A stretch of 43,437 nt of DNA. Source: Octopus bimaculoides (taxonomy: Eukaryota). Of the stretch, positions 1 to 43,437 are shown one piece after another. Each line of letters begins with the position of its first letter. Positions within the stretch are counted from its first letter, which is position 1. The notes under the pieces are model-generated. The model did no database searches and was not told where the DNA came from. It worked only from the letters and a program-made list of their open reading frames with translations. The translations under genes and the position numbers were made by a program. Location: the NCBI RefSeq assembly GCF_001194135.2, contig NC_068984.1, forward strand, positions 118,935,777 through 118,979,213, written 5' to 3'.

Positions 1-863
1 CATAAAAGTAATGTGGTAGATTACATGAGATTTATTTATTTATTTATTTATGAAATATAATATGTTTCTTTAAAAATCAACTCCTGCAGCTAGTTCTATT
101 AAATATGAACAATTGCTGGCAAATGGTGGAACAAGGAGTGCTATTGGTAATTTTGTGTAGCATACAAAGGAAAAAAAAAAAAAAGGAAAAAAGCACTAAT
201 AAAGATCCTATATATAGTTATGAATGTAACAAAATTGGAATGTGAAGATTCCCAGGAAATTACCTTGAGGTAGCAGTAGATGGATGGAGGGCGAAGTTAT
301 TGTGTGGTTAAGCGTAGGCGGAGGTGGTAGTGGTTGGAGGAGGGGGGGAGGACAACATTTTTGGCTCAGTTCTTAATGGGTGAGATAACATACAGAGAAA
401 ATGTTTCCTGAATGAAAGTGAAACAGAATTGGAAAGGATTATGATGTGGTTCTTATGCAAGCAAGATAGCCATCCGAATAACAAAATTTCAGTTACAATA
501 AGGCACTATTAAGTCCTTGTAATGGAAATATACTTTGCATATAAAACTGAAGGTTGTGTGCTCAAATCACATCTGGGGGGCATGAATGTAGGAAGACTGG
601 TTGGCTGGGGTGATGAATGGTCAGTGAAGTTGAATTTGACTGCATGCTGTTCCCAGCACTGGATTAACCATTGAGCAAAATAAACACATGCTTAGGGAAT
701 CAAAGGAAATCGGGTACCACAGAAATGGTAAATGGTTTACAGCACAAGAGAAATCACTTTAAACTTGCTAAAATACTAATCAGGATGCCTTATCTCTACT
801 TAGTATTGAAGCAGACATGTTACATAGGATTAATTTCAAGGGTTTGATCAAAGACTTGTCATT

Positions 864-898
<35 letters not shown>

Positions 899-1129
899 CG
901 CCCAGATAAATGGATGCAAGACCATTGGTCACTCTGTGACCAAGCATTAACTTTATTACTTTAATATTTTACTGCTTTATGCTTTAAAGTGTGCTTCTTT
1001 TTTGGATATATGATTCATTGATGATAATATAATATGTATATATATATATATACACACACACACACATACATACATGTGTCTGTGTCTGTGTGTGTGCATC
1101 TGTGCACGTGTGTGTGTCTAGGAGTGTAT

Positions 1130-1345
1130 GTTTGACCCTAGCATCACTGTCACTGCTTGATTACTGAAGTTGGTTTGTTTATATCCCTGTAACTCAGTGG
1201 TTCAGCAAAAGAATCTAGTAGAATAAGCACTAATCTTCAAAAAAAAGAAATAAGAAGTGGGATTGATTTGTTGGACTAAACCCTTCAAGGCTGTGTCGCA
1301 GCATGGCCACAGCCCAATGACTGTAACAAGTAAAACATGCAAAAG
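1130..1345 (+). mobile_element. SINE 3' tail module (family C here); similar pieces at ~16790-16920, ~24870-25080, ~25655-25850(-), ~30640-30752, ~41000-41190(-)
   Basis: Recurrent motif gtaact(c/t)ag(t/c)ggttc(a/g)gcaaaag...ataagtac...cagcatggccac...aatgactgaaacaagtaaaag seen at several places in the window. Confidence 0.6.
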
Positions 1346-1389
1346 ACAAAAGACAAAAGGTGATTTGTCAAAAAAATTTTAATTCCTAC

Positions 1390-1899
1390 CTCAATTGGTT
1401 CAGTGAATTCACAATCAAAACTTTTTTCTTCACCATCAAAAATCTTCGTTTCACAGAATTTGGACTTGATCTCCCCTTTCACAGTATGACAAGAATAATG
1501 ATCAAAATCACACATCTGCAATCTCATAATGTAATTTTTCAAATGCTTTTCTTCAACAAATATGGCAAATTTCTCGTTAAAAACTGGATTTTCAGTTTTA
1601 CGTTTAATTCTTGTCTGAACTTCAAGGTCAAGTTTATCAAATGAAAATGATTGAAGGTTTTTGTGCCGGTTGAAATTAAAAATGGATCGTTGGCTCCGAT
1701 AGAGGCGGATGCGTACATAGTTGTCAACTGGTAAAGAATTTGGGTCTGTTAAAATCAAATCATTTGCTTTAATGATTTTGATGGTTAGTTTTTTTAGGTC
1801 TGGTTCGTATTTCAGCTTATATGATAAACGGCCCACTTTTGTTGCTTTAGTTGAGCCGTTGACTGTAGTAGAAGATGGATCACTCTCATTTTCATCCAT
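1390..1899 (-). CDS. Internal exon (510 nt, phase 0/0) encoding the C2A domain of a synaptotagmin-family protein
   Basis: Translation MDENESDPSS...VGRLSYKLKYEPDLKKLTIKIIKANDL...DNYVRIRL...QTRIKRKTENPVFNEKF...MRLQMCDFDHYSCHTVKGEI...EPIE follows the synaptotagmin C2A pattern (GxLxFSLxY, KTxNPVFNExF, DFDxxSxHxxxGE). Acceptor ttcttacag|ATG at 1900/1899; donor GAG|gtagga at 1390/1389. No C2B exon seen, so it presumably lies left of the window. Confidence 0.85.
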
Positions 1900-1999
1900 C
1901 TGTAAGAATTCCATGGAGAAAAATCAATTACTTTAATATACAGAAAATAGCAACAAATAGTATTAGTGAGATTTAAGATGAAAACTGAGTATGAGAAGC

Positions 2000-2492
2000 A
2001 TCAGACATTGTGTGCAAGAGAGAAGACTGCATTGGTTTGGTCATGTGATGTGCATGGATGAGGACATCTGCATAAAGAAGTACTGAGCTCTATTTGTGGA
2101 GGGAGTTGACCCAGGAAGACATGGGATGAAGTGATAAGAAAAGATCTTTAGCTGCCGAGTCTCATGACAAGTGACTGGGAGATGTGGAAATTTGCTGTAC
2201 TTGATAAGACATGTCAAGTAAAATTGCCATCTTTCATACATACAGGCTTGTCCTTTCAGGTGCCAGTGCCACATAAAAATCACCCATGCTGGTGTCACAT
2301 GAACGCACCCATGCCAGTGGGGTGTAAACTCTGTTAAGTGGTTGGCATTAGGAAGGGCATTCAGCTGTAGAATCCATGCTACAACAGACAATTCGAATCT
2401 GGACAGCTCCCTGCTAGCCAACCCCATATCAAACTGTCCAGCCCATACCAGCATGGAAAGTGGACATGATATGATGATGATCATGATGAAAG
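2000..2492 (+). mobile_element. 5'-truncated RTE-clade LINE copy (ORF end plus 3' UTR ending in (TGA)n)
   Basis: tgtgtgcaagagagaagactgca(t/c)tggtttggtcatgtgatg is shared with 7161-7204 (CVQERRLHWFGHVM); followed by the same 3' UTR as 7400-7665. Confidence 0.75.
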
Positions 2493-2645
2493 ATAAATCA
2501 GAACAATATGACTTTTCTTGAGCCACACATCCCTTCACCATATATGATAAAAAAATATATACAGTACAGTACTATTTCTACTTTGTGGATTTTCACTTAT
2601 TGCAAGAGATTTGAGAACATAACACCCACAATAGTCAAGGGATTA

Positions 2646-2689
<44 letters not shown>

Positions 2690-3264
2690 NNNNNNNNNNN
2701 NNNNNNNNNNNNNNNNNNNNNNNNNNNNNNNNNNNNNNNNNNNNNNNNNNNNNNNNNNNNNNNNNNNNNNNNNNNNNNNNNNNNNNNNNNNNNNNNNNNN
2801 NNNNNNNNNNNNNNNNNNNNNNNNNNNNNNNNNNNNNNNNNNNNNNNNNNNNNNNNNNNNNNNNNNNNNNNNNNNNNNNNNNNNNNNNNNNNNNNNNNNN
2901 NNNNNNNNNNNNNNNNNNNNNNNNNNNNNNNNNNNNNNNNNNNNNNNNNNNNNNNNNNNNNNNNNNNNNNNNNNNNNNNNNNNNNNNNNNNNNNNNNNNN
3001 NNNNNNNNNNNNNNNNNNNNNNNNNNNNNNNNNNNNNNNNNNNNNNNNNNNNNNNNNNNNNNNNNNNNNNNNNNNNNNNNNNNNNNNNNNNNNNNNNNNN
3101 NNNNNNNNNNNNNNNNNNNNNNNNNNNNNNNNNNNNNNNNNNNNNNNNNNNNNNNNNNNNNNNNNNNNNNNNNNNNNNNNNNNNNNNNNNNNNNNNNNNN
3201 NNNNNNNNNNNNNNNNNNNNNNNNNNNNNNNNNNNNNNNNNNNNNNNNNNNNNNNNNNNNNNNN
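2690..3264. other. Assembly gap (N run) after a (TA)n tract
   Basis: N characters. Confidence 0.99.
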
Positions 3265-3384
3265 TTATAAACACTTATGAAATTTATGCATAAATATTTG
3301 CTTAAAATAACATATATTTTTACATTTATTTATTTAACAGTATTTAACAAATAGGTTTATTGTCAATTAAAAGATTTCGATTAA

Positions 3385-3495
3385 AAAACATATATAAAAT
3401 CAAATTGCCCATAAAAAGTATTTGCTGTCCATGGACCCCCTGTCTTGTCCTTATGGACCCCCTGTGGTCTGCGGACCACAGTTTGAAAACCCCTG
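3385..3495 (-). mobile_element. Terminus of a hAT/Charlie-like DNA transposon
   Basis: Minus strand reads CAGGGGTTTTCAAACTGTGGTCCGCAGACCACAGGGGGTCC, a Charlie-type terminus. Flanking 8-mer ctttagac resembles the NTCTAGAN target preference. The other end was not found. Confidence 0.5.
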
Positions 3496-3536
3496 CTTTA
3501 GACTATCCCCAGTTCTATGATACAAACTTCCTATTT

Positions 3537-3761
3537 CAACCCTTGAGCATTTAGACCAATTATATCCAGCCCAAATATTCTTCCTATTTTGTGCTGAAAT
3601 CAACCAGATCCAGCTTGTCATACCAACCCTACAATGTCATTCTAAAATTAAACAAACATCATCAAAATCTTGAAGCTATGTGATAATGCTTCATTAATTG
3701 AAAACCATGTGATAAATAAACATTACATTTGATAGAGTAATCTGAATACCAAAGGGTTCTA
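3537..3761 (+). mobile_element. piggyBac-like MITE (family G), degraded
   Basis: Similar along its length to 9839-10066 and, in reverse, to 13649-13877; ends ccctt.ag / ccaaaggg. Confidence 0.65.
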
Positions 3762-3821
3762 AATTAATTAAGTGATCTAAATTAAAACCCACAAATAAAA
3801 TTTCAGGTTAATTTATGTTCT

Positions 3822-4205
3822 GTTGTTGGCACTCCATCGCTTACGACATCGATGGTTCCAGTTGATCCGATCAACGGAACAGCCTGCTCGTGAAATTAAC
3901 GAGCAAGTGGCTGAGCACTCCACAGACACGTGTACCCTTAACGTAGTTCTCGGGGATATTCAGTGTGACACAGTGTGACAAGGCTGACCCTTTGAATTAC
4001 AGGCACAACAGAAACAGGAAGTAAGAGTGAGAGAATGTTGTGGTGGAAGAGTGCAGCAGGGTTCGCCACCATCCCCTGATGGAGCCTCATGGAGCTTTAG
4101 GTGTTTTCACTCAATAAACACTCACAACGCCCGGTCTGGCAATCGAAACCACGATCCTATGACCATGAGTCTGCTGCCCTAACCACTGGACCATTGTGCC
4201 TCCAC
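3822..4205 (-). mobile_element. Full-length tRNA-headed SINE (family A) with 12-bp target-site duplication
   Basis: Minus-strand head gtggaggcacaatggtccagtggttagggc...gtttcgattgcc has pol III A/B-box-like motifs. TSD AATTTATGTTCT at 3810-3821 and 4206-4217. Closely similar copy at 25863-26249. Confidence 0.85.
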
Positions 4206-4649
4206 AATTTATGTTCTAAATACCAGCTTAATAAGGACAAAGTTATTTTACTAAATTCTTCATTACTTTCAAAATTAATAGGAACAAAGCAGTGTATATA
4301 AACAGAAATATGGTAACGAATGGGTTAAAGGAAGAATTGCAGTGTTCATTATCCATTTCCAGGACTAGAGCTAGGGAAGAAAGGAAGAATTTATCCTCAT
4401 ACCCTGCAACAGAGAATTCTGTGCTAAACACAGCCAAACTGCAGGTGGTGGTATAAAGACAAGTGACAGATATGGTAGACTGTTGCCGATGTGGATACAA
4501 TGTAATACTGAAATTGTGTAAGGTGTCTTTTCTGCTGTTAGCCACACGGCTTAGAAAACAAATATTTTGTTGTAACTCAGCTGGTTCTTTTACTAACTGA
4601 AAGAGAGGTGTGTATCATCCGAGGCCATACAATACATTCACTTAAACTG

Positions 4650-5055
4650 ATTTCAAACTTTAGCACAAGGCCAGCAATTCCAAAGGATTGGGTAAGTCAA
4701 TTACATTGACCCCAGTGCTCAACTGGTACTTATTTTACCGACCCCAAAATAATGGAAGACAAAGTCAAACACAGCAAAATATGAACTCAGAACATAAAGA
4801 GGGACGAAATGCCACAAAGCATTTTTCCTGGTATTCTAACGATTCTGTCACCTTGCTACTTTACATTTACTTATATTGGTTTCAAATTTTGGCACAAGGG
4901 AAGGGGATAAGTCGATTACATTGACCCCAGTGCTCAACTGGTACTTATTTTATCAGCCCTGAAATGATGAAAGGAAAGTTGACCTTGGTGGAATTTAAAC
5001 TCCAGCTAAGAATTTTGCCCTGCTTGCTAATGATTCTGGCAGCTTGTCACCCTCA
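4650..5055 (-). mobile_element. Two tandem SINE copies (family F); another partial copy at ~5435-5560
   Basis: Repeated ...gtc(a/g)attacattgaccccagtgctcaactggtacttatttta...gaaag...tttgaactcag...; the most abundant family in the window. Confidence 0.7.
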
Positions 5056-5246
5056 TATTTACTTATATTAAAGCTTGAATTCAATAAATATGGACACTAA
5101 TTTGTCCCTTAGCATTAAAGTTTGTTATTCTATTCTTTTTCCATATTTACAACACTGGCCAATCCACTTTTGTCATTGGTCCTTATCTGAAGCAAATCTT
5201 TATTAACCTGAGAAAGGCATGTTTTTCTTCAACATAATAAGGCTCT

Positions 5247-5432
5247 NNNNNNNNNNNNNNNNNNNNNNNNNNNNNNNNNNNNNNNNNNNNNNNNNNNNNN
5301 NNNNNNNNNNNNNNNNNNNNNNNNNNNNNNNNNNNNNNNNNNNNNNNNNNNNNNNNNNNNNNNNNNNNNNNNNNNNNNNNNNNNNNNNNNNNNNNNNNNN
5401 NNNNNNNNNNNNNNNNNNNNNNNNNNNNNNNN
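5247..5432. other. Assembly gap
   Basis: N characters. Confidence 0.99.
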
Positions 5433-6306
5433 GAATACATTGACCCCCCCCCCTCCAATACTCTTATTTTATTGACCCTGAAAGGATGAAAGACAAAGTC
5501 AACCTTGGCAGAATTTGAATGCAAAACATAAAGCAGTCAGAAAGAAATACAGCTAACGATTTGGTCTAGAATTATTATCAAGGGAAATCATGAAAAGAAT
5601 TGACAAAACTGGCAACATGGCCACACTCCAACAACTAAAACAAATAATAGAGAAAAAAAATTAAAGACATCCCAAGAGCCACAGAAATACATTAAGCTAA
5701 TCCTAATTATGTAACAAAGTGCAGAGCATTGCAATCAACATTGACAAAAGATCTGGTACTTATTTCCCTACAACTCAGTGAACTAATTAATATACAATAA
5801 ATTGGGAATTTTTAGAGACACAATGAAACATCAAACAGTGGACAAGAACTATGACTCATAAACTGGTAGTACAGTTCCTCTTGCATTCAGATCTGTAGCT
5901 TTTAAGTAATAATTATATAGCGACATAATCAACCATACTGCACATCAGATTACAGCAGTGTTAGGTAAAGTGAATTCGCAATGCAGATTTAATTTTCTGT
6001 TGAGCCATTTCCCTTCAGCTATCATTACACCTGTAATTTTTAGATGTGATCAATAGTGTGAAAAGGTATGAGCTGTGTCAAGCTGACTTACCTTTGACAC
6101 GCTATATGAAGATAATGACTTTGGTGATGACTCATAGAATAGTTAGGAATTCAAAGACACTTTCATCTAAACTAGTCATAATTAAATTATAAATAATTAC
6201 ATATATTGTAATTTTATTAGGCTATTTTCATATTTATATGACTAAACAGAGATATATAAGAAACCTTTAAAAGTGAGTGTGTGTATTTGTATGTGTGAGT
6301 GTGTAT

Positions 6307-6381
<75 letters not shown>

Positions 6382-6700
6382 NNNNNNNNNNNNNNNNNNN
6401 NNNNNNNNNNNNNNNNNNNNNNNNNNNNNNNNNNNNNNNNNNNNNNNNNNNNNNNNNNNNNNNNNNNNNNNNNNNNNNNNNNNNNNNNNNNNNNNNNNNN
6501 NNNNNNNNNNNNNNNNNNNNNNNNNNNNNNNNNNNNNNNNNNNNNNNNNNNNNNNNNNNNNNNNNNNNNNNNNNNNNNNNNNNNNNNNNNNNNNNNNNNN
6601 NNNNNNNNNNNNNNNNNNNNNNNNNNNNNNNNNNNNNNNNNNNNNNNNNNNNNNNNNNNNNNNNNNNNNNNNNNNNNNNNNNNNNNNNNNNNNNNNNNNN
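6382..6700. other. Assembly gap inside a (TG)n/(TA)n tract
   Basis: N characters flanked by (TA)n. Confidence 0.99.
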
Positions 6701-6726
6701 TATATATATATATATATATATATATG

Positions 6727-7665
6727 AGGTTATCAGAGTTTTCATATGTGGAAGGTGCACAGGATCCATAAAAACCTTAGAGACTTATGAAATTGATTCT
6801 CTCAAATGTGCTGGTGGCTCATTAGAGGTATTAAATAATTTCTGCTTCTTGGGGAACCAAATTAGTAGTGGGAGAGGATGCACAGAGACTGTGATAAGAA
6901 TAGGGTGGGGGAAATTCAGAGAGCTGTTACCTCTGTTGAGCACAAAAGGTTTCTCTCTCTGAGTGAAAGGAAAATTGTATGATGCATGTATACGGGCAAT
7001 AATTCTACATGGTAGTGAGATGTGGGCTCTGAATGCAGAGGACTTGTGAAGGTTAGAAAGGAATGGGGCAACTATGCTTCGCTGGATGTGTAATGTAAGT
7101 GTACATGTTTGACAGTGCTAGTGTTCTGAGAGAGAAGTTAGTCATAAGAGGAATTAGTCGCTGTGTGCAAGAGAGAAGACTGCACTGGTTTGGTCATGTG
7201 ATGCAGATGGATGCCAACAGCTCCATAAAGAAGTGCCAATCTCTCAGAGTGGATGGAACACATGGAAATGGGAGACCCAGGAAGACATGGCATGAAGTAT
7301 TGAAGAACGACCTCAGGATGCTGAACCTTTCAGGTGAAATGACAAAAGACTGAGATGCCTGGTGCATTGCCATACTCAGGGAGACCTGTACTCCACAACA
7401 GGAGTGTTAAGACTGATCCTTCTGGCGATGTAAAGCTCTCATGGTGGTGCCATATAAAAGCACCGGTGCGGTAGCACATAAAAGCACCCATGCAGTGACG
7501 CGTAAAAGCGTCTGTGTGGGACCACATGAAAGCACCTGTGCAGTGCCATATAAAAGTGCCCCCTGTGGTACCATGTAAAAGCACCCAGCACACTCTGTAA
7601 AATGGTTGGCATTAGAAGGGCATCCAGCTGTAGAAACCGTGTCAAATCAGACTGGAGTTTTAATT
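6727..7665 (+). mobile_element. 5'-truncated RTE-clade LINE: decayed C-terminal ORF plus 3' UTR
   Basis: Frames give FICGRCTGSI...FCFLGNQISSGRGC...IRIGWGKFRELLPLL...KGKLYDAC...LHGSEMW...RCVQERRLHWFGHVMQM...GRPRKTW, typical of RTE reverse transcriptase C-termini, with in-frame stops and frameshifts. Confidence 0.85.
7447..7587 (+). repeat. 24-bp minisatellite, ~6 units (consensus about gtgccacataaaagcacccgtgcg), within the RTE 3' UTR
   Basis: Units start at 7447, 7471, 7495, 7519, 7543 and 7568. Confidence 0.85.
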
Positions 7666-7872
7666 GCACCTCATTAATAATTTGAAGCAGTGAAAATGTA
7701 TATAAATCTGGTAAATGGTCGTAGTTTCTGTGTTGTTTTGCAGAACCTCATATCTTTTACACACTATACACATATAACTGTTGCCATCATTCTGTGAAAA
7801 TTTTGTTTAATTCCAATAAGTAGGTTTTAAATAAAATTTTAAAATGTTACATCATTAATAATTTGAAATGCA

Positions 7873-7930
<58 letters not shown>

Positions 7931-7934
7931 TTCT

Positions 7935-8125
7935 CATCATCATTTAGCACCTGCTTTCCATGCTGGCATGGGTTGGGCAGTCTGATAGGAGCTGGCAAGT
8001 CAGAGGACTGCTTTGGAATTGTTTCTATGGCTGGATGTCCTTCCTAACTCCCACCACTTTACAGAGTGGTTTTCATGAGGCACCAGCACCAACGACATCA
8101 CAAAGTATCTTGCAAAACAAGATCC
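7935..8125 (-). mobile_element. RTE 3'-UTR-derived short element (family D)
   Basis: catcattt...ctttccatgctggcatgggttgg...ctggatg.ccttcctaac..caccactttacagagtg is the reverse complement of the 7590-7665 and 2320-2490 tail. Confidence 0.65.
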
Positions 8126-9224
8126 TCTTCAAATGAGGGGTAGTAATACTAAGGGAGGTGGTTTTGTACCAAGTGAGGAGACATTAGATCAGTGCATTTC
8201 AACTGGGGTCCACATGGCCCTTGGGAGCCCATATAAAATTTTGTTGTTAAAATTTATGTGGAATAAATTGGTTATACTTCTGCAATATGCAAAATATTTT
8301 TTCCAAGTTTAAAGATATCAAATGGTTTTGAGGATCCATCCGAATGAAACAGGAATCAAGGGAGTACATAGGAAACAATGGTTGAGAAACACTGAGTTTA
8401 GAGTATGATAGATGGACAGGAACAGGTGTCTTACAGTAGAGGAGATGCATGGCTACCCTTGTTGGAAAAAGAGTGTGGAGAAAGAGGGAGAGGAGATGTG
8501 TTAGGGCATATCCTTAAGTTTCAGGGACAGGTATACAAGTGAAGTGATATTGAGGGTGGGATTGGGTCGGCAAGTTCATGAAAGTGCAAAAGAAGAGTGA
8601 GAGATAGAGAGGAGAGGAATGCAGAGTGTAATGAACACAGGTGGAGAGACAGAGAGAGTAATGGTGTTTAAAATGAGTTGTGGAAGAGAGATTTGTTAGG
8701 TTCAGATTTTGTGCAGGGTTGTAGACATAAGTAATTATGTTTATAACCTAGAAGTAACCATCTAGGAGTGATCAGTTTCACTGATTTCAAGAAAAATGGG
8801 ACCCAAACTCTCAGAGTTGAATTTAGCCAAAAAGCTATTGAAACACTTGTCAATTATACAGTGTTCCTACCTATGGTGCCGAGTTGCTTGTATCCTGTTA
8901 TACCTATTTACATCTCTACACAACAGACTGGTCCAGACACAATGCAATATCAGAGACAACATGCAAATTGCTGGCCTCTTGGTTAGTTGTATGGAAAAAG
9001 CCATGTAGTGTTGTTATTAGTTTAAAAAGAAATAATGAGGGCAAAATATATAAATTGATACAAACTCATTCTTGCATAATAAAACGCAGCAATAAATACA
9101 GCCATTTGGTTCCATTGCAAGCAGCAAAGGGAAACGAAATTTGGACCTCATTTTTACAAATGTTGTGTCATAACTAAACATATTAAATATGAAAGAAAAA
9201 TACAAGAAAGTTATATAAACTTAC

Positions 9225-9441
9225 CATTTTTCAAAAACTTCTTGTTAAAAGGACAAAATCTGAATAATGGACAGATCGGAGTTATAGAACAGACAACAAT
9301 GGTGATGACAATTACGAAGAATAAAATCATTCCAGCGATTATATCAAGTTTTGTCCAGATATCAAGTTCAATTATGTAACTTGGGGAAATTGTTTGTGTT
9401 GACATTTTCAAGTTACTTAATTCTGTTGTATTAGTGTCAAC
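9225..9441 (-). CDS. Exon encoding the luminal N-terminus and single transmembrane helix of the synaptotagmin-family protein (candidate ATG at 9405)
   Basis: Acceptor tttttacag|GTT at 9442/9441; consensus donor AATG|gtaagt at 9225/9224 (phase 1). Protein VDTNTTELSNLKMST...IIAGMILFFVIVITIVVCSITPICPLFRFCPFNKKFLKN has a hydrophobic helix, then Cys cluster and basic residues, as in synaptotagmin N-termini. Linkage to the C2A exon is inferred from strand and order. Confidence 0.7.
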
Positions 9442-9532
9442 CTGTAAAAATATCAAAAAAAAATTTTAATTTAAGTAAATTATCATATAGTAGTAGTGGT
9501 GGTGGTGGTGGTGGGGGCGTCGTCGATGGTGG

Positions 9533-9732
9533 TGGCTGAAACTGCCTCTGGCTCTGTAGTACAAATGTCTTGTTTTTTCATAAGTTTTGAATTAAAATCT
9601 TCCATCAAGCCTTAGTCACAATTTATGTTCCCAACATCAGCTTAATGATAACTAAGTTACTCTACTAAATTCTTCGTTATATTTAAAATTAATTGAAAGA
9701 AGCACAAATAAATATGGTAACAAAAGGATTAA
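9533..9732 (-). mobile_element. piggyBac-like MITE (family H), partial
   Basis: Reverse-complement similarity to 42062-42275; ends ggtaacaaaagga|TTAA. Confidence 0.6.
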
Positions 9733-9838
9733 TTCATTTGATCTCAGTTGTGATAGACAGTGTATTGAAATGTCATTAACAACCTTGTCTTTGGCACCTT
9801 TACTTGGACAGTCCAGGGCTATATAGAGATGTTGTCCC

Positions 9839-10066
9839 TTAACATCTTAGCATTTAAACTAGTCATATCTGGCCCAAATATTCTACCTGTTTTAGTTTCA
9901 AACTGCTCAGATATGGCCTCTTACACCTATCATACAATGTCATTCTAAAAATAAGCAATCACATTATTGAAATCTTGAAGCCATGAGATAATGCATGATT
10001 ATTTCAAAACTATGTGAATAAATAAGCATTATGCTTGACAGAGTAATCTGAATGCTAATGGATTAA
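9839..10066 (+). mobile_element. piggyBac-like MITE (family G)
   Basis: TTAA at both ends (9839-9842, 10063-10066), degenerate TIRs ...ttagcatt / aatgctaa..., similar to 13649-13877. Confidence 0.7.
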
Positions 10067-10384
10067 CTGGTCAGTGGCCATATGTGGCCATGATAAATAA
10101 CTGCAAGAATTTATACCACTCAAACCTGGCTACAGAATTTGATAATGGCAGTTCTCTCAACAACAGCTACTGTCGTTATTGACAACTCTCATGAACTGCT
10201 TCACTTAGTGCAAATATCTCTTTTCTTTTGTTCATTATAATGACAATATATTTTTGTTAACGGATAACACTGTGCAACATGATTTTTGTCCTTGGGTAGC
10301 AGCTGTTATTTTCGTATTTGTTTACTCATAGAAAGTATGAAAAACGGCTAATATTTCCTTCAAATTTTGCTTTTGTTACGTTTA

Positions 10385-10560
10385 TTCTAACCCCAAAGAA
10401 TCCCTTTCAGCACATGACTATGACGCTTCCACCCCACCACTGCTCCTGTTTATGATCAGAGATGCACATATTCTCAGCCACTAAGGGACATACTCAAGTG
10501 GTTATAGTCAAGAAAATAACAGGTAATTTGGGGCATTGAACAGAATATTTGCTAAAACAA
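10385..10560 (+). mobile_element. Partial copy of repeat family J
   Basis: tgatcagagatgcacatat..tcagccactaagggacat.ctcaa.tggtta is the reverse complement of 17245-17295. Confidence 0.65.
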
Positions 10561-10939
10561 TATTTCTGCTTCAGTAACTCAGTGCTGAATCTGTCTGAAA
10601 TATAATGGAAAATAGATCGGTTTCAAAACATTGATGTGCAAGTCACAAAAGCAAAGTTGGAAGGGAATAGTAGTCTTTTCATTTGATTTCTATATAGAAG
10701 CAAATAGGAAATAACACTTACTGACCAATGACAAAATATTGTTACACAGTTGTAATAACTATTTTGTATCTGGAACTTCATACAGACTTTTATTCTCCCA
10801 CCTTTCAACCAAACCAAAATATTCTACTGTTACATACTTCATTTTGACTAAGTCATGGACAGCCAGAAACAATATGGTTGACTGTTACTTCACAGATTCC
10901 ACATACTTTGTAGATATTTTTCATAGTTTCATACCTACA

Positions 10940-11710
10940 CAGGTGTGGTTGTGTGGCTAAGAAGCTTGCTTCCCAACCAGGTGGCTCTGAGTTCAGTTCC
11001 ACTGTGTGACACTTTGGACAAGTGTCTTCTACTATAGCCCTAGGCTGACCAAAGCCTTGTGAGAGGATTTAATAGATGGAAACTGAAAGAAGACCATTGT
11101 GTAATGTATATGTATGTATATGTGCACATGTATATATGTATGTGTGGAGGCATAATGGCCCAGTGGTTAGGGCAGTCGACTTGCGGTCGGGGGATCGCAG
11201 TTTCAATTCCCAGACCGAAAACACCTAAAACTCCATGAGGCTCCGGCAGGGGGTAGTGGCGACCCCTGTCGTACTCTTTCGCCCCCAACTTTCTCTCACT
11301 CTTTCTTCCTGTTTCTTGAGTAAAGCTGCGATGGACTGCCGTCCCGTCCAGCTGGGGGGAACACATACGCCATAGAAACCGGAAAACCAGGCCCATGAGC
11401 TTGGCTAGGCTTTAAAAAGGGCACATAAATGAATAAAAATATATGTATGTATATAAGTGTGTGTGAGTGTGTTTACGTATACCCCTGTCTTGATGTCTTA
11501 TGATGGTTGTAAGCTAGCATTGATATGATGTTCATTTCCAGTCTTCCATGAGCATTATGTGAGGCCATATTGAAATAAAAACCTTGTTTGGAAACAGGCG
11601 ATGTGTCTGGCAACAAGGCATTTGTTGACAGGAAGAGTATCTGGTTGTAGAAAACCTTCCACAACAAATCCCATCTGATCCAAATGAACATGCTAAAACA
11701 ACAATAATGA
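10940..11710 (+). mobile_element. Composite SINE (head B, microsatellite linker, tail E) interrupted by another SINE
   Basis: Head ggtgtggttgtgtggctaagaagcttgcttcc...gacactttggacaagtgtcttctactatagcc (CORE-like); tail ggaaacaggcga..tggcaacaagg...aggaagagtatctggttgtagaaa...; uninterrupted equivalent at 21283-21720. Confidence 0.7.
11144..11438 (+). mobile_element. tRNA-headed SINE: family A head and body with a different 3' tail; 12-bp TSD
   Basis: gtggaggcataatggcccagtggttagggc...gtttcaattcccagacc. TSD ATATATGTATGT at 11132-11143 and 11439-11450. Confidence 0.8.
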
Positions 11711-11960
11711 TGGTGGTGCTGGTGGTGGCAGAGGCGGTGACAGCAGTGACATGGTGGGGGTGCTGGTGGTGGTGATGCTGATGATGAGAACAATGAAGAC
11801 GCTGCTGCTGCTACTGCTGCTGCTGATAAAGATGATGATGGTCTTGCCGGTGGTAGTGGTGGTAGTGATGATGACGATAATGATAATGCTTATGATGATG
11901 GTAATGAGGAGGAGGAGGAGGAGGAGGGGATGATGATGATGATGATGAGGAGGAGGAGGA
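11700..11960. repeat. Compound trinucleotide tract (GGT/GAT/GCT/GAG)n; (ATT)n/(AGT)n/(ATC)n continue at 12886-13075
   Basis: Direct inspection. Confidence 0.9.
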
Positions 11961-12885
11961 NNNNNNNNNNNNNNNNNNNNNNNNNNNNNNNNNNNNNNNN
12001 NNNNNNNNNNNNNNNNNNNNNNNNNNNNNNNNNNNNNNNNNNNNNNNNNNNNNNNNNNNNNNNNNNNNNNNNNNNNNNNNNNNNNNNNNNNNNNNNNNNN
12101 NNNNNNNNNNNNNNNNNNNNNNNNNNNNNNNNNNNNNNNNNNNNNNNNNNNNNNNNNNNNNNNNNNNNNNNNNNNNNNNNNNNNNNNNNNNNNNNNNNNN
12201 NNNNNNNNNNNNNNNNNNNNNNNNNNNNNNNNNNNNNNNNNNNNNNNNNNNNNNNNNNNNNNNNNNNNNNNNNNNNNNNNNNNNNNNNNNNNNNNNNNNN
12301 NNNNNNNNNNNNNNNNNNNNNNNNNNNNNNNNNNNNNNNNNNNNNNNNNNNNNNNNNNNNNNNNNNNNNNNNNNNNNNNNNNNNNNNNNNNNNNNNNNNN
12401 NNNNNNNNNNNNNNNNNNNNNNNNNNNNNNNNNNNNNNNNNNNNNNNNNNNNNNNNNNNNNNNNNNNNNNNNNNNNNNNNNNNNNNNNNNNNNNNNNNNN
12501 NNNNNNNNNNNNNNNNNNNNNNNNNNNNNNNNNNNNNNNNNNNNNNNNNNNNNNNNNNNNNNNNNNNNNNNNNNNNNNNNNNNNNNNNNNNNNNNNNNNN
12601 NNNNNNNNNNNNNNNNNNNNNNNNNNNNNNNNNNNNNNNNNNNNNNNNNNNNNNNNNNNNNNNNNNNNNNNNNNNNNNNNNNNNNNNNNNNNNNNNNNNN
12701 NNNNNNNNNNNNNNNNNNNNNNNNNNNNNNNNNNNNNNNNNNNNNNNNNNNNNNNNNNNNNNNNNNNNNNNNNNNNNNNNNNNNNNNNNNNNNNNNNNNN
12801 NNNNNNNNNNNNNNNNNNNNNNNNNNNNNNNNNNNNNNNNNNNNNNNNNNNNNNNNNNNNNNNNNNNNNNNNNNNNNNNNNNNNN
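11961..12885. other. Assembly gap
   Basis: N characters. Confidence 0.99.
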
Positions 12886-12921
12886 GTGGTGGTGTTGGTG
12901 GTGTTGGTGCTGTTATAGAAA

Positions 12922-12963
<42 letters not shown>

Positions 12964-13323
12964 TAATAATATTAGTAGTAGTAGTAGTAGTAGTATATTA
13001 AAAGAAATCATCATCATCATCATCACATCATTATCATCATCATCATTGTCATCATTGTCATTATCACTGCCATTATGATGCCTTCCAGCATTTTTGTGTG
13101 AATTTATGCTACACCACCAGATGCACCTCTGTTTTCTTGATTTATGAGCAACTTTCTTGTCATTTAGCAATGTAGTGGAGTTGTGTTTGTCTGTTACATC
13201 TGTTTTTATGTTGTTGTTTTTTGTGGTTGTTTACTATATGGGTTTGCTTTGGTCTGGTGGAAGACACTGTGCCCATCACCAGTGGGACTGATGAAATCAT
13301 CAAAGTTAATCATCATCAAAGTT

Positions 13324-13324
<1 letters not shown>

Positions 13325-13356
<32 letters not shown>

Positions 13357-13600
13357 TGTTGTCATCATTGTTTAACATCTGTATTCCAGGCTGGCATAGG
13401 TTGGATGATTCAACAAGATCTGACTTGCCTAAGGACTATGTTGGTCTCCATTATCTGCTTTGGCAAGATTTCCAAGGCTGGATCCCCTTTTTAATGCCAA
13501 CTACTTTACAGAGTGTACAGGGGGTATTTTTCATGATGCTCACCAACATTAGTGAGGTCACTAAGTAACATGTAAGGCAAGCTCTCCAGACAGCAAGTGG
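13325..13600 (-). mobile_element. Family D element; further copies at ~13958-14160 and ~14185-14250
   Basis: (TCA)n, then gtttaacatc...ggctggatcccc...taatgccaactactttacagagtg. Confidence 0.65.
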
Positions 13601-13648
13601 GTACAGTATTGAGGGTGGTGGAATTATGCCATGCTAGAGAGGTGTCTC

Positions 13649-13877
13649 TTAACCCTTTAGTGTTCACATTATTCTGCCAAAATTGATGCTTTTTTATCCA
13701 CATTGCTTTGAACTAATCATGCATTATCTTGTAGCTATGAGATTTTGATAAGGTAGCTACTAATTTTTAAAACGATATTGTAGGGTTGGTGTGAGAGACC
13801 AGATCTGGTCAGTTCTAACATAAAACAGGCAGGATACTTTTGGCCGGATATGGCCGGTTTAAATGCTAAAGGGTTAA
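13649..13877 (-). mobile_element. Intact piggyBac-like MITE (family G), 221 bp between TTAA duplications
   Basis: TTAA|CCCTTTAG at 13649-13660 and CTAAAGGG|TTAA at 13866-13877; no coding capacity. Confidence 0.85.
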
Positions 13878-16468
13878 ATAGTTGCAAGTTGATGGCTGAA
13901 AGGGGAAAACATGAGCAAAGAGAAAATTCCAGAGGATCAACAACCTGGGGGGACAATCATCATTCATTATTATTTAACATCTATCTTTCATGCTGGCATG
14001 GGTTGGATGGCTTAACAGGAGCTAGAAAACCAAAGGACTGCACCGAGCTCCATTGTCTGTTTTGGCATGGTTTTCATGACTGGACACCCTTCCTAATGTC
14101 AACCACTTTACAGTGCTGATTGGCTGCTTTTCATGTGGCATCAGCACTGGTGAGGTCTGTTTTGAAATGTTTTTTAAGGTTAGGTGCCCTTCCTAATGCC
14201 CCAACCATTTTACAGAGTGGGTTGGGTGCTTTTTACATGATACCAGCATGGACTGGATATATTGGTTAGAGCAGGGCTTTGGGAATAGACTCAAGGTAGA
14301 TAAAGAATGGAAGAGAGATAAGTAAGTCAGAATTGTTTGAGTAGAAGTGGCATCAATGAACAAGTCAACAATATGGAGCAGAAGCCACAGTAGTAGTGGT
14401 AAAACAAACAGGAGGAGAAGACAGTATGTCTGTGCAGTGGTGTAGCTAGAGTGTGTGCTAACCAGGGAAGCTCTTGATTTTGCCATCCCAAGTCCTCCTG
14501 ATCCCCAAACCTATAAGGTTTATACAGCAAACCAAAAAGAGTCATGCCTCATAAAAGCTTTACCCACTGTTCCCGAATCCAAGCTACACTACTGCATCTG
14601 TGGTCCAAGGGCTGGAAAGTGTTGGTGAGTGACTTCATACCAATTAGTTGAGAACCCATTTAGGGAATTTTGGTTAGCTTTTGTCTATGAGTGTGTGTGT
14701 TAATGTTTCATCCATTTGTTGTGTAGGGCATGTACAAAATGTGTGTTGCATTACTGGCAGAATCTTTAGGGTGTTGGACAAAATACAGTGTGGTATTTGT
14801 TTCATTTTTTCACATTTGACATTCAAATCCTGCTAAAGTCAATTATGTCTTTCATCCTTCTGGAATCAATATAAGAATGTGCCAGTCAATGTACCCTATC
14901 TACAGTCAATGCACCCTATTTGATGGCATAAATAACACCTAGGAATATTAGCTGCATCCCAATTTCCACGGTACATATTCAGTGTAAGGGACAAAACTTT
15001 TTGTAGGAAGCTCAACTTTGCATATGAGATGTGGGGATATAATTTGAGACACTGCCTTTGCATTAAAAAAAAGCATCTTATACACCATCAAATACAGTAA
15101 TTAACTAATTGACTAATTTCCTACCCACGAAAAATTTTTGGCCTTGTGCCTAAATTAGAAGCAATTAATTTGGGGAGGATGGTGGTGTCTGTGTTTTGTA
15201 TGAATTGTGTGAAGTATGTTTTACTCACAGGTGGGGAGCGATGATTATGTGAAGAACGTGCAGCATGGATTACGTGGGTTGTGTTCTGTAATTAGGTGGC
15301 AATTATGTAGAATGTGAATTGCTCATGGTGTTTGAGACATGTTATAGTATCAGGTGCCTATTATGTAAGAGTATCTGTGGTGTTATTTTAATGGGTAGTG
15401 ATAATGTAGATTATGTGTTGTGCAAGTTGTGTTATATTATCTAGTGATATTATTGATACTGTTATTATGTATCAGTAAAGCGGTGAACTGGTAAAATTGG
15501 TAGAGTGTCAGAAAATACTTACCAACATTGCTTCTGGTTCTTTAAGTTCTGAGTTTAAATTTTGCTGCAGTTCGTTTAGTTTATCTTTTTATTCCAGTTA
15601 AGAACTGAGGATGATGCAATCAACCAAATTCTGCCACACACATTCGCACACACACACAAAATTGCTGGCCTTGTGCCAAAATTTGAAACCATTATATATC
15701 AGGAAGTGCACTGAAAGAATGCTCACAGTGTCAGATGAAATGCTTTGTGGTATTTTTTTTTAGACTCTTTGCATTCCAGATACCATTTTTCTTAAGCACC
15801 ACTTGGACAATATTATGTGAATGAAGACACTATTATTGTTGATATTGTTGTTTAACCACGTGTCAGTCTTGACTGAGCACACTTACGATTAAATGCATTC
15901 CAGACATGATTATCCCATCATTTTATATATCAGGGAATACATTTTCTCAAATATCATTTGTTATTTAAAGCGTGTTCTGCTATTTCTATTAAAGTGAGCA
16001 GCCAGACCCTTTCATAGCATAGTTGTATCTAATGTAAACAAGGAATACTCACAGAAAGACTGGTTGCTAACCTCAGTTTAACCCTCATCAAACAGATCTA
16101 TAATCAAAGGCATTCCAGTTGTGACTATCCCATCTCTCTCCTCCAGGTACAGGGTACCCACAACCACATTGTCCTTTATGTTCATATTTTCTGAGACAGC
16201 AGGCTGTAATTTGAAGGATATTTGGTTGCTATTTCTAGCAGGGCAGATGTCTGTGAAGAGGTTCCCTCTAGGGAGAAATCGTAGTTGCAGCAGATTTGAG
16301 ATGAGTTCACTGCCTAGTATCAAAAAAGTTTGGTACAAACAAGACAGTATGCCTTGCCTAAATAAAACTTTGTAATCCCAAGGTTCTGAGTTCAGTCCCA
16401 CAGCATGACACCGAGGATTGACTAATATTTTAAAAGTGGAATATGGTTGACAGAAACTATGACAAAAC

Positions 16469-16512
<44 letters not shown>

Positions 16513-17179
16513 TGTACATATATGTGTCTATGTACTTGGTTATATGTGTATGTGTGTAACTGCGTGTGATTTTGGTGTTTGTAAGTATGCATGGGCATGT
16601 CTGTATGTATGAATAAGTGTGTGGTGTGTCTGTGTGAGTGTCTATGTGTGTGGGCGGCTGGGGTGTTTGGGTAGGTGGGTGATTGTGTGGGTGTTTGAGT
16701 CTTGTTGATTGTGTCCGTGTTTGTGTTTAAACACTGGTTAAAACAAATCTGGCATTGTATCAATAAAAGTTTTTCTTAGTTGCTCAATAAAAACGAATCA
16801 ATGAAATAAATATCAAACTACTAAACTCAGACAAGTGCTGGGATTTGTAATGATCAGCTAAAACCCTGCAATATAGTGCTCCAGCATGACCACATTCCAG
16901 TCAATAAAACCAATAAAAGAATTCTAGAATAGGCAATATTCCTAACAGTTCTATGTTAGACCCATTCTCAACAAGCCCAACACTTTTCATACCAAGCTGC
17001 CTGTGACTGATATGATACAAGCATTTTGCTTTAAAATGATCTAAATCAGCAATTCTTAACCATTTTTTATGTCTGTGGACCCCTTTGATTCCTATTTATT
17101 CTACTAGACTCCCATAGTCATTTGAAGTTTTTAAAAATCCCATTATATTTTTATATTAACAATAATAATAATAATAATA

Positions 17180-17650
17180 ACAATGGGCTACAGCAAATAT
17201 TCTGCTTAATACCACAGATTTGCTTGTCAGTTGTTTGACCTTAACCAGTTGAGCATGTCCCTTGGTGGCTGATGATATGTGCATCTCTGATCATGAGCAG
17301 AAGTAGTGGGGGAGCATCATATCATAGTGCTGAGAGAAATTTTGGGGGGTTTGGATAATTCACCTTTGGAAACATGGATGTTTCATTCAACATCCTTAAA
17401 CAACCCCTATTCAGGGACCTTTTGAGCAGGGTGGGCTATCTGAAGAAAATTCTAACTGGGCCCCACCTGCAAGGTCATGCGCTGTTTATCTTGATACAAG
17501 ATCACCATGCTGCGCACATATGGTTGTGATGCATGTGCCTGGTGTACCCTTATCAGACGGGTAGTCATGATGGGTATACTGGGCTTCGTATATTTTACCC
17601 CAGTGTCACTTTGATAGCATGCACTGCTCTCTCACTCAATAATAATAATA
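17180..17650 (-). mobile_element. Full-length family J element bounded on both sides by (AAT)n; probable SINE or non-autonomous partner of an R4/Dong element
   Basis: (AAT)n at 17160-17180 and 17638-17658; partial copy at 10385-10560. Orientation and partner LINE are inferred. Confidence 0.6.
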
Positions 17651-17689
17651 ATGATAATAATGCCACTGAATCACTATTATTAGAAGTAG

Positions 17690-17915
17690 GAAAGTCAGGC
17701 TTGTGTAGGATGAAAGATTGCAAAGATAAAGCACAATACAAGAAATTGAAAACAAATGAAACTGAAAATAGGTGGGGAAAGAAAAGATTGCATGGTCAAT
17801 TTCATAGGGATGTTGACAGACAGAGAAAAAAGATGGCTGTGGATGACTAAAAGTGATTTAAAACCAGAAACAGAGGCCCTAATCTGTGCTGCCCAAGAGC
17901 AAGCACTAAGAACAA
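17690..17915 (+). mobile_element. R4/Dong-clade non-LTR retrotransposon ORF fragment
   Basis: Frames read W-GKKRLHGQFHRDVD...WLWMTKSDLKPETEALICAAQEQALRT, the segment preceding the zinc knuckle in R4/Dong-type RLE elements. Confidence 0.75.
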
Positions 17916-18148
17916 CTGCCAGCTCACTGTGGAATATAACAAAATGGTTAAGAGATAGTTAAGTTGTTAGCTTAACTATTCAAGGTACCTTTGGTGGCAT
18001 TTGGGCTCAACACCTATGATGCTATGATAAATTGTCCAATCAATAGCTTTATGTTGGAGATTTAAAAAAAAGGGATATTTTTCTCCTTAAATCATCATCA
18101 AATAGAATATTAAATTTTTTTTGTTAATTTCTCCTTTGAGTGAATGTG

Positions 18149-18189
<41 letters not shown>

Positions 18190-18532
18190 NNNNNNNNNNN
18201 NNNNNNNNNNNNNNNNNNNNNNNNNNNNNNNNNNNNNNNNNNNNNNNNNNNNNNNNNNNNNNNNNNNNNNNNNNNNNNNNNNNNNNNNNNNNNNNNNNNN
18301 NNNNNNNNNNNNNNNNNNNNNNNNNNNNNNNNNNNNNNNNNNNNNNNNNNNNNNNNNNNNNNNNNNNNNNNNNNNNNNNNNNNNNNNNNNNNNNNNNNNN
18401 NNNNNNNNNNNNNNNNNNNNNNNNNNNNNNNNNNNNNNNNNNNNNNNNNNNNNNNNNNNNNNNNNNNNNNNNNNNNNNNNNNNNNNNNNNNNNNNNNNNN
18501 NNNNNNNNNNNNNNNNNNNNNNNNNNNNNNNN
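18190..18532. other. Assembly gap after a (TG)n tract
   Basis: N characters. Confidence 0.99.
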
Positions 18533-18872
18533 CATGACACTTGGCTATCTTTCCGAAGAGATAATCACATCTGACTGTTCCGGCTGATGTTGTTGTTTAA
18601 CCTCGAGTCAGCATTGATTGAATAAACCTATGATCAAAAGCACATTTCATCCTATCATGATCATCCTTGTTTTCATTTTTTTTTTTTTATTCTTTAGGAT
18701 CTTAGGACAATGCTTTTTAAATGGATTTTTGTAGATAGCAACTGTAGGAAGTGAAGTTAATTGCCACATCAACATGGCTGTTCAATGCTACTACTTTTTT
18801 AACCCCAAGCAGATCTTCTACAGATCTGCTGCCTGCATCTTGTATATATTGCAAATAGGGGAATGAACCACT

Positions 18873-18970
18873 ACCATCCTCCAGCAGACAATGGGGCCAT
18901 GAGACCGACTCAGTTTCAGGCTATTTCTGCCCATCCTCAGTTATAAACACCCGGCTGCCAGAGGGATGGC
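18873..18970 (-). ncRNA. Type I hammerhead ribozyme, copy 1 (core 18897-18946; predicted cleavage after GUC between 18903 and 18902)
   Basis: Minus strand: UUAUAA-CUGAGGA-U-GGGC-AGAAAUA-GCCU-GAAAC-UGAGUCG-GUC|UCAUGG. Catalytic core intact; proximal stem I has one mismatch; distal stem CCUCUGGCAG/CUGCUGGAGG. Confidence 0.75.
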
Positions 18971-19226
18971 CAGAGTCCACTCCACCTCACAATATAATAT
19001 AAACAAAGTGATCGTCAGTCACTGATTTGCAATAAGTAAAGTAGCCAGTTGGAAAATCTCAATAACAGATGAGAGTAGTAACTATACTGACAACTAAGGT
19101 TAATTGTCACATCAACATGGTTGTTTGATGTCATTACCATTTTAACCCCAGGTGGATCTTCTACCAGCTGGTTATAGGTGCAGCCTGCACCTTGTATATA
19201 CTGCAAGCAGGGGAGCGAGCCCCTAC

Positions 19227-19319
19227 TATCCTCCAGTAGGCAATGGGATCATGAGACCGACTCAGTTTTGGGTTATTTCTGCCCATCCTCAGTCATGAAC
19301 ACCTGACTACTAGAGGGAT
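19227..19319 (-). ncRNA. Type I hammerhead ribozyme, copy 2 (core 19249-19298; predicted cleavage between 19255 and 19254); G12 mutated to A
   Basis: Minus strand: UCAUGA-CUGAGGA-U-GGGC-AGAAAUA-ACCC-AAAAC-UGAGUCG-GUC|UCAUGA. Perfect 6-bp proximal stem I; distal stem CCUCUAGUAG/CUACUGGAGG. The GAAA-to-AAAA change probably inactivates this copy. Confidence 0.7.
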
Positions 19320-19433
19320 TACCAGAGTCCACTCCGACTTGCAATATATATATATTGAGATTTTCCAGCTGGCTACTTTGCTTGTTGCAAATCAGTGATC
19401 AATGGTCACTTTGTTTACTATATATACACAACA

Positions 19434-19592
19434 GGCTTCTTTCAGTTTCTGTTTACCAAATTCACTTGCAAGGTTTGGGTCAGCCCAAGGCTATAGTAGA
19501 AGATCCTTGCTCAAGGTGCTGTGTAATGGGACTGAACCTGAAACCATGTGGTTGAGAAGCAAAGTTCTTTACCACACGGCCATGCCTGCACC
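19434..19592 (-). mobile_element. SINE head B; other copies at ~27040-27180(-), ~31783-31896(-), ~41610-41720(-)
   Basis: ggcttctttcagtttc.gtttaccaaatt.cact...ggctatagtagaaga...aaccatgtggttg...cttt accacac.gcc. Confidence 0.75.
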
Positions 19593-20228
19593 TTTAAAAA
19601 AACATTCCTTGAAGGAAATTCATAAGTTAAATATATAGAAGATGTGTATATTTTACTCCAGCATGAAATTCAAAACTTGAGACAGAATGCAATCAGTTAT
19701 ATTAACTCTGATACATGACTCCAGTATCTACAAATTAACACTAGGTTGATGAAAGACAAAGTTGGCTTTAACAGGATTTGAACTTAGAACACAAAGGGAC
19801 ATAACTAAATATCAGACATCATTAATTTCAATGTTCTACTGACTCAGCCATAATAATTTATTATATCGGTCGTTCTTTTTCATGTACTTTCCTCTTCTAA
19901 AACTGACTGGGTAGATATAAGATCTCTCAGAAGTGTGTTTATTGGGGGAACGTGATTGCAGCTTAGAGACTAAACAGTGAAGCATACGCTTCACTGGAAA
20001 TCACACATACACAAACAGACACATCAGACATGTTAGGAAAAGAGAGACAGACAGACAGAGAGAAATTTTACTTCTAATCTTAGATTTTGGTTAACTTCCC
20101 ATTTCTTCATGAGTCCATCTTGTAAACTTACTTGTGCCAATTCTTTGGAAACAAATTTTTACTTATTTCCAATGAATGAAAATATCTGTCTCTTATGTAA
20201 CAGTGTATTTTAAGGTGAAGAGAGGGAG

Positions 20229-20306
20229 GAAGGAAGGAAGGAAGGAAGGAAGGAAGGAAGGAAGGAAGGAAGGAAGGAAGGAAAAGAAAGAAAGAAAGAA
20301 AGAAAG
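20229..20306. repeat. (GGAA)n/(AAAG)n purine tract
   Basis: Direct inspection. Confidence 0.9.
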
Positions 20307-20689
20307 AGATCGAAGTGTAAGTAGGGAAATGGACAAGATGAAATAGGTAATTAAGAATGAAAAAGGAGAAGAAAAACCAAAAAGGAAGGAAAGAAGCAAA
20401 AGAAGATAAAAAGGAGAAGGAAAGAAGGAAAGAAGGAAAAATGAGAAAGAATAAAAGAGAAGATGTTATATTAACTTCTCACAATAGCACCAGACCACAA
20501 ATTTATAAGAAGGAAGTGGAGATAGTTGAATTGATCCCAGTATATATCTGGTACTTGGCATATTTCCTGGTCCATAAGACACATTTATTTCTTGAATAAA
20601 TCCCTACAAATCATCGTCTGACTTATTAAAAGGGTCAGTTTGCTGAGTGGAGTTTGGCAGCTGAATCTTCACTAGAACACAAGCCTTAT

Positions 20690-21180
20690 AATATTGGTTT
20701 CAAATTTTGGCAAAAAGTCAGCAATTTCGGAGGAGTAAGTCAATTATTGACCCCAGTGCTTGATTGGTACTTATTTTGTAACCCCGAAAGGATGAAAGGG
20801 CAGAATCTGACCTCAGCAGAATTTGAACTCAGAATGTAAAGACAGATGAAATGTCGCTAAGCATTTTGCCCAATGTGCTAAGAATTCTGCCAGCTTGCTG
20901 CCTTCCAGTCTTGTAATTTTGGTTTCAATTTTTGGCACAAGGTAAGTTGTCTGTCTTTATGTTCTCAGTTCAAATTCTGCCCTTTCATCCTTTCAGGGTT
21001 GATAGAATAACTTACCAAAATTTGAAACTCAAGTAGTACTTATTTTATTGACCCCAAAAAAAACGAAAGACAAAGTAACCTCAGTAGTATTTGAACTTAG
21101 ATTAGAAAGTAAAGACAGATAAAGTACAGCTAAGGCATTTTGCTTGGCAGGCTAGGCTAACAATTCTGCCAGCTCACCAT
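20690..21180 (-). mobile_element. Cluster of family F SINE copies; plus-strand copies at ~14745-14900, ~15475-15700, ~22200-22420, ~24130-24315
   Basis: ccccagtgct..attggtacttatttt..accccgaaaggatgaaagg...tttgaactcagaatgtaaagacagatgaaatg..gctaagcatttt...gattctgccagc. Confidence 0.7.
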
Positions 21181-21282
21181 CTTCCAGCCCTGAAATAAGG
21201 CTACAATTCATGTGTGATAAATATATCATAGTATTATGCTTACCAAATTTATTAAGCTTTATAATGTAATATAGGAAAAGGA

Positions 21283-21720
21283 GTGATAAGAAGGCTGATT
21301 CCCAACTGCATGGTCTCAGTCCCACTGCATGGCACATTGGGCAAGTGACTTCTACTATAGCCTTCAGTCAACTAAAGCTTTGTGAGTGTATTTGGCAGAA
21401 GGAAACCGAAAGAAGCCCATTGTGTTTGTGTGTATTTGAATGTGTGTTAAGTTTGTGTCCCCTTGTCTTGACATCATGTGTTAGTTGTAAAATGATTGTC
21501 ACAGTCATACAGGCAGAGTTACTCATTTCCAATATTTTGTGAGAACATATCTGGAATTGGGGAAGTATTACCTTACTTGGAAACAGGTGAGGGTTAGCAA
21601 CAGGAAGGGCATCTAGCCATAAAACATCTGCCACAATAAACTCCATCTGACAAATGCATGCATGGAAAAAAATGTATGTTAAAATGATAACAATGATGAT
21701 GATAATAATAATGATTACAA
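21283..21720 (+). mobile_element. Composite SINE B+E, uninterrupted
   Basis: Head gcacattgggcaagtgacttctactatagcc...gaaaccgaaagaagccc, then tail cttggaaacaggtgagggttagcaacaggaagggcatc...(TGA)n. Confidence 0.7.
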
Positions 21721-22821
21721 TGACGATGTTGATCATGATCATGATAACAATGATGATGATGATGAATGTATTGATGGTAAGTGATAAGTAGACTGCAAGG
21801 GCTTGCCAATGTTAGTAACAGAATACCATTTGTTTGGTTTGGTTTATGTTATATTAAAAGTGTTGATGCAGCACACGTGCTGTATGCTATTTGTAGGAAG
21901 GCAGAGATACCACCAAAGTAGTCACCATCTGTCAGCCCTCAGTTTAGTTATTCAGCTGACAATAGCCTTCCACTGACACTACACAATAGCAACTCAGCAG
22001 AGAAGATAAGCATACACAATCAGTAATGAGCTACAAGTAGTTTTAGGTGTTTATGTAGTCATGCCATTACAAGATCCAATCCTTGTTTCAATGTGATGGC
22101 CTGTTAGCTTCAATGACCCTGAGAGCTGTGCCAGTGGAATGTAAGCTCCTGACAGGTCCTTCTATGTTGGACAGAGGACAGATTAATTAGTTGGAGGACT
22201 AAAGTGGCAAGCTGGCAGAATCATTAGTATGCCGGGCAAAATGCTTAGCAGCATTTCATCAGCCTTTACATTTTGAGTTCAAATTCCACCGAGGTTTACT
22301 TTACTTTCCATCTTTTTGGGGTCAAGAAAATAAGTACCAGTTGAGTACTGGGATCAATGTAATTGACTTATCCCATCACCTGAAATTGCTGGCTTTATGG
22401 TAAAATTTGAAACCAATATGTCAGAGGACAGAGAACAAATTTAAATGGACCACCTCTTCCCAGAGGTAAAAATGGGTTTGCATTAGGCCAACACCACTAC
22501 TTAGAAAAAAGAAACTTACAGAAGCATTAATGATAATTCAAGACCAAGAAAACCTGAGAGAGGAAGTCCTGCCATTAGGGAAGATAGGCCACAAAGTTGA
22601 GAACAATGAAGAAAATGTATCAATGGCCTATGCTCCATAATGGCCTATGCATGATGCAGGATCCTGCCTAGTCAACTCCTGTCAAACCGTCCAACCATGC
22701 CAGCATGGAAGGAGGACATTAAACAATGATGATGTGATAACATCTAAGTATAGCTATAATGACAAATTGCTCTCACATTCTTTTATAGTTGATTTTGTGT
22801 GTATGTATACACACACATACA

Positions 22822-22875
<54 letters not shown>

Positions 22876-24439
22876 CATGCATGCATATATGCATGTGAGT
22901 CTATGTGTATGTATATATGTATAGTTTTGTGTGTGTGTATTTATGTATTTTGTAAAGCTATGTGTTTGAGAAAGTACAAAAAACATAATGTCCTATTGAA
23001 TGCTACACTCAAAGGATGTTACATTTAAGAGATCTAATATCCATTGAATATACATTTAATATGTATTTAGGGTATTTGTATTAATTAACAACATTATTTG
23101 AATTAAAAGGTAAAAGCCGATGACAGTGGCAATGCTAGGAAAGGTAGCGGTATCATTTTGCACATCATCACCACTAACAACAACAACACTATTCGTTGGT
23201 GTGGTAGCAGTTGTGTCACACAGAGAGATGGATGTGTTAAAGAAGATATGTCAGCCTATGATCAGATATTGTTTTAACATAGAGCAGATTGCTAACCTTT
23301 ACAGCATACACCTCAGCAATGTCTGTTCGCGGTAGACAGACAGATTTAATTTCAGAGCAGCCGATAAAATAAACAAATGGTATTTCAAGAAGACGTATCA
23401 TATATCTATAAAGACTTCGAGTTCAGACAAATTCTTTTCAAATAAATAATTGACTAAACACGAACGAGTTGTATCCATTGTTTTCCTGAAGCGAAAGTTC
23501 TTTTCATTTCATTTTGTCTTCCCTTTCGCTCTTTCATTGTTGAAGTGGTGGTGGTGGTGGTGGTGGCGGTGGTGGATGGTATTCGGAAATTTACAAAATT
23601 TACAAGAAAAGTTTTAAGCATTTCAAGTACTTAGGAGAGAAAAAAAAAAGATAAACAAAACATATTACAACGTTTTGAAATATTTCTTTCAAGTACAAAA
23701 TACTTTTCACTTCAGGCTTTTATTTAAACACTTTGTTTGAATCAGCTTAATGCTTTTATTCTCTCCTTCGTTAAAATGTCAATATTGTTGTTGTTGTTAT
23801 TGATGTTGTCTTCCTTTATCAAGTAGACCTATTTCTCAAATGTATTCCAGCCCATGTTAGCCCTAATCGAACACACCTAAGGTTGAAGACATTACACCCG
23901 TGATTATCCCATCCTTTTGTATATCAAGAATTACAATGATCAATATGTTCTTTCTCTCCATAATTACAAGTATAGTCTCAATACAGCATATATTATAAAC
24001 AAATAAACATACAGTTATTTCTATATTACTTTAGTTTTACCATGATATTAAGCCCCGTGAGGGTCTTTTCAACAGCTTGTAAAAGGAATTGAGGCAACAA
24101 TTAGTTTCCTTATTATTACTCAACAATAAAAGTAGCAAGCTAACAGAACTGTTAAAGTGTTGGAAAAATGGTTTGTGATATTTGTCCTTGCTTTTTACAT
24201 CTTGAGTTCAAATCCTGCTAAATCAACTTTACCTTTCAATCCTGTAGGGAACCAGTAAAGTAACAGGGTCTTAATGTCTTTAAAAATTGCTATCCTTGTG
24301 TCTAAATTGGGAAAAAATTTTACACAACAATTCATCAGAACCTGCTTAGTATATATACCAATACATTTTATATAAAATCAAATATTAGAAATATTTAAAT
24401 ATTAGAGATACCTGGCACCTAGCCCTACTCAAGAAGACC

Positions 24440-24659
24440 TGTACCCAGCAGCAGAAATGTTAAGGTCAATCCTGCTGATGGTGTAAAGCACTCATAGTAG
24501 AGCCACATAAAAGCACCTGTGCAGGGTCACGTAAAAACACCCAACACACTCTGTAAAGTGGCTGGCGTTAGGAAGGGCATCCAGCTATAGAAACCATGCC
24601 AAATCAAACAAGAACCTAGTGCAGCTCCCCAGCTTGCCAGCATAGACAACGGACGTTAA

Positions 24660-24700
<41 letters not shown>
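24440..24700 (+). mobile_element. Family D / RTE 3' UTR copy with ~3 units of the 24-bp module and a (TGA)n tail
   Basis: gccacataaaagcacctgtgcagggtcacgtaaaaacaccc..cacactctgtaaagtggctggcgttaggaagggcatccagc...gacgttaaatgatgatg. Confidence 0.75.
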
Positions 24701-25862
24701 ATATTGGATTAAAATAGATTATCTGTTCTTGTTGTTATTATGTAACACTATGTTATACATGATATTATAGGGATTTAAGACAATTTAGGCCCAATACTTA
24801 AGATGTGTGTATTACACATGGAGTTTTATATGGGGTGTGTATTTATGTTTGTGTCCAAATCTGTGTTCATGTTTACACTGGTCTAAAACCAGTGTTGCTG
24901 TTTATTATATGTTGTTATCCTTTATGTCTTGTAACTTAACAGTTCAGCAAAAAGACATTTATAAAATAAGTACCAAACAGAAAAATATACTGGGAACGAT
25001 GTAATTGACTAAAACCCTTGAAAGTGATGCCTTAGAATGGTCGCAGTCCAATGACTGAATCCAGTAAAAGACCAAACAAGTATAAGAATAAACGAATACC
25101 AGAATAAACAAATAAAAGAATACTGTGGTTAATCCCTTTGACTGTGGTTAATCCTTTTGACTGTGGTTAATCCAGTTGACTGTACAATGCACACATGTGT
25201 GGCTTTGTGCCAACATTAAAAAAACATTACTGTTCAGGGTTTTAGTATATTCTCATTCTCTCTGGATGATGTGACTCATACTAGATTTTCAGCTAATGAT
25301 AACATAAAAGCGAGAGGTAAGCAGTTATATTTTTAAGAACTGTTAACAGTTACTTACACCTGCTGGAATAAAAAGTACTTCTTAACCCATTCAAAGTACC
25401 AACTATCTGAACCATGTATATATGATTGTATGCATTTGCTGTATCTTTGCAACTGAAGGAAACTGAGTTCTGTCTGATCCATTTGATACACAGTCTTAAT
25501 TTGTAATAAGCTGTAAACACTAAGCATAAATTAATTGAGAAAATGCCTGATCATCAAAAGCATTAACTGAGAAATAATGAAGAAATGATTGCATCTGTTA
25601 ATGAATAAGTAAAGCAGACTGGATGACAAATAAAGAAAAGAAAACATGAAATAAGTGAAGAAGGAGACTGTAGTCATGCTGGAGCACTGCCTTGAAATGA
25701 TTTTGTTGAACAAATTGAACCAAGTACTTATTTCTTAAGCCTGGTACATATTTTCTCAGTTTTCCTTTTGCTGAACTGCTAAGTTATAAGGACATAGACA
25801 AACCAATAATAGCTGTCAAGCAGTGGTGGGTGTCAAACATGAAGACACATACACATAGCTAT

Positions 25863-26249
25863 GTTGTTGCTGGCACTCCGTTGCTTACGACATCGAGGGT
25901 TCCAGTTGATCCGATCAATGGAACAGCCTACTCGTGAAATTAACGTGCAAGTGGCTGAGCACTCCACAGACACGTGTACCCTTAACGTAGTTCTCGGGGA
26001 TATTCAGCGTGACACAGTGTGACAAGGCTGACCCTTTGAATTACAAGTACAACAGAAACAGGAAGTAAGAGTGAGAGAAAGTTGTGGTGAAAGAGTACAG
26101 CAAGGTTCGCCACAATCCCCTACCGGAGCCTCGTGGAGCTTTAAGTGTTTTCGCTCAATAAACACTCACAACGCCCAGTCTGGGAATCGAAACCGGGATT
26201 CTATGACCGCGAGTCCGCTGCCCTAACCACTGGGCCATTGCGCCTCCAC
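25863..26249 (-). mobile_element. Full-length SINE family A with 12-bp TSD
   Basis: Closely similar to 3822-4205. ACACATAGCTAT at 25851-25862 and 26256-26267. Confidence 0.85.
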
Positions 26250-26399
26250 ACACACACACATAGCTATATACATATATTATACAGACATACATACAGGCAT
26301 ACATGCATACTTGTGTGTGTGTTTGTTTGACTTGTGAGGTTTCTTATGAATGCTACAGGTAATATGGAATCCAGTACAACCTATTGCATGGTCAGATTG

Positions 26400-26760
26400 T
26401 CGGTAACTGAACCAGCATCCCACTCCATGCTTGCCTGGTGAGGACTAAAAACAAAACCTGACAAAAGAACTGGTGAACTTAGTGTAGGTTCAATGACTAT
26501 CTAGCAATAGCATGGGCCCTCAGAAATTCTAGGTTGGTGTCTGGTGTGCTGGAAAACCACTAGGAGTGAAGCAACCCTTCGTTTTTGCTTCTCTTGGATA
26601 AGGTTACTCTGATATAAAACCAGATATGCAGGGAATGGCATTGAACATTTTGGAGATCTTTTGCTTGTCCTTGAGGTTATGGCACTCCTATATTCCTGAG
26701 CTGTGACCTGTATTGGAACTGGATATCATGCCTTGGCTTGTCTTAGGATCATATCAAGAA
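26400..26760 (+). mobile_element. Probable decayed 5' UTR and ORF start of an RTE (BovB-like) element
   Basis: Weak recalled resemblance to RTE 5' regions; HDV-like motif remnant at its start; same strand as the RT fragment at 27545-28380. Confidence 0.3.
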
Positions 26761-27544
26761 GTTGGATAGGGTCTAGAGATATTGTGCAAGGGTTACTGGA
26801 CTAAAATATTATGTTTTGCAATCACCAGCAAGGCAATCATCTGATGCCCAGTTGAGTAAGAGGGCTTCACAGCAAGCATGGAAGCTGCAGTTGCAAACCC
26901 AGGTGAAGCCAACTGATGGTGGAATAACCTCATGCATGAGCATTGCAGGCATTTTGCATGGGCAACAGTCAGTGATGGTCTTCCTTGGTCATGAGTGGAC
27001 AGTCATCATCATCATGTATGTATGTATGTGTGTATGGCAGGATTCTTTCCAATTCTCTTCACCAAATCTGCTCACAAGACTTTGATTGGTCTGGGGTTAT
27101 AGTAAAAGACATTTTCCCTAGGTGCTACACTGCGGGACTGAACTCAGAAGCATGCAGTTGGGAAGAAAACTTCTTGTGAAATAAAAGTTGACCAAGGATA
27201 ACTAAGGAAGGATATAGTTTGCCAAAGCTGAGAACACAAGACTTCGATAATGAAATTATGTAAAGCTAGATATGCTTAGTGAGATGATCTATCCAACCAA
27301 CATCTTGCAACATGGAAAACGAATATGATTATTAAAACAATCTTTGGGTCTCAAGACAATTTCTTTTACACAGCTGTCAGTCACTCAACAGAATACTCTC
27401 TGCCAGTAATGGAAGTAAGTATACATGTATTTGTCTGTGTATGTATGTATGTATGTATGTATGTATACAAATATTTGTCATCAAAATGATGTGCATAATT
27501 TTTACATTGTTGTCAAAACTGTCAACAGCTCAGTAAATCACTGT

Positions 27545-28380
27545 CACTAAGCTGCAAGCAGTAGACGGTTTAACACTTCTGAAGGATCAGAACAACATCC
27601 AGCTGAGGTTTGATGGACATTTTAATAATCTGTTTAATTGAAACTCTGGTGCATACCTCACTATCATTAACAAACTGCTTGAATTTCTTCCCCTCTATGA
27701 TTCCATCTACCACTTATCTTCCAGGTAGTTCTATCAGTTGTTTGCTTTCCTAAGAACAACAAATCCCCTTGTGCTGACCATATTCCTGTTGAGCTACTGA
27801 AAGAGGGAGGATACATATGTAGGCAAATCCTGTACCAATATATCACCAAGGCCTGAACTAAATGAAGGTTATGCGTATCTGCGGAGTACTCAGCCACATG
27901 CATGTTAATTTTGCGTCATTGATGGTGTTTCCTCACAGCAATAGAGAGATGCCAGCATCATTATCATTTATAAAGAGGCGATTTTCAGCAATAGTAGGGG
28001 CACATCACTCCTTTCTGTTGTGTGTAAGGTCCTGGCTAAGGTGTTGCTTCAGAGATTCAGTCTTACTTGAAATGCAATGTAAATTTAAGAAAATTAAAAG
28101 CACAACCAATATGGCTGTCACAGCACAGCAACTTCAGGAAGAGTTCTAGGAGCAACATCAAACCATGCTCATGATCTTTGTCAACTTACCCAAAGTATTC
28201 AACACATGGGTCTTATGTAATTTTTTCCTCAGATTTGACTGTCGTAATACATTCATTAACATTATCTTCCAGTTCTATAATGGGTTAACTGTTCAAGTGA
28301 CTTTGAGAGAACAAGAGTCTGAACCCTTCCTTGTGTACGCAGTGTGAAACAACAGTGTGTTTACTTGCACCAGCACCAGT
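27545..28380 (+). mobile_element. Decayed RTE (BovB-like) reverse transcriptase fragment
   Basis: Frames give DGLTLLKDQNNI...KNNKSPCADHIPVELLKEGGY...RDASIIIIYK...SRGTSLLSVVCKVLAKVLLQR...STTNMAVTAQQLQEE...IFVNLPKVFNT...VKQQCV, collinear with RTE RT subdomains, with many stops. Confidence 0.75.
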
Positions 28381-29011
28381 ACATCTCAAGCAAAAATGAC
28401 ATCTTTTCATTGTTGCCTGAGCTTATTAACTACCAGTTTTTTCAGTTATTGGCTCTGGAATTGACCTGGGGTAGAGAGAACATATCATTCAAGAGGTCAT
28501 GTGTGACTATGACAAACACAAAAAGACTTTGGCAAACACAAGTGATAGATTGATTAACTGTATGATTAATCAAACAATCAATTAGATAGTTACTTAAATA
28601 GCTAACCAAGTGACATATAGCAAAGAAGTGAAAATGATTCAGTGCATGTGTTTATTATTGGCAATATGATCCTCCCAAGATACACCAAGATATTTTTTAT
28701 TATAGACTGTTAATTTTTAACTGACATTGTTTTCATTAATAACTGACATCTTTCATTTATATACAAGAATACTTTAATTACAAACTGGCATGCTTTTAAA
28801 TGTTAATTAGCATGGTCTTTTCATCACTATTAATATTGATTGTCATATATTTTAATTATTAACTGACTTTGTTTTAATTATTGTATCTTTGTTAATACTC
28901 TAACTGTTTTACTCCACAGCTAAAGTGCAGGAACAGATGTACTATTAGAAACACATCTAATACATGTTAACATGGAAAACTGGCAGTTGAATATGACACT
29001 GCCTTAACTGC

Positions 29012-29042
29012 TGCTGCTACTGCTGATGATGATGATGATGAC

Positions 29043-29099
<57 letters not shown>

Positions 29100-29340
29100 G
29101 ATGATGATGATGAAGATGATGATGATGATGGTGGTGATGGTGATGATGATGATGACGACGACGACGACAATAATGATGATGATGATGATGATGATGATGA
29201 CGACGACGACGACTATGATGATGATGATGATAACGACCACAACGATGATGATGATGATGATAATGATGACAATGAAGACAGTGATGATGATGGTGGTGGT
29301 GGTGGTAATGATAAGGACGAGGAGGAGGAGGAAGAGGAGG
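29012..29340. repeat. Long compound (GAT)n/(GAC)n/(GGT)n/(GAG)n tract, then (CA)n/(TA)n to 29640
   Basis: Direct inspection. Confidence 0.95.
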
Positions 29341-29585
29341 GGGAAGCTGTTCAGTATGCTGTGTTTATAAATAACACCCCTGCCAAAAACAAAAACAAAA
29401 AAAGCCAAAACATGTGAAATAGATATAAATAACATGAGTTTATTATTAGTAATGCATCTTGAATACATACACATACATATACATATACACCCCCACACAC
29501 ACACACACATACATATATATATGTATGTATATATATGTGTGTATGTGCGTGTGTATGTATGTACATGTGAGTGTGCATATGTATG

Positions 29586-29647
<62 letters not shown>

Positions 29648-29869
29648 TGCTACTAACTTTATCTTTTCTGTTTTCTTCAGCATTACATTTCAATTGGTAT
29701 ATTGTCTGGGCATCTTCAGGTGGGATATCATTACAGCATATCTTAAATATCATAGCATGCCACGTCATACCATTTACGTTACTTTATGTCATAGATGGTG
29801 TTTCCTCATTGCTGAGGATGTTTCCAAAGTTTCTGATACCATGGTAATGAAGTGGGCAGGAGAATGCAA

Positions 29870-30190
29870 ATGCACGTGACTTAATGGTTAAGGTATTTCG
29901 ATCATGATTGTAAGGCTGTGAGTTCAATACCTGGTGGCACCTTGTGTCCTTGAGCAAGACACTTTATTTCATGCTGTTCCAGTCTACTCAACTGCCAAAA
30001 ATGAGTAGTACTTATATTTTAAAGCATCAGCCTTGTCACATTATGTGTCATGCGGAATCTCCTTGAGAACTAAATCAAGGTTATGCATGTCTGTGGAGTG
30101 CTCAGCCACATGCATGTTAATATCACAAGTAGGCTGCTTCACTGATCAGATCAATGGGAATACTCGTCATCATAACAAATGGTGTACCAG
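29870..30190 (+). mobile_element. tRNA-headed SINE (family K): distinct head and body, family A-type 3' tail
   Basis: gagttcaatacc B box, tgtgtccttgagcaagacacttta body, tail tctgtggagtgctcagccac...; homologous to 35760-36085(-). Confidence 0.75.
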
Positions 30191-30204
30191 TTATTGTTAG
30201 TTGG

Positions 30205-30410
30205 CCTTCGTGCCAGTGGCACGTAAAAGCACCCACTACACTCTCGGAGTGGTTGGCGTTAGGAAGGGCATCCAGCTGTAGAAATTCTACCAAATCCGAT
30301 TGGAGCCTGGTATAGCCACCTGGTTCACCAGTCCTCAGTCAAATCGTCCAACCCATGCTAGCATGGAAAGCGGACGTTAAACGATGATGATGATGATGAT
30401 GTTGATGATG
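30205..30410 (+). mobile_element. Family D element, relatively intact
   Basis: gtgccagtggcacgtaaaagcacccactacactctcggagtggttggcgttaggaagggcatccagctgtag...gcggacgttaaacgatgatg. Confidence 0.8.
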
Positions 30411-31551
30411 ATCTTAAATATCATACCATTTAAGAACCTTTGCGTCATTGATGGTGTTTCTTCATGGCTGAGGATTTTCCTGAAGTTTCTGAAGACATAG
30501 TGGTGAGGTGTGAAGAAGTATACATTCACTAATGACTGTAGGTTGATTTGGGGAAAGAGTTGCAAGTTCAAACCCTACAGTACTTAACATTTTTGTTGTC
30601 ATAAGAGGTACATTCCAGAAGTTTTGAGACTTCTTTAGGAGAGCCAGTTATAACAAAAATAAGTACTGGGGTCAATTCCTTTCACTAAAAATTTTTCAAG
30701 GTGGTGCCCCAGCATGGCCACAACCTAATGACTGAAACAAGTAAAAGATAAAATATATGTGTGTGTGTGTGTGTGTGTGTGTACACAGACACCCATATAT
30801 ATGAGAGTATAATAATGTCATTGGGGTATGTAACCCTGGTGTTTATCATCCACAAACAAAGCTATATGCTGGAGATCATTTCTTCTACCAAACAAAAGTG
30901 TGAAAATTCGAAAGTATCCATAGAATTTTTGAATGACAAATAAGAAGTATGGAATGATTTATAATTGTTTCCTCTTAGCTCAATACAATCAATCTTGAAA
31001 TATTATGTAATATTACAAGCAACTATTGATCCTTTCCCAGGTACCATTCAGGTTAAGCTTAATAACTCATGCTGAATAAAATACTACAGAACGGAATAAG
31101 ATTCTTCAGAATTGTGTATTTTAATTTATATGCAATTCTTCAGAATCTTATTCATCATGGGTTACTAAGGTTGACTTGAATGGCACAAAGAAAGTAATCA
31201 ATAGTAGCATGTATTATTATGTAATGTTGTAACATTGATTTTATTGACCTAAGATGAAACAATTGTAAATTGAAGTAGTAAAATAATTTGCTTACTCCAT
31301 TCTTATACACACACAAACACGAACATATATATATTTCTAAAATAATTATTAGTGACAACAGCAGTATTAATACCAAAAGGTGATATTTATACCCTTACAT
31401 AAAATTAGATGTTGTGTTAGAACACAAAATACTGCATTATTTACCATGAGAGAACCTCTCATATGGGCTTGTGGTGCATAAGAGAACTCTTGTTTACATC
31501 ACTAGCAGGAGATAATCATCTGCTACTGCTGCTGCTGGAACTACCATATAT

Positions 31552-31770
31552 ATCATCATCATCATCATCATCGTTTAACGTCTGCTTTCCATGCTGGCAT
31601 GGGTTGGACAATTTGAGTGAGGACTGCACCAGGCTCCAATCTGATTTGGCAGAGTTTCTACAGCTGGATGCCCTTCCTAACGCCAACCACTCTGAGAGTG
31701 TAGTGGGTGCTTTTACGTGCCACCGGCACGAGGGCCAGTCACACGGTACTGGCAACGGCCATGCTCAAAA
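31552..31770 (-). mobile_element. Family D element, relatively intact
   Basis: Reverse complement of 30205-30410 with few differences. Confidence 0.8.
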
Positions 31771-31913
31771 AGGTAAAACAGGTTTCTTTCAGCCCAGGAT
31801 TATAGTAGAAGGCCTTTGCCTCAGGTGCTGTGCAGTGGAACTGAACCCAAGACTAAATAGTTGAGAAGGAAGCTTCTTAACCACACAGCCACTCCTATAT
31901 ATCTATAACTCCA

Positions 31914-31954
<41 letters not shown>

Positions 31955-32463
31955 CTGTATTTGTAAAGTACATTCATATCCCTTGAGTGTGAACATGGGG
32001 TGAAGGGGGGACGGTACATAGGGATGTACTCAGTAAATGCAGTACCTCTTGTATACCCAAGCATGTATGCGTACGTGTGTATGTGCCTATGTGTGTGTTT
32101 ATATTTGAGTATTTATGTTTGTGCACTTATCTGTGTACATTTATCTATGTCTGTACCTGTATGTGTATGGGCATGTTTGTGTGTGTGTGAGTGTGAGTGT
32201 ATTAGCGAAAGAAAGTAATTTGCACTCGACTGTCTTTTAAATCAAACTGCTTAACAAAGAACAGGCTGAGAAGACAGTAGGTCCCTTTCATCTTTGTTAA
32301 TGTCTTCTTTTCTTCACTAATCGAAAATACTATTTTTTTTAAAAATACTATTTCATGCTGTTATTTTTTTTTTCATTTATACATACATACATTCATACAT
32401 GTGCATACATTCACACACACACATATATACATGCATACATATGAATATATATATATATATATA

Positions 32464-32769
32464 NNNNNNNNNNNNNNNNNNNNNNNNNNNNNNNNNNNNN
32501 NNNNNNNNNNNNNNNNNNNNNNNNNNNNNNNNNNNNNNNNNNNNNNNNNNNNNNNNNNNNNNNNNNNNNNNNNNNNNNNNNNNNNNNNNNNNNNNNNNNN
32601 NNNNNNNNNNNNNNNNNNNNNNNNNNNNNNNNNNNNNNNNNNNNNNNNNNNNNNNNNNNNNNNNNNNNNNNNNNNNNNNNNNNNNNNNNNNNNNNNNNNN
32701 NNNNNNNNNNNNNNNNNNNNNNNNNNNNNNNNNNNNNNNNNNNNNNNNNNNNNNNNNNNNNNNNNNNNN
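32464..32769. other. Assembly gap
   Basis: N characters. Confidence 0.99.
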
Positions 32770-32817
<48 letters not shown>

Positions 32818-32995
32818 TGCATATATGTATATATATATATCTATGTATATAAATATGTATATATGTATGTATATATGTATATATGTATGTATATATATAT
32901 ATATATGTATATATATTTATATATACACACATATATATACATACATATATACACATATATAAAATATGTATGTATCAATATATGTATTATGTATC

Positions 32996-33054
<59 letters not shown>

Positions 33055-34713
33055 GTTTGTATATATATATATATATGTATATATGTATATATACATTTGT
33101 GTGTGTTCGTATGTTGTTCTTCATTTATTTTCATCACCATTATTATTACCATTATCGTTATTATTATTGTTATTACCATTGTTGTTGCTATTGTTGTTAT
33201 TGTTATTGTTATTATTATCATTTCTATTTGTTTAGTTTTTTTTGTTTTTGTTTGGGTGTTGGCAGGCAGAGAGCAAGGCAAAGCGGAACAAGACAAGGAA
33301 ACACGAGGTAAGGGTAGCAACATGGGGCAGCACAGAAGAGCGCAGGGTAGAACAGGTTGGGTGTGATACGCGAAGAAGGATGAGGTGTGATGCGAGAAGA
33401 TAAGGAAGATTTCATCTCTTACAATGATTCCTTTTTCCAGAAAAGACCAAAAAATGCATATTTGATTTGTATGTGTATGACCACATGTATGTGTGTGACT
33501 ATGCGTGTGTGGTATGTGTGTGTCTGACTGTGAGTGTGAGTGTGTGCTGCTGCAAGTGTGTGTATGTGTGTGTGTGTGTAAATTCAAATTTTTTTATGAC
33601 CCAAGGTCAAAATAAGTTTGAGTAAATCCTTAATCAAAGACATTCCACCCATGACCATTATTCAATCATCTTAGAAAAGCATTTATGAGACTATGTTACT
33701 TGATTCGCTTTTTATTTAGTTATCTTATTTTGAAAATCTAACAGTGGAAAGTGATTTTTTTTAGGGAGATTCGGCTGCCATTTCTAGCTTGAAGTCAGTT
33801 CGTTTTGTAAGGTAAGAATAAGAAAAGATAGATGTGTATAAGTGTGAGCGTGTATGAGTGTGAGCGTGTGTGGGTGTGAGTGTGTGTGTGTGTGTGTTTT
33901 ATGTTTGTGCGTGTGTGTGTGCATTTACAGATGTGTGCTGTATGTGTGCATGCATAAGTGTGTTTGTGTGTGTGTATGTGAGTGTGTTGTGTGTGTGTGC
34001 GTGTTTGTGTGTGTGCATGCACGTGTATGTGTGTATGTGTGTGTGCATGCATGTGTGTGTGTGTGTCTCATCTGTTTGTATATGCATATGTTTGTTTGTG
34101 TGGATGTGTGTGCATCGGTGTGCAAATGTGTTCATATGTGCGTGAATGCATGCATGTGTGTGTGTGTATATTTGTGCATGTGTCAGTTGTGTGAGTGTAT
34201 ATGTGTGCGAACATGTGCATGTGTGTGTGTTTTCATGTGTGTGTTTGTGTGTATGTATGTGTGTAAGCGTGTGTGTTAGACCAAGACATAAGAATGAGGG
34301 GAGAAGAAAATAGTTTTTAGTTTCGTTTGGCTCAGTGAAGCCCAAATATAGACAACACAGAAAAAGTGGTGGTGGCGGTGGTGATGGTGGTGGTGATGGC
34401 AATGGTAGTAGGGGTGATGGGGAAAGGTGGGGGTGGTGATGGCTGTAATGCTGGTAGTGGTAGATGTGATAGTCATGGTGGTGATAATGGAGGTGGTGGC
34501 AGTAATGATGACGATGACGAGGAGGAGGAAGATGAGGATGCTGGCGCTAGCGGTGCTGTTATTACTAATAATGTTGGTTAATGATGGTGGTGGCGTGGGA
34601 GTAATAATGTTGTTGTTGTTGTTGTTGTTGTTGGCAGGGGGTGGGTGTAATCATAGTGAGGGTGGTTAGCATGGGAGAAATAATGTTGGTTGTGGTTGTG
34701 ATGGTGGTGATGG

Positions 34714-34799
34714 NNNNNNNNNNNNNNNNNNNNNNNNNNNNNNNNNNNNNNNNNNNNNNNNNNNNNNNNNNNNNNNNNNNNNNNNNNNNNNNNNNNNNN
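34714..34799. other. Assembly gap
   Basis: N characters. Confidence 0.99.
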
Positions 34800-35168
34800 G
34801 GTAATGATGATGATGGTAGTGGTGGTGGTAGTGGTGATGGTGGTAGTGGTGGTGGTGGTAGTGATGGTAGTGGTGATGGTGGTGGTGGTGGTGGCGTGGT
34901 GGCGGAGGTGATATGTATATCCTGGAGTAACTTAAAATAAAGCTGATAGCTTCTGATGCAACAGTGGTGGTAACAAATGGGACGACAAGCAATGGAAAAG
35001 GTAATGAGATGGTAGTCATGGTGATACCGGTGAGGTTTGTTAGATGGTGGTGGCGGCGGCGGCAGTGGTGGCAGTGGTATTGTCGATGGGGTGAGGATGA
35101 ACAAGGTCACACAGACTGGATCATGAGCCTTGGGTTCAATTTTCTTCACATTCACAACACACACATAA

Positions 35169-35201
<33 letters not shown>

Positions 35202-35499
35202 TGTATGGATGGATGGATGGATGGATGGATTATGTGTGTGTGTGTGTGTGCGTACACGTGTGCATGTATGTGTATATATCACCACCATTTTTTTTATGTC
35301 CACCTTCCATGGGCATGCACCAGATGGTTTGATAGGATCTCACTCTGCAGAGGACTACACCATGATCCATATATATATATACATGCACGTGCATATACAC
35401 ACACACATACACGCACACACACATTCACATGCGCACACACACATACACACACACACCCACACACAGATATATGCACAGATAGACAGATGGACCAATTGA

Positions 35500-35535
<36 letters not shown>

Positions 35536-35536
<1 letters not shown>

Positions 35537-36630
35537 CATGTCCTCTAATAATTTTAATCATTTGAATATTCCTGTAAGGAGGGAGCTGCATTCTAACAAA
35601 AAATAAAAAGGTCCTTTGTTGGAATAAAGATAGAAAAAAATAAATTCACATTTCAAACTTGAGAAAAGTCTTGCACATTTTTACTATTCTGCTGACAGAT
35701 TGTATTTGTAATGTGCATGTTAGCTGGTTGATTTCATTTTCTGAAAACCCTAGTTTATCAAGGAGCACTCTGTCGGTTACGATGACGTGGGTCCCAGTTG
35801 ATACGATCAACGGAACAGCTTGCTTGTGAAATTAACATGCAAGTGACTGAGCAATCCACAGACACGTGTACCCCTAACGTAGTTCTCGGGGAGATTCAAC
35901 ATGACACAGAGTGTGACAAGGCCGGCCCTTTGAAATACAGGTACTACTCATTTTTGCCAGCTGAGTGGACTGGAGCAACGTGAAATAAAGTGTCTTGCTC
36001 AAGGACACAACGCGTCGCCGGGAATTGAACTCAAGACCTTACGATTGTGAGCCGAATGCCGTAACCACTAAGCCACACGCCTTCACTAGTTTATCCAGAC
36101 TTCCACTTAAGAATTTACTCACAAAACCATATGCACCAATTATTATTGGTATAAATGTAAATTCATAATCTGGGGGTAGAAGCTGAAGGTTTTGAAGCAG
36201 CTGTCCACAGTTATCCTCTTTCTCTTTTGTTTTTGAAGAAAAGTTCACATCAGCAGGGCAGCTGACCTCTGTGACAGTAGATACTTTTACCTGTCTATTC
36301 CAAACAACAACATCTGGCCTGTTATATTATCACTTGACAGAAGTTTTGATGGGAATTTTCCACCAACAAGCCCTGTGTTGATGTATTCAATAGCAGGTGG
36401 CAGTTCCCTTTATTTATCCTAAGATATTTCTTTATTCAGATGGCATTGAATATATTGTTTTTGCAATAATTTTGTGTTGCATTAGATGGAGTAGACATTT
36501 TTGAGATGCTGCTGATGACATAGGATGTCTTCCACAGAAATATGACATAATCTACCTTTTCAGTTTCACTTGTATCTTGGAGCCCCAAGGGTTGTTCTGT
36601 TTGTGTTGTGGTATACAAAAACATAAAAGT
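35536..36630 (-). mobile_element. 3' end of an R4/Dong-clade retrotransposon (restriction-like endonuclease domain, stop at 35646-35648, 3' UTR), split by a SINE
   Basis: Minus strand reads WWKIPIKTSVK**YNRPDVVVWNRQVKVSTVTEVSCPADVNF..KEKEDNCGQLLQNLQLLPPDYEFTFIPIIIGAYGFV...LDKL, then after the SINE GFSENEINQLTCTLQIQSVSRIVKMCKTFLKFEM*. This is the RPD..E..P..D..K PD-(D/E)xK pattern. Confidence 0.85.
35760..36085 (-). mobile_element. Full-length SINE family K with 10-bp TSD
   Basis: A box tggcttagtgg, B box gagttcaattcc. TSD CTAGTTTATC at 35750-35759 and 36086-36095. Confidence 0.85.
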
Positions 36631-36666
36631 ACTCCATACAGTTTTATGTTGGAACTGTTTAGAGAC

Positions 36667-36948
36667 GCAGGAGTGGCTGTGTGGTAAGTAGCTTGCTTAC
36701 CAACCACATGGTTCTGGGTTCAGTCTCACTGCGTGGCACCTTGGGTAAGTGTCTTCTACTATAGCCTCGGGCCAACCATATATATATGACGGGCTTCTTT
36801 CAGTTTCCGTCTACCAAATCCACTCACAAGGTGTTGGTCAGCCCAAGGCTATAGTAGAAGACACTTGCCCAAGATGCCACGCAGTAGGACTGGACCCGGA
36901 ACCATGTGGTTGGAAAGCAAGCTTCTTACCACTCAACCATGCCTGCAC
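36667..36948. mobile_element. Two SINE B heads in inverted orientation (36667-36778 plus, 36786-36948 minus)
   Basis: caggagtggctgtgtggtaagtagcttgc...ctatagcctcgggccaacc, followed by ...ggtcagcccaaggctatagtagaagacacttgcccaag...aaccatgtggttggaaagcaagcttcttaccac. Confidence 0.85.
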
Positions 36949-37129
36949 CTCTATGTAAAATATATTATAACCAGTCATCAGATTTATGTATGGACCAATA
37001 TGAGCCATGGTCTTGGGGCTCCCAGGATTGGTGGGGAGAAACCTTAAGCTTGAAGTTAAAAATTTAAAAATATATTTACAGCATTCAAATGAATAATTTC
37101 TAATTTTTTCCACTTGTTTACATTTTTCT

Positions 37130-37411
37130 TAATCCAATAGAATTTGTTTAGAGTTATTGGACCCACTTTTGATTTTACTGGGCCCTCTCAGTAAAAGATT
37201 TTACTGGGTCCTCTCAGATTTAAAAAGCCATTAAATTTAACTGAGGCTCTCTGAATTTATCAAGGCCTTTCAAATTTGGGAGCTTCTTCAAACTGTTAGG
37301 GGCCCTAGATCTAATGGATCCTCTTTATTATTTTATTATGCTTTGAATTAGCAAAAATCATAGGTACGGGGTAAATACCCATTGACCCACTTGGCCTAAA
37401 ACAGCCCTGGA
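37130..37411. mobile_element. Possible non-autonomous hAT-like element end with subterminal ttttactggg(c/t)cctctcag repeats
   Basis: End aaaacagccctg (reverse complement CAGGGCTGTTTT, hAT-like); two adjacent 19-bp repeats near 37171-37218. The other terminus was not identified. Confidence 0.35.
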
Positions 37412-37724
37412 TATAACATACATGTGGGCCATATGCAAATGTAAAAAATGGAAAGTGAACCATTTCGAAAGGAGGTTACTAGTCACTGGTCTAGAATCTT
37501 ACATATGTTAATTTATATGAGACAAACAAGGTTTATATTCTTAAAACACAGTTTCATTTAGTTAGTTAACAGTACGTATCAGTGAATTTGAATGCAGTAA
37601 ATTGCATCAACAGCAGTTTGGGAATGTAATTGACATAAATTAACACACACACATATATGTATGTGTGTGTATGCATATATATATATATATATAAATTTAT
37701 GTATATATATACATATATGTATAT

Positions 37725-37782
<58 letters not shown>

Positions 37783-37997
37783 AGATACAGATATAGATAT
37801 ACATATATATATAGAGAGAGAGAGAGAAGGGGGGAGAAGCAAGACTGACAGATAGCAATCTGTATATCTTACTTAATGTGAGTATACTGAAAGAAAGCCA
37901 CAATACTGCAGTATTCAACTCAAGAAAGCATCTCCTATAGATGTATAGACATAGTTATATGCATGCATGTGTGTGTGTGTATCATATACATATATAT

Positions 37998-38028
<31 letters not shown>

Positions 38029-38209
38029 GATGGTGGTGGTGGTGGTGGTGGCGATTTTGATGGTGTTAGTGTTGGTGGTTTTGGTGGCGTGAGACTATAG
38101 CTGGTGACATTCACCCAAGATGCCAAGCAATAAGTAGGACTGCATCTGAAATCATGTGATTGCAAAGTGAACTTCTTAATCACATAAACACTCATGCATA
38201 ATTGTTAGA

Positions 38210-38600
38210 AACAAGAATCACCATCTTAGAAATTGTGTCCCTGAATTCCTGTTTTCCATGAAAATATATCCAAGTCATGTGAAAAATATTATCTCACTTG
38301 GAAACAAATGAGGGTTGGTAACAGGAAATGCATCCAGTTGTAGAAAATCTGCCTCAAAGACTGGATGCTAAGCTAAAGTCATTGTCATATCATCATTTAA
38401 CATCCATCTTTCATGCTGACATGGACTGGATGGGTTGACAAGATCCAACAAGCTGGAGGATTGCAACAAGCTCCAATATCTGTTTTGGCATGGTTCCTAC
38501 AGCTGGATGCCCTTCATAATACCATCTACTTTATAGAGAGTAGTGTGTGTTTTATCATATCACCAACACAGGTATGGTCACCATGAAACTTGCAAAATAA
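38210..38600. mobile_element. Tail E fragment (plus, ~38210-38380) abutting a family D copy (minus, ~38385-38600)
   Basis: cttggaaacaaatgagggttggtaacaggaaatgcatccagttgtagaaaatctgcc, then catcatttaacatcc..ctttcatgctgacatgg...cagctggatgcccttc. Confidence 0.65.
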
Positions 38601-39052
38601 AGAAAAGACCCCTTGGCAGATGAGGTTGGTGACTTTATGCTAGGTGATTAGAGGCTAAAATATGATAGAGGGCTAGGGACAGGTTTCTAGCTATAGAAGT
38701 TACCTTACAATATATAAGGATAGGTATGAGTAACTGCCACACCCATGCCTATCATTTTAATTTAATTTAGTCAACTAAAACTGGTGCTGGTAACGACTAA
38801 TAGTTACCCTGTGCAATAGTTATGCTGCTTGACAAGTTTGCCATCATGGAACAAACTTCAAAATAAACAATGTTAATGGATAGCAGCACAGTTGGATCTC
38901 TTCTCTTCTATTTAGAACATCACTGAATAGATCAATATTAGCAACTTTTCAGTGATACACAAATTACATTTGCTGTTGCACTCATTATGTTCACATGATT
39001 TTGCAACTATGTTCTACAAGATTTGAATTTCTCATGCTTTCAGTTCTATCTA

Positions 39053-39054
<2 letters not shown>

Positions 39055-39111
<57 letters not shown>

Positions 39112-39317
39112 GACCATAACTATATATCTATCTTTCTATCTATCTGTGATATGTCTGTCTGTCTGTCTGCCTGTCTATCTGTCTGTCTGTCTGTCTGTCA
39201 GTCTTACTTTCAACACATCTATTTTTCTACATATATATTTATGTTTTTATCAGCATACCTTTTTATCTACATACTAAATTGTTCATGTATACTTACAGCT
39301 CTCTCTCTCTCTCTATC

Positions 39318-39350
<33 letters not shown>

Positions 39351-40125
39351 ATGTACGTATGTCTATATACATACATGCATACATACATGTGTCTCTTTCT
39401 ACATACCCCACTATCTACATACCTCTCTATCTACATACCAGCTGTGTTGTATATCTATCTGTATATCTATCCATATATCTAACCCATCCATTGATCTTCT
39501 ACCCCCTCTACCTACCTACCTATCTACTTACCTACCTACCTACCTACCTACATACATACATACATACATACATACATACATACATACATACAAACATACA
39601 TACATATCTACCAATATGCATGTATTCATTTATATCTACCAATCTGCCTACCACCTACCAATATACCCACCTATCTGCATAAGAATATCTCTGTCCATTG
39701 CACCATTTTAGAAGCTACGAAAACTTTCTTACAAACTCTAGAGAAGATATTAAGTTTAAAGAGTAAACTGCACTTTATTCTCTCTCTCTCTCCCCACCCC
39801 CCACCCCCACCTCTTTATCCTCATCTCCATTTTTCTGTCTTAGTTTCATTTGTTTTTCTCTGTCTTTCTCTCTCTTTGAATTTCCTTTATTCTTTATATT
39901 TGTTAGTTTGTACAGTCATGTTTGCATGTGTGTGTCTGTGTGTGCCTCTGTGTGTTTGTGCTGCCTGGAGTGTACGTAGGTGTTCAGTTATATCTAAGCA
40001 TATGTATATGTTAATGTGTGAATGCTTCTTGTATGTATGTATGTGTACATGTGCTTCTAAATTATCCAGCATTAACATACAAGGATATAGTGATATACAT
40101 ACATTCACACATATGTATATGCATA

Positions 40126-40166
<41 letters not shown>

Positions 40167-40235
40167 CCATATATACATACAGGTGTATGTGTATGTATAT
40201 ATATATATATATATATTTATATACACATTTATACA

Positions 40236-40295
<60 letters not shown>

Positions 40296-40716
40296 TGTGT
40301 GTGTGTGTATAAATATCTATGCTTATCTATATCTATATACATATATATATGTATATATGTGTATGAACATGTGTGTGTATATATATATATACGCACACAC
40401 ATATATATATACATATATGCACATAAACCCACACTTGCACACACACAGGCATTCACCCACACAGTCACACAGACAAGCAGACAGTCAAGAAAACCAAAAT
40501 AGATGCAAGTGAAGTTATGTTTAGATGATACAGCTGATATAAAGACATAATCCACAATATAGTTAGAAGCTTAGAACAGCTGCCAAATCCACCACGACCA
40601 CCCCTTTTATTTTTCGTCTTTTTCTTATTTTCTGCCTTTTTCTCTTCATTTCCCTTTTTCTCTATTTTTTTTTAATATTTTCTTTTTCTCTTCTTTATTT
40701 TCCACTCAACTACTTC

Positions 40717-40747
<31 letters not shown>

Positions 40748-40914
40748 TTTTTTTACTTTTTTTTTTTGGTTTTTCTGTTCATTCCTTCTTTTTCTTTTTG
40801 ATGTTTTGTGTTTGTTATTTTCCAGTTGACAATTAGCAAATGGTTCAAATGGTTCACTTAAAACAGACCAGGTGCTAAAATTATAACTGAGAAGAAGCTA
40901 GAAATTTGAGAACA

Positions 40915-40987
<73 letters not shown>

Positions 40988-41000
40988 TGATGATGATAAT
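39055..41000. repeat. Microsatellite-rich region: (TA)n, (CTGT)n, (TATC)n, (CCTA)n, (TACA)n, (CA)n, (TTTC)n, (AAT)n
   Basis: Direct inspection. Confidence 0.9.
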
Positions 41001-41237
41001 CTTTTATCTTTTACTTGTTAATGGATTGTGGTCATGCTGGGGCATTGCCTTGAAGGGTTTTAGTTGAATGAATTGACCTCAGGACTTTTTTTTCTTTTAA
41101 GCCTGGTATTTATTTTATTTGTCTCTTTTGCTGAACCACTAAGTTATGGGAAAGTAAACAAACCAACACCAGTTGCAAAGAAAATGGAGGAAGACAAATA
41201 AAAACACAAAGGCACATACGTCTAGATAGATAGATAA

Positions 41238-41269
<32 letters not shown>

Positions 41270-41321
41270 CTACATACATACATACATACATACATACATA
41301 CATACATACATACATAATGTG

Positions 41322-41356
<35 letters not shown>

Positions 41357-41719
41357 AATGGGCTTCTTTCAGTTTCTGTCTACCATATCTACCAAATGTC
41401 TACCATATGTTCTGAGTTCAAATCCAAGGTCGATAAAATAAAGTATGAACTAAGTTTTGTGGCTGATATAATCAACTGTTCTCATGTCTCCAAATTTTGG
41501 GCCTAATGCCTGTTAGAGATCATAGCTATTATTATCATTAAGGAGGTAAACAAGGTAGCAAGCTGACAGAATTTTTACATGCTGGGCAAAATGCTTAGCA
41601 GTATTTCTCAAGGCATTGTTCGACCTTCAGCTATAGTAGAAAGCACGTATACCCAAGGTGCCACCACACAGTGGGACTGAACCTGGTACCATATGCTTGG
41701 GAGACAAATTTTTAACTAC

Positions 41720-43210
41720 ACAGTCAATTATATCAACCCTATTAGTCACCTGGTACTTATTTAATAAACCACTGATAGGATGAAAGGTAAAAATGGCCTC
41801 GGTGGCATAAAGAGGAATGAAAGGTTGTTAAGCATTTTGTCCAGTGTGCTAAAAACTCTGGCAGCTCACCTCCTTAATAATGGTTTCAACTTCTGGCACA
41901 AGGTTAGCAATTTTGAGGAAGAGTATAAGTTGATTATATCAACCCCAGTGCTTAGCTGGTGCTTATTTCTTTGACCTCGAAACAGCAAAAGGCAATGTTG
42001 ACCTTGGCAGAATTTGAACTTAGAATATAAAAACAGGTGAAATACTGCCTTGCTTACCTCCTTAACCGTTTCGTTACTGTATTTATTTTGAGATGCTTTG
42101 TGTTTCTTTCAATTAATTTTAAATATAACAAAGAATCTAGTAAAATAACTTAGTTATCATTAAGCTGATGTTAGGAACATAAATTGTGACTCAGGTTTGG
42201 TGGAAGATTTTAATTCAAAACTCATGAAAACAAGACATTTGTACTACAGAGCCAGAGGCAGTTTCAGCCATGTTGGTATCGAAAGTGTTAATGATAATAA
42301 TAGCTATGATTTCTAACAGGCATTAGGACCAAAATTTGGAGACACGAAAACAGTTGATTATATCAGCCACAGCACTTAATTGGTGCTTTATTTTATCGAC
42401 CTCGGATTTGAACTCAGAACATAAAGGGCTATAATTAATTATCACAAAGGATTTTGCCAGACACTTTAATGATTCTGCCAATCAACATCCCTACCTACTG
42501 TGATGATGAAGACAATGATAATAACTATTTCCAATTTTTGGCACAAAAACAGCAGTTTTAGGTGTTAGGTGTAGTCAATTACATCAACCTCAGTTGACTG
42601 GCAGTTTATTTCATCAACCCAGAAAAGATAAAAAGCAAAGTTGACCTCAGCAACATTTGAACTCAGAATGTAACGAGCTGGAAGAAATGCTACTAAACAT
42701 TTTGTCCAACATGCTAATGATCCTGCTAGCTCAAATAATTGTTTATAATATGGGCACAAGGCCAGAAATTTGTGGTAGTCAGGTTAGTAAATTCTATTGA
42801 CCCTACTTCTTAATTGGTGCTTCCTTCTATCAATCCCAGAAGGATGAGAAGCGAAATTGATTTGGGTGGGGTTTCAATTTAGAACATAAAGAGCAAGAAC
42901 AAATGCTACACTTTGTCTTTCCAATGCTCTAATGATTCTGCTAATCCAGCATAATAATAATAATGATGATGATGATGATGATGATGATGAAGATAATGAT
43001 TTCAGTTTTTGGTACAAGGCCAGAAATTTCGGGGGAGGGGACAAGTCGATTACATCAACCCCAGTACTCAACTGGTACTTATTTTATAGACCCCGAAAGG
43101 ATGAAAGGCAAAGTTGACCTTGTCAGAATTTGAACTCAGAATATAAAGACAGATGAAATGCAACTAAGCATTTTGCATGATGTGCTAACGATTCTGCCAA
43201 TTTGTCACCT
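41720..43210 (-). mobile_element. Head-to-tail cluster of about six family F SINE copies
   Basis: Units at about 41720, 41880, 42310, 42530, 42750 and 43000; the copy at 43000-43210 is nearest to intact. Confidence 0.75.
42062..42291 (+). mobile_element. Intact piggyBac-like MITE (family H), 222 bp between TTAA duplications
   Basis: TTAA|CCGTTTCGTTAC at 42062-42077 and GTATCGAAAGTG|TTAA at 42276-42291 (imperfect TIRs). Confidence 0.8.
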
Positions 43211-43437
43211 AATGAGGATGATGATGATGATGATGATGGTTTCTTTATTTTATCAACGTTTCTTACATTGGCACAAGGCCCAACGATGCAGGGGACAGGG
43301 CAACATAGAACAAAGCAATGGAGCCCCCCCCCCACGAGAGCTGGCTGTAAGAGTTGATTTACCAGTTACTTAATTTATCACTCGCAGCACCAACCTTACC
43401 ACTGCTACTCCAACCCCACCACCACCACCACCACCAC

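What the first reader, a model, noticed from the sequence alone, without database searches (positions are those of the whole stretch)
18731..19350. Tandem type I hammerhead ribozymes: candidate cephalopod retrozyme / self-cleaving circular RNA element
Seen: two diverged direct repeats, each with on the minus strand stem I'-CUGAGGA-(U)-stem II GGGC/GCCY with loop AGAAAUA-GAAAC-short stem III-GUC|stem I. The GUC sites are 352 nt apart (19255 and 18903). The 44-nt core differs at only 3 positions between copies, while the flanks are visibly more diverged. A 10-bp distal stem I shows a compensatory swap (GUAG/CUAC in copy 2, GCAG/CUGC in copy 1), and a UGU sits on the 5' strand next to the proximal stem. 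Copy 1 keeps the full core; copy 2 has G12A and an A-C mismatch in stem II, and the G12A change and the copy 1 GCCU variant both look like CpG decay of an ancestral GCCCGAAAC. Established: type I hammerheads in 150-400-nt tandem repeats define non-LTR retrozymes and ribozyme satellites (newt satellite 2, Schistosoma Sm-alpha, and coral, mussel and axolotl retrozymes that yield circRNAs), and stem I bulge-loop II contacts speed cleavage. Inference: a relic of a retrozyme family making ~350-nt monomer or circular RNAs. I do not recall such a family being described in octopus, but that needs checking.
Basis: partly seen in the sequence, partly recalled or inferred. Interest (0 to 1): 0.92.

Follow-up and report, generated by a model that had tools for sequence, protein, structure and literature searches.

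The report
Decayed hammerhead retrozyme relic in octopus
A 0.7-kb stretch of Octopus bimaculoides DNA holds 1.7 head-to-tail copies of a 352-base repeat, each with a mutated type I hammerhead self-cleaving RNA motif; it is most likely a dead remnant of a known kind of mobile element (a non-LTR retrozyme) and not an active or new system.

Summary
On the minus strand, two hammerhead-like cores (19292-19255 and 18940-18903) lie 352 nt apart and differ at 3 of 38 bases. They sit inside a diverged direct repeat (77% identity). Each has a 6-bp proximal helix I, a 4-bp helix II, a 4-bp helix III, and a 10-bp distal helix I with one compensatory swap.

The full architecture is rare by chance: about 0.001 per shuffled window. 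The core is the best-conserved 44 nt of the repeat (P=0.03).

Rfam gave no hammerhead hit even at E<=10, and a model I built from four validated retrozyme hammerheads scored both copies within noise.

Neither copy passes a strict descriptor. Copy 2 has G12A. Copy 1 has G10.1-U11.1 and an A-C mismatch in helix I. The second unit is truncated, so there are 1.7 units, not 2.

An inverted 65-73-nt piece of the unit, set among TA repeats at the tail of a SINE-like repeat, resembles Penelope-like-element insertions. No RT or endonuclease remnant lies within 6 kb.

One further 5'-truncated copy (73% identity) turned up in a related octopod.

Verdict: an ancient, inactive retrozyme relic, and a new member of a known kind. 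Interest is modest.

The parts
18997..19348 (-). Unit 2: full 352-nt repeat unit (upstream copy on the minus strand)
   Evidence: Direct repeat families D1 and D2 with spacings of 352 and 343. Pairwise alignment with unit 1.
18745..18996 (-). Unit 1: truncated repeat unit of about 250 nt. Homology to unit 2 ends at 18756 in the local alignment and fades by about 18745.
19226..19320 (-). Hammerhead-like motif, copy 2, with extended helix I. The core is 19292-19255 and the predicted cleavage site is 3' of C at 19255. It carries G12A (AAAAC) and a C-A mismatch in helix II. Proximal helix I (UCAUGA/UCAUGA) is intact, and G10.1-C11.1 is kept.
18874..18968 (-). Hammerhead-like motif, copy 1. The core is 18940-18903 and the predicted cleavage site is 3' of C at 18903. 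The core boxes CUGAGGA / GAAAC / GUC are complete. It has a G10.1-U11.1 wobble and an A-C mismatch at 2.2-1.2 in helix I.
18992..19064 (-). Segment A: the last ~73 nt of unit 2, and the direct counterpart of the inverted segment
   Evidence: Inverted repeat I1, 73 nt, 85% complementary.
19353..19425 (.). Segment A': an inverted partial copy of the unit's 3' end. The robust part is 19353-19417 (65 nt, 88% identity); the rest is TA-rich. TA repeats flank it on both sides (19419-19426 and about 19342-19352).
   Evidence: sequence.
19427..19598 (-). Flanking SINE-like dispersed repeat in the same orientation. Its TA-rich tail abuts A'. This is context, not part of the repeat unit.
   Evidence: At least seven other copies in the window.

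Best explanation
This is an old, inactivated insertion of a non-autonomous, hammerhead-bearing tandem retroelement (a non-LTR retrozyme, the class now linked to Penelope-like elements) in an intergenic part of the Octopus bimaculoides genome.

Inferred life cycle of the ancestral element:
- A multimeric minus-strand transcript folded into a type I hammerhead in each unit. The fold had a 6-bp proximal helix I, an internal loop and a 10-12-bp distal extension. It also had a 4-bp helix II with loop AGAAAUA, a 4-bp helix III, and one extra U between A9 and G10.1.
- Each ribozyme cut after GUC, releasing 352-nt monomers with 5'-OH and 2',3'-cyclic phosphate ends.
- The monomers were circularised.
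- A Penelope-like reverse transcriptase/endonuclease acting in trans copied the circle for more than one round and inserted it at a TA microsatellite at the tail of a SINE-like repeat. This left 1.7 direct units plus a short inverted partial copy.

Since insertion the units have drifted neutrally to 77% identity, with a transition bias and CpG loss. The upstream ribozyme has lost G12 and the downstream one is weakened, so the locus today is a fossil.

Shown: the motif, the repeat, the inverted piece, the decay pattern, the host species, and one related copy in another octopod.

Inferred: cleavage, circles, Penelope-type mobilisation, and the microsatellite target.
For: Motif and architecture:
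- Both cores match; 50 of 52 pair cells form standard pairs, against 29-46% when the partners are slid.
- Copy 1 passes a type I descriptor when one helix I mismatch is allowed.
- Chance is low: 0.028 motifs per window at this core quality, and 2 of 1500 shuffles with a distal helix of at least 8 bp, against 10 bp observed. The motif also falls inside a repeat that covers about 1.5% of the window.
- The core is the most conserved 44 nt of the unit.

Fit to the literature:
- Retrozyme monomers are ~300 bp with low GC (PMC7229834); this unit is 352 nt with 44% GC.
- A validated axolotl retrozyme also uses CUGAGGA, and a validated coral one has loop 2 AGAAA.
- Loop 2 ends in AAAUA, like the CAAAUA loop of a widely used type I hammerhead.

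Insertion pattern:
- An inverted partial copy next to direct partial tandems, with a microsatellite bias, is the Penelope-like insertion pattern.

Decay:
- 45 transitions to 14 transversions, CpG observed/expected 0.15-0.26, and a CA/TG site at C11.1-G12.

Other:
- Host is O. bimaculoides.
- A 5'-truncated relative occurs in a related octopod.
- No protein domains in the flanks.
Against: - No Rfam hammerhead hit at gathering score or at E<=10, even on 116-nt slices.
- A covariance model built from four validated retrozyme hammerheads scored the copies 10.6 and 8.2 bits, inside the noise, and misaligned them.
- Neither copy passes the strict descriptor.
- Relaxed descriptors hit shuffled sequence 0.27-0.6 times per window.
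- The hammerhead fold is 10-18 kcal/mol above the predicted minimum-energy fold.
- The 116-nt and 352-nt folds are no more stable than shuffles: z = -1.1 to -1.5.
- Only 1.7 units are present, with no other copy in the 43 kb. The one outside copy lacks the 5' half of the ribozyme.
- Covariation has no power with two sequences.
- With the outside copy as outgroup, GCCU (G10.1-U11.1) could be the ancestral state instead of GCCC.
Confidence: 0.7

Rival explanations
1. A chance hammerhead look-alike. On this reading, the locus is an ordinary local tandem duplication or an uncharacterised repeat with a long imperfect hairpin, and the CUGANGA, GAAA and UH boxes happen to fall in the right places. 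No ribozyme ever existed.
For: - All covariance-model tests were negative.
- Relaxed descriptors hit shuffled sequence often.
- Both copies need a relaxation to pass.
- The hammerhead fold is not the minimum-energy fold.
- There is no sign of selection since the duplication.
Against: - The full architecture is rare by chance, about 0.001 per window.
- The motif lies in a head-to-tail repeat of the typical retrozyme period.
- The helix sizes and the extra nucleotide after A9 match features that my descriptor did not require.
- The core is the best-conserved stretch of the repeat.
Confidence: 0.15
2. A piece of an autonomous Penelope-like element: a solo or rearranged pseudo-LTR whose coding part was deleted or lies in the assembly gap, and not a separate non-autonomous retrozyme.
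For: - An inverted partial copy lies next to direct partial tandems at a microsatellite.
- The extra nucleotide between A9 and G10.1 is a hallmark of Penelope-element hammerheads.
- An N gap at 18190-18532 lies about 200 nt from the element.
- Retrozymes and pseudo-LTRs are phylogenetically intermixed in Xenopus.
Against: - No RT or GIY-YIG domain in any open segment of at least 55 aa between 12886 and 26000.
- Metazoan Penelope-element hammerheads are minimal, with no helix III, a helix II of 7-8 bp and a helix I of 4-5 bp. This motif has a helix III of 4 bp, a helix II of 4 bp and a helix I of 6 bp plus an extension.
- The 352-nt period fits a retrozyme monomer, not the ~3-kb spacing of pseudo-LTRs.
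Confidence: 0.1
3. A foldback or MITE-like DNA transposon (19425-18992) with 73-bp terminal inverted repeats, followed by a partial duplicate of its interior. The hammerhead-like motif would be incidental.
For: Arms 19353-19425 and 18992-19064 are 85% complementary and 288 nt apart.
Against: - It does not explain the head-to-tail duplication that continues past the right arm.
- No other copy of the arms occurs in the window.
- The copy in the related octopod carries interior sequence without the arms.
- No target-site duplication can be recognised.
Confidence: 0.05

Closest known systems
Metazoan non-LTR retrozymes (Cervera and de la Pena 2020, PMC7229834): coral Amil224, mussel Mg353, axolotl Ax330/Ax353
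   Same: - Head-to-tail repeats of ~200-350 nt, low GC, no ORF, and a type I hammerhead in each unit.
- The CUGAGGA variant also occurs in Ax330.
- Loop 2 AGAAA also occurs in the coral element.
- Helix III is stable enough for cleavage as a monomer, as reported for invertebrate retrozymes.
   Different: - Only 1.7 units, both ribozymes mutated, and no evidence of expression or circles.
- An extra U lies between A9 and G10.1.
- There is no sequence similarity outside the core boxes.
- A model built from those four hammerheads does not pick this motif out.
Penelope-like element pseudo-LTR hammerheads (Cervera and de la Pena 2014, PMC4209133)
   Same: [quoted passage not shown]
- Tandem arrangement.
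- An inverted truncated copy at the upstream end and a microsatellite target.
   Different: - Those are minimal motifs without helix III, with a long helix II (7-8 bp) and a short helix I (4-5 bp), and they flank an RT/GIY-YIG ORF.
- This motif has canonical helix sizes, and no ORF remnant lies within 6 kb.
Schistosoma Sm-alpha and newt satellite 2 hammerheads (classical type I in repetitive DNA)
   Same: - A 6-bp proximal helix I followed by an internal loop, and a 4-bp helix II.
- Loop 2 ends in AAAUA, as in the CAAAUA loop of the widely used type I hammerhead. That this is the Schistosoma ribozyme is from my own knowledge.
- The motif is embedded in short repeats.
   Different: - The newt and many other metazoan motifs have a 1-2-bp helix III and act as dimers; this one has 4 bp.
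- Sm-alpha is itself SINE-like. Here the adjacent SINE-like repeat is a separate family whose other copies lack the hammerhead unit.

Membership tests
Type I hammerhead ribozyme | Conserved core boxes CUGANGA / GAAA / (R)UH in the right order | tested here: met
   Copy 1 has CUGAGGA, GAAAC and GUC. Copy 2 fails at G12 (AAAAC), so the feature is met in one copy of two.
Type I hammerhead ribozyme | Three helices around the core, with helix I open-ended | tested here: met
   26 pairs in 4 helices. 96% of cells are paired, against 29-46% when slid. There is one broken pair in helix I (copy 1) and one in helix II (copy 2).
Type I hammerhead ribozyme | G10.1-C11.1 pair next to the core | tested here: inconclusive
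   G-C in copy 2 and G-U in copy 1. The CA/TG pattern suggests an ancestral CG, but the copy from the related octopod also has GCCU.
Type I hammerhead ribozyme | Match to the Rfam hammerhead covariance models at or above the gathering score | tested here: not met
   No hammerhead hit at gathering score or at E<=10. A custom model gave 10.6 and 8.2 bits, within noise.
Type I hammerhead ribozyme | Mg2+-dependent self-cleavage 3' of H17 | not testable with these tools
   Needs in vitro transcription.
Non-LTR retrozyme | Head-to-tail tandem repeats (monomer about 150-1000 nt), non-coding, low GC | tested here: met
   Period 352, 1.7 units. GC 44%. No Pfam domain and no homologues of the open frames.
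Non-LTR retrozyme | [quoted passage not shown] 2026) | tested here: not met
   Copy 2 has G12A and copy 1 needs a helix I mismatch. TRF does not report the 352-nt period.
Non-LTR retrozyme | Multi-copy family in the genome | tested here: inconclusive
   No other copy in the 43-kb window. One 5'-truncated relative in a related octopod. No cephalopod genome could be searched with these tools.
Non-LTR retrozyme | Monomer-length circular RNA in vivo | not testable with these tools
   No RNA data. The predicted monomer fold is not unusually stable (z = -1.3).
Penelope-like element | RT plus GIY-YIG ORF between pseudo-LTRs | tested here: not met
   No Pfam hit in open segments of at least 55 aa between 12886 and 26000.
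Penelope-like element | Minimal hammerhead (no helix III, long helix II) with a nucleotide between 9 and 10.1 | tested here: not met
   The extra U is present, but helix III has 4 bp and helix II only 4 bp.

The most novel reading that the evidence does not exclude
Octopods may carry a previously undescribed retrozyme family. Its hammerhead combines the canonical type I helices and loop contacts with the extra nucleotide after A9 that marks Penelope-element hammerheads, which would make it an intermediate between the two. Intact members elsewhere in the genome might still make ~350-nt circular RNAs.
Probability: 0.25. Interest if true: 0.5.

Novelty: new member of a known kind. Interest (0 to 1): 0.3.

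Why it matters
If confirmed genome-wide, it would add cephalopods to the animals known to carry hammerhead retrozymes. I found no paper in the searchable library that describes one in octopus or squid.

Its mixed features, canonical helices plus the Penelope-type extra nucleotide and a Penelope-style insertion, would support the recent proposal that animal retrozymes derive from Penelope-like elements.

The locus itself is a dead copy and has no evident present function.

It also shows a limit of current detection. Both the Rfam models and the field's TRF-plus-descriptor pipeline would miss decayed copies like this one.

Tried and rejected
- **Rfam scans.** Whole window at gathering score, 1.1 kb at E<=10, and two 116-nt slices at E<=10. 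No hammerhead hit; only noise matches to snoRNA and miRNA families.
- **Custom covariance model.** Built from four validated retrozyme hammerheads. It was not discriminating: four stems of fixed sequence dominate the model.
- **Pattern scans.** The core was searched in JGI metagenome contigs and IMG/VR. No matches, as expected for animal DNA.
- **Exact look-up of ten ORFs from the element.** None is in the protein collection.
- **Profile search with the longest frame that is open in both units.** No hits.
- **Profile of the antisense frame against 1.84 billion representatives.** One true hit (P0004) and two low-complexity false hits. A follow-up search found only P0004 again.
- **Thermodynamic folding** of the motif and of the monomer. 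Not distinguishable from shuffles, so it is not evidence either way.
- **ARAGORN.** No tRNA call in the SINE-like repeats, so their 'tRNA-derived' origin stays an inference from a B-box-like motif.
- **Literature search for the SRA run numbers.** Nothing found.
- **Idea rejected: the SINE-like repeat and the hammerhead unit form one composite element.** The other SINE copies lack the unit.

Full report
**1. What is in the sequence**

All features below are read on the minus strand.
- The window holds two near-identical 38-nt cores, at 19292-19255 and 18940-18903. They differ at 3 positions and occur nowhere else in the 43 kb.
- Both cores lie inside a direct repeat with a 352-nt period.
- Unit 2 (19348-18997) is complete.
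- Unit 1 (18996 to about 18745-18756) covers only the first ~250 nt. The array therefore has 1.7 units, not two.
- The units are 77% identical (200 of 259 aligned bases), with 45 transitions to 14 transversions.
- CpG observed/expected is 0.15-0.22 in the units and 0.26 in the window.
- Four sites show CA in one unit against TG in the other, the signature of independent CpG decay. One of them is the C11.1-G12 step.

**2. The motif**

- Each core reads: 6-bp proximal helix I, CUGAGGA, one extra U, helix II, loop AGAAAUA, GAAAC, helix III ACUG/CGGU with loop AGU, then C17.
- Helix II is GGGC/GCCU in copy 1 and GGGC/ACCC in copy 2. Copy 2 reads AAAAC in place of GAAAC.
- Beyond an 8/9-nt internal loop, helix I continues for 10-12 bp.
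- On the two-copy alignment, 50 of 52 pair cells form standard pairs, against 29-46% when the 3' partners are slid by 1-3 columns.
- Copy 1 has all core boxes, but also a G10.1-U11.1 wobble and an A-C mismatch at 2.2-1.2.
- Copy 2 has an intact helix I and G10.1-C11.1, but carries G12A and a C-A mismatch in helix II.
- G12 is the general base of the reaction (established knowledge), so copy 2 should be essentially dead.

**3. Is it more than chance?**

- A strict type I descriptor finds nothing in the window.
- Copy 1 passes when one helix I mismatch is allowed. Copy 2 passes only if G12 is relaxed to R.
- Such relaxed descriptors hit dinucleotide shuffles 0.27-0.6 times per window, so a bare descriptor hit means little.
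- At the observed helix quality the rate falls to 0.028-0.043 per window.
- Only 2 of 1500 shuffles also had a distal helix of at least 8 bp, whereas both real copies have 10 bp.
- The motif also lies inside a repeat that covers about 1.5% of the window.
- It is the least-diverged 44-nt stretch of that repeat (permutation P=0.03).
- Several features my descriptor did not require match the literature:
  - Helix I of 6 bp and helix II of 4 bp is the canonical metazoan type I design (PMC4209133).
  - A validated axolotl retrozyme hammerhead also uses CUGAGGA, and a validated coral one has loop 2 AGAAA.
  - Loop 2 ends in AAAUA, like the CAAAUA loop of a widely used type I hammerhead.

**4. Evidence against**

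Rfam gives no hammerhead hit at gathering score, at E<=10 on 1.1 kb, or on 116-nt slices around either copy.
- A model I built from four validated retrozyme hammerheads scored the copies 10.6 and 8.2 bits, within noise, and misaligned them.
- I read these failures as low sensitivity for a short, mutated motif with an insertion after A9. The field itself uses TRF plus rnabob or RNAmotif descriptors, not covariance models. It is still a failed test and I report it as such.
- The hammerhead fold is 10-18 kcal/mol above the predicted minimum-energy fold.
- Neither the 116-nt motifs nor the 352-nt monomer fold better than shuffles.
- The single compensatory swap (U-A/C-G in the distal helix) has no statistical weight with two sequences.
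- Among single changes in paired columns, four keep a pair and two break one. That is about what neutral transitions would give.
- There is therefore no sign of selection since the duplication. The case rests on the ancestral motif.

**5. Surroundings**

- A SINE-like dispersed repeat lies directly upstream in the same orientation (about 19598-19427). The window holds at least seven further copies of it.
- Its TA-rich tail is followed by an inverted copy (19353-19425; robust part 65 nt at 88% identity) of the last ~73 nt of the unit.
- A short TA run follows, and then unit 2.
- An inverted 5'-truncated copy next to direct partial tandems, together with a bias for microsatellites, is the published insertion pattern of Penelope-like elements.
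- No RT or GIY-YIG remnant occurs in any open segment of at least 55 aa between 12886 and 26000.
- An assembly gap (18190-18532) lies about 200 nt downstream of the element.
- A C2-domain exon at 1390-1899 is 100% identical to an Octopus bimaculoides protein. The host is therefore a cephalopod, and the element lies about 17 kb upstream of that gene's first exon.

**6. Other copies**

- No cephalopod genome could be searched directly.
- I translated frames of the unit and searched the large protein collections. One frame gave nothing.
- The antisense frame gave one true hit, a 68-aa ORF on ~1-kb Logan contigs from three sequencing runs.
- Those contigs carry about 155 nt related to the unit at 73% identity. 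The match starts inside loop 2 (AAAUAGCCUGAAAC) and lacks the 5' half of the ribozyme.
- The same run set contains an orthologue of window 1066-2133 at 83.5% nucleotide identity, so it comes from a related octopod.
- The family is thus not confined to this locus and is old. No intact copy was found.

**7. Interpretation**

- The best explanation (about 0.7) is a fossil of a non-LTR retrozyme. Such an element is transcribed as a multimer, cut by its hammerheads into 352-nt monomers, circularised, and copied for more than one round by a Penelope-type RT/endonuclease acting in trans. I infer it was inserted at a TA microsatellite.
- The motif, the repeat, the inverted piece, the decay pattern, the host species and one related copy are shown. 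Cleavage, circles and the mobilising enzyme are inferred.
- The locus cannot now release a monomer, because the upstream ribozyme carries G12A.
- The rivals are a chance look-alike (0.15), a remnant of an autonomous Penelope-like element (0.1) and a foldback or MITE-like DNA element (0.05).

**8. Novelty**

- Non-LTR retrozymes are described as widespread in metazoans, from cnidarians through molluscs to amphibians.
- Their link to Penelope-like elements has been proposed.
- I found no paper in the searchable library that reports one in octopus or squid, and the recent survey sampled no mollusc.
- This is therefore a new member of a known kind, seen here only as a decayed copy.
- The mix of canonical helices with the Penelope-type extra nucleotide is mildly interesting.
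- Interest: 0.3.

Noticed in passing
window 19427-19598(-), 36775-36953(-), 36658-36772(+), 10940-11103(+), 31780-31891(-), 21316-21425(+), 27038-27175(-), 41355-41721(-): A ~175-nt SINE-like dispersed repeat with a B-box-like GGTTCAGTCCCACTG and a 3' end of GAAACTGAAAGAAGCC followed by a TA/TG microsatellite. There are at least eight copies in 43 kb. ARAGORN calls no tRNA in them.
   Followed up: partly
window 36658-36772(+) and 36775-36953(-): Two copies of that SINE-like repeat lie in inverted orientation only 2 nt apart, forming a ~300-nt palindrome-like structure.
   Followed up: no
window 7957-8069, 24547-24611, 2328-2481, 14046-14115, 38467-38549, 31588-31687, 7582-7652, 14155-14228, 30252-30294; L002 503-644: A second dispersed repeat family. 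It is shared between the window and the related-octopod contig that carries the partial hammerhead unit.
   Followed up: no
window 1390-1899(-); L001: A C2-domain exon 100% identical to residues 1-170 of O. bimaculoides A0A0L8GT86. An orthologous Logan contig (SRR11869391) is 83.5% identical in DNA over 1.1 kb.
   Followed up: partly
window 18676-18688 (minus strand): A run of 13 A, preceded by AATAAA-like sequence, about 60 nt 3' of where unit 1 ends. It could be a poly(A)-type tail or a chance feature of AT-rich DNA.
   Followed up: no
window 18720-18920(-) and 19018-19248(-): The same reading frame is open for 67 and 77 codons in the two units. It has no homologues in 5.8 billion proteins, so it is probably chance.
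   Followed up: yes
window 2690-3264, 5247-5432, 6382-6700, 11961-12885, 18190-18532, 32464-32769, 34714-34799: Seven assembly gaps (runs of N, 2740 bases in all), mostly next to microsatellites. One lies about 200 nt from the element, so its downstream context is incomplete.
   Followed up: no
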